Shown here: positions 1 through 64,000 of the stretch, in pieces
Position numbering within the stretch: the first letter of the stretch is position 1
How the letters are laid out: the number at the start of each line of letters is the position of its first letter
IMG/VR virus record: IMGVR_UViG_3300025158_000005
Source of the DNA: a virus
DNA length: 64,000 nt
Reading direction: 5' to 3' (one strand)
Translations under genes and position numbers: made by a program
The notes under the pieces: model-generated
The model's input: the letters and a program-made list of their open reading frames with translations, nothing else
What the model was told of the DNA's origin: nothing
The model's database searches: none

Positions 1-64
1 AATCACGTTTACTGCATCGTTTTCTGGCACAGCATATCTAACATAATAAACAGGGAGTAATCTT

Positions 65-2023
65 ATGCCAAAATACCTAACCAACATAGACCTACAAAAC
101 AATCAATTATTGAATGCCAAAATTGGTCTAACGGGAACTGATCCCTCTACTTCTGCAAGCACAGAAGGTCTTATCTGGTGGAACAGTTCGACTCACTTAT
201 TAAAGGTTAGCGATCAAGCTGGAACAGTTCAAGTCGTCGGTTGGTTGGGTTCATCAACCGCATCATTAGCAGCTAACGGAACAGGCGCAGCCGGTACTGC
301 GACAACAGCCGCACGTTCGGATCACACCCACACGTTGCCTGCCAATACGGCAGCATCAACACTTACCGTCGGGGGTGCAGCAACTATTGGTTCAAGTACG
401 GGCGTTGCTCGCGCTGACCACGTTCACGCTATGCCCGCGGTCGCAACAACTTCTGTTGCTGGTTTCATGTCTGCTGCTGATAAGACGATGTTGACTAATG
501 CACAGGCGGCACAAACAGCTAATGCATATCTCGTTCTTCGTGATGCCGATGGTCGATTCCAAGCAACCGATCCTTCTGCTCCCCAAGACGTTGCAACCAA
601 GAATTATGTTGACACCACGGCACAAGGTCTAAATGCGAAGTCGTCTGTTCGTGCTGCAACAACCGCAGCCCTAGTCATTACCGCAAGAACATCTAGCACG
701 TTGACGATTGGTGGCACGTCATTTGCTCTTGATGGTATTACACTTGCAAATAATGATCGTGTTTTGGTTAAGGATTCCACTACTGGTTCTGGTGCTGGTG
801 CGTGGGATAATGGTATATACACTGTTGGTGGTATTGGAACTTCAGTAGTTCTTACACGCGCCTTAGATCAAGATTTATCATCAGAATTCCCTGCTGCTTA
901 TGTATGGATTGATGAGGGTGCGGTAAACAACGACCAAGGTTGGTTGTGTACTAACACCACAACAGCAGGCGTTACGGTCGGCACAACAGCGATCACATGG
1001 GTACAATTCTCTGGTGCAGGTCAAATTACCGTTACTGCACCGATTCTGAAATCTGGTAACTCTCTGGCTCTTGGCTACGATAACGCCACGATCGGTGTTT
1101 CTGGTAATAATATCTACGTCAAGAATAACAGTATCTCATCAACCCAGATGGCAACATCGTTTACTGCTGCTAACATCTACTCGATTCTGGGCGGCACGTC
1201 AACATACGCAACTGGCACCGCAGGTAAGCTAGTATTTGATACTAGCCCGACTCTTGTTACTCCTACGCTTGGTGTTGCTTCTGCTACCACGATTAACAAG
1301 GTAACGATTACTGCGCCTGCTACAGGCTCGACATTGACGATCGCCAACGGTAAAACGCTAACTGCAAGTAACACGTTAACATTTACCGGTACAGACTCTT
1401 CATCTGTCGCTTTTGGTACTGGTGGTACGGTTGCTTATACGGCAAACAATTTATCAGTCTTCGCCGCAACTACTTCTGCTCAGTTGTTAGGGGTTATATC
1501 AGACGAAACTGGTTCTGGTTCGTTAGTATTCGCGTCAAGTCCTACTCTAACTACCCCGATTATTGGAACAGTTTATGGCTCAACCGCAGCCTCTGGAACA
1601 TTAACTCTTTCATCAACAACCCATGCGACAAAAGGAACAGTCACTGTAGGCAATTCTAACGCCGGAACATTGACTATGCAAGCGGCAACCATTAATATCA
1701 AGGTTGGCGCAGCAGCAACAGGTGGATACCTCAAGGTAGATGCAACAACTGGACTGTTAAGTATTGACACTACGACCCACGGTGGTGTTAATAAATATGT
1801 GACTAGTATTGGTGATGGAACAACAACGCAGATTGTTGTGACTCATAACCTTGGTACTGCTGACTTTGTTGCAGAAGTTTATAACAACAGTTCTCCATAT
1901 GATCGTGTTTATCCTGATATTTGGCATGCTGATACTGGAGGTATAAATGCAACAACAAAGGCAACATTCGTATTTGCTGTTGCCCCTACATCTAATCAAT
2001 ATCGTGTTGTTATAACTGGTTAA
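65..2023 (+). CDS. Tail fiber / whisker-like virion structural protein
   Basis: 652 aa, Thr/Gly/Ala-rich; ARSDHTH/ARADHVH, DVATKNYVD and W-x-QFSGAG motifs typical of phage fibers; lies upstream of neck genes. Confidence 0.7.
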   Translation: MPKYLTNIDLQNNQLLNAKIGLTGTDPSTSASTEGLIWWNSSTHLLKVSDQAGTVQVVGWLGSSTASLAANGTGAAGTATTAARSDHTHTLPANTAASTLTVGGAATIGSSTGVARADHVHAMPAVATTSVAGFMSAADKTMLTNAQAAQTANAYLVLRDADGRFQATDPSAPQDVATKNYVDTTAQGLNAKSSVRAATTAALVITARTSSTLTIGGTSFALDGITLANNDRVLVKDSTTGSGAGAWDNGIYTVGGIGTSVVLTRALDQDLSSEFPAAYVWIDEGAVNNDQGWLCTNTTTAGVTVGTTAITWVQFSGAGQITVTAPILKSGNSLALGYDNATIGVSGNNIYVKNNSISSTQMATSFTAANIYSILGGTSTYATGTAGKLVFDTSPTLVTPTLGVASATTINKVTITAPATGSTLTIANGKTLTASNTLTFTGTDSSSVAFGTGGTVAYTANNLSVFAATTSAQLLGVISDETGSGSLVFASSPTLTTPIIGTVYGSTAASGTLTLSSTTHATKGTVTVGNSNAGTLTMQAATINIKVGAAATGGYLKVDATTGLLSIDTTTHGGVNKYVTSIGDGTTTQIVVTHNLGTADFVAEVYNNSSPYDRVYPDIWHADTGGINATTKATFVFAVAPTSNQYRVVITG

Positions 2024-2026
2024 TAA

Positions 2027-2362
2027 ATGCAGTTTTTAAATGGTCTTCAACTTACCAACAGTCAGGTAACTATCAGCGGAACCACAGCGGTATCGCTGTT
2101 CAGTTATCCAACATCAACATTGGTTGGTGGTGAGTTGATGATTTTAGCCGAACAAGGTTCGGCTAAAATGATTACGAAACTTCTGTTCATTACTGATGGT
2201 ACTGCTACAGCAATAACCGATGAATATGCGACGATCACTATAGGAACATTCACAGACGTTCCGACGTTCTATGCATCGTATCTATCCGGAACATGCACAG
2301 TCTTCGCAAACTGTCCAACGTCAACAACATATAAAACAACTTACTCGATTGTGACAAACTAA
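2027..2362 (+). CDS. Small virion-associated hypothetical protein
   Basis: 111 aa, beta-rich, tightly coupled between the fiber gene and gp13. Confidence 0.5.
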   Translation: MQFLNGLQLTNSQVTISGTTAVSLFSYPTSTLVGGELMILAEQGSAKMITKLLFITDGTATAITDEYATITIGTFTDVPTFYASYLSGTCTVFANCPTSTTYKTTYSIVTN

Positions 2363-2363
2363 C

Positions 2364-3290
2364 ATGGCAATATATTCAAGACAGGATTTGGCTGATTACG
2401 CACTTAGAAAATTAGGTGCTCCGGTAATCAATATCGAGGTTGCTGATGCACAATTATCTGATGCAATTGACGACACCATCCGAATGTTTCAAGAATATCA
2501 TCCAGACGGTATCACTCGTGACTATGTGAAGCACCAGTTCACCGCTACGAAAATCACTGTTGACTCCGTTACTGGAATTTCTGTAGGAATTCAACTTAGC
2601 ACGAGTGGTGGCAGTGCTTCCGTGCTATCGATTTCGGGAAATGACGTATACGTAGCAAAGACTACGGGCAACCTTTTCTTAGTTAACGATATATTGGAGT
2701 TTACTGGTGGCACATGTACGGTGACTGCGATTGTGTATGGCGACGCGGATAACAAGTATATTCCTATCGGAAATGATATTGTTGGTATTGAGCGTGTTCT
2801 ACCTTGGCAGCCATCATACGGCGATGGATTGTTTGATATTACGTATCAACTACGCATGAATGATCTAAGAAATTTGGCTGGCGGTAACATGAGTTATTTC
2901 ACCATGTCAATGGAATACATTTCAATGTTGGACTTCTTCCTACGTAAAGAGAAGCAATTCAGATTCAATCGTCGTATGGGAAACCTATATTTGGACATTG
3001 ATTGGAATGCCGAGGTCGTCCCTGGGCAATATGTCGTTATTGAAGTATATCGTATCGTTGATGATGAAACGTATACCGATCTTTATAATGATATCTGGAT
3101 TAAGAAGTATGCCACAGAGAAGGTAAAACTTCAATGGGGAAACAATCTTCGCAAGTACAAGGATCTGGCGCTTCCTGGTGGTGCATATCTAAACGGCGAA
3201 AACATCATGATAGAGGCCACGGAAGCACTCAAGGAACTTGAAGCCGACATGATCAATAACCAAGCTCCATTGCAAATGATGTTAGGATAA
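2364..3290 (+). CDS. gp13: Neck protein gp13
   Basis: N-terminal SRQDLADYALRKLGAPVINIEV and C-terminal QWGNNLRKY..LPGG..LNG motifs; synteny. Confidence 0.92.
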   Translation: MAIYSRQDLADYALRKLGAPVINIEVADAQLSDAIDDTIRMFQEYHPDGITRDYVKHQFTATKITVDSVTGISVGIQLSTSGGSASVLSISGNDVYVAKTTGNLFLVNDILEFTGGTCTVTAIVYGDADNKYIPIGNDIVGIERVLPWQPSYGDGLFDITYQLRMNDLRNLAGGNMSYFTMSMEYISMLDFFLRKEKQFRFNRRMGNLYLDIDWNAEVVPGQYVVIEVYRIVDDETYTDLYNDIWIKKYATEKVKLQWGNNLRKYKDLALPGGAYLNGENIMIEATEALKELEADMINNQAPLQMMLG

Positions 3291-3293
3291 CGA

Positions 3294-4028
3294 ATGGCAG
3301 GTCTAGCCAATCCATACTTCAATAAGCAACCGGTGAATGAACAGACTCTGTTACAGGGAATCGTAACGGAAGCCATACAAGTCTCGGGGTTCAATGCATT
3401 CTATCTTCCAAGACAAACTCAGAATCTTGATCTAGTGTTAGGTGAGGATGTCGTTTCAAAGTTTGACAAGCATATCGAGATTGAAATTTATCAGGACTCG
3501 TTCTCTGGATTCCAGGGTCAACAAGAAATGATTTCGAAGTTCGGTCTTGAAATTCGCAACCAGATCGTGTTTCAAATATCGGTTACTAGATGGGCAGTGG
3601 AGAAGGATGCGATTGCTTCCGTCATGATGAATGGTGGCGATCGTCCGCAAGAAGGCGATTTGATATATGATCCGATTACTAAACGCCTTTATAATATTGT
3701 TTATATAGACTTCGATTGGCAATTTGTCCAGTTGGGTAAGATGACGTATTCTTACAAAATAACCACTGAACAATATCAATTTGCTAATGACGTTGGCACC
3801 ACGGGTATTACCGAACTTGATGATGCAATCAATCTAGTCAATACAAATCAATATGACTTCGAATTGATGCAGGAAAGTGGATTTAGACTTCTACAGGAAG
3901 ATGGTTCATCGATTTTCCAAGAACATTCAAATGCATCTCCTCTACAATATGATTCGTCGGCAGCACTCAATATCGCGGTTGGACCGATCAAGTTCAACGA
4001 CAATGATCCGTTCAATAGTCTACTATAA
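3294..4028 (+). CDS. gp14: Neck protein gp14
   Basis: NPYF..EQ.L..EAIQ..G...YLPR, SKFGLEIR and RPQEGDLIY motifs. Confidence 0.92.
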   Translation: MAGLANPYFNKQPVNEQTLLQGIVTEAIQVSGFNAFYLPRQTQNLDLVLGEDVVSKFDKHIEIEIYQDSFSGFQGQQEMISKFGLEIRNQIVFQISVTRWAVEKDAIASVMMNGGDRPQEGDLIYDPITKRLYNIVYIDFDWQFVQLGKMTYSYKITTEQYQFANDVGTTGITELDDAINLVNTNQYDFELMQESGFRLLQEDGSSIFQEHSNASPLQYDSSAALNIAVGPIKFNDNDPFNSLL

Positions 4029-4768
4029 TGTTCAAAAATAATCCTTACTACCATAAATCGATACGTAATGCGGTCATTGCATTCGGTAATCTTTTCTCCG
4101 GAATTCATCTAGTCGATTATGAATCAACAGGAAAGGCTATCAGAAACGTTGAAGTTCCCATTTCATTTGCCAGAAAACAACAGTGGTTACAACGTATTCA
4201 AGGTGACCCCGAGTTTCTGAAAAAGTTCGAAGCGGAGTTGCCTCGAATTTCATTTGATATCATATCAATGGAATATCAAGCAGGAAAGAAAATCGGCAAT
4301 CACTTCGATCATATGCTTATAAACTGTGGAGTACCAAAAACAGTGGGTTCACCTGCACCTTGGAGACTTACATTTGAACTTTCGGCATACTGCAAGACTG
4401 TTGATGATTCGCTACAGATTAAGGAACAAATTCTTCCTTACTTCACTCCATCATTGGCGTTAAATTACTTGCTTCTTCCCGAATACAACTTCTCGATGGA
4501 CGTACCTGTTACTCTGTTGAGTATAACTGATGAAGATAATTATGATGATCTTCATTCAAATAGACGGATAATCGATACATATACGTTTGCGATGGACGTT
4601 CAACTGTTCGGACCGACTTCTAATAATGTTGGAGTCATTAAGGAAACGATTGCAAATATCAACACGATGGACGGTACTCCAATGGAAACAAATAATTCTG
4701 TTGTCGTGCCAAGAACAGCAAATAAGACGGATGCTTATACGATTGCTGCAAACTGGACGATACTATGA
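4028..4768 (+). CDS. gp15: Tail sheath stabilizer / tail terminator gp15
   Basis: YYHKSIRNAVIAFGNLF, LPRISF and QILPYFTP motifs. Confidence 0.92.
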   Translation: MFKNNPYYHKSIRNAVIAFGNLFSGIHLVDYESTGKAIRNVEVPISFARKQQWLQRIQGDPEFLKKFEAELPRISFDIISMEYQAGKKIGNHFDHMLINCGVPKTVGSPAPWRLTFELSAYCKTVDDSLQIKEQILPYFTPSLALNYLLLPEYNFSMDVPVTLLSITDEDNYDDLHSNRRIIDTYTFAMDVQLFGPTSNNVGVIKETIANINTMDGTPMETNNSVVVPRTANKTDAYTIAANWTIL

Positions 4769-5193
4769 AAGAAATTGAAAAGATGCTCAACATAGTACCA
4801 TCAGATATTCATTCTGCTGAGCTAAGTTTGTCTGCGATTATGCCTCAAGAAGTTGAAACTCCAGAGGATCCAGATTTTGCATACGCTCGTCTGAATTTAT
4901 ATTCGATCATGGAACAAGGTAAGATGGCGTTAGAAGGTGCCTTGCGCGTGGCCGAACAGTCGGAGAATCCACGTGCATATGAAGTGGTTGGTGGGCTTAT
5001 TGGTCAAATGGCTGCATTAAATAAAACACTAATGCAACTAGGTAAGGATAAAGAAGACGTAAAGACCGCTCGGAAGGGCAATAGTTCGCCGACTGCGGCC
5101 ACGCAAGCCTCAGTAATGAATAATACAGCAATATTTGTCGGTTCAGGCAACGATATTAATAAACTAATCGCAGAGAGATTGGGTAATAAATGA
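4765..5193 (+). CDS. gp16: Terminase small subunit gp16
   Basis: DFAYAR.NL, SENPRAYEV and NNTAIFVGS motifs; position before gp17. Confidence 0.9.
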   Translation: MKEIEKMLNIVPSDIHSAELSLSAIMPQEVETPEDPDFAYARLNLYSIMEQGKMALEGALRVAEQSENPRAYEVVGGLIGQMAALNKTLMQLGKDKEDVKTARKGNSSPTAATQASVMNNTAIFVGSGNDINKLIAERLGNK

Positions 5194-5468
5194 AAACATT
5201 CAAAGAGTTCGTAAAAGAAGCAAAATGGGTAACCGACCCGGAAGAACCCGCTACAGGGCTAAAACGCGGAGATTCTGTTTATCATAGGGAAAATGGGCAT
5301 ACGCTTAGAACTGCAACGTATCTTCAAACTGATACTAAGAATGGTGATCATATTATCAAACACAAGGTACAGGATAAAGATGAACTCGCCGGCGGAATCC
5401 GGCGAGTAAAAGCAAAGGACGTATTCCGGGACCCGGGTGACGCTTGGAAGAATCCGTATAAAGTATGA
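5190..5468 (+). CDS. Putative internal head protein with capsid-targeting N-terminus
   Basis: Starts MKTFKEFVKE, matching the T4 IP targeting sequence (MKTF/YxEF..E); small and basic. Confidence 0.6.
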   Translation: MKTFKEFVKEAKWVTDPEEPATGLKRGDSVYHRENGHTLRTATYLQTDTKNGDHIIKHKVQDKDELAGGIRRVKAKDVFRDPGDAWKNPYKV

Positions 5469-5524
5469 AAACATTCATAGAATTTGTTCTTTCAGTCCGA
5501 GTTTATCATGGTCTATATGCGTAA
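5465..5524 (+). pseudogene. Truncated remnant of a second internal-protein gene (MKTFIEFVLSVRVYHGLYA*)
   Basis: ATGA-coupled to the previous ORF; same MKTFxEFV start; only 19 codons. Confidence 0.45.
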
Positions 5525-5533
5525 GAAGGATAA

Positions 5534-7156
5534 ATGATAGAATTATCCCAAATTGAGGAATATTTACAGCATCTTTCCTTTAAATCGAACCCCAATCTTA
5601 GACCTGTAAATTCACCCATCGAATATACTGAGGAAATGCTTGATGAATATATCAAGTGTTCCCAGGACCCGATATATTTTATATGTAAGTACGTCAAGGT
5701 AGTTCACCCTGATCGCGGTGTAGTCCTTATGGAATTGTACGACTATCAGAAAGAGATGGTCGATTCATATTATCATAACAGATTTTCTATCGTTCGAACA
5801 GCCCGGCAGCAGGGCAAAACCCAAACTGCCGCTGCATTTTTCGTTTGGTATATCATATTCAACGATAATAAGTCTGTTGCTGTTCTCGCCAATAAGCAAG
5901 CAACCTCCGATGAAATTCTATCACGTATCAGAATGTCATATGAGAATCTTCCTAAGTGGTTGCAGATGGGCGTCAAGGTTTTTAATAGAAGATCGATTGA
6001 ACTAGAGAATGGTTCAAAGTTATTCGGTGCTGCCACATCAAGTTCTGGTATTCGTGGTAAAACAATCAATCTTCTGTATATCGATGAAATGGCGTTCATT
6101 CAGAATACAGCCTTTGAGGAATTCTTCACGTCGGTATATCCAACAATTACGGCTTCACGGGATGCCCGCGTAATTCTTACCAGTACGCCTAATGGTTTCA
6201 ATCATTTTTACAAGTTCTGGTCTGATGCAGAAAAAGGAATAAACGGTTTCAATCCAGTTCGTGTTCATTGGTATCAAACTCCTGGAAGAGATCAGAAATG
6301 GTTCGAGTCTCAGATGGCGATTCTGGGTGAACAAAAGGGAGCACAGGAAATTCTTGCTGAGTTCATGGGTTCGAGTAGACAATTACTGTCAGCAACAACC
6401 ATGGCAACGCTTACATATGACATTCCAATAAAGACATATGAAGGCGAATTCGCTGGGCTAAAGGTCTACAAAACTCCAGAGAAAGATCGCGTATATACCA
6501 TGACTGTTGACGTATCAAGAGGTCGTCATTTGGATGCCTCTGCATTCTCAATATTCGACGTAACCGAATATCCGCATCGAGTTGCCGCAACATATAAGAA
6601 CAATGAAGTTCCCCCTTTGATGTACGCGGGCATTTGTTTCAATATGGCAAAAAATTATAATGAAGCATTTATTCTAGTAGAAATCAATGATGTTGGTGCC
6701 CAGGTGGCTGATGAACTCTTTCACACCTACGAATATGAGAATCTTTACTGGACCAAATCCGGTGACGTACTAGGTAAGAAAGGTGCCGACCCGTATCCTG
6801 GCATTAGAACGACCAAAAAGACTAAACGGATTGGTTGTGCAAACTTGAAGGATATCGTAGAGAGAAATCAACTTATCGTAAATGATGCCGATACGATAAC
6901 CGAACTAAGTACATTCGTTCAAGCAGACTCTGGTACATGGGAAGCCGATGATGGATTCCATGATGATATGGTTGCAACTTTATGGTTATTCGCTTGGTTG
7001 GTAACTCAACCGTGGTTCGTTGATCTTACTGATAGAAGCATGAGAAATAAGATGTATCTAGCCAAGGAAAAGGAGATGGAAGACTCCTTGACTCCGTTCG
7101 GTTTTATACAAGACGGATTATCTGATGAACTAGAAGAAGTAAATCTCAACTGGTAA
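5534..7156 (+). CDS. gp17: Terminase large subunit gp17
   Basis: Walker A RQQGKT, Walker B LYIDE, STPNG, nuclease VDVSRG and HDDMV. Confidence 0.97.
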   Translation: MIELSQIEEYLQHLSFKSNPNLRPVNSPIEYTEEMLDEYIKCSQDPIYFICKYVKVVHPDRGVVLMELYDYQKEMVDSYYHNRFSIVRTARQQGKTQTAAAFFVWYIIFNDNKSVAVLANKQATSDEILSRIRMSYENLPKWLQMGVKVFNRRSIELENGSKLFGAATSSSGIRGKTINLLYIDEMAFIQNTAFEEFFTSVYPTITASRDARVILTSTPNGFNHFYKFWSDAEKGINGFNPVRVHWYQTPGRDQKWFESQMAILGEQKGAQEILAEFMGSSRQLLSATTMATLTYDIPIKTYEGEFAGLKVYKTPEKDRVYTMTVDVSRGRHLDASAFSIFDVTEYPHRVAATYKNNEVPPLMYAGICFNMAKNYNEAFILVEINDVGAQVADELFHTYEYENLYWTKSGDVLGKKGADPYPGIRTTKKTKRIGCANLKDIVERNQLIVNDADTITELSTFVQADSGTWEADDGFHDDMVATLWLFAWLVTQPWFVDLTDRSMRNKMYLAKEKEMEDSLTPFGFIQDGLSDELEEVNLNW

Positions 7157-7400
7157 GCGAACGAAGCGAGTGCGGCGAATTCGCTAATGGTTTAAATTAC
7201 CATACGCAACGGCAGCGACCGGAGGGATAGTGCATAAGTAGTAATCAATGGGAGATAATGCACAATCTAGCGAACTTCGTTCGCACTCGCTTCGCTCGTA
7301 GATTCATTTGGATTTAGATTAGAACTTATAAGATGCATCCATGAATTTACCATCTAGCACCCATTCATTAATGCTAACACTGCGCGGTTATTTTTGTCAA
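7157..7400 (-). repeat. Copy 1 of a duplicated structured non-coding element with an antisense sigma70 promoter
   Basis: 43-bp block 7193-7235 is identical to 55047-55089; 32-bp block 7268-7299 matches 55104-55135 with 1 mismatch; minus-strand TTGACA (7395-7400)-N18-TAGCAT. Confidence 0.85.
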
Positions 7401-7475
7401 ATTTATTTGTTACGGTTCATTGAAATCAATGACATATAAATATTTGACAATTGCGTTTTCTTGTGATTTTGAAGT

Positions 7476-7510
7476 CTAAATAAGTGCAAAACAAGAGAAG
7501 TGCTAAATAT
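7476..7510 (+). promoter_or_regulatory. Two late (gp55-type) promoter motifs TAAATA upstream of gp18
   Basis: ctaaataa / ctaaatat; the same (A/C)TAAATA motif precedes gp19, gp22, the 45.7-50.4 kb genes and others; resembles the T4 late TATAAATA. Confidence 0.6.
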
Positions 7511-7557
7511 ATTTGTGAAAATATTCACCAAATGTTATAATTTTAAGGAGTTTTAGA

Positions 7558-9555
7558 ATGCCTATCCAAACAAGCCCAAGTGTGGCCATTGTCGAAACCG
7601 ACTTTTCTCAAATAGTGCCTCTTGCGGCTACTGGCGCTGGCGCAATCGTCGGTCAGTTCCCAACTGGGCCACTTCTACAACCTGTTCTATGTACATCAAC
7701 AACTGATCTACAGAATTACTTCGGAACACCAAATAACGACAACTACAAAGAATGGTTTACTGCATGGAACTTCCTGCAATATTCCGGTTCTCTTTGGGTT
7801 ACTCGTATCCAAGCCACTGGTGTAATGAATGCCGCTGCTAAGAAGTCCGGTTCAACATCTGGAATTCTTCTTGGTAATCAAACTGCATATGATATGTCTA
7901 CTGAGCTAAGTCTAACTACCGCTGGCGAGTGGATTTGTAAGCAACCAGGTGCTCTAGGAAATGCACTCGAAGTTATCATGATTGATAACGGAACATGGGC
8001 AACCTTTCAAGCAGATTATAACAAGTCTCTGTCATACAACGTTGCTACGGCTGCAATCGCTACCGACGTTGCTACGATTACTGGTTCAGGTTTCCCATTC
8101 GCAACCGGGGATAGCGTGACTCTTGCTGGATTTATCGGCGACGACGCAGTATTCAACGGCACCCATACTCTTGCATCTGCATCTTCAGGGTCGTTGACGT
8201 TTGCGATCACTTCGGTTGATTATTCGGCAGCAAGTATCTCTACCGCTTGCACTGTAACAGGTAATGCTCTGTACATGAGTGAAAGCCGTCACCTATATTC
8301 ATATTTGAAGTTTGGTAAACCAACAACAACAACGTTCATGTCAGCTACAAATGCCGCTGTTATGGACGAACTAACGGTTTTCGTTATCGATAAAACTGGT
8401 GCAATTACCGGTGTTGCTGGTCGCATTCTTGAGTTGTGGGAAGGACTATCTAAGGTAGCAGATGCAACGAACTATCTTGGTCAAGGTATCTACTACGCAA
8501 CGTTCATGAACGTAAATTCAAACTGGTGTTACTGGGCTTCTGAACCTTCTACCGGAACTGGTCTTGCATGGGGTAACGTATCTTCAACGTATTCTACTGG
8601 CGTTGCTCAACAAATGACTACCCTGTATGTCGTTTCCATGTCTGCCGGTGATGACGGTTCGTTGACTGGACCTGAAAAGATCGCTGCACTACAAAACGCA
8701 TATTCAGTATACTCCGATAAAGAACAGATTCCTCTCGCATACATCATGACTGTTGATTATCCAGCCAACGTTGTTCAATATGCAGTTGATATCGCCGAAA
8801 CTCGCCGCGATTGTATCGTGTTTGTCTCCGCTAACAACAGCGGAGTACCATTCACCGCTGCTTCGACCGTTGTTAATGATCTTCAAACCTTCCGCGGTGT
8901 GACGCTGAATGTAAACAGTTCATACGCATTCCTAGACTCCGGTTACAAGTATCAATTCGACGGATTCAACCAAGTTTATCGTTGGATTCCTCTGAACGGT
9001 GACACCGCTGGTCTATGCGCAAACCTAGATGCAAACTATCAATCTTGGTTCTCTCCAGCCGGTTTCACCCGCGGTCAAATCAAGAATGCTGTCAAGATTT
9101 CGACTCCATTGAATCAAGCTGCACGTGATATTCTGTATCCTCAGCAAGTCAATGCAGTTGTTTCTTTCCCTACCAAGGGTACAGTCCTGTTTGGTGACCG
9201 CACAATGCAATCCAAGCAATCTGCTTTCCAAAGCTACAACATTCGTAGACTGTTTATCATTCTTAAGAAGTCCATTCAAACTGCCGCTCAATATCAGTTG
9301 TTTGAGTTGAATACACCTAACACCCGTAATAACTTTGTGGGTATGGTGAAGCCATTCTTGGCAAGCGTAAAAGCAAATCAAGGTTTGGCAGACTTCTTGG
9401 TTGTGTGTGACAGTACAAACAACACGGACGCAACAATCGCAGCCGGGCAGTTCATTGCTGATATTTACATCAAGCCACTATATTCAATCCAATACGTTGT
9501 ATTGAATTTCGTTGCTGTGAAGTCATCGGTGCAGTTCAACACACTACACGCCTAA
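7558..9555 (+). CDS. gp18: Tail sheath protein gp18
   Basis: SPSV...E.D, WFTAWNFLQY, WFSPAGFTRG, LFGDRT and NIRRLF motifs. Confidence 0.97.
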   Translation: MPIQTSPSVAIVETDFSQIVPLAATGAGAIVGQFPTGPLLQPVLCTSTTDLQNYFGTPNNDNYKEWFTAWNFLQYSGSLWVTRIQATGVMNAAAKKSGSTSGILLGNQTAYDMSTELSLTTAGEWICKQPGALGNALEVIMIDNGTWATFQADYNKSLSYNVATAAIATDVATITGSGFPFATGDSVTLAGFIGDDAVFNGTHTLASASSGSLTFAITSVDYSAASISTACTVTGNALYMSESRHLYSYLKFGKPTTTTFMSATNAAVMDELTVFVIDKTGAITGVAGRILELWEGLSKVADATNYLGQGIYYATFMNVNSNWCYWASEPSTGTGLAWGNVSSTYSTGVAQQMTTLYVVSMSAGDDGSLTGPEKIAALQNAYSVYSDKEQIPLAYIMTVDYPANVVQYAVDIAETRRDCIVFVSANNSGVPFTAASTVVNDLQTFRGVTLNVNSSYAFLDSGYKYQFDGFNQVYRWIPLNGDTAGLCANLDANYQSWFSPAGFTRGQIKNAVKISTPLNQAARDILYPQQVNAVVSFPTKGTVLFGDRTMQSKQSAFQSYNIRRLFIILKKSIQTAAQYQLFELNTPNTRNNFVGMVKPFLASVKANQGLADFLVVCDSTNNTDATIAAGQFIADIYIKPLYSIQYVVLNFVAVKSSVQFNTLHA

Positions 9556-9564
9556 CATTATAAC

Positions 9565-9593
9565 GGAGAGGGAGTAAAATCCCTCTCTAAATA
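9565..9593 (+). terminator. Hairpin between gp18 and gp19 abutting a late promoter
   Basis: gagaggga-gtaaaa-tccctctc followed by TAAATA. Confidence 0.5.
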
Positions 9594-9617
9594 AAACAGT
9601 AACAAGGAGAAAGCCAA

Positions 9618-10208
9618 ATGGCAAATTTGACAAGTTTTAGAGAAACAATTGGTGGTGGTGTTCGCCCTAACCAGTTTGAAGTTCAACTTACCGATTTTGG
9701 TGGACCAATGTTTATCGACAACGGGGTGTTCTCATTCCTGTGTCATGCATCAAGTCTACCGGGCAGCACAATCGGACAAGCAACCGCCTTTCACCGCGGT
9801 CGTGCAGTACCTTTAGCAGGTGAGCGTATATTCGAACCTTGGACAGTCACGATTTATGCTGATCAGGGAATGGAAATTCGTACCGCCTTTGAACAGTGGT
9901 CCTCATACATTAACGACTACGCAAATAACTCTGGCGAAACAACGCCTTCGAATTATTCCGCAAGTGGTTACGTTATGCTTCTTGATCGTGCATCGAATCC
10001 TATCAAGACGTATCAAGTTATTGGTATCTGGCCAATAAATATTTCCGATATGCAACTCGGCTGGCAACAAAATGACGTTCTAGCAGAGTTTACCGTAACT
10101 TTCGCTGTAACAAGCATTGATCCAATGGCATCAACTCCTGGTCTGATTACAGCAGGTGACGATCCTACTATGGGTGGTTCCGCGCGAAACAATCCTGCAA
10201 TCGCTTAA
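9618..10208 (+). CDS. gp19: Tail tube protein gp19
   Basis: GGVRPNQFEV, LPGSTIG, GR..LAGER.FEPWTVT and WPINIS motifs. Confidence 0.95.
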   Translation: MANLTSFRETIGGGVRPNQFEVQLTDFGGPMFIDNGVFSFLCHASSLPGSTIGQATAFHRGRAVPLAGERIFEPWTVTIYADQGMEIRTAFEQWSSYINDYANNSGETTPSNYSASGYVMLLDRASNPIKTYQVIGIWPINISDMQLGWQQNDVLAEFTVTFAVTSIDPMASTPGLITAGDDPTMGGSARNNPAIA

Positions 10209-10227
10209 TTGGAATTAGAATTACTTT

Positions 10228-11865
10228 ATGATTAATTTATTTGGATGGCAGTTTGGAAAGAAGACAGCAACCGATGAAATCGAGTCGGTTGCTCATTCTA
10301 TTGTTGCACCGGATATTGATGACGGCACAATGCAAGTTTCCGCGGCCGCATCATATTACGGTTATTATGTTGATATGGATGGTACTGTCAAGGATGAAAT
10401 CCAAGCCATATCCAAATATCGTGAGATTTCTCTTTACCCAGAGGTCGATATCGCAATTCAGGATATCGTGAACGAAGCAATACCATACGAAGATGATTCG
10501 CCGTTGGTAGAAATCGCCTTGGACAGGTTGGAGGTGTCTGATCCCATAAAGGAAATAATAACCAACGAATTTAAGGGTGTCCTTTCTCTACTGAAATTTT
10601 CAGAGAAGGCCTCTGACCTTTTTCGCCGCTGGTATGTTGATGGTAGAATCTACTTTAACGTTCTAACTGGTAAAAATCAAAAAGACGGAATTTTAGAATT
10701 GCGTCCAATTGAATCAACAAAGATCAAGAAAGTCGCAGAAATATTGAAGGAAAAAGATCCTTCTGGTGTTGAAATCGTCAAGGGTGTGAAGGAGTATTAT
10801 CTTTATTCTCAGTCGGGTTTCGTTCAACAGCCTAATTTAGCGCAACAACAAAACAGTGCGCCACAAGCCGGCGCAAGATTATCGCAAGATTCTGTTATCT
10901 ATATTCCTTCTGGATTCATGGAACAGAATACTGGAGTAGTTCTAAGTTATTTGCAAAAGGCACTAAGACCTGCAAATCAACTGAGAATGTTGGAAGACGC
11001 GGTTGTTATTTACCGTATGTCTCGTGCGCCCGAGCGCAGAATATTTTATATTGACGTTGGTAACTTGCCTAAGGGTAAAGCAGAACAATACGTCAAAGAT
11101 ATTATGAATCGTTATCGTAATAAACTGGTATATGACACAAAGACTGGTGAAGTACGTGATGATAAGAAATATATGTCTATGATGGAAGATTTCTGGATGC
11201 CCCGGCGCGATGGTAATAAGGGCACAGAAATTACTACACTTCAAGGTGGACAAAATCTTGGCGAATTGGCTGACGTGGAATATTTCCAAAATAAATTATA
11301 TAATGCTCTAAATATTCCTATATCTAGAATGATGCCAGAAACTGGATTTAGTATGGGTCGTTCTACAGAGATATCGCGTGATGAGGTAAAGTTTCAGAAG
11401 TTCATCGGCAAGATTCGTCGTAAGTTCTCTGAACTGTTCTTTGAAATTCTACGTACTCAGTTGATTCTAAAGGGAATTATTGCTGAGGACGAATGGGACG
11501 AAATCAAAGAATCGATTACGTTTAGATTCCAGAAGGATAATTTCTTCGCCGAACTAAAGAATAACGAGATTTTGTTGCAACGTGTTCAGACCGCACAAGC
11601 AATGGACATGATGTTGGGCAAATACTTCTCAGTTGAGTGGGTCGCTAAGAACGTGTTCATGCAATCTGATGAAGAAATTAAAGAAATGCAACAACAGATG
11701 GCAGACGAATATGATACGCATCCTTGGTGGTTTACCGCAGAAGGAATGTATGAACAGCAACAACAAATGGCGTTGCAACAAAGCATGATGTCAATGCCAC
11801 CAGGGCAAGATGATTCATTACCACCGCAACAAGGTCAGGGAATGCCTGATCCAAGTCAACAATAA
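10228..11865 (+). CDS. gp20: Portal vertex protein gp20
   Basis: RRWYVDGR, RAPERRIFYIDVGNLPK and EDFWMPRR motifs. Confidence 0.97.
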   Translation: MINLFGWQFGKKTATDEIESVAHSIVAPDIDDGTMQVSAAASYYGYYVDMDGTVKDEIQAISKYREISLYPEVDIAIQDIVNEAIPYEDDSPLVEIALDRLEVSDPIKEIITNEFKGVLSLLKFSEKASDLFRRWYVDGRIYFNVLTGKNQKDGILELRPIESTKIKKVAEILKEKDPSGVEIVKGVKEYYLYSQSGFVQQPNLAQQQNSAPQAGARLSQDSVIYIPSGFMEQNTGVVLSYLQKALRPANQLRMLEDAVVIYRMSRAPERRIFYIDVGNLPKGKAEQYVKDIMNRYRNKLVYDTKTGEVRDDKKYMSMMEDFWMPRRDGNKGTEITTLQGGQNLGELADVEYFQNKLYNALNIPISRMMPETGFSMGRSTEISRDEVKFQKFIGKIRRKFSELFFEILRTQLILKGIIAEDEWDEIKESITFRFQKDNFFAELKNNEILLQRVQTAQAMDMMLGKYFSVEWVAKNVFMQSDEEIKEMQQQMADEYDTHPWWFTAEGMYEQQQQMALQQSMMSMPPGQDDSLPPQQGQGMPDPSQQ

Positions 11866-11879
11866 TTAGGAGTTTAGAA

Positions 11880-12680
11880 ATGACGATTCAAACGATGATT
11901 GACAATCTAATGGCTAAGAACAAGGAAGGGTTTGTTGACTCATTTCTTGCTGTAATGACGGAAAAAGTTGCGGAGGCACTTGACGTGAAGCGCGAAGAAA
12001 TTGGCGCTACCATGTTTCAAAAGGAAGGACTAGAAGGTTATTCGAAAGATGACCTTGAAGAAGGCACGAAAGCCGTAATGCGAGTCGGTTTTGACCCAGC
12101 CAATCATGCAGAACGACTAATGAAAGCAGATTATTTCCAGTCAAATCACTTCGATTATGGAGTTCGTTCCGCTAAGAAGCGTCTTGAAAAGGGCACTTTC
12201 GATCCTCAGCGGAATTTGAAGATGGGAGAAAACCTATCAAAGGTCGGCGAGTTTAGACTTGGTGATAAGACTAAACTGAATGCAGAAGAACACCGTCAGG
12301 TTGGTGTACATTTGGCTAAGAAGATTGAAGATGCTATCGGTTACAAGCGCCCGACCAATGAAAACTTTGAACAATCTATCACAGCCCGCCAAGGCACTAC
12401 CGGTATAAAAATGTCGGCCAGAGATCACGCTATCAACATGCCAGGTCGTCTAGTCAAAGGTAAGTCTTATGGTGCACAAGTAAAAACTGATGAATTGGGT
12501 GATGAAGTTTACGATGAACCAAAAGCAGAAGCTCCAGTAAAGCGTGGTCGTGGTCGCCCTTCAAAGGCAACCGAACACGGCGGCAAGAACTTTGATTCGT
12601 CTGCAATTGCTGACTTGTTGAAGCAAAAGATGGGCGCATTACCTAAGGTCAAAAAGTCTACAAAGTACAAAGGAGCATAA
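11880..12680 (+). CDS. Prohead core protein, gp67-like N-terminus with a basic extension containing an AT-hook
   Basis: F..VM.EKV.EALD.KR.EI..MF gp67-like start directly after the portal; KRGRGRPSK near the C-terminus. Confidence 0.6.
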   Translation: MTIQTMIDNLMAKNKEGFVDSFLAVMTEKVAEALDVKREEIGATMFQKEGLEGYSKDDLEEGTKAVMRVGFDPANHAERLMKADYFQSNHFDYGVRSAKKRLEKGTFDPQRNLKMGENLSKVGEFRLGDKTKLNAEEHRQVGVHLAKKIEDAIGYKRPTNENFEQSITARQGTTGIKMSARDHAINMPGRLVKGKSYGAQVKTDELGDEVYDEPKAEAPVKRGRGRPSKATEHGGKNFDSSAIADLLKQKMGALPKVKKSTKYKGA

Positions 12681-12682
12681 TC

Positions 12683-13807
12683 ATGCCTAAGGCACTTTAT
12701 GAAACGTTCAACATGGTATCGGGGGGGATAAGATATAAGTTCTATCATCCTGAACATGGTGGATTAATTACTTCACAACCTGCCGAGTGGGGAAAAACCT
12801 CAAATGCAGTTAAGTCTATGCAGACTGCTGCAAAAAATCTAGGTAAATCCATCATAGTCAAGGATGTCTCAGGAAAGCATGTTGCAAACATTCATGCAGA
12901 TGGTTGGAAAGACTTGACTGAGGAAGTTGAACTTGAGGAAGGTTCCGCTTTCGTCGGTAACGTGTATCGTGATGGTACTTTCCATAAAGCATGGAAAGAT
13001 GCTAATGGAGAAGTGGTTGTTAAGAATACAAAAACTGGTGAAGAACATCGTGGTAAGAATCTCGAAGACCTTGAGAAGCATGGTTACTCACAGATGCATA
13101 GTGAAGAACATACTCCCGATGATGAAAAGAAGAAGATTCTATTCAACATACGCATTGCTTCAACGGAACACTATCCAACAAAACATTTGAATCATGCTGA
13201 TCCTGAAATTGCGAAAGCAGCTAAAGAAAAGCTGGAATATATTAAAAATTCCCGCGAAAATTCTGCATATATGAATAACCCAGATAAAGAGTTTGGTATG
13301 AATGAATCTCACGTCGGCTTCGCCACGCTCGCTGCCAAAGTAGGACCAAGGGTCGCTGCATATATTGGCGACAAGAAGTATGGTAAGAAGAAGATGGAAA
13401 AGGCTGCTGAAGAATATCCGACGTTGACTGACTCCATCAAGTCCGCTCTTGCTCTAAAGATGTTGAAGAAAGAACTTATCTCCGAAGGTTTTGCCGAGAC
13501 AAATACTGTTGTTACCGGCAACAATTCCGGCGTTTACTTCTTCAATGAAGAAACAAAGGAAAACGTTGTGATTCGTGGTGGTATTGTCATGTCTCTGGAC
13601 GAAGCAAAAGAAAAACTCGACTCTATTACCGCGAAATCAATTCTTAGTCAACATGGTGACAAAGATTTTTATCAACTGTCTTCAAGTGCAGTTCATTCTC
13701 TTTTGACACATGCCAAGAAATACGGATATCGTAAGTCGAAATATGCTTCTGGTTCCACTGCCAGAATGTTTCATCAACATCTAAAGCGTCTTGCAAACAA
13801 GGAATAA
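12683..13807 (+). CDS. Prohead core / internal protein in the gp68 slot
   Basis: Lys/Glu/His-rich mosaic with repeated I/L/V-x-E sites (LTEEVELEE, MNE, ISE, LDE); lies between portal and protease. Confidence 0.5.
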   Translation: MPKALYETFNMVSGGIRYKFYHPEHGGLITSQPAEWGKTSNAVKSMQTAAKNLGKSIIVKDVSGKHVANIHADGWKDLTEEVELEEGSAFVGNVYRDGTFHKAWKDANGEVVVKNTKTGEEHRGKNLEDLEKHGYSQMHSEEHTPDDEKKKILFNIRIASTEHYPTKHLNHADPEIAKAAKEKLEYIKNSRENSAYMNNPDKEFGMNESHVGFATLAAKVGPRVAAYIGDKKYGKKKMEKAAEEYPTLTDSIKSALALKMLKKELISEGFAETNTVVTGNNSGVYFFNEETKENVVIRGGIVMSLDEAKEKLDSITAKSILSQHGDKDFYQLSSSAVHSLLTHAKKYGYRKSKYASGSTARMFHQHLKRLANKE

Positions 13808-13809
13808 AA

Positions 13810-14358
13810 ATGACTCAATTAGTTTATTTTACTCAAACATTCACGCCCACAGAGGTTACTCTCGCCGGCGGAGTCCTTACGTTCGGTTTTGCAACTAATC
13901 ATTTGCTGACTACTGGGCAAACAATTAAAGTGCAGTGGATTGGTTCTCCAGTAGCATTCACAACCACTGTTGCATCCACTCCAACAGGGACATCATTAAC
14001 TGCTAACGTACCATCAACTGGAAACGGACCCATTGGACCTAATCCAAAAATCGACTGTTTTGTGACTGCTTCATATTACACAACAGGATTTACTGGTGCT
14101 ACAGCGGCTGTATCGTATAAAAATAATTCTACTCGCCCCGGAGTGGTCCAATCCTACGTTACTGGAACTGGTGGCGCTGCTTATACTCTACAAATTAGTT
14201 TGGATGGGTCTCACTGGATTAATATAAATACTATAACACATTCATCGGTTACCGACGATACTCAGTATACGATTATTGACCCTACCATAAATTTTGTCAG
14301 AGCATCAATCACTAGTATTGGTGCAGCAACTCAGTTAACAATAATGCAAGCGTCATAA
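13810..14358 (+). CDS. Hypothetical virion protein
   Basis: 182 aa, Thr-rich beta protein; LQISLDG..W motif seen in head-associated phage proteins. Confidence 0.45.
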   Translation: MTQLVYFTQTFTPTEVTLAGGVLTFGFATNHLLTTGQTIKVQWIGSPVAFTTTVASTPTGTSLTANVPSTGNGPIGPNPKIDCFVTASYYTTGFTGATAAVSYKNNSTRPGVVQSYVTGTGGAAYTLQISLDGSHWININTITHSSVTDDTQYTIIDPTINFVRASITSIGAATQLTIMQAS

Positions 14359-14373
14359 GAAGGAATATCCATA

Positions 14374-14860
14374 ATGAGTTTACAACAATTTGTTTCAGGA
14401 AGTAACTGGTCGCCGTGACTCGTCCATCCGATACTACAGCATATGCCGCTGGCGACGTGGTTGGCCCGCCTGGTGGTGGTTCTGATGTGAGACGTTTGCG
14501 AGCATTGGCGCAGTCAATGGCACGTTCATGTGACCGACGTGTTGCTGCGCATTTTTGCCACCTCAGTCCCTAGCGGCATGACTAATTTTCGCCCCCACTT
14601 GTGCAGTGCGTCACCCGCGTCAGCGTATTCGGATAATGCGGCATGGGTTGCCTGATGGCTACGCCGGCTACATCGGCTACATTGACCTGCCAACAATGGC
14701 AGTCAACGGCAGTTCGCTGTACGCGCAAATCAGTCAGATCAACAAAGTTATCGAACTGGATGCGTCTGGCAATTGCTATGGTTATCTGGTCACGACTGGC
14801 GATGATTGGGCTGACGAGGGTAATACCAAGTGCTGTTCAATAACCCTCGCAGATTACTGA
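14374..14860 (+). pseudogene. Frameshifted GC-rich phage structural-type gene
   Basis: Coding pieces in different frames: VTRPSDTTAYAAGDVVG / TDVLLRIF..FRPHL..SDNAAW / YIGYIDL..YGYLVT; RBS and ATG at 14374; ~55% GC. Confidence 0.6.
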
Positions 14861-14947
14861 TCGGGCTGCTGTTCTGGTTCGTGCGGCTAGGCGATTCTCG
14901 AACTCACAAGGCTTCAGTGCAATAACTCCATAATTAGGTAATTATAA

Positions 14948-15586
14948 ATGAAACTCATATCAGAACTATCAGAAGAAGTACAGACGATTACCGAATCTAT
15001 CGGCGGTAAGAAAACATATTTTATTGAGGGCATCTTTACTGGAACTGCACCAAACAGAAATCAACGTATATATAATGAATCAGTTCTAAATGGAGCTTTA
15101 AAGAAGTTTCAGCCGATTATCGAAGCTAAACGTGCCATGGGTGAATTAAATCATCCTGCTGGACCAACGATTAATCTTGATCGAGTATCCCATCTTATTG
15201 AATATATGAAATGGGATTCTAATGGTAAAGACGTTCTAGGTCGAGCAAAGATTCTAGACACGCCAATGGGCAAGATTGCTCAAAATCTTTTGGAAGGCGG
15301 TGCCCAACTTGGAGTTTCTACTCGCGGTTTGGGTTCGATCAAACAACTCGGTAATGGATTATCAGAGGTTCAAAGTGATTATACGATGAATACAGTTGAT
15401 ATTGTTGGCGACCCCTCATATTCCCAAGCACTGGTAAATGGTCTTCTTGAAGGGCGTGAATGGGTAATATCCAAAACAGGTGAGATTGAAGAAATTACAA
15501 TAGAACAACTGAAAAAGAAAAAAATCACAGAAGAACGTAAATTAGCGGCATTCAAATTTTTCGTCGAGTCTTTACTAAGAGAATAG
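14948..15586 (+). CDS. gp21: Prohead protease gp21
   Basis: NRNQRIY, GELNHP, ILDTPMG, GVSTRGLGS and DIVGDPS motifs. Confidence 0.96.
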   Translation: MKLISELSEEVQTITESIGGKKTYFIEGIFTGTAPNRNQRIYNESVLNGALKKFQPIIEAKRAMGELNHPAGPTINLDRVSHLIEYMKWDSNGKDVLGRAKILDTPMGKIAQNLLEGGAQLGVSTRGLGSIKQLGNGLSEVQSDYTMNTVDIVGDPSYSQALVNGLLEGREWVISKTGEIEEITIEQLKKKKITEERKLAAFKFFVESLLRE

Positions 15587-15587
15587 A

Positions 15588-15664
15588 GTAACATGTCCTT
15601 ATTGCGGCAAGCTTGCGGCAAACCAGTTATGATTAGATATCATTTTGATATGTGTAAATATAAG
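15588..15664 (+). pseudogene. Relic of a homing-endonuclease C-terminal Zn finger
   Basis: VTCPYCGK then, in a shifted frame, KPVMIRYHFDMCKYK, resembling the CPxC...M.R.HFDNCK tails of free-standing phage HEGs. Confidence 0.5.
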
Positions 15665-15745
15665 GATGTAGAAAATAATATTGATGAATATAGTGAGCAA
15701 AATCGCAGTTGTACTAAATAATATTACGAATTATAGGAGTTGTAA

Positions 15746-16738
15746 ATGAGTCTCGAATCAAAAATTAAAGACTTGCTGGAAGGCAAGAAGCTGCCAGGAG
15801 TTTCAAACGATGAAGCATCCCAAGAAGGTGCTGTATCCGATGAATCTGTAGACAAAGGCGCCCAAGCCGCTTCCGACAATGCAAAGGCCGAAACAGGCAA
15901 GTCAAAGAAGCTAGATAACGGAACTATGGATACAAGTGATCCTGCTGGTGGCGGTCAAGACGGGCAAACAAAGTCCGACAATGCAAAGATCGATGCTGGT
16001 AAGTCAAAGAAACTTGGTAACTCAGTTAAAGAACATATGGACGCACTTTCTTTTGGTGAAGACCTCTCAGAAGACTTCATGGTCAAAGCAGCAACGATCA
16101 TGGAAGCGGCAATTGCCGAAGGTGTTGAACAAGAATTGAATCGTCTAGATGAAGAATATGCTCAACGTCTTGACGAGGCAGTAGACGCAGTAAGGGATGA
16201 GTTAGTTGAAAATATTGATGGATACATGACCGAGGCAATTAACACTTGGTTGGAAGCGAACGAATTGGCCCTTGAACGCGGTATTAAAGGTGAAATCATT
16301 GAAAACTTTATTGATGGATTGAAGAATTTATTCACTGAGCATTACATTGATGTACCTGAGGAAAAGTTGGACATTCTAGATGAACAAGCAAGCGAAATCG
16401 AAGAACTGACCGCTGCCCTTGATGAATCTGTTTCTACTATGGCGAACATGGAACAAGAGATTGTTACATTGAAGCGCGCAAACATTGTAGAGAATGTAGG
16501 GTCAACACTGACAGCAACAGAGAAAGACAAGTTTGTTGGTTTGTGCGAAGGTCTTACCTTTGAATCAGCAGAGACTTTTGAACAAAAGGTCAAAACAATA
16601 AAGGAAAGTCATTTCCCCAAGACTAAAAAGGCAACCGTAATTGCTGAGTCGGATACTCCAGTTCAATCCGTTGAATTGAATAACACGATGGCAGCATACG
16701 TAAACGTCCTTTCTGGTCCTCTATCATTCAAGCGTTAA
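15746..16738 (+). CDS. gp22: Prohead scaffold/core protein gp22
   Basis: LSEDF..KA.TI.EAA and F..GLK.LF.EHYIDVPEEK motifs; directly before gp23. Confidence 0.93.
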   Translation: MSLESKIKDLLEGKKLPGVSNDEASQEGAVSDESVDKGAQAASDNAKAETGKSKKLDNGTMDTSDPAGGGQDGQTKSDNAKIDAGKSKKLGNSVKEHMDALSFGEDLSEDFMVKAATIMEAAIAEGVEQELNRLDEEYAQRLDEAVDAVRDELVENIDGYMTEAINTWLEANELALERGIKGEIIENFIDGLKNLFTEHYIDVPEEKLDILDEQASEIEELTAALDESVSTMANMEQEIVTLKRANIVENVGSTLTATEKDKFVGLCEGLTFESAETFEQKVKTIKESHFPKTKKATVIAESDTPVQSVELNNTMAAYVNVLSGPLSFKR

Positions 16739-16768
16739 TTATAAACACAAAGAAAAGGAAGTAACAAA

Positions 16769-18115
16769 ATGAAACTAACTCCTCAACAACTCCAAGAAAA
16801 GTGGGCGCCAGTCATTGACCACAGTGACATGCCCGAAATCAAGGATCCTTACCGTCGTGCTGTTACAGCTATCTGTCTTGAGAACCAAGAACAGGCTATC
16901 CGTGAAGAACGCGAAACCCTTAACGAAAACGGCACTGCTGGTATTGCTCCTGGTAACATTACCGGTAACGTTGGTAAGTTTGACCCAGTGCTTATCGGTC
17001 TAGTTCGTCGTGCAATGCCTATGCTGATTGCATATGACCTGTGCGGTGTTCAACCTATGAATCTGCCTACTGGCTTGGTCTTTGCTCTGAAATCGCGTTA
17101 TGGCGATCAAAGCACGATTTCTGCTGGTACAGAAGCATTGTATCAAGAAGCTAACTCTGCTTACTCCGGTGGTGAATTCGCTGCTCAAGCAACTAGCAAT
17201 ACCCCTTGGGATACTACTACTGGCTACACCGCTGGTACGTCAGGTATCAACGACGGAACTGGTTCAGGTGTCAATATCAACACAACGTTGGCTATGTCTA
17301 CGACTGCTGCTGAAGGTGTTATTCCTGCTACCATGGGCTTCACCATAGAGAAGCACACCGTGACCGCCCAGTCACGTGCTTTGAAGGCTGAATACTCAAT
17401 CGAATTGGCACAAGACCTTAAGGCTGTTCATGGTCTGGATGCTGAGGCTGAACTGAGCAACATTCTGTCCCGTGAAATCACCGCAGAAATCAACCGTGAA
17501 GTTATCCGTAAGATTTACACCATCGCTATGCCTGGCGCTGACTACGGTACTACCAACGCTGGCACATTTGACCTTGACACCGACGCAAATGGTCGTTGGT
17601 CAGTTGAACGCTTCAAGGGTATGCTGTTCCAAATCGAACGTGATGCTAACCGTATCGCAGAAATCACCCGTCGTGGTCGTGGTAACATGCTTCTGTGTTC
17701 CGCCGACGTTGCATCTGCTCTGACAATGGCTGGTATGCTGGACTACGCTCCTGCTATCTCTGCTAATCTGACAGTTGATGAAGCAAGCACAACATTCGCT
17801 GGTGTTCTAAATGGCAAGTACAAGGTTTATATCGACCCGTACATGTCAAATGGTTCATCGAATCAGTATTACCTAGTTGGTTATAAGGGTTCTTCTCCTT
17901 ATGACGCTGGTATGTTCTACTGCCCATACGTTCCGCTGCAAATGCTTCGCGCAGTTGATCCTAACACCTTCCAACCTAAGATCGGTTTCAAGACGAGATA
18001 CGGTATGGTTGGCAACCCACTGGCTGGCGCCGATGCAGACTCTCTGGGTAACGTTGGCATGGCTGCTCAGAAGAATGGTTACTATCGCATGACCAAGGTC
18101 GCTAACCTGACCTAA
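16769..18115 (+). CDS. gp23: Major capsid protein gp23
   Basis: KWAPV, LIAYDLCGVQPM, SRALKAEYSIELAQDLKAVHGLDAE and FQPKIGFKTRYG motifs. Confidence 0.98.
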   Translation: MKLTPQQLQEKWAPVIDHSDMPEIKDPYRRAVTAICLENQEQAIREERETLNENGTAGIAPGNITGNVGKFDPVLIGLVRRAMPMLIAYDLCGVQPMNLPTGLVFALKSRYGDQSTISAGTEALYQEANSAYSGGEFAAQATSNTPWDTTTGYTAGTSGINDGTGSGVNINTTLAMSTTAAEGVIPATMGFTIEKHTVTAQSRALKAEYSIELAQDLKAVHGLDAEAELSNILSREITAEINREVIRKIYTIAMPGADYGTTNAGTFDLDTDANGRWSVERFKGMLFQIERDANRIAEITRRGRGNMLLCSADVASALTMAGMLDYAPAISANLTVDEASTTFAGVLNGKYKVYIDPYMSNGSSNQYYLVGYKGSSPYDAGMFYCPYVPLQMLRAVDPNTFQPKIGFKTRYGMVGNPLAGADADSLGNVGMAAQKNGYYRMTKVANLT

Positions 18116-18143
18116 TAAGTAAAAGTAGTTTGGATGTATTTGA

Positions 18144-18170
18144 GGGGGAGCCTATAGGCTCCCCTTTTAT
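18144..18170 (+). terminator. Rho-independent terminator after gp23
   Basis: ggggagcc-tata-ggctcccc followed by a T tract. Confidence 0.85.
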
Positions 18171-18199
18171 TTGACAATATTAAACATATGTGTTAATAT
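18171..18199 (+). promoter_or_regulatory. sigma70-type promoter for the Hef-like gene
   Basis: TTGACA-N17-TAATAT. Confidence 0.6.
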
Positions 18200-18226
18200 A
18201 GACGTGATAAATAAACACTAATTAAT

Positions 18227-19645
18227 ATGACAGAACATTCTTGGTACACCTCAGTTTATCCAAAAACACCAACTAATTTCCTAGAGTTTTTGGAACGGAA
18301 TTCGATAACAGAAGAAAACTGCCCGACTTGTCCTGTATGCGGCAAATATGCATCTTATGACAAGTCGTATTCTGATAAATTTATAAAATACTGCTCCGAT
18401 GCTTGTTCAAAAAAACATGGAAGATTGTCTGATGATCAAAGAACAAAACTTAGCGACAAATCATGGTTATACGAACAAAGAATCACACTTAAAAGAACGT
18501 ATGACTCAATTGCTAATGAGTTAGGCTTATCAGTTATTCCGATAAAGAAATACTGTAAGATTCATGATATACCTAAAGTGAGATATAATGAATCTTTATA
18601 CTCGGTAAAACAAAAAGTTCTTGATTATGAATGGTTATATCATGAGCATAAAGTAAAACATAGAACTTTAGATGAGATTGCAAAAGACGTAGGAACAACA
18701 AAATCCACCTTGTCGGTCTACTTAAAAAAACACAAAATTGAAGCAAATTCCCCAAATTCTTATGATCGGGAATTTACCAGAGAATCTAAACAACAAAAAG
18801 AAGTCAATGATTTTATCAAATCTCTTGGATTTTCAACAAAAACTGGAGATAGAAAATTGCTTGGTAATGGTCAAGAATTAGATATTGTCGTTGAAAGTAA
18901 AAAGATTGCATTTGAGTTTAATGGTGTGTTTCATCATCTGTATAGACAAAATGAAAAATCCGTTTCTGCCAGAAAAGACTCTAACTATCATTTGAATAAA
19001 ACGGTACTTGCTGAAAAGTCTGGTTATAAATTATTTCACTTATTTTCTGATGATTGGTCATACAATACTAATGTAGTCAAATCAATAATAGCATCAAAGT
19101 TGGGTATCTATACCGATAGATTATACGCTAAAAATTGTGATGTAAAACAAATAGACAAGCAAACTAAGCAAACGTTTTTAAAAGAAAATCATATTCAAGG
19201 CAGTGATTTTTCGTCGTTTTTTTATGGTTTATTTTATAAAAATGATCTAGTTTGTGTGATGACTTTTTGTAAATCGAGATATAACAAAAAATTTGATTGG
19301 GAATTGAGTAGATTTGCTACCAAAAAGAACACTCAGGTTGTTGGAGGATTTTCTAAATTACTTCAATCTTTTAGAAAAGACCACTCGGGGTCGATAATTT
19401 CTTACGCAGATAGATGTTTGTCTTTTGGTGATGTATATCAGTCAAATGGTTTTGAATTGATAAAGATTAATCCTCCTAGTTACTGGTACGTCAATATAAA
19501 AGAACAACATGTACGAATGCATAGGGCAGCATTTATGAAGAAAAAAATCGCTCCAAATGATAATCGCCCTGAATGGATTATTTTGAAAGAACGTGGCATA
19601 GAGAGAATATGGGGCTGTGGCACCCTAACTTTTGGCATTCGATAA
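18227..19645 (+). mobile_element. Hef-like free-standing homing endonuclease
   Basis: N-terminal Zn finger and HTH repeats; Vsr/DUF559-like ELDIVV..KIAFEFNG..H; C-terminal NHIQG..ELSRF..GGFSKL; AT-rich. Confidence 0.75.
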
Positions 19646-19669
19646 ATACACAACATGTGAGGTCAACAA

Positions 19670-19867
19670 ATGAGCATAGACAAATATCTAGATGTATTGA
19701 GTAGCACTGACAGAATAAACACACAAGAAGTATCAGAAGCAGATATCGCAGCCTTTGCATCATCTTGGTTAGTAGAGAAGGGATATCCGGTCATTCACAC
19801 CGACTTTCACGATCTTCAACAAGATTTCCTAAACAAGAATTATCCAGCGAGACAAGAAAATGCCTGA
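19670..19867 (+). CDS. Hypothetical protein
   Basis: RBS gagg and a late TAAATA upstream; overlaps the gp3 start. Confidence 0.5.
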   Translation: MSIDKYLDVLSSTDRINTQEVSEADIAAFASSWLVEKGYPVIHTDFHDLQQDFLNKNYPARQENA

Positions 19868-20315
19868 TATAGGTTGCGAATACGATTTTAGTCTGTTTCA
19901 ACAAACTTCTTATCAACTGAATTTCAGTAAGATTCCGGGTGTACCCTTTTACTGTCATTCTATCGTGTTGCCCGAAATGGTGATGAACAGCGCATATATG
20001 GCAACTCGCTTTCACGATATTGCTTTGCCAGGTGAGAAGATAAAGTTTACTGATCTTACGGTTGAGATTCTGCTTGATAAGAATCTAACAACGTATCTCC
20101 AGATTTACAACTGGATGCGAAATCTATCAGTTTTGAATTCAATCAAGACAACTGATATGTCTAATTGTAACGTAACTGTTGGACCGAAGTCGTTTATCAT
20201 GAACGGAGTATATCCAATATCACTTCCTTCCATGACACTAAGATCGAATCCAACGGACGCTGATCCAATCACGTTTACGGCCGCATTCGCCGTTGAGTGG
20301 TTCGACATTCAGTAA
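19860..20315 (+). CDS. gp3: Tail completion protein gp3
   Basis: P.V.F.C..I.LP, PGEKIKF..L.V..LD.NL..Y.I.NW motifs; T4-like order gp23-gp3-uvsY-uvsW. Confidence 0.85.
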   Translation: MPDIGCEYDFSLFQQTSYQLNFSKIPGVPFYCHSIVLPEMVMNSAYMATRFHDIALPGEKIKFTDLTVEILLDKNLTTYLQIYNWMRNLSVLNSIKTTDMSNCNVTVGPKSFIMNGVYPISLPSMTLRSNPTDADPITFTAAFAVEWFDIQ

Positions 20316-20317
20316 AT

Positions 20318-20346
20318 TTGACTTCACCAAATTCATATAGTATTAT
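20318..20346 (+). promoter_or_regulatory. Early-type sigma70 promoter for uvsY
   Basis: TTGACT-N17-TATTAT. Confidence 0.6.
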
Positions 20347-20375
20347 GGTCATATGTGTAAAACTATGAACATACT

Positions 20376-20816
20376 ATGTCAAAAATTGAAGATATTCTAC
20401 TAGATTGGAAAGAGGACTCGAAGATAAATCAACTCAAAATTGCTGAGGAGATTGCTCGTGTTCCTTTTCTACATTCAAAGTACCTCGCATACTTTGTCGA
20501 ATTTCGCTCAAAACGGGCGGCGGCAATTCGTGCACTTAGTGCACTCAAGAATCTGAAACGCAGATACTACCGTGGCGAGTTTACTAAAAATGATCTCATT
20601 TATCACAACTGGCCGCAATGGCAAGGTCTAAAGCCAAACACCACAGAACTAAATCAATTATTTGAACAAGACGCTCAATTGAACGAAAAAGAGGAACGTC
20701 TTGAGTATTACAATACTTCATTGAGTACGATTGAATATATCATGAAGGAAATTAACTCGAGAGGATATTCACTAAAAACATTGTTCGATTACCAGAAGTT
20801 CATGGAGGGAAATTGA
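20376..20816 (+). CDS. uvsY: Recombination mediator UvsY
   Basis: W.EDSKI, P.LHSKYL, YY.G and I..RGY.LK motifs. Confidence 0.88.
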   Translation: MSKIEDILLDWKEDSKINQLKIAEEIARVPFLHSKYLAYFVEFRSKRAAAIRALSALKNLKRRYYRGEFTKNDLIYHNWPQWQGLKPNTTELNQLFEQDAQLNEKEERLEYYNTSLSTIEYIMKEINSRGYSLKTLFDYQKFMEGN

Positions 20817-20817
20817 T

Positions 20818-21007
20818 ATGATAGACGATTCACTAACCGAGAAACGACAAGAAGCATTGCGACAGATTTTTGAAAAAAATTGGTAATGAAAGTTTCAATC
20901 GTAAACTACGCAAGGAACTCTTAGAAATTGAAGAAAGGGAGCAGCGTTATAAATTAGAACAAATGCTTCTTCGGGAAAAACATAGATATGATACTTACAA
21001 TATATGA
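20818..21007 (+). pseudogene. Small ORF frameshifted in an A7 run
   Basis: MIDDSLTEKRQEALRQIFEK, then a shifted frame IGNESFNRKLRKE...YNI* ending in ATGA overlap with uvsW. Confidence 0.5.
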
Positions 21008-22518
21008 CAGATAAACTAACAATAACAAAAAAGAACGAGTCCTGGTTGCACCTAGATGCAGAAGTCTGGATGCTTCAAGAATTAGACGATGCATTCAAGT
21101 TCCAAATGCCTGGGTTTCAACATACGCCACAATTCAAGAATAAGGTATGGGACGGATATGTCCATTTGATATCCGTATATAAGCAAAAAACTCACGTCGG
21201 CATCGCCCGGCAGATTATTGAATTTTGCGAATCCCGAAATTATGAGTGCGTTATGAGTGATTCTCAATATGGGCTTCCAATTGAGAAATCGTCTGTGACC
21301 GCACCAGAACTTGTTGATTTTGTAAAGTCATTGAATCTTCATTCTGATGGTAATTTAATTGAATTTAGAGATTATCAATATGAAGCAATATATCGGGCAC
21401 TCAGAAACTACAGACGACTAATTTTATCTCCGACAGGTTCAGGCAAATCAGCTCAAATCTATGCGATAGCCAGATATCTTATTGAATCTGATCTTAGAGT
21501 TTTGTTGATGGTTCCTACTGTGTCTCTTGTCAATCAAATGAAATCCGATTTCATTGATTACTCATCGAAGAATGAATGGAACGTCGAAGATAATGTTCAT
21601 GTGATATATGCTGGACAAGTTAAAAATTCAAAGAAAAGTTTTTTTATATCCACGTGGCAATCACTTCAAACAAAGTCTAATATACCAGATGAATGGTTTG
21701 CTCAGTTTGATGCGATTATTGTGGATGAAGTTCATCAAGGCAAATCAAAAGAGATTTCTAGTATTGTAGAAAAATGCATCAACGCTAAGTATAAAGTGGG
21801 TTTTACTGGATCATTGGATAGATCAAAGACCCACAAACAGATGCTCATTTCGTTGTTTGGTGAAGTTTCAAAGGTAGCATCAACAAAAGAACTTCAAGAG
21901 AGAAAACTTTTAAGCGACATAAAAATCAAGAACATAGTTTTCAAGTATTCTGCTGATACCTGTAAAACACTAAGAAAGACCGAATATGCTAAAGAAATGG
22001 ATTTTATCATTGGTCATGAGAAACGTAATAAATTTATTAGAAATCTTGCATTATCTCTATCGGGAAACACTCTTATATTATTCAATTTTATCGAAAAACA
22101 TGGGGATGTTCTGCATAGACTTATTAGCGAGTCTGCCGGCGATAGACCCGTTTACTACGTTCATGGCGGAACTCCACCAGCGGAAAGGGAATCGATACGA
22201 AATTTGATTGAGACTGGAAATGATGTTATAGTATTAGCATCATCTGGTGTGTTCTCGACCGGTGTGAACGTCAAGAGAATACACAACATCATGTTTACCA
22301 GCCCGACAAAATCCCTCATTCGAGTTATTCAGAGTATCGGTAGAGGATTGAGAATGTCCAAAGACAAGACACACGTTACCTTGTTTGATCTAGCGGATGA
22401 TTTGCGAATTGGTAAGCATGAAAATCATACGTGGGACCACTTTGAAAAAAGACTGGAAATTTACTCCAAAGAGGGATTCGAATATAGTATCATAGACATT
22501 GATTTGGAGAATAAATGA
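21004..22518 (+). CDS. uvsW: DNA helicase UvsW
   Basis: WDG, RDYQ, SPTGSGKS, DEVH and QSIGRGLR motifs. Confidence 0.96.
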   Translation: MTDKLTITKKNESWLHLDAEVWMLQELDDAFKFQMPGFQHTPQFKNKVWDGYVHLISVYKQKTHVGIARQIIEFCESRNYECVMSDSQYGLPIEKSSVTAPELVDFVKSLNLHSDGNLIEFRDYQYEAIYRALRNYRRLILSPTGSGKSAQIYAIARYLIESDLRVLLMVPTVSLVNQMKSDFIDYSSKNEWNVEDNVHVIYAGQVKNSKKSFFISTWQSLQTKSNIPDEWFAQFDAIIVDEVHQGKSKEISSIVEKCINAKYKVGFTGSLDRSKTHKQMLISLFGEVSKVASTKELQERKLLSDIKIKNIVFKYSADTCKTLRKTEYAKEMDFIIGHEKRNKFIRNLALSLSGNTLILFNFIEKHGDVLHRLISESAGDRPVYYVHGGTPPAERESIRNLIETGNDVIVLASSGVFSTGVNVKRIHNIMFTSPTKSLIRVIQSIGRGLRMSKDKTHVTLFDLADDLRIGKHENHTWDHFEKRLEIYSKEGFEYSIIDIDLENK

Positions 22519-23003
22519 ACAAGAACGAACGAGCACCAGTTATCGTAATGTTGGATAATGGAGATACCCTATTTACAGAAACTGATGGTATTGCTGATGA
22601 GAACGATTTTATGACACTATATTTGCCGCATAGGGTAACAGCAAACGAAAATCAAATACTACTAATGCAATGGGTTCCGTTCTCTGAAGATGAAGAATAT
22701 TTTGTGCATATTTCAAAGATTCTAAACGTTTGTCATATGGATGAGCAACATAAGCGGCTGTTCGGCAGCGTTGTAGCCACAAACGTCATGCGCAATTTAA
22801 AAGATCGAATCGTAACAGCAGTAAAACTAAACGTTCGTTTGAACGAAGAACTGGATATTCTTCTTAGTGATATGCTAATGTCATTACTAGAAATATCTAA
22901 TCGGTATAACATGGAGAAACCAAAACTAAAAGACATTCATAATCAGTTTTATAGTTTAGTTTCTAGCACTTTCCCGGAGCACAAATCAAATTATGTCAAC
23001 TAA
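22515..23003 (+). CDS. Conserved T4-like hypothetical protein (Sm-like N-terminus)
   Basis: V.L.NG......W.PFS.D motif; usual uvsW-gp55 position. Confidence 0.55.
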   Translation: MNKNERAPVIVMLDNGDTLFTETDGIADENDFMTLYLPHRVTANENQILLMQWVPFSEDEEYFVHISKILNVCHMDEQHKRLFGSVVATNVMRNLKDRIVTAVKLNVRLNEELDILLSDMLMSLLEISNRYNMEKPKLKDIHNQFYSLVSSTFPEHKSNYVN

Positions 23004-23153
23004 ATTATTTAGATGCTTTAGATATTTGTTGAATCCCATCAATGTCATTTCTTTTCTAACAGAGATTCTACAAATGATACGTTCTCTTTTTATTCCTGTC
23101 ATTGATTTGCGTATTTTATTTTTATGATCTTCAGTGATGTATTTATGTAACAT
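22986..23153 (-). pseudogene. Relic of a homing-endonuclease C-terminus (NUMOD3-like)
   Basis: Minus-strand TEDHKNKIRKSMTGIKRERIICR fills the otherwise empty gap before gp55. Confidence 0.5.
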
Positions 23154-23165
23154 AAGGAAATAAAC

Positions 23166-23696
23166 ATGAAAAAACAAACAAATCATTATGTTTCGAATGA
23201 TGATTTTATTATTGCACTTACCGAACGTAGAGCAATTTTAGCGAAACTTGCTCCCGATGAAGAAAAGCCTGTTATTTCTGATTATATTGCCAAGTGTATA
23301 TTCGATATTTGTAACAAGTTATCATATCGCCCAAACTTCATAGGTTATTCTTTCCGCCAAGAAATGGTTGGCGATGCACTGGAAAATTGTCTACGAGTCG
23401 TTGATAATTATGATCCCGAAATCTCAAAATACGCATTTGCTTACTTTACACAAATTGCTTGGTATGCCTTTGTTCGTAGAATTGGCACTGAACAGAAACA
23501 ATCCTACATCAAAGCAAAAATTATCGAGAGTATGCCTATCAATGAACTTATCAACACTGAAGATGGTGAGATAGGCGCCGTAATCGAAGATATGAGACAG
23601 CAATATTACTTTGACACAAAAGGTTATGAGGCAGCAAAGGCTGCGAAAAAGAAAGTGATAAAGGACTCTCTCGAAGAATTCATGGAAGAGAAATAA
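23166..23696 (+). CDS. gp55: Late-transcription sigma factor gp55
   Basis: HYVSN..F, LSYRPNF..Y..EM..D..ENC and FAYFTQI.WYAF.RRI motifs. Confidence 0.95.
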   Translation: MKKQTNHYVSNDDFIIALTERRAILAKLAPDEEKPVISDYIAKCIFDICNKLSYRPNFIGYSFRQEMVGDALENCLRVVDNYDPEISKYAFAYFTQIAWYAFVRRIGTEQKQSYIKAKIIESMPINELINTEDGEIGAVIEDMRQQYYFDTKGYEAAKAAKKKVIKDSLEEFMEEK

Positions 23697-23697
23697 C

Positions 23698-24756
23698 ATG
23701 AAAGTTATTGTATTGGGTGACGTGCATATCGGTGCAAGAAACGATAGCCAAGTATTTGCTGATTATCATATCTCATTTTTTACGGAACAGTTGTTTCCGT
23801 ACATGAAAAAGCATAAGATCAAACATATAATTCAACTAGGAGACATATTTGATCGTAGAAAGTTCGTAAACTTTGTTGTTCTAAATCAATGGAAGACAAA
23901 AGTTTTCGATTATATGCAGGCCGAGAAAATTACAATGGACGTGTTGCTAGGCAATCATGACGTGTATTTTCGGAATACGAATGATGTGAGTTCTCCTGTT
24001 CTTCTTTTGCGCGAATATTATAACATAAACGTTTTTGTTGAGCCTACCGACGTAACCATTGGCACCTCAAAATTTATGTACATCCCTTGGATAAACTCAA
24101 GCAATCTTGAGTCTACACTGGAAAAGGTGAAAGCGTCGGAAGCGATTGCCGCATTTGGTCATTTCGAGTTCGCGGGCTTTCAGATGGATAAAGGACAGAA
24201 GCATGAGGACGGTCTTTCGACTAAAGACTTCAAGAAGTTTGATTCTGTATATTCTGGGCACTTTCATCACCGCAATGATGATGGGCATGTTTTTTATGTT
24301 GGTACGCCATATCAGATCACGTGGGTCGACCATGAATCCACAAAGGGATTCCACGTATTTGGCACGTCCACACTGGAAATGACATTCATCGAAAATCCTA
24401 ATTTGTTGTTCCATCGTATGGTCTATGATGATCAACTTGACCCAGACAATCATTACAAATCGTTTGATCTTTCTGGTCTAGCAGGTAAGTATGTAAAAAT
24501 CATCGTTTCAAGCAAAACAAATCTATATGGATTCGATCAGTTGTTGTCCAAGCTGTACGCGCAAGGACCTGCGGACGTGAAGATCATCGAGAACGTCCAA
24601 GAACAGGAACAGTCCGGCGAAAAACTTGATCTTGAGAGCACCAAAGAAATTCTTGACAAAGCGGTGGACTCGCTTGATAATGTTCTAGATAAAAAAGTTC
24701 TCAAGAAAATGCTCCGCGCACTCTATACGGAAGCACAACAAATGGAAGTCGTATGA
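23698..24756 (+). CDS. gp47: Recombination endonuclease subunit gp47 (Mre11-like)
   Basis: GDVHIG, LGDIFD, GNHD and SGHFH motifs. Confidence 0.95.
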   Translation: MKVIVLGDVHIGARNDSQVFADYHISFFTEQLFPYMKKHKIKHIIQLGDIFDRRKFVNFVVLNQWKTKVFDYMQAEKITMDVLLGNHDVYFRNTNDVSSPVLLLREYYNINVFVEPTDVTIGTSKFMYIPWINSSNLESTLEKVKASEAIAAFGHFEFAGFQMDKGQKHEDGLSTKDFKKFDSVYSGHFHHRNDDGHVFYVGTPYQITWVDHESTKGFHVFGTSTLEMTFIENPNLLFHRMVYDDQLDPDNHYKSFDLSGLAGKYVKIIVSSKTNLYGFDQLLSKLYAQGPADVKIIENVQEQEQSGEKLDLESTKEILDKAVDSLDNVLDKKVLKKMLRALYTEAQQMEVV

Positions 24757-26468
24757 TCAAGTTTGGTTCAATCACACTAAAAAATTTCATGTCGGTCGGC
24801 AATTCGCCTCTCGTTATCGACTACAATCAAGCAAAGTCTGTACTTGTTACCGCAACAAATGGAACAGGAAAAAGTTCCATTATGCTAGACTCTTTGACGT
24901 TTGCTCTGTATGGTAAACCCTATCGAAACATCAATATTCCCCAGATTATAAATTCCGTAAATCAGAAGGGACTTGAGGTCGATCTTACTTTCACTGTGAA
25001 CAAGGTGAAATATCGCATTGTACGAGGCATCAAGCCTAAGAAGTTTGAAATCTACAAGAACGGCAAGTTGCTCAATCAAGACGCGGACACGCGAGACTAC
25101 CAGAAGGTGCTTGAACAAACAATCTTGAAGATGAACTATCAAACGTTCACTCAAGTGGTCATTATGGGTTCGGGCAATTATGTGCCTTTTATGAGACTAA
25201 AGGCGGCAGCAAGACGTGAGTTCATCGAAGACATTCTTGATATCAAGATTTTTTCTGTCATGAATAACTTATTGAAACAACAAGTAAAAACACACTACGA
25301 AGAACTTGACAAGATAACCACAAACATCAACTTCTTGAAAGAGAAGATCAAGATGCAGCAGTCGTTTGTGGAAAAGTTGGAGAGCGAAAAAGAGGGTAAG
25401 AAATCTGACATTGAGAAGGAAATCATTCGACTGAATGAAGAAGTTCACGCACAATTCGTAAAGATAGAAATGTTGACGTTGGGCATCAACGCAGCAGAGT
25501 TGGACGATACCGCTTTCGAACGGATAACAACCAAGAAGTCCGAATTGCTCAATATCGCAAAGCAGATCAAGACGAACATCGCAAAGCAAGACAAGGACAA
25601 AGACTTCTACGCAACCACCGATATTTGCCCCACATGTCACCAGAGCATTGAGGAACATCATCGGGAAAATTTGATCAAGAAGTCGACCAGCAAGATTGTT
25701 GAGTTCGAAGAAGGTCTAAAGGAAATCGAAGAACGCATGAAGTCGTTCAATGAGCAAATCACACGTATTAGCGAAACGCAGGATCAGATAAGAAAACTAC
25801 AAAGCGAAATCGGAACATGCAACAGTGCGATTGCTATTGCCAATTCATTGTTATCAAAACATCATCAAGAACTCGGAAACATGTTGCAGGACAACGGTTC
25901 CATCGATGATGAAAAGGAAAAGTTGAGTTCCCTAGCTAAAGATATCTTGTCGGCGTCCGAAACTAAAAAAGAACTGAAGAAACAGGAATCGTACTATGAT
26001 GCTATCTCTGGAATGCTCAAGGACACTGGCATCAAGACTAGAATCATCAAGCAATACGTACCTGTCTTGAACGGGCTGATCAAAAAATATCTTGACCTGA
26101 TGGATCTGTTTGTTTCATTTGAGTTGGATGAAAATTTCAACGAAACTGTAAAGAGTAGACACCGCGACACGTTCACCTACGAATCCTTTAGTGCGGGGGA
26201 GCAGCAACGAATAAACTTGGCTCTAATGTTTGTTTTTCGTGACGTTGCTCGTCTAAAGTCATCTGTAAATACGAACCTCTTGATCATGGATGAAATCATG
26301 GATCAGTCACTTGATCAAGCTGGCATCGATGGATTCTTGAGCATCGTTGAATCACTAAAGGACACAAATCTGTTCGTGATCAGTCATCGGGAGAACCTTG
26401 GGGATCGTTTCGATGCTAATCTAAAGCTGACAAAACATGGTAATTTTACAGTGCTTGACAATAATTAA
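24753..26468 (+). CDS. gp46: Recombination ATPase subunit gp46 (Rad50-like)
   Basis: KNFMSVGN, NGTGKS, CPTC hook, FSAGE, LIMDE and VISH motifs. Confidence 0.96.
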   Translation: MIKFGSITLKNFMSVGNSPLVIDYNQAKSVLVTATNGTGKSSIMLDSLTFALYGKPYRNINIPQIINSVNQKGLEVDLTFTVNKVKYRIVRGIKPKKFEIYKNGKLLNQDADTRDYQKVLEQTILKMNYQTFTQVVIMGSGNYVPFMRLKAAARREFIEDILDIKIFSVMNNLLKQQVKTHYEELDKITTNINFLKEKIKMQQSFVEKLESEKEGKKSDIEKEIIRLNEEVHAQFVKIEMLTLGINAAELDDTAFERITTKKSELLNIAKQIKTNIAKQDKDKDFYATTDICPTCHQSIEEHHRENLIKKSTSKIVEFEEGLKEIEERMKSFNEQITRISETQDQIRKLQSEIGTCNSAIAIANSLLSKHHQELGNMLQDNGSIDDEKEKLSSLAKDILSASETKKELKKQESYYDAISGMLKDTGIKTRIIKQYVPVLNGLIKKYLDLMDLFVSFELDENFNETVKSRHRDTFTYESFSAGEQQRINLALMFVFRDVARLKSSVNTNLLIMDEIMDQSLDQAGIDGFLSIVESLKDTNLFVISHRENLGDRFDANLKLTKHGNFTVLDNN

Positions 26469-26483
26469 CATCTTCTGTAACAT
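26455..26483 (+). promoter_or_regulatory. Early-type sigma70 promoter
   Basis: TTGACA-N17(..TG)-TAACAT. Confidence 0.6.
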
Positions 26484-26526
26484 GTAGTCATTCGCTCAAT
26501 ATTAGATTGTAAAGAGGATGACTATC

Positions 26527-26643
26527 ATGAAATCGTTCAAAGAATTCGTTGCGGAAGAAGTTGAAAATTATGAACGTTCTCCTTTCAAAGTCATGAAGAT
26601 CACAATCATGGCATCTGGTGCTCGTATCAAGGAAGTAGAATAA
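26527..26643 (+). CDS. 38-aa peptide with capsid-targeting N-terminus (MKSFKEFVAEE...)
   Basis: Below the ORF-track cutoff; RBS gagg; own promoter; IP-like start. Confidence 0.55.
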   Translation: MKSFKEFVAEEVENYERSPFKVMKITIMASGARIKEVE

Positions 26644-26647
26644 AAGT

Positions 26648-26676
26648 TTGACAATAATTCGGCACTTATGTAAGAT
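26648..26676 (+). promoter_or_regulatory. Early-type sigma70 promoter for rIIA
   Basis: TTGACA-N17(..TG)-TAAGAT; near-identical copy at 35758-35786. Confidence 0.7.
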
Positions 26677-26714
26677 GTATTACATGAGAATTACTTTTGA
26701 TATGGAGTTTTGTA

Positions 26715-28811
26715 ATGGCTAATATGCAAGTGGGTATGGGCTCGGTAGAGACTAACTTGACCAACGCGGTTGAGTTTAGTATGTCGCAAACTAATGGTAA
26801 GAAGTTGATTGCCATGCTTTCAAACTTCCTTTACACTGACAAGGAATACGCGGTTCTGTCGGAGTTGTCAGCAAACGGTGTTGATGCACACCGTATGGTC
26901 GGTAAGGAAGATGAACCTATTCGAATCACCATGCCAACACCTGTTGAGCCGGACTTGGTAATTCGTGACTATGGTCCTGGTATGTCTGAACCCGACTTGT
27001 TCAAGTTTCTGACCCAATTTGGCGAATCGTCTAAGCAAGATGACGCAAACGCCATCGGCTTTTACGGCATCGGTTCAAAGTCTGTTGCGTCTGTTTCAAG
27101 CACGTGGTCGCTCGTTTCCCATCATAATGGAAAGATGATCAAACTTGAAGTTTTCGTAAACGGGGAAGGTAGTCTCGCGCTGTCAAAAGTCTTCGAAGGT
27201 AAGACCGAAGAAAGCGGTCTTGAAGTCCGAATTCCTATCGAAAAGAATAAGTTTCATCTGTGGGAGTCCGCTGCTCATAAGGCATTCAAGCACTATCGGG
27301 TTCTTCCGAAGTTCAACAGGAATATCGGCATTGTGAAGACCAGCTATAAAAAGCAAACTGAAAAGTATGGTATTCGGTCTGACTATGTCAGCGGCATCAA
27401 CGTAATCACAACGATGCGCGAATATCCACTTGATGCGAAAAAGTTGGGCGGTTCAATCGATCAACCGTTGATTCTCAGTCTTTTCAAAAACAACATTGAC
27501 CTGTTCTTCGAAACGAGTTCCATTGACTTGGGCATTTCTCGGGAACAGATTCAATACAATACCAAGACCACAACGGCGATCATTAATCGTTTGAAGGAAA
27601 TTGGTAGTGAAATGTTGTCGGAAATCAAGGCTGCAATTTCTGTTGCTAAAAATGGCGTCGAGTATCGCAGTCTCGTAATGACTCAATGGAACAACTATCC
27701 TCATGATTTCGTCCGCGAGGCGGTAAAGGGAAATTCATACGGGGTTGTTGATCTTCCCAACGATTTTCGACGTTATTGTGTGACATGGAAACCTGGCGTA
27801 AGTCTGTCAATAGTGCATCGGGGCGAGTACAAGAACATCAACGACGCCCTCAGGAATTTCAACTGTTGGCGAACTTACGCGGTGAATGTTAGTGAATCGT
27901 TTGACCTTAATACTAACAAAGATTATCGCACACTTTCCGTTGCGATTGATCAAATCGCACGAGTCAAGGTTGTCTTGCGTGAAGGTGTTCGGGATGCTGC
28001 CGCACGTGTAAAACAAGCTTACAAAGGATCGACCGACTTTTTCGTGATCATGGAAGAAAATCTGCTTGGTCCAGAGTTTCCTGTCATAAATGCATCGTCT
28101 TTGCCTAAGGTTCCTCGTACCACAAAAAGACGCGGAACGTCTGATGATGATTATTACCTGCTTGATGGACGCATGTTTGTACGTATTACCAAGATGCAAG
28201 CAGAAGGATACACAGACAAGGTGTCATTGAACATCAGGGATGCTCGTTCTCGTGATGCTAATCCAGAATTCACGTCTACCGTCAAATTTCTACATAACCA
28301 AGGATATTATGTTATTGGTCACAAGGGCGAAGTTCTTGCTTTTGATGACCAAAAGACTGCAATGAAAAAGTTCATCGAAAACCTGAAAAATAGTCCAGCT
28401 CTTGCAGAGGATATCGAAAATGCTAAGATTAACTGGTTGGGTTCTGCTGTGCGCAACAATCGAGTGTTCGGCAATTTGACGTTTTACGACATAAAGTCAA
28501 CTAAACTTGATGAAATCCTTAAACCAGTTAAGGATATTATTTGCGTCGTAAAGGCGAAACACATTGATATTACTCGTCAATATGGTTCAACGACTGCAAT
28601 TTTGGAGACGTTAGAACAAGCATGTCGGATTTCAGGAGAAACGCTGGATGTTATTGATATCATTAATTACGAAAACATCGAAAAAATTTGCAAAGAAATC
28701 TATCCGATGTTACAATATATTGAATTTGACAGGTACGTTGGTGGGACTATTTGGACTGATCGACGCGCGCATATTCAAGAGTATGTAAATCTAATCGAAA
28801 AAGGAGTTTGA
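26715..28811 (+). CDS. rIIA: rIIA protein (GHKL ATPase N-terminus)
   Basis: LY.DK..AV..EL..N..DAH, IRDYGPG, F.ESSK, IG.YGIGSKS and SREQIQY motifs. Confidence 0.9.
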   Translation: MANMQVGMGSVETNLTNAVEFSMSQTNGKKLIAMLSNFLYTDKEYAVLSELSANGVDAHRMVGKEDEPIRITMPTPVEPDLVIRDYGPGMSEPDLFKFLTQFGESSKQDDANAIGFYGIGSKSVASVSSTWSLVSHHNGKMIKLEVFVNGEGSLALSKVFEGKTEESGLEVRIPIEKNKFHLWESAAHKAFKHYRVLPKFNRNIGIVKTSYKKQTEKYGIRSDYVSGINVITTMREYPLDAKKLGGSIDQPLILSLFKNNIDLFFETSSIDLGISREQIQYNTKTTTAIINRLKEIGSEMLSEIKAAISVAKNGVEYRSLVMTQWNNYPHDFVREAVKGNSYGVVDLPNDFRRYCVTWKPGVSLSIVHRGEYKNINDALRNFNCWRTYAVNVSESFDLNTNKDYRTLSVAIDQIARVKVVLREGVRDAAARVKQAYKGSTDFFVIMEENLLGPEFPVINASSLPKVPRTTKRRGTSDDDYYLLDGRMFVRITKMQAEGYTDKVSLNIRDARSRDANPEFTSTVKFLHNQGYYVIGHKGEVLAFDDQKTAMKKFIENLKNSPALAEDIENAKINWLGSAVRNNRVFGNLTFYDIKSTKLDEILKPVKDIICVVKAKHIDITRQYGSTTAILETLEQACRISGETLDVIDIINYENIEKICKEIYPMLQYIEFDRYVGGTIWTDRRAHIQEYVNLIEKGV

Positions 28812-28813
28812 AA

Positions 28814-30013
28814 ATGTCGTATTCTCACATTGTTACAAGCAATTATGTGTCTGTCATGAACTTGGAAACGGGCGAAGTGACGAAGTTTACAAGCGATCAT
28901 CCAAAGTTCGCTGATGCAGTAGCAGGAATCAAGTCTGGTAATTACGAAGCCGTTACTAAAATGTCTGTCGCCAAGATCATCACCGATTATGGGTCAAAGT
29001 CTGGGGACGTTATCTCCGTCGCAAATGGGGTCGTTTACTACATGATGCCGAACGGCGAAAAGACGGAATTGCATAACACTATGACCACTCGTGTCTTGGC
29101 AATGATTCATGACGGTTTTGATGCTGCTCCTCTGGTTGCTTTCATGAACAACTTGATGTCCAATCCTTCAAAGGTTGCGGTCGATGAACTGTATTTGTTC
29201 TTGGAAGAAACCGAACTTCCCATCACATCCGATGGGCATTTCATTGCCTACAAAATGGTTAACAACAATTACACTTCCATTCATGATGGCAAGTTTATGA
29301 ACGCTGTTGGAACTGTTGTTGAAATGCCTCGCAACACGGTGGATGACCGCCGTGAAAATACGTGTTCGCAAGGTCTTCACTTCTGTTCCAAGAACTATCT
29401 TGACAAGTATGGCAATGGTGATGGTGACCGACTGTTGCTGGTTAAGATCAATCCTGCGGATGTGGTGTCGATTCCTTCTGACTATAATAACGCAAAGGGT
29501 CGTGCTGCCAAGTATCTGATTTGGAAGGATATTACCGCACCTGGTTGGAAGCAAAAGTATCTGAACAAGGATTACAACGAGAAGTCTGTTGAAGTCATTG
29601 ATGCTCCTGTTGAATCCCGCAATATCGAACTAACCAATACAGAATATCGTATTCTTGATTCCATCAACAATTTTATTGTTGATTATGGATATCTTAATGA
29701 AGATGAACTTGATACAACTTTCTTGGATCTTGGACTTGACAGACTTGATCTTGTTAAATTGATCATGAATGTCGAGGAAGACCTTGGTTTTGATGCTGAT
29801 GATATTGATTGTACCGCATCTATCGGAATGACGGTATATGAACTGATCAAAAAGATTACCGAGACTTACAAAAACGTGACTGCACCTCGGGCTGCCGTAG
29901 TATGCCCATCTTGCGGTAGTGGATCGGTTCATAAGAAGGGGTTCAATTTTGACGGCACCAAGCAACGGTACAAGTGTAATCATTGTGGTCATAACTTCTA
30001 CAAGGATATTTAA
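28814..30013 (+). CDS. rIIB: rIIB protein with C-terminal ACP-like domain and Zn ribbon
   Basis: FM.NL..NPS..V.ELY.FL...LPIT.DG.FIAYK, CSQGLHFC and INPADVVSIP.DY motifs; extra DLGLDRLD..LIM.VEE and CPSC..CNHC. Confidence 0.9.
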   Translation: MSYSHIVTSNYVSVMNLETGEVTKFTSDHPKFADAVAGIKSGNYEAVTKMSVAKIITDYGSKSGDVISVANGVVYYMMPNGEKTELHNTMTTRVLAMIHDGFDAAPLVAFMNNLMSNPSKVAVDELYLFLEETELPITSDGHFIAYKMVNNNYTSIHDGKFMNAVGTVVEMPRNTVDDRRENTCSQGLHFCSKNYLDKYGNGDGDRLLLVKINPADVVSIPSDYNNAKGRAAKYLIWKDITAPGWKQKYLNKDYNEKSVEVIDAPVESRNIELTNTEYRILDSINNFIVDYGYLNEDELDTTFLDLGLDRLDLVKLIMNVEEDLGFDADDIDCTASIGMTVYELIKKITETYKNVTAPRAAVVCPSCGSGSVHKKGFNFDGTKQRYKCNHCGHNFYKDI

Positions 30014-30015
30014 AC

Positions 30016-30378
30016 ATGATTAAAATGACGCACTTCTGTGAGTATTGTGGTGAAGAATTGATTGATGGTGAATACCATATGTGTGAAGGACTTGCTGCTG
30101 GTATTGCTAAGTACGTTCGGGTTGAATTGAAAACTAACACGGCATGTAATGATCCCGTCAACCGTCCTAAGCATTACACGTCACATCCGTCTGGAGTTGA
30201 GTGTATCGACATTACGAAACATTACAACTTCCAGATTGGAAACGCCATGAAGTATCTATGGCGTCAAGGGCTGAAAGATGAGGTTGGTCTTGATTCTGTC
30301 GAAAAACAGATTCAAGATTGTGAAAAGGCAGTTTGGTACATCCAAAGTTTTATCGACGATTTGAAGAAGGAAGTATAG
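30016..30378 (+). CDS. DUF3310 / T7 gp1.7-like nucleotide kinase family protein
   Basis: DPVNRPKHYT..GVECID...NF.IGNA.KYLWR.G.K...D..KA.WY motif. Confidence 0.8.
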   Translation: MIKMTHFCEYCGEELIDGEYHMCEGLAAGIAKYVRVELKTNTACNDPVNRPKHYTSHPSGVECIDITKHYNFQIGNAMKYLWRQGLKDEVGLDSVEKQIQDCEKAVWYIQSFIDDLKKEV

Positions 30379-30379
30379 T

Positions 30380-30670
30380 ATGGCGCATACTCGTAACAAA
30401 ATGAAGCACTGGCGCAAATTGGGGAACAAGATTGTCATTGACGTTCCCAAGCTCAAGACTGAAACCAATGCAGATGGAGTTGAAACTCGCGTTACTGACG
30501 GCACGGATCAACATCGACTGACAGGTCGACAACTCAAGTCATATACGCAGAACTGGGGCAGCGTCAAGACTCCAACTGGTCTGTTGAAAGATTTGCTTTC
30601 TCGTGCCGGGTGTAGTATTATTGATGTAGATGAAGTAGTTGTGTCTGTACCAGAACCTGAAGGAGTATAA
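30380..30670 (+). CDS. Hypothetical protein
   Basis: Coupled ORF, 96 aa. Confidence 0.5.
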   Translation: MAHTRNKMKHWRKLGNKIVIDVPKLKTETNADGVETRVTDGTDQHRLTGRQLKSYTQNWGSVKTPTGLLKDLLSRAGCSIIDVDEVVVSVPEPEGV

Positions 30671-30673
30671 TAT

Positions 30674-31333
30674 ATGAAGTTGTCAAAAAATACGATGTTG
30701 TTATTGAAAAATTTTTCCACAATTAACTCAAACTTGTTTGTCAAAGCTGGCTCGACGTTGAGTACCATGTCGATTCAGAAGAACATCATGGCCGAGGTTG
30801 AAGTTCCAGAAAAGTTCCCAGTCGATTTCGGAATCTTCAATCTTTCTCAGTTGTTGAGTTCATTGAATGAACTTGATGATCCTGAAATCACGTTCGGTAA
30901 GACCAACGTGGAACTAGCGAAGTCAGGAATCAAGTACAAGATTACCTTTGCAAGCCCTAACATTCTTGTATATCCTCAGAAGGCAATCACAATGCCTGCG
31001 GTGGATGTATCGTTTATGCTTACCGCAGCACAATTGATTTCGATTGCAAAAGCTGGTGCCAATCTTGGAATTCAAGACGTTATGATTTCTGGCGACGGCA
31101 AAAATGTCACTGTATCGATGGGTGATCGTAAAGATGCAACCAGTAATGGTTTCACGCTTGAGACTGGCGCAGAGACTAAGGAAACGTTCAATCTAATCAT
31201 CAAGAATGATAACTTGAAGATGATCGAAGATGATTATACCGTCGAAATCAGCAAGAAGAACATCGGGCGTTTCGTTGGTAAGAACAATAAGGTGACTTAC
31301 TTTATCGCTCTCGAAGATTGCCAATTCAGTTAA
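30674..31333 (+). CDS. gp45: Sliding clamp gp45
   Basis: MKLSK.T..LLKNFSTIN, FGIFNL..LL and YFIALE motifs. Confidence 0.95.
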   Translation: MKLSKNTMLLLKNFSTINSNLFVKAGSTLSTMSIQKNIMAEVEVPEKFPVDFGIFNLSQLLSSLNELDDPEITFGKTNVELAKSGIKYKITFASPNILVYPQKAITMPAVDVSFMLTAAQLISIAKAGANLGIQDVMISGDGKNVTVSMGDRKDATSNGFTLETGAETKETFNLIIKNDNLKMIEDDYTVEISKKNIGRFVGKNNKVTYFIALEDCQFS

Positions 31334-31345
31334 GGAGAAAACAAT

Positions 31346-31465
31346 ATGCGGGGAAAAGTTGCTAAAGAGTTGCGGAAGATCGCACGTGGGATTGTTCCGG
31401 ATGGTGGTAATGCACAGAAGCAGATGTACAAGTCATTGAAGAAAGAACATAAGAGTAAGCAATAA
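31346..31465 (+). CDS. Small basic hypothetical protein (39 aa)
   Basis: Strong RBS taaggag; MRGKVAKELRK...YKSLKK. Confidence 0.55.
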   Translation: MRGKVAKELRKIARGIVPDGGNAQKQMYKSLKKEHKSKQ

Positions 31466-31476
31466 ATAACTCTTAC

Positions 31477-31552
31477 GGGACTGTAGCTCAGAGGAAGCAG
31501 CAGGGTGCTCATAACGCCAAGGTCGAGGTATCGTAATCCTCCAGTCCCACCA
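31477..31552 (+). tRNA. tRNA with CAU anticodon (Met or lysidine-Ile2)
   Basis: Acceptor stem gggactg/cagtccc + A + encoded CCA; D arm gct/agc; anticodon loop ctCATaa; T arm gagg/cctc with an atypical ATCG loop. Confidence 0.85.
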
Positions 31553-31570
31553 TTTTATCATGAGGAAGTT

Positions 31571-32527
31571 ATGTCAGAAGTAACAAGCAATCCCAATGAA
31601 TTTGTCTGGGTTCAGAAATATAGACCAAAATCGATCGATGAATGTATTCTTCCCGAAGAACTAAAAACCACGTTCAAAGGTATCGCACAAAGTAATCGAA
31701 TACCAACGATGTTGTTGTCTGGTAACGCTGGTGTTGGAAAGACAACGGTAGCCATTGCTCTATGTGAAACAGTTGGTGCTGATTGGCTTCTTGTCAACGG
31801 TTCTATCGATAACGGCATTGATGTTCTACGTACTAGGATTGCATCGTTCGCCTCGACCATGTCATTTTATGACGCAAAAAAAGTGGTTATTCTTGACGAG
31901 GCGGATTACCTAAACGCAAATTCTGTTCAACCCGCATTGCGTGGATTCATTGAGGAATTTTCGAAAAACTGCACGTTCATTTTCACCTGCAACTATCGCA
32001 ATCGAATCATTGAACCCTTGCAATCTCGTTGCGCCGTGTATGAGTTCAAAATTCCAAACTCCGAGAAGCCGAAGCTAGCCACACAATTCATGAAGCGCGT
32101 TTCGTTGATTCTGGACATGGAGAACATCGAATATGACAAGCGAGTTGTGGCAGAACTTATCCAGAAGCATTTTCCAGATTACCGTCGTGTATTGAATGAA
32201 CTACAACGGTATAGTTCGTCCGGAAAGATTGATACGGGCATTCTCGTCAACTTGTCGGAAGACAATCTGAACAAGTTGGTGACTGCGTTGAAGGAACGTA
32301 AATTCAGGGATGTTCGACACTGGGTAGCACACAATCTAGATGTTGATAGCGTGAAATTATTCTCAGACCTTTATTCTAAGGTGTCCGAACAGATGGAGCC
32401 GAAAGCTGTTCCTGATCTTGTGACGATTCTTGCGAAGTATCAGTTCCAAGCAGCATTTGTCGCTGATCAAGAAATCAACTCAGTGGCAGCATTGACGGAA
32501 ATTATGATGACGTGTAGTTGGAAATGA
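31571..32527 (+). CDS. gp44: Clamp loader subunit gp44
   Basis: WVQKYRP, G.AGVGKTT, ILDEAD and SRC motifs. Confidence 0.96.
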   Translation: MSEVTSNPNEFVWVQKYRPKSIDECILPEELKTTFKGIAQSNRIPTMLLSGNAGVGKTTVAIALCETVGADWLLVNGSIDNGIDVLRTRIASFASTMSFYDAKKVVILDEADYLNANSVQPALRGFIEEFSKNCTFIFTCNYRNRIIEPLQSRCAVYEFKIPNSEKPKLATQFMKRVSLILDMENIEYDKRVVAELIQKHFPDYRRVLNELQRYSSSGKIDTGILVNLSEDNLNKLVTALKERKFRDVRHWVAHNLDVDSVKLFSDLYSKVSEQMEPKAVPDLVTILAKYQFQAAFVADQEINSVAALTEIMMTCSWK

Positions 32528-32898
32528 AAACGTTCGACATAAAAAACGCGATTGATAGTAAGACTAAGATCGAATGGGACGAAGAAACCAAACGAGAGTA
32601 TCTTCCATTCCTAATGAATCGTGCATTCAGTTATAATCTACATACGATATTTCACGCAAATGAAATGAACTTGAATGCCGCAATTGAAAAGAAATGGCAA
32701 TTAGATTTTTATTATCATTCTATTCCAAAAGGTAAGAGATACGATAATTGGGCAAAAGTAAAATCTAATGATGATATAGCAGCAATCATGGAATATTACT
32801 ACATAAATAATGACAGAGCCGTGGAGTATTCGCGGTTTCTGACACCTTCGCAGATGATAGTTATCCGTGAAAATTTAGAACGTGGTGGTAGAAAGTGA
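32524..32898 (+). CDS. gp62: Clamp loader subunit gp62
   Basis: Y.PFLMNRAFS..ANEMN, K.KR...W.K and GG C-terminus. Confidence 0.9.
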   Translation: MKTFDIKNAIDSKTKIEWDEETKREYLPFLMNRAFSYNLHTIFHANEMNLNAAIEKKWQLDFYYHSIPKGKRYDNWAKVKSNDDIAAIMEYYYINNDRAVEYSRFLTPSQMIVIRENLERGGRK

Positions 32899-32904
32899 TA
32901 TTTT

Positions 32905-33288
32905 ATGATAGAAACATTAGTAGAAGTCCGACTGGATGATCCTGAGGCATTTCTAAAGATCAAGGAAACGTTGACACGAATCGGTATTCCTTCATTCAAA
33001 GATAAAAAGTTGTATCAGAGTTGTCATATATTGCATAAACGCGGGAAGTATTTTATCACCCATTTCAAAGAATTATTTGCATTAGATGGTAAACAATCGT
33101 CGTTGAGTGAAGAAGATATTGAGCGTAGAAATATGATCATCAATCTTTTGGAAGAATGGGGATTATTGTTCATCGTTGATCCGAAAAAGACTGAAAAGGA
33201 ATCTGCATTGAGTTCAATTAAGATTGTTTCTTATAAGGACAAGCATAATTGGGAATTGTGTAGTAAATATACCATTGGTAATAAATGA
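32905..33288 (+). CDS. regA: Translational repressor RegA
   Basis: FLKIKETLTRIGI, LYQSCHILHKRGKY.I.HFKELF and KYTIG motifs. Confidence 0.97.
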   Translation: MIETLVEVRLDDPEAFLKIKETLTRIGIPSFKDKKLYQSCHILHKRGKYFITHFKELFALDGKQSSLSEEDIERRNMIINLLEEWGLLFIVDPKKTEKESALSSIKIVSYKDKHNWELCSKYTIGNK

Positions 33289-33301
33289 AAGGTTGTAAAT
33301 T

Positions 33302-33460
33302 ATGGAAGAAAAGGTTCAACTAACAATCGAATTGACTTTGGATGAAGTGAATGCAGTATTGGTTGCATTGAGTGAAAAACCGTTTAGTCAGGTCGCCGAC
33401 CTGATTGGTAAGATTCGTGGTCAAGCAATGAAGCAAGTAGCGCCTGCTCCAGCGGAATAA
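33302..33460 (+). CDS. Small conserved phage protein (52 aa)
   Basis: LELTLDEVNAVLVAL..PF..VA.LI.KIR.QA pattern. Confidence 0.6.
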   Translation: MEEKVQLTIELTLDEVNAVLVALSEKPFSQVADLIGKIRGQAMKQVAPAPAE

Positions 33461-33480
33461 ACTCTGTAAGACGTCGAAAA

Positions 33481-33506
33481 TAAAAAGGAACTTCGGTTCC
33501 TTTTTA
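33481..33506. terminator. Bidirectional terminator
   Basis: aaaaaggaac-ttcg-gttccttttt. Confidence 0.9.
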
Positions 33507-33510
33507 TTTG

Positions 33511-33539
33511 TTGACAATAAATACACACTTCTGTAGAAT
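33511..33539 (+). promoter_or_regulatory. Early-type sigma70 promoter
   Basis: TTGACA-N17(..TG)-TAGAAT. Confidence 0.75.
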
Positions 33540-33567
33540 GTATTTCATCGTAAACGAGGAGTTCATC

Positions 33568-33717
33568 ATGTCAGTCAAAGGCACAATGTTTTTCGTCGGT
33601 CTTGTTTTCGTCATGAGCGCAGTTGGTTCCGAATCTCTGATGACAATTGCACTGGGTTCTTTCTTTGGATTAGCTTTGATGACACCATATGCACTTCAAT
33701 CATCTAAGGAACTATAA
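33568..33717 (+). CDS. Small two-TM membrane protein
   Basis: RBS gagg; two hydrophobic segments. Confidence 0.55.
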   Translation: MSVKGTMFFVGLVFVMSAVGSESLMTIALGSFFGLALMTPYALQSSKEL

Positions 33718-33815
33718 TGGATTGTTTCTTCTTTGTGTTTGTATTGATTTTTTGTGGTCGCACTGATCGCCTATGCTGAGTTTAAATTTTTTGGATGGAT
33801 TTGACGAGAAATAAC

Positions 33816-34583
33816 ATGGAACATATCAAGTTTCCTTCTATTGGGCAATTTCGTAATGTAATCAAGGAAGTGCGGTTCTTTCATAAGAACGAGACTTTGC
33901 CTACCTTGAAGTTTCGTGGTACGGTTAAGTTACACGGTACTAACGCGGCCGTTGCTAGGGTTAGCGGTGAACAGTGGTTTCAGTCTCGTTCCAACATTAT
34001 CAAGGCGGAAGGTCCTGACAATGCTGGCTTTGCATTCTGGGCAGACGGTATTGACTGGAATCAATTCTTTAACCAGATTCCCGCTAACGAATGTGTAATC
34101 TTCGGCGAGTGGTGCGGTGGTAACATTCAGTCTGGAGTTGCTATCAACGGGCTGCCTAAGATGTTTGTTATCTTCAAGATTCTGGCGGATGGCGTATGGT
34201 TGAACATGGACCAATACTCTTTCATTCAACGTCCTGACTTGAACATTTACAACATCAACAATTTCCCTATGTGGGAAATTGATATTGACTTCAACGTTCC
34301 TGCTCCTGCTCAAAACAAGTTGAACGAGATTACTGAAGCAGTCGAAAACGAGTGTCCTGTTGGTAAGGCATTCGGCAAGATCGGCATCGGCGAAGGTGTC
34401 GTATGGACGTGTGTTACTCCGGGATACAACTCGCCCAGTTTAGTGTTCAAGGTGAAGGGCGAACGTCATGTTGGAGGAACATGGATAGAGGGTATTGATT
34501 TGCCAAGTGAGGACAGACAAAAGGTAATAAATTTTTGTCTTGCCAATAAAATCAATGAATTTGATTTTGAGTTTTTGGAATAA
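33816..34583 (+). CDS. RNA ligase (Rnl2-like), N-terminal adenylation half
   Basis: Nucleotidyltransferase motifs KLHGTNA, FGEW, FVIF, EGVVW and FKVK, followed by a 37-aa non-ligase tail. Confidence 0.85.
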   Translation: MEHIKFPSIGQFRNVIKEVRFFHKNETLPTLKFRGTVKLHGTNAAVARVSGEQWFQSRSNIIKAEGPDNAGFAFWADGIDWNQFFNQIPANECVIFGEWCGGNIQSGVAINGLPKMFVIFKILADGVWLNMDQYSFIQRPDLNIYNINNFPMWEIDIDFNVPAPAQNKLNEITEAVENECPVGKAFGKIGIGEGVVWTCVTPGYNSPSLVFKVKGERHVGGTWIEGIDLPSEDRQKVINFCLANKINEFDFEFLE

Positions 34584-35322
34584 ACGAAAATCCATCAACT
34601 TCATTCTTACAGTATTTTATTATCAAATATCTGGATAACTTGTCAACATTCTTATCACTATTAGAAGCATCGTTTGGGGTGTAAAAACTCCCAAATGGTG
34701 TTTTGTAGATGCCATCAGAGATTGATCTTTTGTGATTTGATATATGTTCCTGTGTCTTGGGTCTTGGAATATTTAACCACCTATTTCGTAAGTCAGTCAT
34801 ACCACTTTCAGTAAAGAACGACTTAAAATCAACACCTTTCATTCTGTCAGATTGATTTTGTTTGAATGTTTTTCCTTCCTCCGTAAGAAGAAATACTTTC
34901 CATTTATCTTTTGCTCTGTCCTTTATCGTCTGATTATGCATTGGGTTGTTTATAGTCATAGATAGTATGTTTGCCATTCTAGCAGATTCATATATTCTAG
35001 AATTGTAATATACATCGTTATGTGTTTTACTTCTATCGCGCATTCTACTGAATGCTTTTAACATGGACGATTTGTGTTTTATATTAGTAAATACCTTGGA
35101 TAGTATCCAATGTGCTATAAAATGTTCTCTATGGGTTAGCTTTATCACGTTCCATGGATGTTCTTTTATGTTTGAAAACTGAGGAAACATATATTTACTT
35201 TTAGGACATATGTGATGATTGTCCCCTTTAATAGAGTCTTTATTTCTGCTTTCGATAAATCTTATATATCTGGATAGATAGTGTTGATTGTGAGGTAATG
35301 TTTCTAAAATAGACTTGTACAT
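34552..35322 (-). mobile_element. HNH homing endonuclease (MobE-like) inserted antisense into the RNA ligase
   Basis: HHICPK...NVIKLTHREHFIAHWIL; own RBS aggag and TATAAACA on the minus strand. Confidence 0.85.
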
Positions 35323-35343
35323 AATTGTCTCCTATGATATTAT
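35315..35343 (+). promoter_or_regulatory. Putative promoter for the ligase C-half
   Basis: TTGTAC-N17-TATTAT, back-to-back with the HNH start. Confidence 0.5.
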
Positions 35344-35374
35344 GTTTATACAAATTTTTAAGGTTAAAAGAGAA

Positions 35375-35767
35375 ATGCTTAAAATTATTTCAAACGGTAA
35401 AGAGTACGAAGTTGATGTGAATCATGTTAAGAACTCTGCAAAATCTGGTAATGCTAAAATCCATGGAAAATCCAAGGTCAAGACTCTTGCTGCTGTTGAT
35501 ACCGAGAAGGTTGCATCTATTCAGGAATTCATTGAAAACGTGGTTACCGAGTCACGTCTAAATCAAGGTATTGACTACCTGAAGGAACAGAATCAACCGT
35601 TGAATCAAACTTCTACTGGCATCTTCTTGAAGTGGATCGTCGGTGACGTAATCAAGGAAGAATCTGACACTATGCGTGACTCTTTGATTGAGCCGAAGGA
35701 TGTAAACGGCTCAATTTCTAAGAAGGCACGTGAATGGTACTTTTCTCAAGTATTCACTTGGCAATAA
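35375..35767 (+). CDS. RNA ligase C-terminal half with a 30-aa N-terminal extension
   Basis: SKVKTLAAVD.EK...F...VT..RL.QG..F.KW...DV.KEE continues the ligase after motif V. Confidence 0.8.
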   Translation: MLKIISNGKEYEVDVNHVKNSAKSGNAKIHGKSKVKTLAAVDTEKVASIQEFIENVVTESRLNQGIDYLKEQNQPLNQTSTGIFLKWIVGDVIKEESDTMRDSLIEPKDVNGSISKKAREWYFSQVFTWQ

Positions 35768-35786
35768 TTCGGCACTCATGTAAGAT
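35758..35786 (+). promoter_or_regulatory. Early-type promoter (duplicate of 26648-26676)
   Basis: TTGGCA-ataattcggcactcatg-TAAGAT. Confidence 0.65.
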
Positions 35787-35813
35787 GCAGTCATAGTCAC
35801 TTAGGAGCAGAAA

Positions 35814-35975
35814 ATGTTGTATACCCACAAGGTAGTTTTCGACAAGGAAGTATGTGGCTTTATCGCCAAAAGCGAGTCTTGCCGCTTTCCGAACTTGCCT
35901 TCGGCAAGATCATATGCCAAGGCGATTGCTAAGAAGTTTGGTTTTCATAATGTGCGAATCGAGGTTTTGAAATGA
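35814..35975 (+). CDS. Small hypothetical protein (53 aa)
   Basis: RBS aggag directly after the promoter. Confidence 0.5.
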   Translation: MLYTHKVVFDKEVCGFIAKSESCRFPNLPSARSYAKAIAKKFGFHNVRIEVLK

Positions 35976-36153
35976 CATGCACTGATCTTGAACTATCCTT
36001 CTCCAACGGAGACTTGGATGTCGAATACGCCGAATTCATCAGGCGATCCTGCTGACTGAGTTATTTGTGACGGAGATTCTCTGCTTTGTGCCATGGAAGA
36101 CGGATATCTTGCAGAAGAATTTTTGAACTTCATGAAGCAAAAACAATGTTGAT
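35972..36153 (+). pseudogene. Disrupted small phage gene
   Basis: MTCTDLELSF..YAEFI, then a frameshift and an in-frame TGA before VICDGDSLLCAMEDGYL.EEF. Confidence 0.5.
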
Positions 36154-36346
36154 CGAACGAATTAATCCCTTTACCGGGGAAAAGAATGTGCTCGAACTTC
36201 CGATAACGGAAGAACACCTCTTAGCGCGGGAAAATGACGCGCTAATTCAACGAGCTATGCCGAATCTAACTACAGATGAACGTGAATTTATCATGACTGG
36301 AATTCCTCCAGGTAAGTGGGAAGAAATTCTTGGGGACGAAGGATGA
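36146..36346 (+). CDS. Conserved phage hypothetical protein
   Basis: TG....L.IT.E.....LIQ.AMPNL..DEREFIMTGI motif. Confidence 0.7.
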   Translation: MLIERINPFTGEKNVLELPITEEHLLARENDALIQRAMPNLTTDEREFIMTGIPPGKWEEILGDEG

Positions 36347-37611
36347 ACATTCTTGAAATTCTAAACGAGATTGGGGCAAATCCTTCCCGTCTTGCGAAGG
36401 AAGCAATTCTCACGCGAGAAAAAGATAATGAATTGTTGAAGGCTGTTATCGTCGCCGCATATCACCCCTATATCAATTACTGGATCAAGAAGATTCCCGA
36501 AGCAATACAAGGAATCTCAACAAATATTAGTTTGAGACTAGCCCTTGATGGACTGGAATATTTGTCGGCTCGACGTGTTACTGGTAACGCTGCAATTGAA
36601 TACCTGGCCAAGATGCTCGGCAGCATGAATCGTGAAGATGCCATCGTTATTGAACGAATTATTGACCGTGATCTTCGTGCAGGATTCACTGATGGTACAG
36701 CTAACAAAATATGGCCAGGGCTGATTCCAACTTTCGATGTGATGCTATCTCATAAGGATATCTCTGGTATCAAGTATCCTGCATACGCTCAAACAAAGAT
36801 GGATGGTGCCCGATGCCACGTTTATTTCGATGGCACTAGTGCTCGGGCATGGTCGCGCCAAGGCAAGGAATTCGTGTTGCATGGTGCTCTTGATGAATCT
36901 GCAAAAGGCCTGATGCTCCCTGGAGAAACCTTCGATGGTGAATTGTTATTCTTCAAAAATAATAAACCTCTCGATCGTAAGACCAGCAACGGTTTAGCTA
37001 ATAAATCGATTAAAGGAACACTTTCAGCCGAGGCATGTGATGACGTTCGTTTCGTTGTTTGGGATAACGTCGATTTCACTTCTTCTTTGCCTTATACAAA
37101 ACGGTTTGATATGTTGAATGACAGATTCAACATTGTGTTTAACCAACAACTCAACTCGCGTTTTCTGCTTGTTCATTCTATCGTTGTCAATTCTGAAGAT
37201 GAAGCATTCAAGTTTTATAATGATCAACGTGCCAATGGTGAAGAAGGCGCGATTCTGAAAAACATGAATTCAGTATGGCAGCCGAAACGCACCAAAGACC
37301 TTGGTAAGATGAAAGCCATTGAAGAAGCAGACCTGCTGGTTACTGGTTGGAAAGAAGGAAAAGGTAAGTTCGCTGGAATGGTCGGTTCTCTTGATTGTCA
37401 AACTGCTGAAGGTATTATTAAGGTTAACGTATCAGGATTTTCTGATGATGTTCGTAAGATCGCATATACTTTTGTTGATAAGATCATCACTGTTCTATAT
37501 AACGAGATAATTAAAGATAAGACAACAGGAGAGTATAGTCTGTTTCTTCCTCGGTTCGTTGAAGTTCGATTTGACAAGACAAAGGCAAACAAATTTGAGG
37601 ATTTGAAATAA
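36343..37611 (+). CDS. gp30: ATP-dependent DNA ligase gp30
   Basis: KMDGAR, FDGEL, EGAILK, KMK and LFLPRF..R.DK motifs. Confidence 0.95.
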   Translation: MNILEILNEIGANPSRLAKEAILTREKDNELLKAVIVAAYHPYINYWIKKIPEAIQGISTNISLRLALDGLEYLSARRVTGNAAIEYLAKMLGSMNREDAIVIERIIDRDLRAGFTDGTANKIWPGLIPTFDVMLSHKDISGIKYPAYAQTKMDGARCHVYFDGTSARAWSRQGKEFVLHGALDESAKGLMLPGETFDGELLFFKNNKPLDRKTSNGLANKSIKGTLSAEACDDVRFVVWDNVDFTSSLPYTKRFDMLNDRFNIVFNQQLNSRFLLVHSIVVNSEDEAFKFYNDQRANGEEGAILKNMNSVWQPKRTKDLGKMKAIEEADLLVTGWKEGKGKFAGMVGSLDCQTAEGIIKVNVSGFSDDVRKIAYTFVDKIITVLYNEIIKDKTTGEYSLFLPRFVEVRFDKTKANKFEDLK

Positions 37612-37835
37612 TGCAACCACTACATTTTTACTACGAAAAACGCGGTAAGTTTGCCGGAATGGTTCGCCATATTTGTCAATTTCCTTTGTGTACGGAAAAG
37701 GCGATGTCAGTCGGCGGAATAAGGGCGAACGGCGCGCCAGCAGAAAGAATGTATAAAGGTAAATATATAAGCGAAAAGCATCATCTTGAAATGATACGCA
37801 CAAAAGGTCATGGAACTGCTACAATACCAATTTGA
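37611..37835 (+). CDS. Hypothetical protein
   Basis: Coupled ORF, 74 aa. Confidence 0.4.
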   Translation: MQPLHFYYEKRGKFAGMVRHICQFPLCTEKAMSVGGIRANGAPAERMYKGKYISEKHHLEMIRTKGHGTATIPI

Positions 37836-37860
37836 CTTTCATGTTTTGGTAGTGTATCAT
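37832..37860 (+). promoter_or_regulatory. sigma70-type promoter for gp43
   Basis: TTGACT-N17(..TG)-TATCAT. Confidence 0.65.
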
Positions 37861-37883
37861 GGTTGCATTACATAAGGAAATCT

Positions 37884-40370
37884 ATGTCAGAGTTCTACAC
37901 ATCCGTACTTCAATACGGTAACAAGATTTTATACCGAGGTTACAAAAATGGTCGGAGAGTTCATGAAAAACTGGATTTTTCGCCTACGCTTTACATTAAT
38001 ACAAAAAAACCAACAAAATATAAAACTTTGTATGGTCAATTAGTTGAACCGGTTAGTCTAGGTTCAATCAACGAAGCAAAAGAATATATCAAGCGTTATG
38101 AGGACGTTGAAGGTTTTGAGGTATTCGGAATGAAACAATTCCAATATCAATATATCGCAGAAAATTTCAAAGGCGACATATCATTCAATATCGATCACAT
38201 GAAAGTAATGACGATTGATATTGAAACCTCCGTCGAATTGGGAGGTTTCCCTGATGTAAAAAGCGCTCAAGAGCAAATTCTTCTTATTTCTGCACAAGAT
38301 AAACTTACGAAAACGAATATCGTTTTTGGATTCAAACCATACGAAAAGTCCAACGATGATGCCTTCGAATACCGTCAATTCAAGGACGAATACTCGATGC
38401 TCAAGGGATTCATTGAGTTTTGGCAAGGTAATACACCAGATATTATTACTGGTTGGAATATCGGGGGATTCGATATTCCATATTTGATTGGTAGATTGAA
38501 TCGAATATTAGATGAATCATGGACGAAAAAGTTATCTCCATGGAATATTATCAATAGTCGAGAAATACCTGGTAAATTCGGTTCTACTGAAAAAGTAACT
38601 AAATGGGATATCGTTGGTGTCGTTGTTCTTGATTATATGGAACTGTACAAGAAATATGTACAAGCATCTAGAGAATCATATACGTTGGGATTCATTTCTC
38701 AATTGGAACTTGGTGACACCAAAATGGAATTGGAAGGGTCGTTCAAGGAACAATATACCAATCAATGGAACGATTTTGTAAGATATAACGCTAAAGATAC
38801 TGCTCTTGTTGATAGACTTGACGAAAAGTTGAAATTTATCGAAATTATCTGCACTCTGGGTTACACCGCAAAGGTGAATATTGCTGATGGTTTCGGCATG
38901 GTGAAGACGTGGGATATCTTCATTTATAATTACCTAAAAGCAAAAGATATTGTAATTCCAAATCATACTGGTCGAGCAAAAGGTGATTTCGAAGGAGCGT
39001 GGGTAAAAGAGCCAATCCCAGGCTATTATGGTTGGACCATGTCGTTTGACTTCACGGGACTATATCCTAGTATCATGCAACAATGGAATATTAGCCCCGA
39101 AACAATAATGGGAGTAATTCCTAATGTAAATGTCGAACGATTCATGAATAGTAATTTTGAACGTCCCGATGGTGATTTTACTATCGCGGCCAACGGAGCA
39201 ATATTTTCAAAAGAAAAGTTAGGAATCGTTCCAGAAGTTTCAAAGGTTATAACGGATAGTCGAAAAGTCGTCAAGAAGCAAATGCTAGCACTTGAACAGG
39301 AATATGACAAGACTAAAGACAAAAATCTTTTAATCCAAATTGCTGGTTTGAGTGGTAAACAAAACGCATATAAGACGCTGAACAACTCACTTTATGGAGT
39401 TATGACGAATCATGTTTTTAGATATTTTGACCTTCGCGTTGGAGAAGCAGTAACTCTAACCGGGCAGGCTTCTGATCAACATATCGAACTTGTTATGAAT
39501 CAGTATATGAATAAAATCATGAAAACTGATAACGTTGATTATGTTATTGCAGGTGATACCGATTCGATTTATCTGAATGTTGATGGTCTTGTCAAGCAAT
39601 TCTTTCCTAATGAGAGTCTTGATAAAACTGTAAAGTTGCTTGATAAAGTAGGAGAAGACCGATTCCAGAAGGTACTCAATGCCTCGATTGATCATATCTA
39701 TAATATCGGCAATTGCTATAAGAAAACGATGGCGATGAAGCGCGAGGCCATCGCGTCTAAAGCGATCTGGACCGCCAAGAAAAGATATGCCATGATCGTG
39801 CATAATTCGGAAGGCGTCGATTATACTCCATACAAGTTGAAGATCATGGGTATGGATTTGATCAAATCATCAACCCCAGTCTTGATACGTAAATATTTGA
39901 AAGATGCTCTTACGTTGATTTTTGAGAGTGATCAAGAAGCACTATATGAGTTTGTTGATGATCTCAAGAAGAAGTTTTTGAAGATGACTCCTGAGGAAAT
40001 TGCATTTCCTCGTGGGTGCAACGACTTGACTAAATACACAGATAATAAGGCTATTTTCAAGTCAGGAACACCGATTCATGTGAGAGGCAGTCTGATTTAT
40101 AACCATATGAATCGAAATAATAAAGACGTTGTACCTATCAAGGACGGAGATAAGATCAAGTTCATTTATCTCAAGGTTCCAAATCCTTGTCGTGAAAACG
40201 TAATTTCATTCCCATCATTCGGAACGTTGCCTCCAGATATGGGTTTACATAAGTACATTGATTATGAAAAACAGTGGGAGAAAGTTTTTATTGCTCCCCT
40301 ACTTGGCATCACAACTGCGATAGGTTGGAATCCAGAAAAACGACCAAGTTTAGAAGATTTTTTTATCTAA
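37884..40370 (+). CDS. gp43: Family B DNA polymerase gp43 (unsplit)
   Basis: Exonuclease DIET, GWN..FDIPY and YN..D; polymerase SFDFTGLYPSI, K...NSLYG, AGDTDS and KKRY. Confidence 0.97.
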   Translation: MSEFYTSVLQYGNKILYRGYKNGRRVHEKLDFSPTLYINTKKPTKYKTLYGQLVEPVSLGSINEAKEYIKRYEDVEGFEVFGMKQFQYQYIAENFKGDISFNIDHMKVMTIDIETSVELGGFPDVKSAQEQILLISAQDKLTKTNIVFGFKPYEKSNDDAFEYRQFKDEYSMLKGFIEFWQGNTPDIITGWNIGGFDIPYLIGRLNRILDESWTKKLSPWNIINSREIPGKFGSTEKVTKWDIVGVVVLDYMELYKKYVQASRESYTLGFISQLELGDTKMELEGSFKEQYTNQWNDFVRYNAKDTALVDRLDEKLKFIEIICTLGYTAKVNIADGFGMVKTWDIFIYNYLKAKDIVIPNHTGRAKGDFEGAWVKEPIPGYYGWTMSFDFTGLYPSIMQQWNISPETIMGVIPNVNVERFMNSNFERPDGDFTIAANGAIFSKEKLGIVPEVSKVITDSRKVVKKQMLALEQEYDKTKDKNLLIQIAGLSGKQNAYKTLNNSLYGVMTNHVFRYFDLRVGEAVTLTGQASDQHIELVMNQYMNKIMKTDNVDYVIAGDTDSIYLNVDGLVKQFFPNESLDKTVKLLDKVGEDRFQKVLNASIDHIYNIGNCYKKTMAMKREAIASKAIWTAKKRYAMIVHNSEGVDYTPYKLKIMGMDLIKSSTPVLIRKYLKDALTLIFESDQEALYEFVDDLKKKFLKMTPEEIAFPRGCNDLTKYTDNKAIFKSGTPIHVRGSLIYNHMNRNNKDVVPIKDGDKIKFIYLKVPNPCRENVISFPSFGTLPPDMGLHKYIDYEKQWEKVFIAPLLGITTAIGWNPEKRPSLEDFFI

Positions 40371-40459
40371 CTTATTCAACCATTTCAGTGTTAGAGTCCT
40401 TAGGAAGTGCAATTCCGCGAAGGACAAGGATATTTTATTTTTGATAAAAGGAGTACGTA

Positions 40460-41200
40460 ATGAAGTTAGTTCTAACAAGTATCGCAGCAGCAGTTATTTT
40501 ATCAGCATGTAGTGGAGCGCCTTCCAAGGTAATTGATGCAAATTATTCTGTCTACGTTAAGACAGTCAGTGATCAAAATAAGGCAAAACTGGAAGCGTCT
40601 GGACGCCCAATCTTTCAGTTGAAGGGTATTGCTGGACAATCGATTTCCATGAGTGGTGTATCAGAGATTTCAGTTTATGCGCCAGCGAACGGAGGGAATG
40701 AAAACCTAGCGGCTGTGCAACCATACGTTGCACCAAAGAACCAGTTTGTTGAAGGCATCAGAGCAGCGGGTGAAGTTGTGGCGCCATGGACAGGCGTGGC
40801 AAGTTTATGGGTCGGCGGCAAAGCACTTACCAACCTAACGAATTCAGTTGGTGGTGCGGCTGGGCAGGGCTATCAATATGTACAAGCCCCCGCAGCTAAC
40901 ATGACGATTGGTGGTCACGGCGTTATTGGTTCGGGTTCGTTCACTGAAAGCACTTTGTCTGGAACTGGCACCATGGGTGCAGGCGACTACTCAAGTCTTG
41001 GTGGCTCTGGAACGCTAGGGTCTGGCGCTTACAATCCAACTGTGACGAACACTGGTGGTCAAGGTGGCCTGGGTGGAGTTGGTGGTACAGGAGGAACCGG
41101 CGGATCAGGCACGACAACTGGCGGTAACGGTGCATCCGGCGCATCTGGCGGTAACGGTGGCACTGGCGGCGCAGGCACTACGGGTACAGTCACAAACTAA
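40460..41200 (+). CDS. Lipoprotein with a Gly/Thr-rich C-terminal tail
   Basis: Signal peptide and lipobox LSAC; GGxGGxGG repeats. Confidence 0.7.
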   Translation: MKLVLTSIAAAVILSACSGAPSKVIDANYSVYVKTVSDQNKAKLEASGRPIFQLKGIAGQSISMSGVSEISVYAPANGGNENLAAVQPYVAPKNQFVEGIRAAGEVVAPWTGVASLWVGGKALTNLTNSVGGAAGQGYQYVQAPAANMTIGGHGVIGSGSFTESTLSGTGTMGAGDYSSLGGSGTLGSGAYNPTVTNTGGQGGLGGVGGTGGTGGSGTTTGGNGASGASGGNGGTGGAGTTGTVTN

Positions 41201-41212
41201 GTCGTATTAGTC

Positions 41213-41251
41213 AAAAAGACCTCAAGATAAATTTGCGTCTTGAGGTCTTTT
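41213..41251. terminator. Bidirectional terminator overlapping the uvsX promoter
   Basis: aaaagacctcaaga...tcttgaggtctttt; TTGCGT-N17-TACTAT inside it. Confidence 0.8.
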
Positions 41252-41314
41252 GCTTTACTATGTAATGTATGCATGGAAAGGACCATGCTTAATCAATCAA
41301 CCTAAAGGAAAATA

Positions 41315-42283
41315 ATGAACTTACTAGAACGCATGACGAAAGCGGGAAATATCGCAGCAGGAACACTATCAACGTCTGTCCTATTCAATGACAAGGACAT
41401 GATCCCAACCGAAATACCCATCATGAACATTGCCCTTGCGGGAAAACTAGATGGAGGTCTAGTTCCTGGTCTAACGGTAATCGCCGGTCCATCAAAACAC
41501 TTCAAGTCTCTCATGTCTTTGATTATGGTTAAAGCTTATATGAAAAAGTATGAAGATGCAATCTGTTTATTTTATGACTCTGAATTTGGTATTACGCCCG
41601 AGTATATCAAAGCACAAGGTATTGACGCAGATCGTGTTTTGCATATCCCCGTTGAACATATCGAACAACTGAAGTTTGACTTGGCTCAACGGCTGGAAGA
41701 AATCAAGCGCAACGACCACGTTATCATCTTCATTGATTCCGTCGGAAATCTTGCATCCAAGAAGGAAGTAGAAGACGCGAAGAATGAAAATTCTGCTGCT
41801 GACATGACACGTGCAAAAGCCATGAAGTCATTGTTCCGTATCGTGACTCCACATCTGACGACCCGTGATATTCCATGTATTGTGGTAAATCATACATATC
41901 AAACACAAGAAATGTATTCTAAGACTGTTGTAAGTGGGGGTTGTATGGTTGCTGACACAAAAATCCACACACTACAAGGTCTAAAAGCTATTCAAGATAT
42001 TGCAAGAGGTGATATTGTATCAACTCTTGAAGGCGAAAAGATGGTTACTCACACCTGGAATCCAGATACTCTTGAAGACGGCGAACCTGAGTGTTATGAA
42101 ATAGAATTTGAAGATGGTTATGTCTGTACTGTTTCTGAAACCCATCCATTTTTAACTAAATCTGGGTGGATAACTGCAGATCAACTAACAGTTGGAAGTG
42201 AAGTGTCAAAAGTAATAAATACCTGTATCAATAATAACGAACAGGTATTTATTAATGAACATAGTCTATCTAATACAATTTAA
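41315..42283 (+). CDS. uvsX: UvsX recombinase N-extein + split intein N-part
   Basis: GPSKHFKS, YDSEFG and DSVGNLASKKE; at SGG|C the intein block A CMVADTKI and block B SETHPF begin (41942). Confidence 0.93.
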   Translation: MNLLERMTKAGNIAAGTLSTSVLFNDKDMIPTEIPIMNIALAGKLDGGLVPGLTVIAGPSKHFKSLMSLIMVKAYMKKYEDAICLFYDSEFGITPEYIKAQGIDADRVLHIPVEHIEQLKFDLAQRLEEIKRNDHVIIFIDSVGNLASKKEVEDAKNENSAADMTRAKAMKSLFRIVTPHLTTRDIPCIVVNHTYQTQEMYSKTVVSGGCMVADTKIHTLQGLKAIQDIARGDIVSTLEGEKMVTHTWNPDTLEDGEPECYEIEFEDGYVCTVSETHPFLTKSGWITADQLTVGSEVSKVINTCINNNEQVFINEHSLSNTI

Positions 42284-42908
42284 TATAGATACGCTACCAA
42301 ACAAATATATCGGCAGTAAATCTAACTGTAGTGTAGTTAACAATAAAATTTTAAATTCAAGAGGAAAAGAATATTGTGGTTCATCGGCTGATAAAGTATT
42401 CAAACAGTTAGTAGAATCATTAATTCCATATGAAGTTAAAGTTTTAGGTACATTTGAATCATATTCTGATGCGTTGATAGCTGAGAGAGATATTCAGATA
42501 AACTACGATGTAGTTGCTAGTGTAGAATTTTTTAATAAATCTATAGCAACATTTTCATCATTCGCTGATCCCAGTTATGCCACATATAAGCATGTTGTAA
42601 CGGATAAATGTGTTAGATTAAAACGAGATCATCCTAAAGTGTTATCTGGGGAATATGCTGGTGTTTCTAAAGGAACAATCCTATCAGAGGATGAACGAAA
42701 GAAAAGAGGAAGAAGCGGTATAGAAAATGGGTTTTATGGAAAAACACATTCCGCTGAAACCAAATCATTATGCGGAAAGAAAATAGGAGATTCACACCGT
42801 GGTAAACCAAAAACAGATGAACAAAGACGAAAAATGTCCGAAGCAAGAAAATTGTGGTGGATTAATCGTAAAAAGAGTAACGAAAGTCGGCAAACAGAAA
42901 GTGTATGA
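42255..42908 (+). mobile_element. Free-standing GIY-YIG / NUMOD3 homing endonuclease between the intein halves
   Basis: IVY...YIGSK, Y.GSS, FFN; NGFYGKTHS.ETK and KTDEQRRKMSE repeats; late TAAATA at ~42216. Confidence 0.8.
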
Positions 42909-43380
42909 TATTACTGTAGCTGATAACCACCATTATATTCTAGAAAATGGTGTTGTCTGTCACAATACTGGAATTTACTACTCAGCGAATGCCATTTGGA
43001 TCATTGGGCGATCACAAGAAAAAGAAGGTACGGAAGTCGTTGGCTATAACTTTACGATCAATATTGAGAAGTCTAGATACGTTAAGGAAAAGATGAAGTG
43101 CCCGTTTACAGTCACATTTGATGGTGGTATCAATAGGTGGTCTGGTCTAATGGATATTGCTCTCGAAACTGGGCATTGCACGAAACCCAAGAACGGATGG
43201 TATCAACGCCAGGGCGACGAAAAGAACTATCGACTGGCAGACACAAATTGTAAAGAGTTTTGGATTCCAGTCTTGACCGACAAGACTTTCCAGACGGCTG
43301 TTCAGCAAAAGTTTCAACTAGGTACTGCCGCATTGATTCAAGAACATGCAGAGCACGTAGACCATGATGGAGAAGCATAA
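42799..43380 (+). CDS. uvsX: Split intein C-part + UvsX C-extein
   Basis: VYDITV..HHY..NGVVCHN|TGIYYSA, then UvsX EKSRYVKE and GGINRWSGL; AGGAG 9 nt before the GTG start. Confidence 0.9.
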   Translation: MVNQKQMNKDEKCPKQENCGGLIVKRVTKVGKQKVYDITVADNHHYILENGVVCHNTGIYYSANAIWIIGRSQEKEGTEVVGYNFTINIEKSRYVKEKMKCPFTVTFDGGINRWSGLMDIALETGHCTKPKNGWYQRQGDEKNYRLADTNCKEFWIPVLTDKTFQTAVQQKFQLGTAALIQEHAEHVDHDGEA

Positions 43381-43632
43381 ATGAGTTACAACGTAGGATG
43401 GGCATGCCCAAGATGTGGTGCACCGAATGCACCAACTAATGTAACGTGTGCGGCATGTTTTGGAACGCCCAATACGGAGAGCATCCCTGAATGGTCTCCG
43501 CCCAAGGATGACGGTAGAATTTCTCTCATGGAAATTGGCCAGAAGTGCCCGGCATGTAATCGTGTCATTTCCGGAATAACGGGTTTCGCATGTGCACGGA
43601 TTGACTGTCCATCAACAAGACTTCTTGATTAA
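43381..43632 (+). CDS. Small Cys-rich Zn-finger protein
   Basis: GWACPRCG..N.P....C..C, CPAC and C...CP motifs. Confidence 0.6.
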   Translation: MSYNVGWACPRCGAPNAPTNVTCAACFGTPNTESIPEWSPPKDDGRISLMEIGQKCPACNRVISGITGFACARIDCPSTRLLD

Positions 43633-43639
43633 GGATATT

Positions 43640-43927
43640 ATGTTTAGAGTTTTAGATGAGAAACACCATGACTTCAACGTTATCGAAATTACCGAAGGTC
43701 AATTCAAAGACTTCAAGATTGTCTACGGAGAAATCAAGTTTGCAGATGCTCCTAACGAGGATGGTACATACACGATCAAATTTGACTGTGACGTTATGAA
43801 TGATAAAATGGTTACTGATAGAGATGCATTTCAGGAAGTGACCGGAGACATATTGGTTGCTCTTATGGAGACAGCCGTGAAAGAATCCGAGTACCTACTG
43901 AAAGGCGGCATAGATGAAGCGAATTGA
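43640..43927 (+). CDS. gp40-like head vertex assembly chaperone
   Basis: I.I.EG.F....YG.I.F, F..GDIL motifs; uvsX-gp41 position. Confidence 0.55.
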   Translation: MFRVLDEKHHDFNVIEITEGQFKDFKIVYGEIKFADAPNEDGTYTIKFDCDVMNDKMVTDRDAFQEVTGDILVALMETAVKESEYLLKGGIDEAN

Positions 43928-45290
43928 AGAAGTAATTCTTTCAAACACTGTAAACGATGAATTATATGCAAGACGAGTCTTACCGTTCTTACAAGAAGAT
44001 TATTTTCATGATCGCAGGGACCGTGAAGTATTCAAACTGATCAACGGGCATTTCGTACAGTATAACGAACTTCCTAACATAACCACGCTAACCATTGATG
44101 CTGACAAGGTTCAATGCAACAAAGACGAGCATGATCAGATTCTAGAAATCATATCTGGGCTTGATCATGTCTCTACTGACAAGCAACAATGGTTAATTGA
44201 ACGCACTGAAAAATTCTGTAAAGAGAAGGCGATTCATAATGCCATTATGCGGTCGATTACGATTCTTGATGGTAAGGACAAACAGTATACAGAAGATGCG
44301 TTGCCTTCCCTTCTAGCAGAAGCAATCTCAGTATCGTTTGATAAGTCCGTTGGGCATGATTTCTACGATGACGCCGAAAAGCGGTATGATTACTATCATA
44401 TGAAGGAAGATCGCCTTCCGTTTGATTTATCGATGTTCAACAAGATATCGAAAGGTGGTATACCTCGAAAAACGCTTAATGGCATTCTTGCATCAACTGG
44501 CGTAGGAAAATCTTTGTTTCTTTGCCACCTTGCTGCTGCATCACTTAAACAGGGCAAAAACGTACTTTATATCACGATGGAAATGAGTGAGGAACGAATC
44601 GCCGAACGTATTGACTGCAACCTGTTGAACATTGATATTGACGAATTGTTCAAGATTGGTAAAAAGACGTTCACTACGAAGGTTGAAGAACTACAATCCA
44701 AGACCCATGGAAAACTGATTATCAAGGAATACCCAACAGGGAATGCTCATGCGGGGCATTTCCGGGCATTACTCGATGAACTGAAAACAAAGAAGAATTT
44801 TCTACCAGACGTAATCATGATCGATTACCTAAACATTTGTGCTAGTCAACGTGTCAAGAATCAAAACGCAAATTCCTATACAATTGTCAAGAGCATCGCC
44901 GAGGAACTACGCGCACTGGCGGTTGAATTTGATGTTCCTGTTTGGACTGCAACTCAGACGAATCGTGGTGGTGCTAACAATTCGGATGTTAGCATTACCG
45001 ATACGTCAGAATCTTTCGGTCTTCCAATGACACTCGATTTCCTTTTTGCAATGGTACGTACAGAAGAATTGGACGAGTTGGGTCAATTGCTATGTATTCA
45101 GTTGAAGTCCCGATACGGAGATATTAACTACCATCGCAAGTTTGTTGTCGGAGTCGATATCAAGAAATTCATGCTATATGATGTTGAAGAATCTACCCAG
45201 GATGACGTTGTTGACGATAGACCTGCATTTGATAACTCCAAGTTCGGTGGTGCTATGAAAGCCGAAAAATATGAATTTAACTTTGACTAA
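43914..45290 (+). CDS. gp41: Replicative helicase gp41
   Basis: TGVGKSL, YITMEM.EE, IIKEYPT, DYLNI, ATQTNR and SESFGLP motifs. Confidence 0.97.
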   Translation: MKRIEEVILSNTVNDELYARRVLPFLQEDYFHDRRDREVFKLINGHFVQYNELPNITTLTIDADKVQCNKDEHDQILEIISGLDHVSTDKQQWLIERTEKFCKEKAIHNAIMRSITILDGKDKQYTEDALPSLLAEAISVSFDKSVGHDFYDDAEKRYDYYHMKEDRLPFDLSMFNKISKGGIPRKTLNGILASTGVGKSLFLCHLAAASLKQGKNVLYITMEMSEERIAERIDCNLLNIDIDELFKIGKKTFTTKVEELQSKTHGKLIIKEYPTGNAHAGHFRALLDELKTKKNFLPDVIMIDYLNICASQRVKNQNANSYTIVKSIAEELRALAVEFDVPVWTATQTNRGGANNSDVSITDTSESFGLPMTLDFLFAMVRTEELDELGQLLCIQLKSRYGDINYHRKFVVGVDIKKFMLYDVEESTQDDVVDDRPAFDNSKFGGAMKAEKYEFNFD

Positions 45291-45292
45291 AC

Positions 45293-45658
45293 ATGATATT
45301 TAAAAAAATAGACATTGATCAACTACACAAGAATACGGAACTTCTGTACGCCGGGGATCAGGAATTTAGATTCCGGCGAGATTCTGGCTATACCGCAACG
45401 GTATTGTATGACATTGTTGGTTCCATGTCGGTGTCAAGTCGTGCATTGTATGTTTTAAAATGCGTAAGTCGCCAAAGATGCAAATATCTTTCGCAGGAAA
45501 TGCTTAGAATTCTGACTGATATGGGCATTCAATGTGTTAGGGCAACCTAACAGGATATTCTAATCCATAACATACCGAGTGTTCGATTTGTCGTTTCTGA
45601 TCGATCAAACTGCTATTTACGAGGATTGAAGATCGACAATACTTGGTATGATGACTAA
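45293..45658 (+). pseudogene. ORF with an internal TAA (45548-50)
   Basis: The frame stays open for 35 further codons (...YLRGLKIDNTWYDD*) and fills the gap to the next promoter. Confidence 0.45.
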
Positions 45659-45717
45659 ATACCCCTCTTGAAAAGTGGTCTTTAGATAAATAAAGAATCA
45701 TTTACGAGGGTTTAATC

Positions 45718-46674
45718 ATGGCAGGGTTATCTGTAGCAGATTTATCAAAACGAGATAACTGGAATCTCATTCTCATTAAAATTGAGGGTAAGATTCCTTT
45801 TATTCTCACAACAGGCGCAGAGACTACGGTAGGTCATAAAGACACAAAAAAACATAAAATTTATGTTGATGCAATAAAATCAATCTCAGTTCCTAATATA
45901 AGATCATCTTTTTTGCAAGTTGGTTCATCTATAGTATTTACAACTATAGATGGTAAAAAGATAAAACTTACAGATATTCAAAAAACAAAGGAATTCGGTT
46001 CCGCTGGTAATACAACAGCAAAAGAAGATGCAGCATTAGAACAGTTGAGAAGTCATATAATATCTATAAAAAAACAAACTGGGCTGAATGAAATTCCAAT
46101 ACATATGAATGGTAAAATTTTCAATGTAAGTGATGCTGAATCTACGCCAGGAACTCCAAAGTCCGACTTTCATTTACTAGATAAGAATAATAAAGAAGTT
46201 GTGTGGATATCACATAAAGATGGTAGAACAGAAAAGGATTTTCAACAATGGGGAGGAATTTCTGAAAAAGAAGAAAAAGTAAATCATCATAAAGAGACCC
46301 AACAATTTATTCTAGAATGCCAGTCTATTTTTGGAGATAAAATTCCCAATGCAACAACAATGTCAAAAAAAATAAAAAACAAAGTTCTAAAATGTATGGC
46401 AATATATGGGGTTGATTATGGATCGGCATTTGGTAGACAAAATGTGAACGTGTGTTATCAGGGCAGTTTGTCAGTTGTCAAATTCGGAAGTTACTATAAA
46501 ATAGTAGCTTCTGCCCACGAACATTGGAATGGAGAAGTTCCTTCTGGTGGTTACGAACCAGTTTTTATGATAACATATAAAGGTGACAGAAGTCAGTTTG
46601 GTATTTCGGGGGCTAGACTAACTATATCTCCTTCTGGCTGTAGAAAATCAACGCCGATGCCTAGTGATAAATAA
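45718..46674 (+). CDS. PD-(D/E)xK-like nuclease, late-transcribed
   Basis: KE..A, TPKSDF...VWISHK...FQQWGG restriction-like core; AT-rich; TAAATA upstream. Confidence 0.55.
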   Translation: MAGLSVADLSKRDNWNLILIKIEGKIPFILTTGAETTVGHKDTKKHKIYVDAIKSISVPNIRSSFLQVGSSIVFTTIDGKKIKLTDIQKTKEFGSAGNTTAKEDAALEQLRSHIISIKKQTGLNEIPIHMNGKIFNVSDAESTPGTPKSDFHLLDKNNKEVVWISHKDGRTEKDFQQWGGISEKEEKVNHHKETQQFILECQSIFGDKIPNATTMSKKIKNKVLKCMAIYGVDYGSAFGRQNVNVCYQGSLSVVKFGSYYKIVASAHEHWNGEVPSGGYEPVFMITYKGDRSQFGISGARLTISPSGCRKSTPMPSDK

Positions 46675-46677
46675 ACA

Positions 46678-47952
46678 ATGATAAACTTCAAACAACTAAT
46701 CGAATCTATTGCTTTTGATCAAGCCTCGCGGGCTGGTCTACAATATCATGGTTTCGGGCGATATGGAACCAAAGACGGCAAGGTAACTCATGTTTCCAAG
46801 ATGGGTAAACTTGTACCCATTCATAAAGTGCCTGAAATGCGCACTCTGCATAATGATGAACTAAAACACCTTGAACACACTGAGGATGAAGTCTTTACTC
46901 ATGGTGTTCATGGTGTCACCAATGCAATGGATCAATTCAAGGCACTACAACACGATGACAACAGAACCACGATAAGCCAGAAGATCGACGGATCTCCAAG
47001 TTTCGTTATGGGTAAACATCCTCAAACGGGTAAATTTTTCGTTGCCTCGAAATCCGCCTTCAACAAAGACCCGAAGATTAATTATACCGAAGATGATATT
47101 GATCGAAATCATGGCCACGCACCAGGTCTTGCATCAAAACTAAAACAACTATTGAAGCACGGGCATAAGCTCGGTGTCGACGGCGTGGTTCAGGGCGACT
47201 TCTTATACGATCATGAAGATAAGAAGGACGAAGGAAACAAGTATTCGTTCAAGCCAAACACAATACGGTACTCGATTGGAAAAGATACCCCAGAGGGTAA
47301 AGCTGTTGGAGATTCCAAGATTGGTGTTGCCCTTCATACGCGATACGAGGGTGACAAAGCAGTGCTTGATCCTAACATAGAATACAAGCATCACAAAGAT
47401 GTTTACGTTATGCCAGTTGCGGTAAACAAGGATAAGATGAAGTTCGATAAAGACATGATCAAGAAAAAAGTTTCTGATATGGGTAGCACTACAAAGTCGA
47501 TTACTAAAGAAGGCTGGAATGCTGTCACTCATTCGTCCATCTTTCCTCATGTAAAGACATACATTAATTCAGAAGTTCGCAAGGGCAATCAAAATTACAA
47601 TGTAGATGGTTTGAAGAAGCATATCTTCGACAAGCATCAGAAAGAAATCGATTCCGTAAAAACTGAAAAGTCTAAGGCAACAAAGACAGCAAAACGTAAC
47701 GATCTTCTAAGTCATGTTGAAAACAATCGACAACATTTCGAGAATGCATTCAAGCTACAAGGTCATATCAATGACGTGAAACATCATATCATAGACAAAC
47801 TAGATCATGGTCAAACGTTTCATCATTCATACGACAATGGCGATGAAGCAAAGCCGGAGGGATATGTTATGATCGGCCATCATGGTCCGCTCAAGTTAGT
47901 AGATAGAGCAAATTTCAGTCGAGCAAATTTCGAAATGAGCAAAAACAGATGA
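46678..47952 (+). CDS. DUF6267-like protein with a ligase/capping-type nucleotidyltransferase fold
   Basis: HLEH.ED, KIDGSPS (motif I), QGDFLY, EGYV and KLVDR; MINFKQLIE start. Confidence 0.7.
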   Translation: MINFKQLIESIAFDQASRAGLQYHGFGRYGTKDGKVTHVSKMGKLVPIHKVPEMRTLHNDELKHLEHTEDEVFTHGVHGVTNAMDQFKALQHDDNRTTISQKIDGSPSFVMGKHPQTGKFFVASKSAFNKDPKINYTEDDIDRNHGHAPGLASKLKQLLKHGHKLGVDGVVQGDFLYDHEDKKDEGNKYSFKPNTIRYSIGKDTPEGKAVGDSKIGVALHTRYEGDKAVLDPNIEYKHHKDVYVMPVAVNKDKMKFDKDMIKKKVSDMGSTTKSITKEGWNAVTHSSIFPHVKTYINSEVRKGNQNYNVDGLKKHIFDKHQKEIDSVKTEKSKATKTAKRNDLLSHVENNRQHFENAFKLQGHINDVKHHIIDKLDHGQTFHHSYDNGDEAKPEGYVMIGHHGPLKLVDRANFSRANFEMSKNR

Positions 47953-48557
47953 AAACCTTCAAAGAGTTTGTTAGAAGTCTGCTAGAATCTACTGGAAAAA
48001 CGGCAGTATTAACTTATGGTCGAATGAATCCTCCCACAGTTGGTCACGCCAAACTTATCGACTCTGTGTTATCTCAAAAAGGAGACACTCATAGAGTTGT
48101 TGTTTCGCATAGTACGGATAGCAAAAAGAATCCTCTCACAGGAGAGGAAAAAGTTGGTCTGCTGCATAAGATGTATCCAGACCACAAGCACGTTTTTCAG
48201 TCTGCAACGAAAGAGATGCCCTCAATATTTCATCATGCCGCTGATCTACACAAACAAGGGCATGATCATCTGCATGTCGTTGTTGGCTCTGATAGGGTAA
48301 AGGAATTTACAGACTCATTGAACAAGTACAACGGCAAGTTCAATGATAAAGGTGATGGATATAAGTTCAAATCTATTAAAGTGACGAGTGCTGGAGATCG
48401 TGATCCCGATGCAGAAGGCACTGAAGGCATGAGTGCAAGCAAAATGCGGGAACACGCCAAGACTGGAAACGTAAGTGAGTTCAAGAAGGGTCTGCATTCA
48501 TCGCTACATGCACACGCAGAATCTATCATGAGTAAAATAAGAGACAGACTCAAGTGA
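47949..48557 (+). CDS. HIGH-superfamily nucleotidyltransferase (cytidylyl/NMN-adenylyl-like)
   Basis: GRMNPPTVGH, KNPL, VVGSDR, SAG.RDPD and SASKMR; MKTFKEF start. Confidence 0.85.
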   Translation: MKTFKEFVRSLLESTGKTAVLTYGRMNPPTVGHAKLIDSVLSQKGDTHRVVVSHSTDSKKNPLTGEEKVGLLHKMYPDHKHVFQSATKEMPSIFHHAADLHKQGHDHLHVVVGSDRVKEFTDSLNKYNGKFNDKGDGYKFKSIKVTSAGDRDPDAEGTEGMSASKMREHAKTGNVSEFKKGLHSSLHAHAESIMSKIRDRLK

Positions 48558-48604
48558 TCATTTAAAGACGATAAATAATACATCGTACATATATTGATGG
48601 GTTT

Positions 48605-49420
48605 ATGAAAACTTACGCAGATTTTATCTCGTCCAAGAAGGATGTTACTCCAATCATGGAAGACACAACAAGAGAACGTTATCTCAATGGAGAACTGTTC
48701 CGTGTTGGTGATATCGTCGTTGATCGTGACACAGAAACAATCCATGAAATTGTCAATCTAGGCACTAATTATGTGTCTGTCGTTGATGCCGGCGGCAAAA
48801 CTAGTAAGAAGTGGATAACAAGTCTAGTCGAAGCAAATTCTCTCGCGGATGACTTCAACGAGATTAGACGAAAGAGAAGTTCTAGTAACCAGATCGCATT
48901 CCTAGGCTACAAAACGAAAAACTTCACCGAAGAACATTATAATTCGTTTATGCCCATGATCAAGAAGCACCGTAATGAGGACAAGTTCGCAATGTTGAAT
49001 CTTGTCAGATCGACCGACGAACTACTTGGAGAAATGAAAAATATTTCTCTCGACAACTACAATCGAGTTCAGGGACTGTTTGAACAGACAGAACGATTAC
49101 TGAACAAGTTCAATTCTATCTCCGGACATTCGTATCGCAAGGATTTGATGGAAAGTATTTTGTATCTAGAGTTGACGGAAGAACTAAAATTTAGTCGTGG
49201 CGACAAGGAACATGCGGCAAAGGTAATCGCAAATACGTTTAACGTCGAAATGAAAGATCGCCCACAGGATACGATTGATGCAGCATTGAAGCAAGTGATC
49301 TCCACCCCTAAGACCAACAAACATTCAACCTACCATAAGATAGCATCCCGTCTTTTTGATTATGCTAAAGAAATGGGTATACAGTTCAATCATGATCGTA
49401 TCAAGGAACTACAAAAATGA
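48605..49420 (+). CDS. Putative internal protein
   Basis: MKTYADF...PIME start; RERYL.GELF.VGD.V...GTNY small beta domain; late promoter. Confidence 0.55.
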   Translation: MKTYADFISSKKDVTPIMEDTTRERYLNGELFRVGDIVVDRDTETIHEIVNLGTNYVSVVDAGGKTSKKWITSLVEANSLADDFNEIRRKRSSSNQIAFLGYKTKNFTEEHYNSFMPMIKKHRNEDKFAMLNLVRSTDELLGEMKNISLDNYNRVQGLFEQTERLLNKFNSISGHSYRKDLMESILYLELTEELKFSRGDKEHAAKVIANTFNVEMKDRPQDTIDAALKQVISTPKTNKHSTYHKIASRLFDYAKEMGIQFNHDRIKELQK

Positions 49421-50394
49421 TCAAATTCAAAGACCTAACAGCGCAGATTCAAGAAGCATTCGATAACTCCGGTAAAGATTCTGTTGATAAGAAAAAGGGG
49501 TTCCCATCAAAAGGCGATAAGAAAAAGAAGAATCCTTTTGTTAAGAAAGATTCGACCGATGACGCAGACAAAGAAGGCGATGAAGATGAGGAAGATCAGG
49601 AAGACGAAGATGACGATGATTCTCCAGTGGTTGATGGAGAAGACGAAAAAGATGCTAATGAAGCTCAAGTAGGTGAACGCCCTGAGGATGACATTGAGGA
49701 CGAGTCGAAACAAGATACCACTGTCGGTGATGACGGTGAATCGATCTATTCTCTAGATCAACGTATGCAACACAAAATGAAAGAACTTGGTTATGATGAA
49801 GATGGCGAGTATGTTGGTAAAGACGGCGGAGATGATGAAGACCCAGGTTTTGATGCTGTAGCAGGCGGTGAAACAGATCCTGATGATGACGGTGAAGGTG
49901 ATGATGAAGATCAAGATGATTCGGAAGAGGACACAGAAGACGAAGATCCTCCTGTAAATAAGAAGAAAAAGGTCGTCAAGGAAGATACCTTTGAAGTCGC
50001 CAGACTTGTCATGGATGAAAGTTTGTTAGCTATGGCAGCAGTTCCTATTGGTATGGCTATCGGTGCGAAGATCAACGACAAATTGACAAAGAAGAAAGAC
50101 AAAGATGGAGTTCCTTACCGAACTCAAAAGGAATTGGATGACTCTCCGCTGAATCGTTATATCAAGAGAAAGACTACCAAGAATGAGTCTGTTCAAGTCT
50201 CTCTTGATGACGTTGAAAAGTCAAAACAAGACAAGAAACTTGATCGCAAAGGTAAAGACGGTCACGATATGGAATCAGATGCTTCAGATAAGAAGGCTGA
50301 CAAAAAGTTGCAAAAAGACCTTGAGAAAAAATTCGATAAGGAACTAGGTGAAGACACTGGGGTTCTTCGCTGGGCAAAACTGCTTTCCAAATAA
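49417..50394 (+). CDS. Highly acidic/Lys-rich low-complexity protein, probable internal/core protein
   Basis: MIKFKDL..QIQE start; long D/E tracts alternating with K tracts. Confidence 0.55.
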   Translation: MIKFKDLTAQIQEAFDNSGKDSVDKKKGFPSKGDKKKKNPFVKKDSTDDADKEGDEDEEDQEDEDDDDSPVVDGEDEKDANEAQVGERPEDDIEDESKQDTTVGDDGESIYSLDQRMQHKMKELGYDEDGEYVGKDGGDDEDPGFDAVAGGETDPDDDGEGDDEDQDDSEEDTEDEDPPVNKKKKVVKEDTFEVARLVMDESLLAMAAVPIGMAIGAKINDKLTKKKDKDGVPYRTQKELDDSPLNRYIKRKTTKNESVQVSLDDVEKSKQDKKLDRKGKDGHDMESDASDKKADKKLQKDLEKKFDKELGEDTGVLRWAKLLSK

Positions 50395-50420
50395 TCATAA
50401 ATACAATCATACACATATAG

Positions 50421-50465
50421 GAGTTTTACAAAATGGAGTTTTACAAAATGAAGTTTCACAACATG
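50421..50465 (+). repeat. Three tandem 15-bp RBS+ATG units
   Basis: gagttttacaaaatg x2 + aagtttcacaacatg. Confidence 0.85.
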
Positions 50466-51191
50466 CCAGAAATCATTTTCAAACCCTTGCCAGATAACAT
50501 GGTTGGCAACATTACGCTAAACACAATAGTCAACTTTGCAGTCGGTGATGTTGTTACTGGCGGAACGTCTGCTGCTACTGGAAAGATCATCAAGATCGAT
50601 TCGACAAACAAAATTCTTCGCGTCAATGCACTGACCGGGTTCTTTGTTGAAGGCGAGACTGTTACAAACACAGGCACCGGCACAGGAACTGTTGCAACTA
50701 AAGGATATGACCTATCTGCTACCACTCGCGGCATCGAACATACCCAGTGGACAAATGCTGGTGTTCGTGTTCGTTCATATGTTCTAGTTGCAATCCGTAA
50801 TTTCCTTGCTAAGTGGTCAGATGCGAATGCACTGCCTTCATTTACAGCAACATCATCCGTGTCAGCACTTGCTCATATGGTTACCGGTGATATTCTGTCA
50901 ATCTCAGTAAGTTCCGGAGCAGATACAGTTTCAGTGGCAACAGGTGCGTATATCAACGTGACTATCAACGGTATCGTGCGTAAAGCATATTACACGTCTG
51001 GTTCATCTACCTCCACTTCATCTGTTTTCAAATATACAGTTGTTGCTGGTGATGTTGCTACCGCAGGTCAGATTACCGTAGATATGACAATCGTTGGTTC
51101 GGTATACGATACAATCGCTGACGGTCAGACACTTATCGCCGATCCAGTTACCTTCGTTGCTCCTGACACGTCAACTTACGCAGCAAACTAA
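50433..51191 (+). CDS. Virion structural protein
   Basis: F.VGD.VTG.TS.ATG repeat and Ig-like A.Y.SGS....F.YTV..GD; late promoter. Confidence 0.6.
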   Translation: MEFYKMKFHNMPEIIFKPLPDNMVGNITLNTIVNFAVGDVVTGGTSAATGKIIKIDSTNKILRVNALTGFFVEGETVTNTGTGTGTVATKGYDLSATTRGIEHTQWTNAGVRVRSYVLVAIRNFLAKWSDANALPSFTATSSVSALAHMVTGDILSISVSSGADTVSVATGAYINVTINGIVRKAYYTSGSSTSTSSVFKYTVVAGDVATAGQITVDMTIVGSVYDTIADGQTLIADPVTFVAPDTSTYAAN

Positions 51192-51194
51192 TAA

Positions 51195-51590
51195 ATGTCT
51201 GACGCAAAGATATCAGAACTAGCACTGGCAACATCCTTCTCCGCGACGGATGTTTTGCCGGCGGTTATATCTGGGCAAACGGTAAAGATTAACATTGGCA
51301 CGATTTTATCTCAAATTGCTCTTGGTGGCAAAGTTGTCTTAGGTGGTGCCACGGTGACTCATGATGTTGCCACAGTCGACCTTTCATCGTTCATGTCTCA
51401 CGTTACCGGAAGTCTTATTCTAAGTACCGGAGTTGCCTGGCAACTAAAGTTTATCACGGCAGACGGCGTAAGTTCTATCAGCCCGACCTTAGCAAATTTC
51501 ACCTCTCTGGCATTTACAACAGGCCAAACTGCGTTACTTTTGTACGTTGATAAGTGGTATGTGATCTCTGCAAATTGTACTGTAACATAA
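51195..51590 (+). CDS. Small virion structural protein
   Basis: MSDAKISEL..AT N-terminus of fiber-associated proteins. Confidence 0.55.
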   Translation: MSDAKISELALATSFSATDVLPAVISGQTVKINIGTILSQIALGGKVVLGGATVTHDVATVDLSSFMSHVTGSLILSTGVAWQLKFITADGVSSISPTLANFTSLAFTTGQTALLLYVDKWYVISANCTVT

Positions 51591-51591
51591 T

Positions 51592-52224
51592 ATGACAACT
51601 ATAAAAGTATCTCAACTTCCAACCGCAACGGATATCGTTGACCCAATTCTAGATTGGGTCATGATCGTTCAGGGAGGAGTCAATAAGAAGATTTCTCCTG
51701 ATACTATCTTCAAAAATATCATGAGTGATGTTATCGTGAATCCTGCGTTGACAAGTGTTGACGTGACGATAAACGGTCACGGTCTAGCGAATCTACTGAA
51801 GGTTGATGGTACGAACAATTATGTCGGTGTTGGTGTTGTTCCGACTGAACGTTTTCACGTCGTCGGCAACGTAAAGGTCGATGGTAACGTAAAAGTATCT
51901 CAAGAGATTATTACTGTACCTTCAACAACTGGAGCACTGGCGATAAACTCGTCGTATGAAGTGTCTGTAATTCAAACAACAACGAGTTCCGTGTCGACCC
52001 AAGTAATTTCGCTTCCTACTGGCGTAAATAATCAGTTCAAGACAGTAACATATGCCGATGGTGCAGCAAATCGTCGAACTGGCGTTATTTACACACTTCA
52101 GGACAACCTAATTGGCGCAAGTCAGATTGCATTTACTAAAGTAGGAACGTCAGTGACACTTTACGGATACGGCGGTAAATGGGTTATCATCAATTACTCT
52201 GGTAATGGAGTAACCATAGTTTGA
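51592..52224 (+). CDS. Virion structural protein
   Basis: KVSQLP.AT start; VGVG..P....HV.GN repeat. Confidence 0.55.
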   Translation: MTTIKVSQLPTATDIVDPILDWVMIVQGGVNKKISPDTIFKNIMSDVIVNPALTSVDVTINGHGLANLLKVDGTNNYVGVGVVPTERFHVVGNVKVDGNVKVSQEIITVPSTTGALAINSSYEVSVIQTTTSSVSTQVISLPTGVNNQFKTVTYADGAANRRTGVIYTLQDNLIGASQIAFTKVGTSVTLYGYGGKWVIINYSGNGVTIV

Positions 52225-52607
52225 TCCTAACCGATGAAGGTTTTCTTGATTATGCTAAGGCAAACTATACCTCGACTGGTTTGAAAACTGTCGCGGAGTT
52301 TACGGAAGATATAAATCGTATCATCCATATCAAGCGATTAATGAACCGATTGGTCGCAGGTGAAGATGTTTCAATCAGACTAATACTGAATCATTTCGTT
52401 ATTTTGTTCAACATGTTTGATTCGTATGCTGCCGCGAACATGTTATTTTATAAGATTGAGGAGGATAAATGGATTCTTCTCAATACGTTTTTAGTTTATA
52501 TGAAGTATTCCCCATCACATTTACCTGATCTTGGTATAACACTAACAGCAGATGATGTTGATGTAGCAACAAAACAAGAATTGGACTCATATGTCAAACG
52601 TAATTGA
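52221..52607 (+). CDS. Conserved T4-like hypothetical protein
   Basis: F..YA..NY...EF.ED..R...KRL..RLILNH..L.N.F motif. Confidence 0.7.
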   Translation: MILTDEGFLDYAKANYTSTGLKTVAEFTEDINRIIHIKRLMNRLVAGEDVSIRLILNHFVILFNMFDSYAAANMLFYKIEEDKWILLNTFLVYMKYSPSHLPDLGITLTADDVDVATKQELDSYVKRN

Positions 52608-53091
52608 CAATGCTATTGCAATGAGAATATTGTATCTTCTCGTTCTTCCATTTAATAAGTGGAAGGCGTATGAAGAATGCATTATTGATGAAGACGGTAA
52701 GATCCTGCATCCAAAATCGAAGTCTGATAACTGGACGATGCTTCATAGATTGGTTGCAAGACTAAAAATTTTGCTTGGCAAAATACCAGGCGGCAAGTCT
52801 GTATTTGCAACAACGGCCGCTGCCTATCTTCTCGTAAAAGAACATCTTGAGAATGAAGATGAAAGTATTCTATTTGAGACTCGTTTCTTTACGAATAAAT
52901 ACGAAACAGAAGCACTAGAACCCCAGATAAAAAAAGCATATGAATATCTTCTAGAGGACGGAATGGGAGTTACTGCTGTCGCGGGTGTTGGTGCAGATGG
53001 ACCTGGTGACACGAATAAAGAACCTCCTGTCGATTTGAAAGACAAGAAAAAAGCAATATTGTTTGCAACGAAGCGAAAAGTGGTGAAATAA
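52591..53091 (+). CDS. Conserved T4-like hypothetical protein
   Basis: R.L.LLV.PF..W.AY..IID.DG..HRLV..LK..L.K.PGG motif. Confidence 0.7.
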   Translation: MSNVIDNAIAMRILYLLVLPFNKWKAYEECIIDEDGKILHPKSKSDNWTMLHRLVARLKILLGKIPGGKSVFATTAAAYLLVKEHLENEDESILFETRFFTNKYETEALEPQIKKAYEYLLEDGMGVTAVAGVGADGPGDTNKEPPVDLKDKKKAILFATKRKVVK

Positions 53092-53534
53092 TGTTTACTA
53101 TCATAACTATGTTTTTGAAAAACTTATCTCCGATGGCATATCTGTCTGGGATTCTTGGTATCATGCTTATTGTTATGTTTTCAATGTATGAGATAAAGAA
53201 GCTAGAAGTCAAATCTGATGATGCAAAAGTAGTTCAATTATCTACGACTATTCAAACCCAAAATATGACTATTGCAAGTTTGAAGCAACAACGCGATAAC
53301 GCAGTTGCTAGTATTGCAGTACAAAATAACGCGGTAGATGCATTGAAAAAGAAATCTGTATCACTTCAAGCCAAGGCAGATGAAGCTCAAAAGAGCGTTG
53401 TTATAAAAGAAACACAGATTCAAGGATTGATCAACGCGATTAATTCAAAGCCTGTTCCAAAGGACTGCCAGGGAGCAATGAAAGAACTCGGAACTTTTAT
53501 GAAATCATATGCTACAGATTGGAATAAACAATGA
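53091..53534 (+). CDS. Inner-membrane spanin (Rz-like)
   Basis: Single N-terminal TM, coiled coil and C-terminal Cys; followed by a lipoprotein. Confidence 0.7.
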   Translation: MFTIITMFLKNLSPMAYLSGILGIMLIVMFSMYEIKKLEVKSDDAKVVQLSTTIQTQNMTIASLKQQRDNAVASIAVQNNAVDALKKKSVSLQAKADEAQKSVVIKETQIQGLINAINSKPVPKDCQGAMKELGTFMKSYATDWNKQ

Positions 53535-53812
53535 GATATCTATTCGTATTGATGTTTTTACTGACTGGTTGTGCGAATATGCAAAACAAGGATGACATCA
53601 CAAACTGTCAAGTTGTTGATACTAAGATAATTGAGGTGCCTGTGTACACGGACTTGCCCGTTGTCAACGTTAAACGACCCGTTTTGACAGCCGCGGCTGC
53701 TGATCAATCAAAGCCCGATGAACTTGTCAAGGCACTAGAAGTTGATCTAACGAATCTAAACGAATACACCAAGAATCTTGAAAAGGTACTTGGAATATAT
53801 AAGGGTAATTGA
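53531..53812 (+). CDS. Outer-membrane spanin lipoprotein (Rz1-like)
   Basis: Lipobox LTGC; Pro-rich VPV..P; overlaps the i-spanin end. Confidence 0.75.
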   Translation: MRYLFVLMFLLTGCANMQNKDDITNCQVVDTKIIEVPVYTDLPVVNVKRPVLTAAAADQSKPDELVKALEVDLTNLNEYTKNLEKVLGIYKGN

Positions 53813-54195
53813 TCATGGCAATATTAGCAAACGTTCATTTCAGAGGCGTAAACATAAAATCTGCGTATGTGAAGATACGAAAGAAATGGGGCAATGATGT
53901 TCATGGTTGGTGCTGCATTATGGGTGTCGCAGCCGATGCCGAACTTGCGGCAAAGGGAATTTGGCTATATGAATTCAGTCTTGGACCCATACAAGGCGAA
54001 CCATATGCCGCACTCTATAAAGCAGCATCCGATAAGTTTGTCACCGAAGGTATCGAGCACCTACACGATCACGAAGTTGCAGTTGAAGCACAAAAAGAAC
54101 TTGAAGTTCCTCCACTAAATGCTGATATTCCAAAAAAGACAAGAAAGAAAAAAGATGTACTATCGTCAAGCAAGAAACAGAATAAGAACGGGTGA
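53809..54195 (+). CDS. Hypothetical protein
   Basis: Coupled ORF; G..I..AYVKI motif of small tail-associated proteins. Confidence 0.4.
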   Translation: MIMAILANVHFRGVNIKSAYVKIRKKWGNDVHGWCCIMGVAADAELAAKGIWLYEFSLGPIQGEPYAALYKAASDKFVTEGIEHLHDHEVAVEAQKELEVPPLNADIPKKTRKKKDVLSSSKKQNKNG

Positions 54196-54628
54196 CTTAC
54201 TGTTCTGGTCTGGAAATGATCTAGTAAGCACCGCAATAAAACTGGCAACAAGGTCAGAATACACACATGTCGGTATGGCGTGGGTAACATCAGGGCGGGT
54301 TTTTGTTTTGGAAGCATATCCACCTAGCGTAAGAATAATGCCCCTAGGCACAAAAGCTCCATTCTATTGGGTGTCGATGTTTGGTCTTTCTGATGATGCC
54401 GTGAGTTTTGCAATGAAACATGTTGGCGACCCATATAGTAAACTAGACGCGATCAAGGCATACTTCAAAATGAGACTACCAAGAGGATCATGGGAATGCG
54501 CCGAATACGTCGCCAAGATTTATGCCCACGATGGTCTACCAATGACGTTAGATAAGTACACCCCTGCAGATGTGATGAATTGGTGCAAAAGTCTAGTCAG
54601 AAAAGTGGAGTTTGTTGATCATGACTGA
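54155..54628 (+). CDS. Permuted papain-like (YiiX/YaeF, NlpC/P60) amidase
   Basis: GDLLF, YTHVG, EA, G.PY and CAEYV (His before Cys). Confidence 0.8.
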   Translation: MYYRQARNRIRTGDLLFWSGNDLVSTAIKLATRSEYTHVGMAWVTSGRVFVLEAYPPSVRIMPLGTKAPFYWVSMFGLSDDAVSFAMKHVGDPYSKLDAIKAYFKMRLPRGSWECAEYVAKIYAHDGLPMTLDKYTPADVMNWCKSLVRKVEFVDHD

Positions 54629-55049
54629 TTCAATCATAAAATTCCTCCAATTCGTTACAACACTAGATTACTCGGGTATATCGGTGTTGTTGATGCTCGT
54701 GATTCTGTTAGGATTTCTTATCAGAGCACATTTTTCCAAAACCTCAGCATTCTTCTTCGACAAGTTGTTCCTAAACGATTTCGATAGACCGTCTATATCT
54801 CAGATTGCAATCGTTATAAGTCTTATCTTGTCCGCTTGGGCATTTGTCTTTCTAACGTTGAAAGATTTAATGACAACAGGGTATTTCATGGGCTTTCTAA
54901 GCGTATGGGTAGTACAAAGCGGATACAGTAAATGGATGGACTCATTGAAGATTCCAAAGATGGATGACGTGAAGAACTTATTCGCTAACGGAACACCGTC
55001 GCTTGACGACGTGAAGAAACTTTTCAATATCGGACAGAACTCGTCCTAA
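54621..55049 (+). CDS. Multi-TM membrane protein, holin candidate
   Basis: Three hydrophobic segments and a charged C-tail with duplicated (M/L)DDVK.LF; in the lysis cluster. Confidence 0.5.
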   Translation: MTDSIIKFLQFVTTLDYSGISVLLMLVILLGFLIRAHFSKTSAFFFDKLFLNDFDRPSISQIAIVISLILSAWAFVFLTLKDLMTTGYFMGFLSVWVVQSGYSKWMDSLKIPKMDDVKNLFANGTPSLDDVKKLFNIGQNSS

Positions 55050-55267
55050 ATTACCATACGCAACGGCAGCGACCGGAGGGATAGTGCATTTAGATGCATC
55101 ATTTAGCGAACTTCGTTCGCCCTCGCTTCGCTCGTCGCATCTTTTATTGGAACTAACTTAGAACTTTTGGTGCATCAATTAGCGACCACTGATGCATGAT
55201 GATAAACATATTTAAGGTAGCACGAGCGCGTATTCAATAATCTAACACGTGCTGGAATTTATGTCAA
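55047..55267 (-). repeat. Copy 2 of the duplicated structured non-coding element
   Basis: Shares the 43-bp and 32-bp blocks with 7193-7299; minus-strand TTGACA (55262-67)-N17-TAGATT. Confidence 0.85.
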
Positions 55268-55318
55268 ATATTTTTGTAAGTTGTTGATAACTAATCGATA
55301 ATTTAAGCAAAAATAAAC

Positions 55319-55347
55319 TTGAAAATAAGTCTTTCCTACAGTAAAAT
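55319..55347 (+). promoter_or_regulatory. sigma70-type promoter for primase
   Basis: TTGAAA-N17-TAAAAT. Confidence 0.5.
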
Positions 55348-55371
55348 AACTGTATTCGACATGGAGTTACT

Positions 55372-56385
55372 ATGTTTTATCTTGATGTTCAATACGCCCG
55401 CCGAATTGCTTACAAACTAAATCGATTCAAAGTCAAAAAAGACAATGGAAACGTCTTCGAAGCGGCATTCCGCTGTCCGATTTGCGGGGACTCAGAAAAG
55501 TCAGAAGCAAAGACTCGTGGTGGTCTGTACACAAAAGACAGCCATCTTTATATGCATTGTTTCAATTGTAATGCGAACATGCACTTCGGACAGTTTTTGA
55601 AGCACATCGACTTTCCTCTCTGGGAAGAATACAAACTCGAAAAATTCAAGCATAACGTAAAATATAACCCACCGAAGGAACCAGTAAAACATGAGCCAGT
55701 TTTTATAAACCCTGCATGGTCAGACGGGTTGGAGCGTATCGATTTACTAAATGACGATCATCGTGCTAAGATGTATCTGACTAAAAGAATGATACCAAAA
55801 GACAAACTAAACTTGTTTTATTATGCTCCAAAATTCTTTGAGTGGTCAAGATCGAACACCGATAAGTTCAAGGATGCTCATACAGACGATCATGAACGGA
55901 TCGTTATGCCTTGGTTCGATAAAGATGGTCGTTTCTTCGCATATCAAGCACGCGCGATGGGAGACGAACAACCGAAGTATTATTCCATCGTTCTTGACAA
56001 GTCTGTTCCTAGAATTTATGGGCTTGATCGTATCGACTGGAACAAGAAAATTTATTGTGTCGAAGGTCCGATGGACTCATTGTTTCTAGATAACGCGGTG
56101 GCTGTTGGCACGAGCGCTCTATACATGTTCCAAACGGACGATCAGGAAGTGATCTATGTTCCAGACAACGAAAACCGAAACAAGGAAATTCTCAAGGTCT
56201 ACTCGAAGTTGATCAAACTCGGTAAAAACGTTGTCATTCCGCCAGACAATTGCGAGTTCAAGGATATCAACGATGCTATCATAGAAAAATTTGACGTGAA
56301 ATCAATGATAGACGATAATATCTATAGTGGTCTTCGTGCTCAAGTAAAACTTAACGAGTGGAAGAGGGTTGATTATGAGAGTTAA
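55372..56385 (+). CDS. gp61: DNA primase gp61
   Basis: FRCPICGDS..K.RG..CFNC Zn domain, QAR, VEGPMDSLF, DNE.RN and KDIN motifs. Confidence 0.96.
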   Translation: MFYLDVQYARRIAYKLNRFKVKKDNGNVFEAAFRCPICGDSEKSEAKTRGGLYTKDSHLYMHCFNCNANMHFGQFLKHIDFPLWEEYKLEKFKHNVKYNPPKEPVKHEPVFINPAWSDGLERIDLLNDDHRAKMYLTKRMIPKDKLNLFYYAPKFFEWSRSNTDKFKDAHTDDHERIVMPWFDKDGRFFAYQARAMGDEQPKYYSIVLDKSVPRIYGLDRIDWNKKIYCVEGPMDSLFLDNAVAVGTSALYMFQTDDQEVIYVPDNENRNKEILKVYSKLIKLGKNVVIPPDNCEFKDINDAIIEKFDVKSMIDDNIYSGLRAQVKLNEWKRVDYES

Positions 56386-56638
56386 AGGAATAGAAACAAA
56401 ACAAGTTGAATTGGATATTAGCACCGAAGAACTACTTCGAGTAGTAATGGCGATAACCAAAGAAAATAATCCTGTACTCACTCAATTTGGAAAATCGAAA
56501 TGGTGACTTATATGAATTTGATTATTTTGATATTCATAAGAGAGAGAAGACTACTATAAGTTTGCTTGTAAGGCAACACCAGAAGAATTGGGGGTGTTTG
56601 AACGAGTTAAATGGATTGTTTCACAACTAAAGGATTGA
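56375..56638 (+). pseudogene. Frameshifted paralog of 57390-57635
   Basis: MRVKG...DIS start and ATPEEL end lie in different frames; same pattern as MIIKG...DVS...ATPYEL. Confidence 0.5.
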
Positions 56639-56642
56639 ATGA

Positions 56643-57377
56643 ATGAGTGACGCCCACGTTTTACGTAATGAAGTATTAACAAACACAATTCCTGTTCTTG
56701 ATTCGAGTTATATGCTGTATTATACTACTACAACTACTGACATATTTGCCCCGCAAGTCACTGGAAAAATTGTTCACGATTATATGCATCCGAAACCACC
56801 TAACAAACATTATCTTGAGACTGTTACAGGGACGACAGTTGACGTTGAAAATCCTACAGAGGATATGATCAACATTCAAGATATCGCATGGGGATTATCA
56901 CGCATTCCCAGATTCGCAGGGCACACAATCACTAAGGTTCCATACTCGGTAGCCCAACATTCTATTATGGTGATGCGTTATATTAGGGATAATTTTGAAG
57001 ATTCTTCTAGTGAAATTCTCATGCAAGCGTTATTGCATGACGCAGCCGAAGTTTACATCGGAGATATTCCTTCTCCTATAAAGAAACTGCCTTCTATTCG
57101 TGAAAGTATCAAGACAATAGAAAACAGACTGATGTTGAGTATCTACAGTAAATTTAATCTATGTATTCCAACACCGGAAGGTGAAGCTCTTATTAAGAAG
57201 TCTGACCTTCGTGCTCGTGCAATCGAGGCACATAATTTCATGGTTTCACGAGGGAAGACTTGGAATTTACCTGAAGTGGATTTACTGACTCTCCAGAGTT
57301 TTGAACCGCCCATGATAGCACAAGACGCATACAAGTTGTTCATGAAGGAATTTAAGGAGTTACAAGAATATGTATAA
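56643..57377 (+). CDS. HD-domain nucleotide phosphohydrolase (YfbR/YfdR-like)
   Basis: DIA..LS...RFAGH..YSVAQHS and ALLHDAAE.YIGD.PSP.K motifs. Confidence 0.85.
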   Translation: MSDAHVLRNEVLTNTIPVLDSSYMLYYTTTTTDIFAPQVTGKIVHDYMHPKPPNKHYLETVTGTTVDVENPTEDMINIQDIAWGLSRIPRFAGHTITKVPYSVAQHSIMVMRYIRDNFEDSSSEILMQALLHDAAEVYIGDIPSPIKKLPSIRESIKTIENRLMLSIYSKFNLCIPTPEGEALIKKSDLRARAIEAHNFMVSRGKTWNLPEVDLLTLQSFEPPMIAQDAYKLFMKEFKELQEYV

Positions 57378-57389
57378 TGTGTTATTTAA

Positions 57390-57635
57390 ATGATTATAAA
57401 AGGAACACAAACGGTATCAATTGATGTTAGTGAACGTGATATACTTGATGCATTAACAATTCTAAGGAAACGATATTCGGCAAATTTTAGCAATAGTTAT
57501 ATAGATAAAGATGGCCGATGGAATAATTACTCAGAAAATCATCCTCATAGCAGAGATGATGCGGGCGAGTTGGCAACTCCATACGAACTTGAAACTTATA
57601 ATAAGTTCTTGTGGTTAATAAGTATTTTAAAGTAA
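57390..57635 (+). CDS. Hypothetical protein
   Basis: 81-aa ORF. Confidence 0.5.
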   Translation: MIIKGTQTVSIDVSERDILDALTILRKRYSANFSNSYIDKDGRWNNYSENHPHSRDDAGELATPYELETYNKFLWLISILK

Positions 57636-57644
57636 AGGAAAAAG

Positions 57645-58316
57645 ATGCCAAATGTAAAGTTAGTTGCAATCACAAACCCTGTAGTTGGTGGTATTAATAC
57701 CGCAGAAGAATTCGTAGCCTACGCAGCTAGGGTAAGCAATCCCGGCAATCAGATTAATAATGAGACTGCACCAAAACTGCTTGCTTATCTTATGAAGCAT
57801 AAGCATTGGTCACCCCTAGAAATGGTTTCACTTACAATGGAGATTGAGACCACCCGTGACATTGGTCGGCAGATTTTAAGGCATCGTTCATTCTCGTTTC
57901 AGGAGTTTTCTCAACGGTATGCAGATGCGCGAGAAATGGGGTTTGAGTTCCGTGATGCCAGATTGCAAGATCAAAAGAATCGCCAAAATAGTATTGACAC
58001 GAATGATGTTGATCTAAAAATGCTGTGGCAATCAAAACAAGAGTCTGTATTGGGCGAATCACAGAAAGCATATGACTGGGCAATCAAGAATGGTATTGCA
58101 AAGGAACAAGCCAGAGCAGTTTTGCCAGAAGGAATGACTCATAGTAGACTTTATATGGCAGGTTCGCTTCGTTCTTGGATTCATTATTGTGCGCTAAGAT
58201 GCGCCAATGGTACACAGAAAGAGCATCAAGAAGTCGCGTTGAAATCATGGGACGTTATTTGTAAAGAGTTTCCATCAATCGCCGCTATCTCCGCTGAGGT
58301 ATTATTGAATGGATAA
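57645..58316 (+). CDS. thyX: Flavin-dependent thymidylate synthase
   Basis: ARVS, HWSPLE, RHRSFSFQEFSQRY and TQKEH motifs. Confidence 0.96.
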   Translation: MPNVKLVAITNPVVGGINTAEEFVAYAARVSNPGNQINNETAPKLLAYLMKHKHWSPLEMVSLTMEIETTRDIGRQILRHRSFSFQEFSQRYADAREMGFEFRDARLQDQKNRQNSIDTNDVDLKMLWQSKQESVLGESQKAYDWAIKNGIAKEQARAVLPEGMTHSRLYMAGSLRSWIHYCALRCANGTQKEHQEVALKSWDVICKEFPSIAAISAEVLLNG

Positions 58317-58482
58317 CACTAAGATTCGGATTTTTCAATATTATGATGGATTTGGTATTGAGATTAACACCAAAGATGATGAGTATCGTTTCGACTTTGG
58401 ACAAGAGGATACAGTCAGTGATTTAGTTGACGTATTCAATTCACTAGGATTCAAAAAAGTAACTTATGAAGATGTGATGTAA
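58309..58482 (+). CDS. Small acidic hypothetical protein (57 aa)
   Basis: RBS gagg; coupled on both sides. Confidence 0.5.
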   Translation: MDNTKIRIFQYYDGFGIEINTKDDEYRFDFGQEDTVSDLVDVFNSLGFKKVTYEDVM

Positions 58483-59121
58483 ATGAAAAACAACTATACA
58501 CACGTGACAAATCTGTTGGATCGTTCCGGTTCAATGTGTATCGTAGCAAATGATGTTGTTGGTGGTGGAATGAAGACGTTCATCGATGAACAGAAGAACG
58601 TTCCCGGCGAATGCACCATGAGTCTTTAACAGTTCGATGATAGTTTCCAAGCAGATTTTGAACTTCAACCAATTCAAGATGTTAACTCAAACATTACGTT
58701 CAATCCTCGAGGTTGGACTGCTTTGTACGATGCAATTGGTAAATCGATCATTCAAACTGGTGAGCATCTTGCCAATATGAAGGACGAAGATCGTCCAGAA
58801 AAAGTTTTATTCGTCATCTTCACGGATGGTGAAGAAAATCACAGTTCCGAATATAACTACATTCGCGTGAAAGAACTAATTAAAGAACAAACGGACAAGT
58901 ACAACTGACAGTTTATCTATCTTGGCGCAAATCAAGATGGTATGGTAACTGGTGCCAGTCTAGGAATCTCTGCTGCTAAAACAGTTACGTATGATGTTTA
59001 TGCAACCGGATCGACCTTTGCAAATCTATCATCAAAAGCCGCGTCATATCGTTCAGTCGTTGCAAATGATGATGTACTAAACTATACTGCCGCCGAACAC
59101 GAAGCGGTTTTGAACAAATAA
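58483..59121 (+). pseudogene. vWA-domain protein with two in-frame stops
   Basis: MIDAS DRSGSM, G.TALYDA, TDGEEN and YLGANQD; TAA at 58627 and TGA at 58906. Confidence 0.8.
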
Positions 59122-59134
59122 GGAAAAATATTTT

Positions 59135-59620
59135 ATGAGTCAAATCAACGTAAAAATCGTAAACAAATCAAAGCATAAGCTACCACAATACGAAACATCT
59201 GGTGCATCCGGCATGGATATTCGTGCAAACTTGGAAACTTCAAGCATAAGTATTGCTCCCGGGCAAACTGTTCTAGTTCCTACCGGGGTGTTTGTTGAGA
59301 TTCCAGATGGATATGAAATCCAAGTCCGACCTAGAAGTGGTCTATCGCTAAAAACGAAGTTGCGAGTCGCAAACAGCCCAGGAACGATTGATTCTTGCTA
59401 TCGTGGAGAAATTAAAGTTATCATGACAAACACGGCAGACGCCGTGCATAACTACACAATAGGGATACAACATGTCTCCTACGAAAATGAAGTTATCAAT
59501 GATGGTGATAGGATTGCACAAATCGTTTTGTGTGAAGTGCCAAAAATCAACTGGGTTTACGCGACTGAATTATCTGATACTGATCGGGGAACTGGGGGAT
59601 TTGGCTCAACAGGAAAATAA
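59135..59620 (+). CDS. dut: Trimeric dUTPase
   Basis: GMDI, RPRSG, GTIDS.YRGE, RIAQ and RG.GGFGSTG motifs. Confidence 0.96.
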   Translation: MSQINVKIVNKSKHKLPQYETSGASGMDIRANLETSSISIAPGQTVLVPTGVFVEIPDGYEIQVRPRSGLSLKTKLRVANSPGTIDSCYRGEIKVIMTNTADAVHNYTIGIQHVSYENEVINDGDRIAQIVLCEVPKINWVYATELSDTDRGTGGFGSTGK

Positions 59621-59629
59621 GGATAAAAC

Positions 59630-61486
59630 GTGGATAAGACTCAAGAAATTTTAAGTGATGTAACGGTTTTTTTGAAATATGCGAAGTACATTCCAGAACT
59701 AAAGCGTAGAGAGAACTGGCAAGACTTGACTGAACGAAACATGGCAATGCATATTCGCAAGTATCCGGAACTAAAGGAAGAAATCAAGAAGATCTACCGG
59801 AACTTTGTTACCTCCAAAAAGGTTCTTCCTTCAATGCGATCGCTACAGTTTGGTGGTCGCCCAATCGAATTAAGTAACACAAGGATTTACAATTGTAGCT
59901 ATCTCCCACTTGATCATTCCGATTCCTTCTCCGAAACGATGTTCTTGTTGTTGTCGGGAACTGGCGTAGGCATCGGCGTACAGAAGTTTCAAGTTGAAAA
60001 GTTACCGATGGTCGTTGGACCCAAGAACAAATATCGACGTTTTCTAGTCGGCGACTCCATTGAGGGTTGGTCCGATGCGGTTAAAGTTTTGATGGAAGCA
60101 TACTTCAAAAACAAGTCTGAACCAGTTTTCGACTTCCGTGATATTCGTCCCAAGGGAGCAAGACTGATCACTTCTGGGGGTAAGGCTCCCGGACCAGACC
60201 CGCTCAGAATTTGTATTGACAAGGTACGTAGTGTACTAAACAATGCGATCGGCAGAAAGCTGATTCCTCTTGAAGCCCATGACATTGCTTGTCACATTGC
60301 CGACGCTGTTCTTGCTGGAGGTATTCGACGTGCTGCCATGATTTCCTTGTTCTCCGCTGATGACGTTGACATGATGACATGTAAGAGTGGAGCGTGGTGG
60401 GAACTGAATCCTCAACGTGGTCGAGCAAACAATTCGGTAACCCTGCATCGTGATTACATTACAGAATCACAGTTCAAAGCACTGTGGAAGAAGACTCAAG
60501 AATCTGGCGCCGGTGAACCTGGCGTTTATTGGACAAATAATCTAGATTGGGGAACTAATCCCTGTTGTGAAGTTGCCCTGCGCCCATACTCTTTCTGTAA
60601 TCTTACAGAGGTAAACGTATCCGACACCGACACACAGGAAGAACTAAACGCACGTGTCAAATCTGCCGCATTCATCGGAACACTTCAAGCTGGATATACG
60701 AGTTTCCATTACTTGAGACAAATTTGGGAAGAAACAACCAAAGCTGATGCGTTGATCGGCGTTGGGTTGACTGGTATTGGTTCAGGTGCGGTTCTAAAAC
60801 TTGATCTGACAGAAGCAGCAAACGTGGTCAAGGAAGAAAATCTTCGTGTTGCTAACATGATCGGAATCAATCCCGCCGCGAGAACTACCGTTATCAAACC
60901 TGCAGGCACAACATCACTTGTTGTTGGTTCAGCATCAGGCATCCATGCATGGCATAACGATTACTACCTCCGTCGAATTCGCGTTGGTAAGAACGAATCA
61001 TTGTACACATACATGATTGAAAATCTTCCAGAGTTGGTTGCAGACGACCACTTTATGCCACATATCCAAGCGGTGATTTCGTTCCCACAAAAGGCTCCAG
61101 AAGGTTCGATTCTTCGCACAGAGAGTTACATGGACCTTCTTGAACGTGTGAAGAAATTCAATCTTGAATGGATTCACAAGGGTCATAATGATGGAGACAA
61201 TCACAACAACGTATCTTGCACGATATCACTGAGAGATGACGAATGGGATGATTGTGGAGACTGGATGTGGGAGAATCGTCACACGTACAACGGTATTTCT
61301 GTTCTACCTTACGCCGGTGGTTCTTACATTCAAGCTCCTTTTGAAGACATAGACGAATATCAGTTCAACGAGATTGTAAAACATCTTCATGCGATAAATC
61401 TTGTCAACGTTATTGAGGAAGACGGAAGCAATGTGAATCTACAAGCAGAGCCCGCATGTGCGGGCGGAGCATGTGAGGTAAGATGA
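59630..61486 (+). CDS. nrdJ: Class II (B12-dependent) ribonucleotide reductase
   Basis: NC, GGIRR.A, TNPCCE, CNLTE, KPAGT, Y.QAPFE and C-terminal CAGGAC; no nrdB nearby. Confidence 0.93.
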   Translation: MDKTQEILSDVTVFLKYAKYIPELKRRENWQDLTERNMAMHIRKYPELKEEIKKIYRNFVTSKKVLPSMRSLQFGGRPIELSNTRIYNCSYLPLDHSDSFSETMFLLLSGTGVGIGVQKFQVEKLPMVVGPKNKYRRFLVGDSIEGWSDAVKVLMEAYFKNKSEPVFDFRDIRPKGARLITSGGKAPGPDPLRICIDKVRSVLNNAIGRKLIPLEAHDIACHIADAVLAGGIRRAAMISLFSADDVDMMTCKSGAWWELNPQRGRANNSVTLHRDYITESQFKALWKKTQESGAGEPGVYWTNNLDWGTNPCCEVALRPYSFCNLTEVNVSDTDTQEELNARVKSAAFIGTLQAGYTSFHYLRQIWEETTKADALIGVGLTGIGSGAVLKLDLTEAANVVKEENLRVANMIGINPAARTTVIKPAGTTSLVVGSASGIHAWHNDYYLRRIRVGKNESLYTYMIENLPELVADDHFMPHIQAVISFPQKAPEGSILRTESYMDLLERVKKFNLEWIHKGHNDGDNHNNVSCTISLRDDEWDDCGDWMWENRHTYNGISVLPYAGGSYIQAPFEDIDEYQFNEIVKHLHAINLVNVIEEDGSNVNLQAEPACAGGACEVR

Positions 61487-61659
61487 TGACAAACTGGGCA
61501 GACCTAATTTTCTCCGCGATCAATTTGTGGACTGCCCCGACATATCTACCAAGGAAGTGCCAGAAGCGGTGTAAGTTAGACGATTCTGGCACTTACTGCA
61601 CTGGATGTTATCGGACAATAGAGCAGATAAAAGAAGCCGGAAGGAAGAAAAATGAGTGA
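61483..61659 (+). CDS. DUF1289-like small Cys-rich protein
   Basis: C...C.LD....C.GC.RT.EQI motif. Confidence 0.55.
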   Translation: MMTNWADLIFSAINLWTAPTYLPRKCQKRCKLDDSGTYCTGCYRTIEQIKEAGRKKNE

Positions 61660-61939
61660 TTATATTGGTTATGCAAATTTATTGAAGTTGGTAGATGAAA
61701 TGGTGGATGAACATAGTCTGGTTCTTGCTGATGGAGTTAGAGAATTTGACTCCGGCGGCATGAATTATGAAGAACTAAAGGGTTTGGTCACGAACAAAAT
61801 GGTTCAACTTGTTATGGATATTTACGCGGACAGGAATATGACCGACCTAGAAAAAACCGTGTCAATCATTTCATCCATGAGTTACTTGAGCATGGAAAAT
61901 TTTGTGATACATGTAGATAGGTTGAAGAAAGGTTATTGA
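61652..61939 (+). CDS. Hypothetical protein
   Basis: 95-aa coupled ORF. Confidence 0.5.
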   Translation: MSDYIGYANLLKLVDEMVDEHSLVLADGVREFDSGGMNYEELKGLVTNKMVQLVMDIYADRNMTDLEKTVSIISSMSYLSMENFVIHVDRLKKGY

Positions 61940-62372
61940 TCATGGTCGCGTTTGGGGCGATTATTGTTATTATTGCGGTGAGTTTCATGAGTTATCCGAC
62001 ATGCAACAGCGCGAAATCTGGGTAGTAACTGGAAAGTCGGGTGGTTCGACAACGTATCGCGGGTCGATGCACGGTTAAAGTGGTGGAAAGAATGGTAGCC
62101 GAAGACAAACCGGGGGTGGCGTCTCATATAACACGGGTCGCAAATATTACAAACGAAAACCGGTTTTGATATGTAACGAGCGCATTCAAGAAGAACAGGA
62201 ACAAGCGACGCGAGCAGCCAAGGTCAAATCGACATATGAATCATTTGCGATAAAACTGTTTGGTGTAGGTATAGGTGCGGTTGTACTCGCAAATATATTT
62301 TCTTGGTTTAGCCCAGTGATACCATTTTTGATTATAACAGTTGCAATTTTAATATTCTTGAAAGGATGAATA

Positions 62373-62693
62373 ATGCTAAAGTTTGAGTATTCTGATGATG
62401 AAAGTACATTGACACGCAGTATCTTCAGGGAAGATATGACGTGGGATGAGGCGTTTCAATATTTCTTCGAGTTTCTTGGAGGTTGTGGATATATTTTTCC
62501 AAAGGAAGTTAACAGTTTTGATGAACTAATAAACATATATCACCCCGTGCCGGAGGTTCATGAAGAATTCAAGAATTTTCGACCAATGTGTTCAAAGCCT
62601 CAACATATCGGTTGTCCCGCGAGACTAGATTCTGGCGAATGTGAAACTGTGGAATATTGTATTTGGAAGGAATCTAATGAATCGATGGAATGA
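62373..62693 (+). CDS. Hypothetical protein
   Basis: TW.E....F.EFL.GCGY motif common in phage ORFs. Confidence 0.55.
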   Translation: MLKFEYSDDESTLTRSIFREDMTWDEAFQYFFEFLGGCGYIFPKEVNSFDELINIYHPVPEVHEEFKNFRPMCSKPQHIGCPARLDSGECETVEYCIWKESNESME

Positions 62694-63138
62694 TTACTTC
62701 ATGGACTTGGCAATAAGATCGTCCGAAATGTCTTATTGCAACAGGTTGAAAGTTGGTGCTACTGCTGTTCGGGATAATCGCCCAATACTAAGTTCTTGGA
62801 ATGGTACGCCTACTGGATCGGACAATTGTTGTGAAGAAACAAAATCTCGATGGGTAACTGATGAGTATGGTTTGAACGGTAAAACTGAATATTATACCGT
62901 GACCAAAGATGAGGTTTCTCATGCTGAGGAAAATTTGATTACTTGGGCTGCCAAAGAGGGGATTTCTCTCAATGGGTGTACTTTATACGTTACCCACAAC
63001 CCATGTGTTCATTGCGCAAAGTTGATAAAAAAATCTGGTATCGAACATGTTGTATGGAAAGATCAATATCGAAGCGATGCTGGCCTGAATTATTTTACTA
63101 AATATCAGGTTAAAACAACTCAGTATACAAAGACATGA
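62677..63138 (+). CDS. cd: dCMP deaminase
   Basis: S.C.RLKVGA, NGTP.G, HAEEN and PCVHCAK motifs. Confidence 0.92.
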   Translation: MNRWNDYFMDLAIRSSEMSYCNRLKVGATAVRDNRPILSSWNGTPTGSDNCCEETKSRWVTDEYGLNGKTEYYTVTKDEVSHAEENLITWAAKEGISLNGCTLYVTHNPCVHCAKLIKKSGIEHVVWKDQYRSDAGLNYFTKYQVKTTQYTKT

Positions 63139-63275
63139 AAATAAAGATTTTTTGCTGGGAATGTGATACAGAATTCAGTGTATCGTATCAAGGGGATGAA
63201 CCTCTACATCATTGCCCATTATGCGGGGCTGATCTAGAAGTCAACGATGAGGATGTAACACAAGAATCAGATTAA
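63135..63275 (+). CDS. Small Zn-ribbon protein (46 aa)
   Basis: CWEC...CPLCG. Confidence 0.6.
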   Translation: MKIKIFCWECDTEFSVSYQGDEPLHHCPLCGADLEVNDEDVTQESD

Positions 63276-63707
63276 CGCTGCTTCTAGTTCATTATGAAGA
63301 TTCGGAGTCTTGGCGAACCAGTTCCGCATTATCTTTGCCCTAATATTTCCATTCAGGCATAATGGATCAAACAGGGCACCAGTTTTGTAAAGTGCCCATT
63401 CTTCCGAATATGCCATGGCTCCCATCGTAGTGACGAATATTAATATTTTTCGTTCAAACTGATTCGGATCGGCTTTTGCTAATCCTTTGATTTCATCGTT
63501 GGATGACCAGTAGTCTTTCCAGTCACTCTCTTTTCTGATTTTCTTCTTCTTACCATTGACAGTCTTTGTTGCTGACTTTGTAAGTAAACGTCTTCCTATA
63601 TACCATTTCCCCGTTGTTTTTTGTGTTATCTTATAGATGAATCCAATAGACCCTACTGGTATCGCGTCATCTGTTATAGGCACTCCGTTGTAAATCCATG
63701 AATTCAT
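63267..63707 (-). CDS. GIY-YIG endonuclease, DenA (endonuclease II)-like
   Basis: W.YNG, GFIY.IT...GK.YIG, ESDWKDYWSS and N.NI motifs. Confidence 0.75.
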   Translation of the reverse strand: MNSWIYNGVPITDDAIPVGSIGFIYKITQKTTGKWYIGRRLLTKSATKTVNGKKKKIRKESDWKDYWSSNDEIKGLAKADPNQFERKILIFVTTMGAMAYSEEWALYKTGALFDPLCLNGNIRAKIMRNWFAKTPNLHNELEAALI

Positions 63708-63725
63708 TGAGTTTTCTCTGGTGTG

Positions 63726-63754
63726 TTGACATTAATTCGTTCCTAATGTAGTAT
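63726..63754 (+). promoter_or_regulatory. Early-type sigma70 promoter
   Basis: TTGACA-N17(..TG)-TAGTAT. Confidence 0.65.
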
Positions 63755-63795
63755 ATATGCAGTGAAAACGGAGAAGATCATGAAAAACTTTAAAG

Positions 63796-63832
63796 TTGGT
63801 GACTTGGTGACTTGGTGACTTGGTGACTTGGT
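63796..63832 (+). repeat. Tandem 8-mer TTGGTGAC x4.6
   Basis: Direct reading; interrupts the ORF starting at 63780 (MKNFKVGDLV). Confidence 0.9.
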
Positions 63833-64000
63833 TAACCACTCACAACATTACTTTGAGAGCACTGGGAGCCCATTGATTCTCTCACTTATGGTATAGTCAC
63901 TGAAGTTTATTTTTTGCTGGCGATTCTGATCTGGTCGCCGTTGCCGCTGGCCGCGTGTTCATTGGCAGGGTGAAGCGGGGGTCGGTCGTGACGCTGCAAG

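Follow-up and report, generated by a model that had tools for sequence, protein, structure and literature searches.

T4-family phages are the textbook case of timed gene expression and multiple replication origins, and in T4 the opposed orientation of genes yields early RNA that is complementary to late messages. To our knowledge, antisense control has hardly been examined in this family, and we know of no sequence motif that is common to its origins. T4-type phages contain promoter-early stem-loop (PeSL) cassettes (Arbiol et al. 2010, PMC2839356; Comeau et al. 2014, PMC4122927). The virulent Pseudomonas phage PAK_P3 produces early antisense RNAs over its late structural genes (PMC4933390), which have been proposed to curb leaky late expression (Chevallereau et al. 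2016, PMC4933390). Among the replication origins of T4, oriF and oriG are composed of a promoter and an unwinding element and use an R-loop as primer, and oriE combines an early promoter with iterons (Kreuzer and Brister 2010, PMC3016281); the strand displaced at T4 origins is the proposed loading site of the primosome (PMC3016281). In its GAA-capped form, the d(GCGAAGC) motif is a DNA mini-hairpin of extraordinary stability that occurs at priming sites (PMC13037366). Its described cases are the origins of single-stranded DNA phages and plasmids or the N4 virion-polymerase promoters, which are read by a hairpin-specific polymerase (PMC13037366).

The locus described here contains what is, by its sequence, a positionally conserved module, in which a predicted backward early promoter is combined with GAA/TTC-capped hairpins where the packaging operon ends. 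Several uncultured relatives have it as well, and the phage under study carries a duplicate between its lysis genes and its primase gene. This module bears on how a phage with its genes on one strand silences nuclease and lysis genes early in infection, or on where replication starts; if it acts as an insulator only, it extends the repertoire of promoter/stem-loop cassettes at module junctions.

The duplicated unit and its surroundings

The window (the whole stretch of 64,000 nucleotides that was analysed) is part of the genome of an uncultured T4-like myovirus from groundwater, and the same DNA is abundant in ~20 groundwater/aquifer metagenome runs. Its terminase is only ~44% identical to those of the nearest isolates and 60–75% identical (amino acids) to those of the nearest metagenomic relatives. 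Nearly all genes of the window are located on the + strand. Its two largest gene-free gaps (401 and 322 nt) each contain one copy of the cassette, as had been noticed in the original prediction. Copy 1 is located directly after the packaging genes, a run of gp13–17 homologues that is closed by the large terminase gene (5534–7156, + strand, Pfam), and is followed by the tail sheath gene (7558–9555, + strand, Pfam). Copy 2 is located after the lysis cluster, with spanin/lysis genes upstream and the primase gene (55372–56385, PHROGs) downstream. The sheath gene is preceded by a T4-type late promoter core, TATAAATA (7434–7441, + strand), which stands back to back with the antisense promoter described below; the same motif is found upstream of the sheath gene in the relatives L121 and L122. 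The primase gene is preceded by a sense promoter (TTGAAA-N17-TAAAAT, 55319–55347, + strand) that diverges from the antisense promoter of copy 2. A tRNA/tmRNA search at the element gave no match.

Segment-wise alignment of the two gaps yielded a homologous non-coding unit of ~220 nt (copy 1, 7193–7412; copy 2, 55047–55279). It starts with a 43-bp block (7193–7235), which includes GGAGGG (minus strand, CCCTCC) and is identical in copy 2 at 43 of 43 positions (55047–55089), where its first three bases are the stop codon (TAA) of a membrane-protein gene located upstream. A 32-bp block follows (7268–7299 in copy 1, 55104–55135 in copy 2), with 31 of 32 positions identical. Between the blocks, a TGCAT/ATGCA stem is kept while its loop changes, being GTGCAT/ATGCAC with a 22-nt loop in copy 1 (7230–7263) and GTGCAT/ATGCAT with a 4-nt loop in copy 2. 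The diverged middle part (7300–7354) retains the motifs TTAGAACTT (7319–7327) and TGCATC (7335–7340), and ttagaactt, tgcatc and tagcac follow one another in this order in each copy. Along the unit, identities were 43/43, 7/10 and 31/32, followed by 71% up to TTAGAACTT (segment E), an unalignable middle (segment F) and 80% in the promoter segment (segment G). None of 1000 shuffles reached the scores of segments E and G, and segment F was not significant; significant homology thus spans the 43-bp block and everything up to the promoter, and is lost past the promoter segment. The two blocks, the stem with its changing loop and the ordered motifs had been part of the original prediction and were recovered, as was an extra inverted version of the 32-bp block that is present in copy 1 only (7157–7184, ~86% identical). 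In folds with z-scores of -3.8 and -5.4, this arm pairs with 7270–7300 and closes a long hairpin around the 43-bp block. A reading of the element as a MITE, which the original prediction had named as a possible refutation, was rejected because the inverted arms (7157–7184/7270–7300) do not bound the repeated unit: they occur in copy 1 only, the unit extends to 7412, and there are only two copies.

Together, the two blocks are identical between the copies at 74 of 75 positions, compared with 71–80% in the rest of the homologous unit. The chance of one change or fewer in 75 nt is ~1e-8 if a uniform divergence of ~25%, as in the flanks, is assumed, which argues that selection or patchy gene conversion has kept the blocks alike; a single conversion tract is disfavoured because the loop between them has been replaced. 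Judged by unitig depth alone, there are two copies per genome and no third, since the unitig of the 43-mer had a depth of 378, compared with 164 and 175 for its left flanks, in one DNA run. Logan contigs of the window's phage break at the 43-bp block. The assemblies of L073, L074 and L120 end 6–90 nt past the terminase stop codon, as a repeat at this place would cause.

The element gave no blastn match in 50,697 phage GenBank records or in 71 related loci, and no match in the nearest record, G001. When IMG/VR was scanned for exact occurrences of a 32-mer and a 26-mer, the single match was a 9.5-kb contig of the same phage, and exact scans for both blocks in 185,000 prokaryote genomes returned none. 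Within the range of these searches, the 43-bp block is unique to the window's phage. The string CTAGYRCCCATTCAT..CTAACA is common to copy 1 (7346–7380) and the relative L072 (10037–10062, beginning at the terminase stop codon), which suggests that, in the window's phage, ~190 nt with both blocks were inserted behind the stop codon and ahead of an older promoter segment. The gaps of the window (7231–7263, 7333–7340, 55085–55098 and 55171–55196) and of L007, L122, L121 and L002 repeatedly contain the hexamer ATGCAY/RTGCAT, in the contexts ATGCACCAT (L007 and L122), ATGCACAAT (copy 1) and ATGCATCAT (copy 2).

Backward promoters and capped hairpins in the window and its relatives

Each copy contains a predicted sigma-70-type promoter on the minus strand, with a TG in front of the -10 box. 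In copy 1, it reads TTGACA (7400–7395)-N18-TAGCAT (7376–7371) and is preceded by an A/T-rich upstream tract; in copy 2, it reads TTGACA (55267–55262)-N17-TAGATT (55244–55239). Transcription is predicted to start at ~7364 in copy 1 and at ~55232 in copy 2; the distance to the stop codon of the preceding gene is 208 nt (terminase) and 183 nt, respectively. The -35 box, the sequence GTGTTAG at the -10 box and the upstream A/T tract are kept between the copies, the spacer is changed and contains an indel, and both -10 boxes match the consensus at only 4 of 6 positions. The strict pattern TTGACA-N16-18-TAnnnT occurs nine times in the 64 kb; only two of these sites are on the minus strand, both of them in the element, and the ten other window gaps larger than 128 nt contain no strict minus-strand promoter.

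In relatives, all five fully sequenced post-terminase gaps larger than 150 nt contain a backward TTGACA-N17/18-TAnnnT promoter with an A/T-rich upstream tract (L072, TTGACA-N18-TAAAAT; L007, TTGACA-N17-TATAAT; L008, TTGACA-N17-TATTAT; L121, TTGACA-N17-TATTAT; L122, TTGACA-N17-TATAAT). A sixth relative, L002, carries one between the spanin genes and the primase gene (TTGACA-N17-TATCCT), as the counterpart of copy 2. No backward promoter was found in relatives with a post-terminase gap shorter than 90 nt, or in the sequenced part of the gap in L124 and L075, whose contigs end inside it. The strict minus-strand background is ~1 site per 16 kb in 207 kb of the clade. All eight promoter sites, seven of them independent (the two window copies being homologous), aim into late genes, namely terminase (Pfam) or spanin/lysis genes (PHROGs), and the distance from the predicted start to the upstream stop codon is 165–208 nt in five loci and 27–51 nt in three. 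The two minus-strand promoters of the original prediction were located, and a chance match is excluded by the occurrence of the same kind of promoter after terminase in five independent relatives and before primase in a sixth.

The L002 locus (4599–5365, on the same contig as L067; 69% terminase identity) has the order terminase, Rz-like spanin, lipoprotein-type spanin and primase. Because terminase there runs directly into spanins and primase, the counterpart of the 48-kb sheath-to-lysis segment of the window must be located elsewhere in the L002 genome. In three metatranscriptome runs, contigs without strand information covered terminase, sheath and the start of the 43-bp block with the copy 2 flank, and did not cover 7223–7612.

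The 32-bp block contains two hairpins, GCGAAC-TTC-GTTCGC (7270–7284 in copy 1, 55106–55120 in copy 2) and the mini-hairpin GC-TTC-GC (7289–7295 and 55125–55131). As originally predicted, the minus strand of both copies accordingly reads GCGAAC-GAA-GTTCGC and GCGAAGC, that is, G-C closed stems with a GAA loop, and equivalents of this d(GCGAAGC)-type hairpin are present in relatives. Perfect C(TTC)G/C(GAA)G hairpins with a stem of at least 4 bp occur ten times in 218 kb, seven times within these gaps. Their stems vary by paired changes around a constant loop (GCGAAC/GTTCGC in the window, AAGCAAC/GTTGCTT and TACGCC/GGCGTA in L121, TTCGC/GCGAA in L122), with shorter forms in L007 and L008, and CGCTTCGC (GCGAAGCG on the minus strand) is common to both window copies, L007 and L122. 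The C-GAA-G hairpins of the original prediction are both conserved and strongly enriched in these gaps. Across loci, they are located 38–113 nt downstream of the predicted antisense start (69–112 nt in the window). At the six sites with both backward promoter and hairpins (the two window copies, L007, L008, L121 and L122), C-GAA-G belongs to the strand that would be displaced during antisense transcription. In L124 and L075, these hairpins lie on the opposite strand, and L072 has the backward promoter and no hairpin. No terminator-like U-run follows the hairpins on either strand. The layout of promoter plus hairpins is conserved in position and architecture in relatives and rare elsewhere, and because related phages share it after terminase, we regard the cassette as a real control element.

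Several further stem-loops were recorded. A canonical two-way terminator in the window, GGAAC-TTCG-GTTCC (33478–33509), indicates that TTCG-type loops are the phage's normal usage on the sense strand. It forms part of a PeSL-type sense pair (33478–33539) in which the terminator AAATAAAAAGGAAC-TTCG-GTTCCTTTTTATTT is directly followed by TTGACA-N17-TAGAAT, and a second such pair of stem-loop and early promoter (18145–18199) consists of GGGGAGCC-TATA-GGCTCCCC and TTGACA-N17-TAATAT. A small SD-preceded frame of ~53 codons (35815–35976) follows the RNA ligase/HNH cassette. A third hairpin, CTTGCC-TTC-GGCAAG (35894–35908), was not assigned to the cassette hairpin family because it is located within this frame. 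A reading of GAAC-N3-GTTC as a LexA/Cheo box was rejected because the spacing is wrong, the LexA/Cheo box having N4. In L075, the region after terminase (9950–10150) comprises two tandem C-GAA-G hairpins on the + strand and a G+C-rich tail with four G-runs (GGGGAGGGGGG...GGGGGAGGGG); the contig, which ends there, could be chimeric.

Candidate functions of the cassette

Our first, still tentative choice is an early antisense transcription unit whose hairpins insulate the late operons. The cassette would then be a non-coding boundary element of two parts, placed directly after the final gene of a late operon. One part would be formed by one or two very stable small hairpins, capped by C-TTC-G on the sense strand, and the other by a strong promoter for host RNA polymerase, firing backwards through the hairpins into the 3' end of the late operon. 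Because host-type promoters are active from the first minute of infection, the product would be an early ('anti-late') antisense RNA. Both this RNA and its transcribing polymerases would counteract premature read-through expression of terminase and lysis genes, which would be harmful, and the hairpins may serve as a two-way barrier, or as a stabiliser of RNA ends, between converging transcripts. Speculatively, the 43-bp block might let the RNA of one copy pair perfectly with that of the other. Since its genes are almost all on one strand, the window's phage would otherwise be without early complementary RNA of the T4 kind. The antisense unit is ranked first because the sites aim at terminase and lysis genes, the genome is without opposed genes and PAK_P3 provides a precedent; promoter activity, early timing, a transcript and its effect are inferred. 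Against it stand the absence of a U-run, the 4/6 match of the -10 boxes, the reversed hairpins of L124 and L075 and the hairpin-free L072. It also gives no reason for the preservation of the 75 nt in the two copies or for the constancy of the GAA/TTC loop.

The main rival, in our estimate somewhat doubtful, is a transcription-primed replication origin of the T4 kind, at which the backward early promoter would supply the R-loop RNA that primes leading-strand synthesis. The displaced strand, with GCGAAGC and GAAC-GAA-GTTC, would fold into SSB-resistant mini-hairpins that may keep the R-loop open or mark the site of helicase-primase loading. The anatomy of the cassette, a promoter with a downstream element of ~100–200 nt, is like that of T4 oriF/oriG, and the backward promoters stand back to back with sense promoters, much as active T4 origins are found at points of diverging transcription (PMC3016281). 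An origin is also consistent with the presence of C-GAA-G on the would-be displaced strand at all six sites with promoter and hairpins, with the sharing of GCGAAGCG itself by the window, L007 and L122, with the occurrence of such mini-hairpins at the single-stranded DNA priming sites G4 oric and RSF1010 ssiA (PMC13037366), and with the two copies per genome, one of which adjoins the primase gene. However, the element has no clear easily melted tract (33–38% G+C over the 60–95 nt downstream of the start, compared with ~41% in the window), neither copy coincides with a turn of the GC skew, and L124 and L075 carry the hairpins in the opposite orientation. Repeats of TGTWACA, spaced by 10–11 bp, are located beside the promoter in L121 (2358–2374) and L122 (2083–2120), between the backward promoter and the late promoter of the sheath gene, and would suit an origin; the window copies, by contrast, have only one degenerate unit, and no TGTWACA cluster was found anywhere in the window, so that the combination of iterons and early promoter seen in T4 oriE is missing there. 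Moreover, TGTAACA-AGA-TGTTACA is also located 9 nt upstream of an ordinary sense promoter (TTGACA-N16-TATAAT) in an unrelated phage (L132/L170) and therefore resembles an operator. A scan of IMG/VR for the iteron pattern gave mostly unrelated hits, the repeat also serving ordinary sense promoters, and arrays of ATGTTACA were seen in the further viral contigs L147, L152, L135 and L141. A broader proposal, that this clade of uncultured T4-like phages marks its early replication starts by a backward host-type promoter and displaced GCGAAGC hairpins that hold the R-loop and recruit the primosome, appears unlikely; if true, it would provide the first sequence signature common to T4-family origins and a duplex-genome counterpart of the single-stranded DNA initiation signals of G4 and RSF1010.

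The remaining readings are each improbable. The sense strand might encode a tiny basic protein of 19/20 residues, with the hairpins as features of its mRNA and the backward promoter as a separate element. Candidate micro-ORFs are located on the + strand at 7258–7317 (MHNLANFVRTRFARRFIWI, spanning both hairpins) and 55094–55156 (MHHLANFVRPRFARRIFYWN). Both copies have the ATG, an aligned stop codon and an in-frame 3-nt indel, and 11 base changes (including CAC/CAT, CTA/TTA and AGA/CGC) lead to only five residue changes (p = 0.019 by simulation, an estimated ~0.04 when the indel and the choice among six frames are taken into account); in copy 1, the insert in the 22-nt loop provides GGGAG 3 nt ahead of the ATG, and L121 and L122 also have small open frames over their hairpins. 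Yet these statistics are marginal, a second frame is open as well, the frames of the relatives share no sequence and read CTTCG in another frame, and the start codon is inside a stem. Coding does not need the perfect stem complementarity that is kept by paired changes, and a peptide leaves the 43-bp block unexplained. We give equally little credence to a relic of recombination, in which a PeSL-like cassette with a spare inverted early promoter was copied between two module junctions and marks shuffling points only. In its favour, the 48 kb between the copies have another location in L002, the backward promoters and the phage's own early promoters have similar spacers (AATTC..GCAC), and module shuffling in T4-type phages takes place at cassettes of promoter and stem-loop (PMC2839356, PMC4122927); a relic would be expected to drift evenly, whereas 74 of 75 nt are kept, compared with 71–80% in the flanks (p ~1e-8), and the backward promoter keeps its position across relatives that have no other alignable intergenic sequence. 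Nor is a trans-acting structured small RNA probable, from either strand, with the two blocks as its defining three-way junction. The 43- and 32-bp blocks are predicted to form such a junction, with a common fold of 27 pairs on the + strand and 24 on the minus strand, and their sequence has been preserved in both copies. The predicted fold of copy 2 did not stand out from those of shuffled sequences (z -0.7 and -1.6), there is no compensatory pair between the two copies, and the 64 kb gave no Rfam match at the gathering threshold. A relaxed Rfam search returned nothing at copy 1 and chance-level scores of 12.9 and 12.5 bits (threshold 40) near copy 2. A covariance model of the 43/32-bp domain recovered only its two input copies from 50 related loci and showed no covariation, five long antisense units from relatives gave no alignable structure in a joint fold, and the window contained no complementary target of 13 nt or more, only chance-level 12-mers. 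The original prediction is supported for the antisense promoter and the conserved hairpins and not supported for a structured ncRNA class with covariation, and its origin idea is compatible with the anatomy; it had not considered a terminator/insulator role on the sense strand, a PeSL-like recombination cassette or the 19/20-codon ORF over the hairpins.

Relation to described systems

With PeSLs, the cassette shares an intergenic location that begins at the upstream stop codon, a sigma-70 promoter that is close to consensus and preceded by an A/T-rich tract, a stable stem-loop, and its repetition in the genome at points where the gene order of related phages differs. A PeSL has its promoter facing the downstream gene, with the stem-loop within or next to the promoter, measures ~50–100 bp and is present in dozens of copies, mostly in hyperplastic regions; the cassette has a backward promoter 40–115 nt from its hairpins, a length of 220 nt and two copies at the ends of late operons. 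Its promoter is opposite to both neighbouring genes instead of driving the downstream one, and the hairpins of the window are 69–112 nt from the predicted start, not at the promoter boxes. Only two copies exist, yet the segment that they flank is arranged differently in L002. The orientation of the promoter and the position of the stem-loop thus set the cassette apart from the PeSL as defined.

The likeness to PAK_P3 lies in early antisense transcripts against the late genes of a virulent phage, which are predicted in the present case. The RNAs of PAK_P3 are known from RNA-seq and mostly have intragenic starts, whereas the promoters predicted here are located in intergenic cassettes with conserved hairpins. 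The cassette has a promoter on the opposite strand that points into a gene, like the gene of a cis-antisense RNA, as judged from sequence and from its conserved position in relatives. With T4 origins, it shares a promoter with a short downstream element, the presence of several copies per genome and sites of divergent transcription. The promoters of oriF and oriG are, however, MotA-dependent middle promoters combined with an A+T-rich unwinding element, whereas those of the cassette are of the early type and lack a marked A+T-rich tract; oriE has iterons and the window copies do not, so that an origin role is a candidate only.

We know of no hairpin-specific polymerase in T4-like phages. The d(GCGAAGC) family is matched by hairpins capped by C-GAA-G, by the literal GCGAAGC and by a position beside a predicted start of nucleic-acid synthesis (Hirao review 2026, PMC13037366), although the hairpins of the cassette are located in intergenic duplex DNA and might just as well function in sense-strand RNA. 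On the features compared here, the element would function as a boundary cassette of the promoter/stem-loop type and perhaps also as an origin of the T4 kind.

Follow-up and report, generated by a model that had tools for sequence, protein, structure and literature searches.

The closest described system is that of phage Aeh1, in which the gene of the large subunit of ribonucleotide reductase (RNR), contiguous in relatives, is split by an HNH endonuclease gene into the arrangement nrdA-a / mobE / nrdA-b (Friedrich 2007; PMC3045599). Each half carries a unique, insertion-derived extension, the two extensions being of opposite charge, and the enzyme regains its function with no splicing of RNA or protein. 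The tails derived from the mobE insertion are essential for the activity of the split NrdA, and they are needed for higher-order assembly rather than for the binding of the halves to each other (Crona et al. 2011, PMC3045599); such tails need not form a simple docking pair to be essential. A second system is the T4-type MobA, found in the topoisomerase II genes 39/60 (bioRxiv 10.1101/2022.08.31.505936; PMC11461880), a unit of ~1.1 kb that consists mostly of an HNH gene of 269-279 aa. MobA always extends its neighbours in frame, the upstream ORF at its C-terminus by ~44 aa and the downstream one at its N-terminus by 44-45 aa, and several independent insertions have occurred at one site (bioRxiv 10.1101/2022.08.31.505936). 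Finally, fractured genes (Dassa et al. 2009, PMC2677866) are genes broken at their original position, with an endonuclease gene standing between the fragments; each fragment bears a short foreign segment, and the two segments, thought to meet electrostatically, make up a complete splicing HINT domain.

Here, we describe an Rnl2-type RNA ligase of a T4-like phage that is in two pieces, the break falling exactly between the nucleotidyltransferase domain and the helical C-domain. The locus lies in the window, i.e. the whole stretch of 64,000 nucleotides that was analysed, which belongs to IMG/VR record IMGVR_UViG_3300025158_000005. Within the insert of 995 bp, the N-half is prolonged by a tail of 37 aa; an antisense HNH gene and a short spacer follow, and a leader of 30 aa then opens the C-half (Table 1). 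A ligase split by an inverted HNH gene, with each half extended, had been described in an earlier note made from this DNA, and we found the ORFs as claimed, with matches to PF09414, phrog_548, and phrog_655. CATG is present at 34467-70 and 35462-65, as that note had reported, and excision of 34470-35464 (995 nt) does give the in-frame junction ERH-GKSK. An alternative start of the N-half, an ATG at 33795 upstream of the one used here, would yield a product of 262 aa.

Table 1. Features of the interrupted ligase locus, with positions in the window.
Feature	Position	Strand	Description
N-half ORF	33816-34583	+	255 aa from the MEHIKF start
Antisense HNH ORF	34552-35322	-	256 aa; 3' end shares 32 nt with the last 10 codons of the tail
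C-half ORF	35375-35767	+	130 aa
Ligase N-half body	33816-34469	+	Nucleotidyltransferase domain, motifs I to V; last residue is the His after motif V
Cassette-encoded tail	34470-34583	+	37 aa and stop codon; acidic, pI 4.2; strand-helix-strand predicted
Spacer, divergent	35323-35374	none	Between the HNH gene and the C-half; kept across cassettes
Cassette-encoded leader	35375-35464	+	30 aa, N-terminal on the C-half; basic, pI 9.3; beta-hairpin and strand predicted
Ligase C-half body	35465-35767	+	All-helical C-terminal domain
Block near-identical to L001	34443-35482	none	Cassette with ~27 nt and ~18 nt of flanking exon

As in Aeh1, an HNH gene interrupts the gene of an enzyme that relatives encode in one piece, and each half bears a unique extension derived from the insertion, the two being oppositely charged. 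The target is, however, an RNA ligase instead of the RNR large subunit, the break lies in a domain linker instead of inside the active-site barrel, and the charge polarity is reversed, the tail being acidic and the leader basic. In Figure 1A of PMC3045599, mobE points the same way as nrdA and overlaps with nrdA-b, whereas the HNH gene of the ligase is antisense and overlaps the tail. The type of support also differs, with biochemical proof for Aeh1 and comparative evidence of joint mobility and selection for the ligase cassette. Like MobA, the ligase cassette (977-1010 nt) is a mobile HNH unit of about 1 kb that adds CTE/NTE tails. It differs from MobA in having no translational bypass cassette, in its host gene, which is not topoisomerase II, and in the strand of its HNH gene, mobA, 39, and 60 all lying on one strand in T4. 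No sequence similarity was observed between the tail or the leader and the extensions of T4 gp39 and gp60. With fractured genes, to which uvsX in the window also belongs, the ligase shares the break in place, the endonuclease gene between the pieces, and the short foreign segments on both; in contrast to their complete HINT domain, these segments amount to 67 aa here, with no catalytic block. The ligase cassette is a third, unrelated family of tail-supplying splitters, in which the target gene and the antisense endonuclease are new and the principle is not. The mechanism of the earlier note is largely right, but its claim to novelty does not hold, as the mobE tails of Aeh1 had already been proven essential (PMC3045599) and CTE/NTE tails are a fixed part of MobA (bioRxiv 10.1101/2022.08.31.505936).

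With regard to the ligase itself, the N-half matches the Pfam family RNA_ligase PF09414 (E 1.2e-13) and covers positions 1-233 of the 341 positions of phrog_548 (E 6e-39), and residues 30-126 of the C-half match positions 237-339 of the same family. The C-half aligns with the C-terminal third of uninterrupted ligases, and the matches of the two halves abut on one His codon in uninterrupted phage ligases. The residues at the break (marked here by a hyphen) are E(R/A)H-GKSKV in split alleles versus EKH-S.SKVK in uninterrupted ones. The nucleotidyltransferase domain has the motif I lysine (KxxG) and motifs III, IIIa, IV, and V, the sequences K-L-H-G-T-N, GEWCG, EGVVW, and FKVKG being kept in the alignments. 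The AF2 model of the N-half body has a pLDDT above 90, and its Foldseek matches are Rnl2, Rnl3, and Rnl5 ligases, with E-values of 1e-7 to 1e-6 to Rnl3, NgrRnl, and T4 Rnl2. The helical domain of the C-half is modelled with block-mean pLDDT values of 75-96, mostly 88-96; its best fold match, the C-domain of T4 Rnl2 in 2HVR, is weak (E 0.86).

The same architecture is present in at least nine distinct metagenomic phage loci, with all frames intact in nine; the recurrence set consists of L001-L007 and the IMG/VR loci L008-L013. The cassette-bearing relatives include ligases that are only ~21-37% identical to the ligase of the window. Across the cassettes, the HNH protein measures 253-256 aa and the extensions 37-42 and 30-33 aa, within units of 977-1010 nt. 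The comparison of the window with L001 bears on mobility. The ligase bodies share 71-72% protein identity with a dS of 1.9-2.7, at which synonymous sites are saturated, whereas identity is 95-97% and dS 0-0.12 for the tail, HNH, and leader; the HNH protein taken separately is 96% identical in a ligase that is 71% identical. At the DNA level, a sliding identity plot gives 50-73% in the exons and 97-100% in the cassette, with sharp borders at ~34443 and ~35482. As such a block lies inside diverged exons, the tail, HNH, and leader move jointly as one unit. The flanks of ~27 nt and ~18 nt included in the near-identical block represent the homing site or else a tract of co-conversion. Split alleles are scattered among whole ones in the ligase tree, which requires at least 4-5 changes, and the window allele is sister to the uninterrupted P0034 (SH-aLRT 96). 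Among the matches listed in the spacer/leader DNA pattern scan and in the tail metagenome scan, which were known loci only, no cassette with tails but without HNH was found.

The view that tail, HNH, spacer, and leader form a mobile unit is therefore strongly supported. The earlier note had placed a promoter, in addition to the tail, HNH, and leader, in this unit. The joint movement stands, both from the identity of the DNA block and from the recurrence in divergent ligases, but the promoter is replaced by a spacer: the search for a -35/-10 promoter of the C-half gave 9 promoter-like sites in the region versus 7.0 +/- 2.5 in shuffles, which is chance level. The spacer exhibits a putative ribosome-binding site on each strand, GGAGA for the HNH gene on the minus strand and one of the AAGG/GAGA type for the C-half on the plus strand. 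On the HNH strand, it also contains a late-promoter-like motif, TATAAATA, in six of eight cassettes, of which the window cassette has a degraded form, TATAAACA; this motif may serve as a promoter. The CATG at both junctions is common to the window and the near-identical L001 only, with six other cassettes sharing one G, so the repeat is not general among cassettes and does not represent a target-site duplication.

The HNH ORF matches phrog_655, annotated as 'homing endonuclease' (E 2e-22), and phrog_12434 (E 3e-10); no HNH model of Pfam was matched. Its catalytic pattern, HH...N...H..AH, is formed by H36, H37, N58, H67, and H71, which are invariant in eight homologues. Among the best 80 loci with HNH relatives in IMG/VR, the tail and leader are present only where the HNH matches over its full length, and loci that have the N-terminal HNH domain alone in common exhibit neither. 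The closest homologue in a cultured phage, that of Rhizobium phage RHph_I1_18 (MN988519.1), is 35% identical over 97% of the length. There too, the HNH gene is antisense to the ligase gene, the 3' ends of both overlapping by 8 nt, but it is free-standing, downstream of an intact ligase gene and between rnl2 and thymidylate synthase, with no tails. This convergent arrangement suggests how the cassette originated, as it probably reflects the ancestral intergenic position of the HNH gene, comparable to that of mobE between nrdA and nrdB in the Aeh1 case.

The tail is kept in all split alleles and the leader is likewise kept in split alleles; both are missing from uninterrupted ligases. The profiles of the two peptides showed no resemblance to 18 uninterrupted ligases with hhalign (probability at most 0.5%). 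As neither resembles any part of the uninterrupted ligases, both are of foreign origin, as the earlier note had held, and the 67-aa segment is not found inside those ligases. For the same reason, we rejected an origin of the tail or leader by duplication and divergence of ligase sequence across the break. A profile search of the tail against 1.84 billion proteins returned the C-termini of split-ligase N-halves and three long repeat proteins, apparently spurious, so this exhaustive search found the tail module on no other protein; a word search with the leader returned near-identical copies only. The look-alikes obtained from the ESM Atlas, BTB/Skp1 clusters for the leader (0.88) and unnamed viral clusters with one Rnl2_C cluster for the tail (0.90-0.91), did not rise above the level of leads. 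Hhalign gave a resemblance of the tail helix to the C-terminus of the N-intein half of uvsX (E 0.003, probability 10%), which we treated as a coincidence because the DNA words common to both are peculiar to this phage and the other cassettes use different codons. The BLAST alignments of some whole ligases extended slightly into the tail.

The extensions could have proved unconserved, as the earlier note had allowed. They are instead conserved across split alleles, with an omega of 0.03-0.12 for the tail and 0.16-0.29 for the leader, and the stretch of the tail outside the HNH overlap has a pN of 0.05-0.07 versus a pS of 0.63-0.85. Judging from these substitution patterns, both peptides are under strong purifying selection. 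The C-half body has an omega of 0.06-0.16 among split alleles, which indicates that this domain is still in use. These values bear on the possibility that the split inactivated the ligase, leaving an N-half that either is sufficient by itself or has no activity, with the C-half and the extensions as decaying leftovers. Activity of the N-half alone is conceivable, as Ho et al. reportedly found in 2004 that the isolated nucleotidyltransferase domain of T4 Rnl2 retains self-adenylylation and the sealing of pre-adenylylated nicks. Nevertheless, decay is contradicted by the low omega of the C-half and of the two peptides (0.03-0.29 for the latter) over saturated dS in several lineages, and every frame is intact in nine distinct loci, which makes this explanation very improbable.

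Another possibility would be that the 995 nt are a group I or group II intron spliced from the RNA, in which case the extensions would never be part of the working enzyme. Group I introns with endonuclease genes often interrupt phage genes, and the ~230 nt left outside the HNH ORF are roughly the size of an intron core. However, no Rfam family was found on either strand up to E = 1, and each of the five equivalent splice registers within CATG lacks at least one of two hallmarks, a U preceding the 5' splice site and a 3'-terminal G of the insert. The frames of the extensions have stayed open, and purifying selection acts on their protein sequences over a divergence at which synonymous sites are saturated. 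Moreover, contigs from RNA libraries are unbroken across both junctions and the joined form was not seen in them, at a depth of 2-11 over parts of the stretch and with DNA carry-over being possible; uncovered parts and relative depths are uninformative. We consider the chance that the insert is an intron to be next to negligible.

The tail and leader could also be the remains of a split intein, with the halves still being covalently joined by protein trans-splicing or a variant of it. The arrangement resembles that of fractured genes (PMC2677866), a genuine split intein, accompanied by a free-standing endonuclease, is present in uvsX of this phage, and the leader opens with ML-K-I-I, like many C-inteins. 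In L005, the leader even ends with a terminal Asn followed by a Ser. In the other eight of the nine cassettes, however, the leader ends with H, K, V, or A, followed by a Gly at +1, and the first residue of the tail is a Val or Ala in eight cassettes and a Leu in L009, whereas position 1 of an intein is a Cys, Ser, or Thr, or an Ala in a specific class. The earlier note had correctly pointed out the lack of a terminal Asn, a +1 nucleophile, and Cys1: in the window, the leader ends with His, Gly stands at +1, and the tail starts with Val. No TxxH block is present in any tail, most tails being without any His, and the 67 aa of tail and leader amount to about half a minimal HINT domain. The echo of a split-intein C-part that had been noted in the leader was not borne out by profile tests, with no intein found among PDB sequences up to E = 10 for either peptide and an hhalign probability of 0.14% against the C-intein of uvsX in the window; Pfam searches on both halves gave no HINT family. 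Trans-splicing is thus extremely doubtful.

The extensions may bind each other. Folded alone, the tail has a mean pLDDT of 43-78 per block, and the leader, within the C-half folded alone, remains below 50. In the prediction of a complex of the tail (45 aa) and the leader (36 aa), the ipSAE is 0.33 versus 0.02 for the best control, a score range in which predictions are wrong in most cases, except where the interaction was likely a priori. Calibration had been done with 80 solved complexes, of which 58 attained the mark, and with 110 mismatched pairs, of which 2 did; both of these mismatches, but only 7 of the solved complexes, attained it with scores of 0.60 or lower. The partners have a pLDDT of at least 71 in the complex, and at least 91% of the contacts are common to the runs. 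The outcome was rated as 'weak support', i.e. the tail and leader are weakly predicted to co-fold. The tail has a pI of 4.2-5.6 and the leader a pI of 8.1-9.5 in eight of nine cassettes, the exception being L004, with an acidic leader. The docking pair proposed by the earlier note is plausible, the support for it being indirect: purifying selection, opposite charge, low confidence of each peptide alone, and the weakly supported co-fold.

Both peptides might instead be functional without binding each other, by capping the new end of their own fragment, by touching the globular domain of the other half or the RNA, or by binding the HNH as a maturase-like bridge. This would fit with the tail helix being predicted with moderate confidence even without the leader, and with the weakness of the complex score. 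In contrast, the tail and leader each gain ~30 pLDDT points only with each other and not with unrelated control chains, their predicted strands are unformed or of low confidence when folded singly, and their charges are opposite in eight of nine cassettes. We therefore regard the absence of mutual binding as unlikely. A bolder proposal is that the two peptides are a portable heterodimerisation mini-domain of ~67 aa, independent of the attached protein and descended from a decayed split intein of which the splicing chemistry was lost and the electrostatic capture-and-fold retained. We hold this to be quite improbable; if true, it would link split-intein fractured genes to tail-assembled split genes and provide a natural protein 'velcro'.

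The reading that we favour, and consider rather likely, is that of a homing cassette that brings its own remedy, in which the tether formed by the tail and leader keeps the split ligase working without splicing and the HNH spreads the whole cassette. A homing-endonuclease cassette of ~1 kb would have been inserted at the linker between the nucleotidyltransferase and C-terminal domains of an Rnl2-type ligase. The cassette would supply the remedy itself, with an in-frame acidic tail closing the N-half and a basic leader opening the C-half. The two halves would be translated separately, the ribosome-binding site of the spacer serving the C-half. The tail and leader would then most likely fold into one small alpha/beta module by which the C-domain is tied to the catalytic domain, and the ligase, for the activity of which both peptides may be needed, would remain functional without RNA or protein splicing. 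In mixed infections, the HNH would most likely cut uninterrupted ligase alleles at the conserved motif-V/linker sequence, and repair would copy the entire cassette, including the tails, along with short co-converted flanks.

As a monomeric enzyme of two domains, the split ligase is a simple test system, and its two extensions, a natural pair of compact size, could be tried as an assembly tag for split proteins. Crona et al. (PMC3045599) proposed that tails brought by mobile elements may be a general neutraliser of gene fragmentation, and pointed out that sequence alone would hardly reveal them. The ligase cassettes offer a comparative series of at least nine loci, which is absent for the Aeh1 singleton, and this series shows tails travelling with the endonuclease under purifying selection. 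The ligase family strengthens the generality of the tail mechanism.

The Rnl2-type RNA ligase gene is split in two, and the three ORFs claimed in the earlier note have the coordinates and strands that it described (see table). The C-half begins to match phrog_548, a phage profile of 341 positions, at its residue 30. Across 140-160 records from cultured phages, the matches of N-half and C-half meet at one and the same His codon, which means that the gene is unbroken elsewhere but interrupted in the window. The break point is a natural domain linker. The CATG reported at the junctions is present at both, but it is not a general feature, being common to one near-identical cassette only.

Features of the split RNA ligase, its neighbourhood and the uvsX locus in the window
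Feature	Position	Strand	Remarks
Clamp-loader and RegA-like genes	31505-33288		
RNA ligase N-half	33816-34583	+	matches Pfam RNA_ligase and phrog_548 positions 1-233
Insert (cassette)	34470-35464		995 nt; interrupts the RNA ligase gene
HNH ORF	34552-35322	-	antisense; matches homing-endonuclease profiles
Spacer	35323-35374		
RNA ligase C-half	35375-35767	+	matches phrog_548 positions 237-339
DNA ligase gene (ATP-dependent)	36316-37611		431 aa
uvsX with split intein	41315-43380		
Endonuclease-like ORF	42255-42908		free-standing

Database searches yielded further N-halves of 255-298 aa that can be aligned through the C-terminal tail (37 aa in the window), together with C-halves sharing the N-terminal leader (30 aa). 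Every contig fetched exhibits the same order: N-half with tail, antisense ORF, spacer, and leader with C-half. The antisense ORF comprises 253-256 aa and shares 23-38 nt at its 3' end with the tail; the spacer measures 22-64 nt. This layout is present in seven contigs (L001-L007) with different gene neighbourhoods, and again in IMG/VR loci, including L009-L012, whose ligase is much more divergent. In an exhaustive profile search, the tail was found only at the C-termini of split-ligase N-halves, and no part of the uninterrupted ligases compared with tail and leader resembles either. The extensions are therefore foreign, as claimed, and the objection that the earlier note had placed first, that uninterrupted homologs already contain this segment, is removed. 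A further group of short C-terminal ligase fragments (P0007, P0009, P0015, P0016, P0024 and P0031), whose contigs reach 68 kb, has M-(K/E)-Y-x-I-x-L-x-E-x-G-N-E as N-terminal sequence and picks up the ligase sequence immediately ahead of motif IV (GEGIVW). These fragments may represent a second, different split site in the ligase family that has a leader of its own.

When the window is compared with L001, protein identity is 71-72% in the ligase body, where synonymous divergence is saturated, but 95-97% in tail, HNH and leader, where dS is ~0-0.1. DNA identity rises from 50-73% outside to 97-100% between ~34443 and ~35482, a block made up of the cassette plus exon flanks of about 27 and 18 nt. 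In a ligase tree built from 9 split alleles and 55 whole ones, the two states are intermixed; the well-supported branches require no fewer than four state changes, and the sister of the window's ligase is uninterrupted. The identity jump at the cassette borders and the tree indicate that the unit that moves is exactly tail, HNH, spacer and leader, as had been proposed, and the cassette is very probably a mobile homing unit. The junction reads E(R/A)H followed by GKSKV in split alleles, versus EKH followed by S.SKVK in uninterrupted ones, a pattern that fits either co-conversion or a change in the target that confers resistance to cleavage.

The nearest HNH from a cultured phage, with 35% identity over its full length, is that of Rhizobium phage RHph_I1_18 (L089, MN988519.1 83590-85354). 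It is free-standing and antisense, just downstream of an intact RNA ligase 2 gene whose 3' end it overlaps by 8 nt, and thymidylate synthase lies downstream of it. This arrangement is a likely model for the ancestral position of the cassette, and it parallels the intergenic mobE thought to have transposed into nrdA of Aeh1. The antisense orientation of the HNH would then exist because a convergent arrangement was inherited.

Across the spacers of the window and of L001-L007, six of eight cassettes have a T4-type late-promoter word, TATAAATA, on the HNH strand, ~15-25 nt upstream of the HNH start. In the window spacer it is degraded to TATAAACA, which differs from the L001 form by one substitution and a deletion of 1 nt; the entire 64 kb contain just two copies of TATAAATA. 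The DNA ligase gene, annotated in L001 with the domains DNA_ligase_A_M and OB_2, is located downstream of the split RNA ligase at a distance of ~550 nt. The nearby clamp-loader and RegA-like genes are consistent with a T4-like replication module.

The insert is not an intron: it gave no Rfam match up to E = 1 on either strand, and in all five equivalent splice registers the combination of a U preceding the 5' splice site and a terminal G is missing. Contigs from aquifer and groundwater RNA libraries, of low depth and with possible DNA carry-over, span both junctions without a break, and the joined ligase form was not found among them. Nor is it a split intein: tail and leader sum to 67 aa and have neither a position-1 nucleophile nor a TxxH block; a terminal Asn with +1 Cys, Ser or Thr is missing in eight of the nine cassettes, the ninth being an exception. 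No intein was matched in profile searches of PDB sequences with the extensions, nor did these match the genuine uvsX split intein of the same phage.

That canonical split intein breaks uvsX, whose N-half reads ...VVSGG and then Cys-Met-Val..., with a SETH block, and whose C-half reads ...VVCHN followed by TGIYYSA. A free-standing endonuclease-like ORF lies between the halves on the same strand, a "fractured gene" as defined by Dassa et al. 2009 (PMC2677866). One phage thus carries two different remedies for endonuclease insertions. The tail helix K-V-I-N-F-C-L-x-N (34521-34560) resembles the end of the uvsX N-intein half, K-V-I-N-T-C-I-N-N (42206-42250; hhalign E 0.003, probability 10%), and both contain the DNA word GTAATAAAT. 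This likeness is probably a coincidence, because other cassettes use different codons for the motif.

In the L002/L003/L006/L007 lineage, where synonymous change is saturated, omega is 0.03-0.12 for the tail and 0.16-0.29 for the leader. The 26 tail codons outside the HNH overlap have a pN of 0.05-0.07 against a pS of 0.63-0.85. The K-V-I-N motif is conserved while its codons vary among cassettes, so the constraint acts on the peptide. The C-domain omega of 0.06-0.16 shows that the C-half is still in use. In eight of nine cassettes, an acidic tail (pI 4.2-5.6) is combined with a basic leader (pI 8.1-9.5). Folded alone, the halves form confident globular domains, with a mean pLDDT of 43-78 per block in the tail, where only the helix forms, and below 50 in the leader. 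Co-folding of the tail segment (45 aa) with the leader segment (36 aa) gave an ipSAE of 0.33 versus 0.02 for the best control, rated "weak support" by the tool; partner pLDDT was no lower than 71, compared with 40-42 for the controls, and the runs agreed on at least 91% of contacts. In calibration, 58 of the 80 solved complexes reached the mark, as did 2 of the 110 mismatched pairs; at <=0.60, it was reached by only 7 of the 80 complexes and by both passing mismatches. Selection, opposite charge, and folding alone and together make a co-folding docking pair, as put forward in the earlier note, the best reading, short of proof; that the two extensions act by binding each other appears reasonably likely. 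In T4 Rnl2, the lone nucleotidyltransferase domain reportedly keeps some steps, while RNA adenylylation needs the C-domain, in work attributed to Ho et al. 2004. Given these roles and the split at the domain linker, tethering by the tails is plausible and easy to test.

For Aeh1, the earlier note drew on a 2007 paper only. In a follow-up, Crona et al. (PMC3045599) showed that the tails of the mobE-split NrdA of Aeh1 are essential for activity and described their opposite charges; they proposed that tails of this kind may generally serve to offset gene fragmentation, and raised a degenerate-intein origin. The T4 MobA element, an HNH cassette of ~1.1 kb, always adds a ~44-aa C-terminal and a 44-45-aa N-terminal extension to the topoisomerase halves; many independent insertions of it have occurred, tails are kept even after endonuclease loss, and further MobE cases with conserved tails are mentioned as unpublished (2022 preprint, bioRxiv 10.1101/2022.08.31.505936). 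The ligase cassette follows the same logic with nearly equal dimensions. In contrast to MobA, its host gene is an RNA ligase, its tails share no sequence similarity with the T4 ones, its endonuclease is antisense whereas mobA, 39 and 60 are on one strand, and it has no bypass element. The original observation is thus real and the proposed mechanism largely right, but the principle is already established by the NrdA tails and MobA extensions. Comparative data document the ligase cassette well, and it offers a good experimental system.
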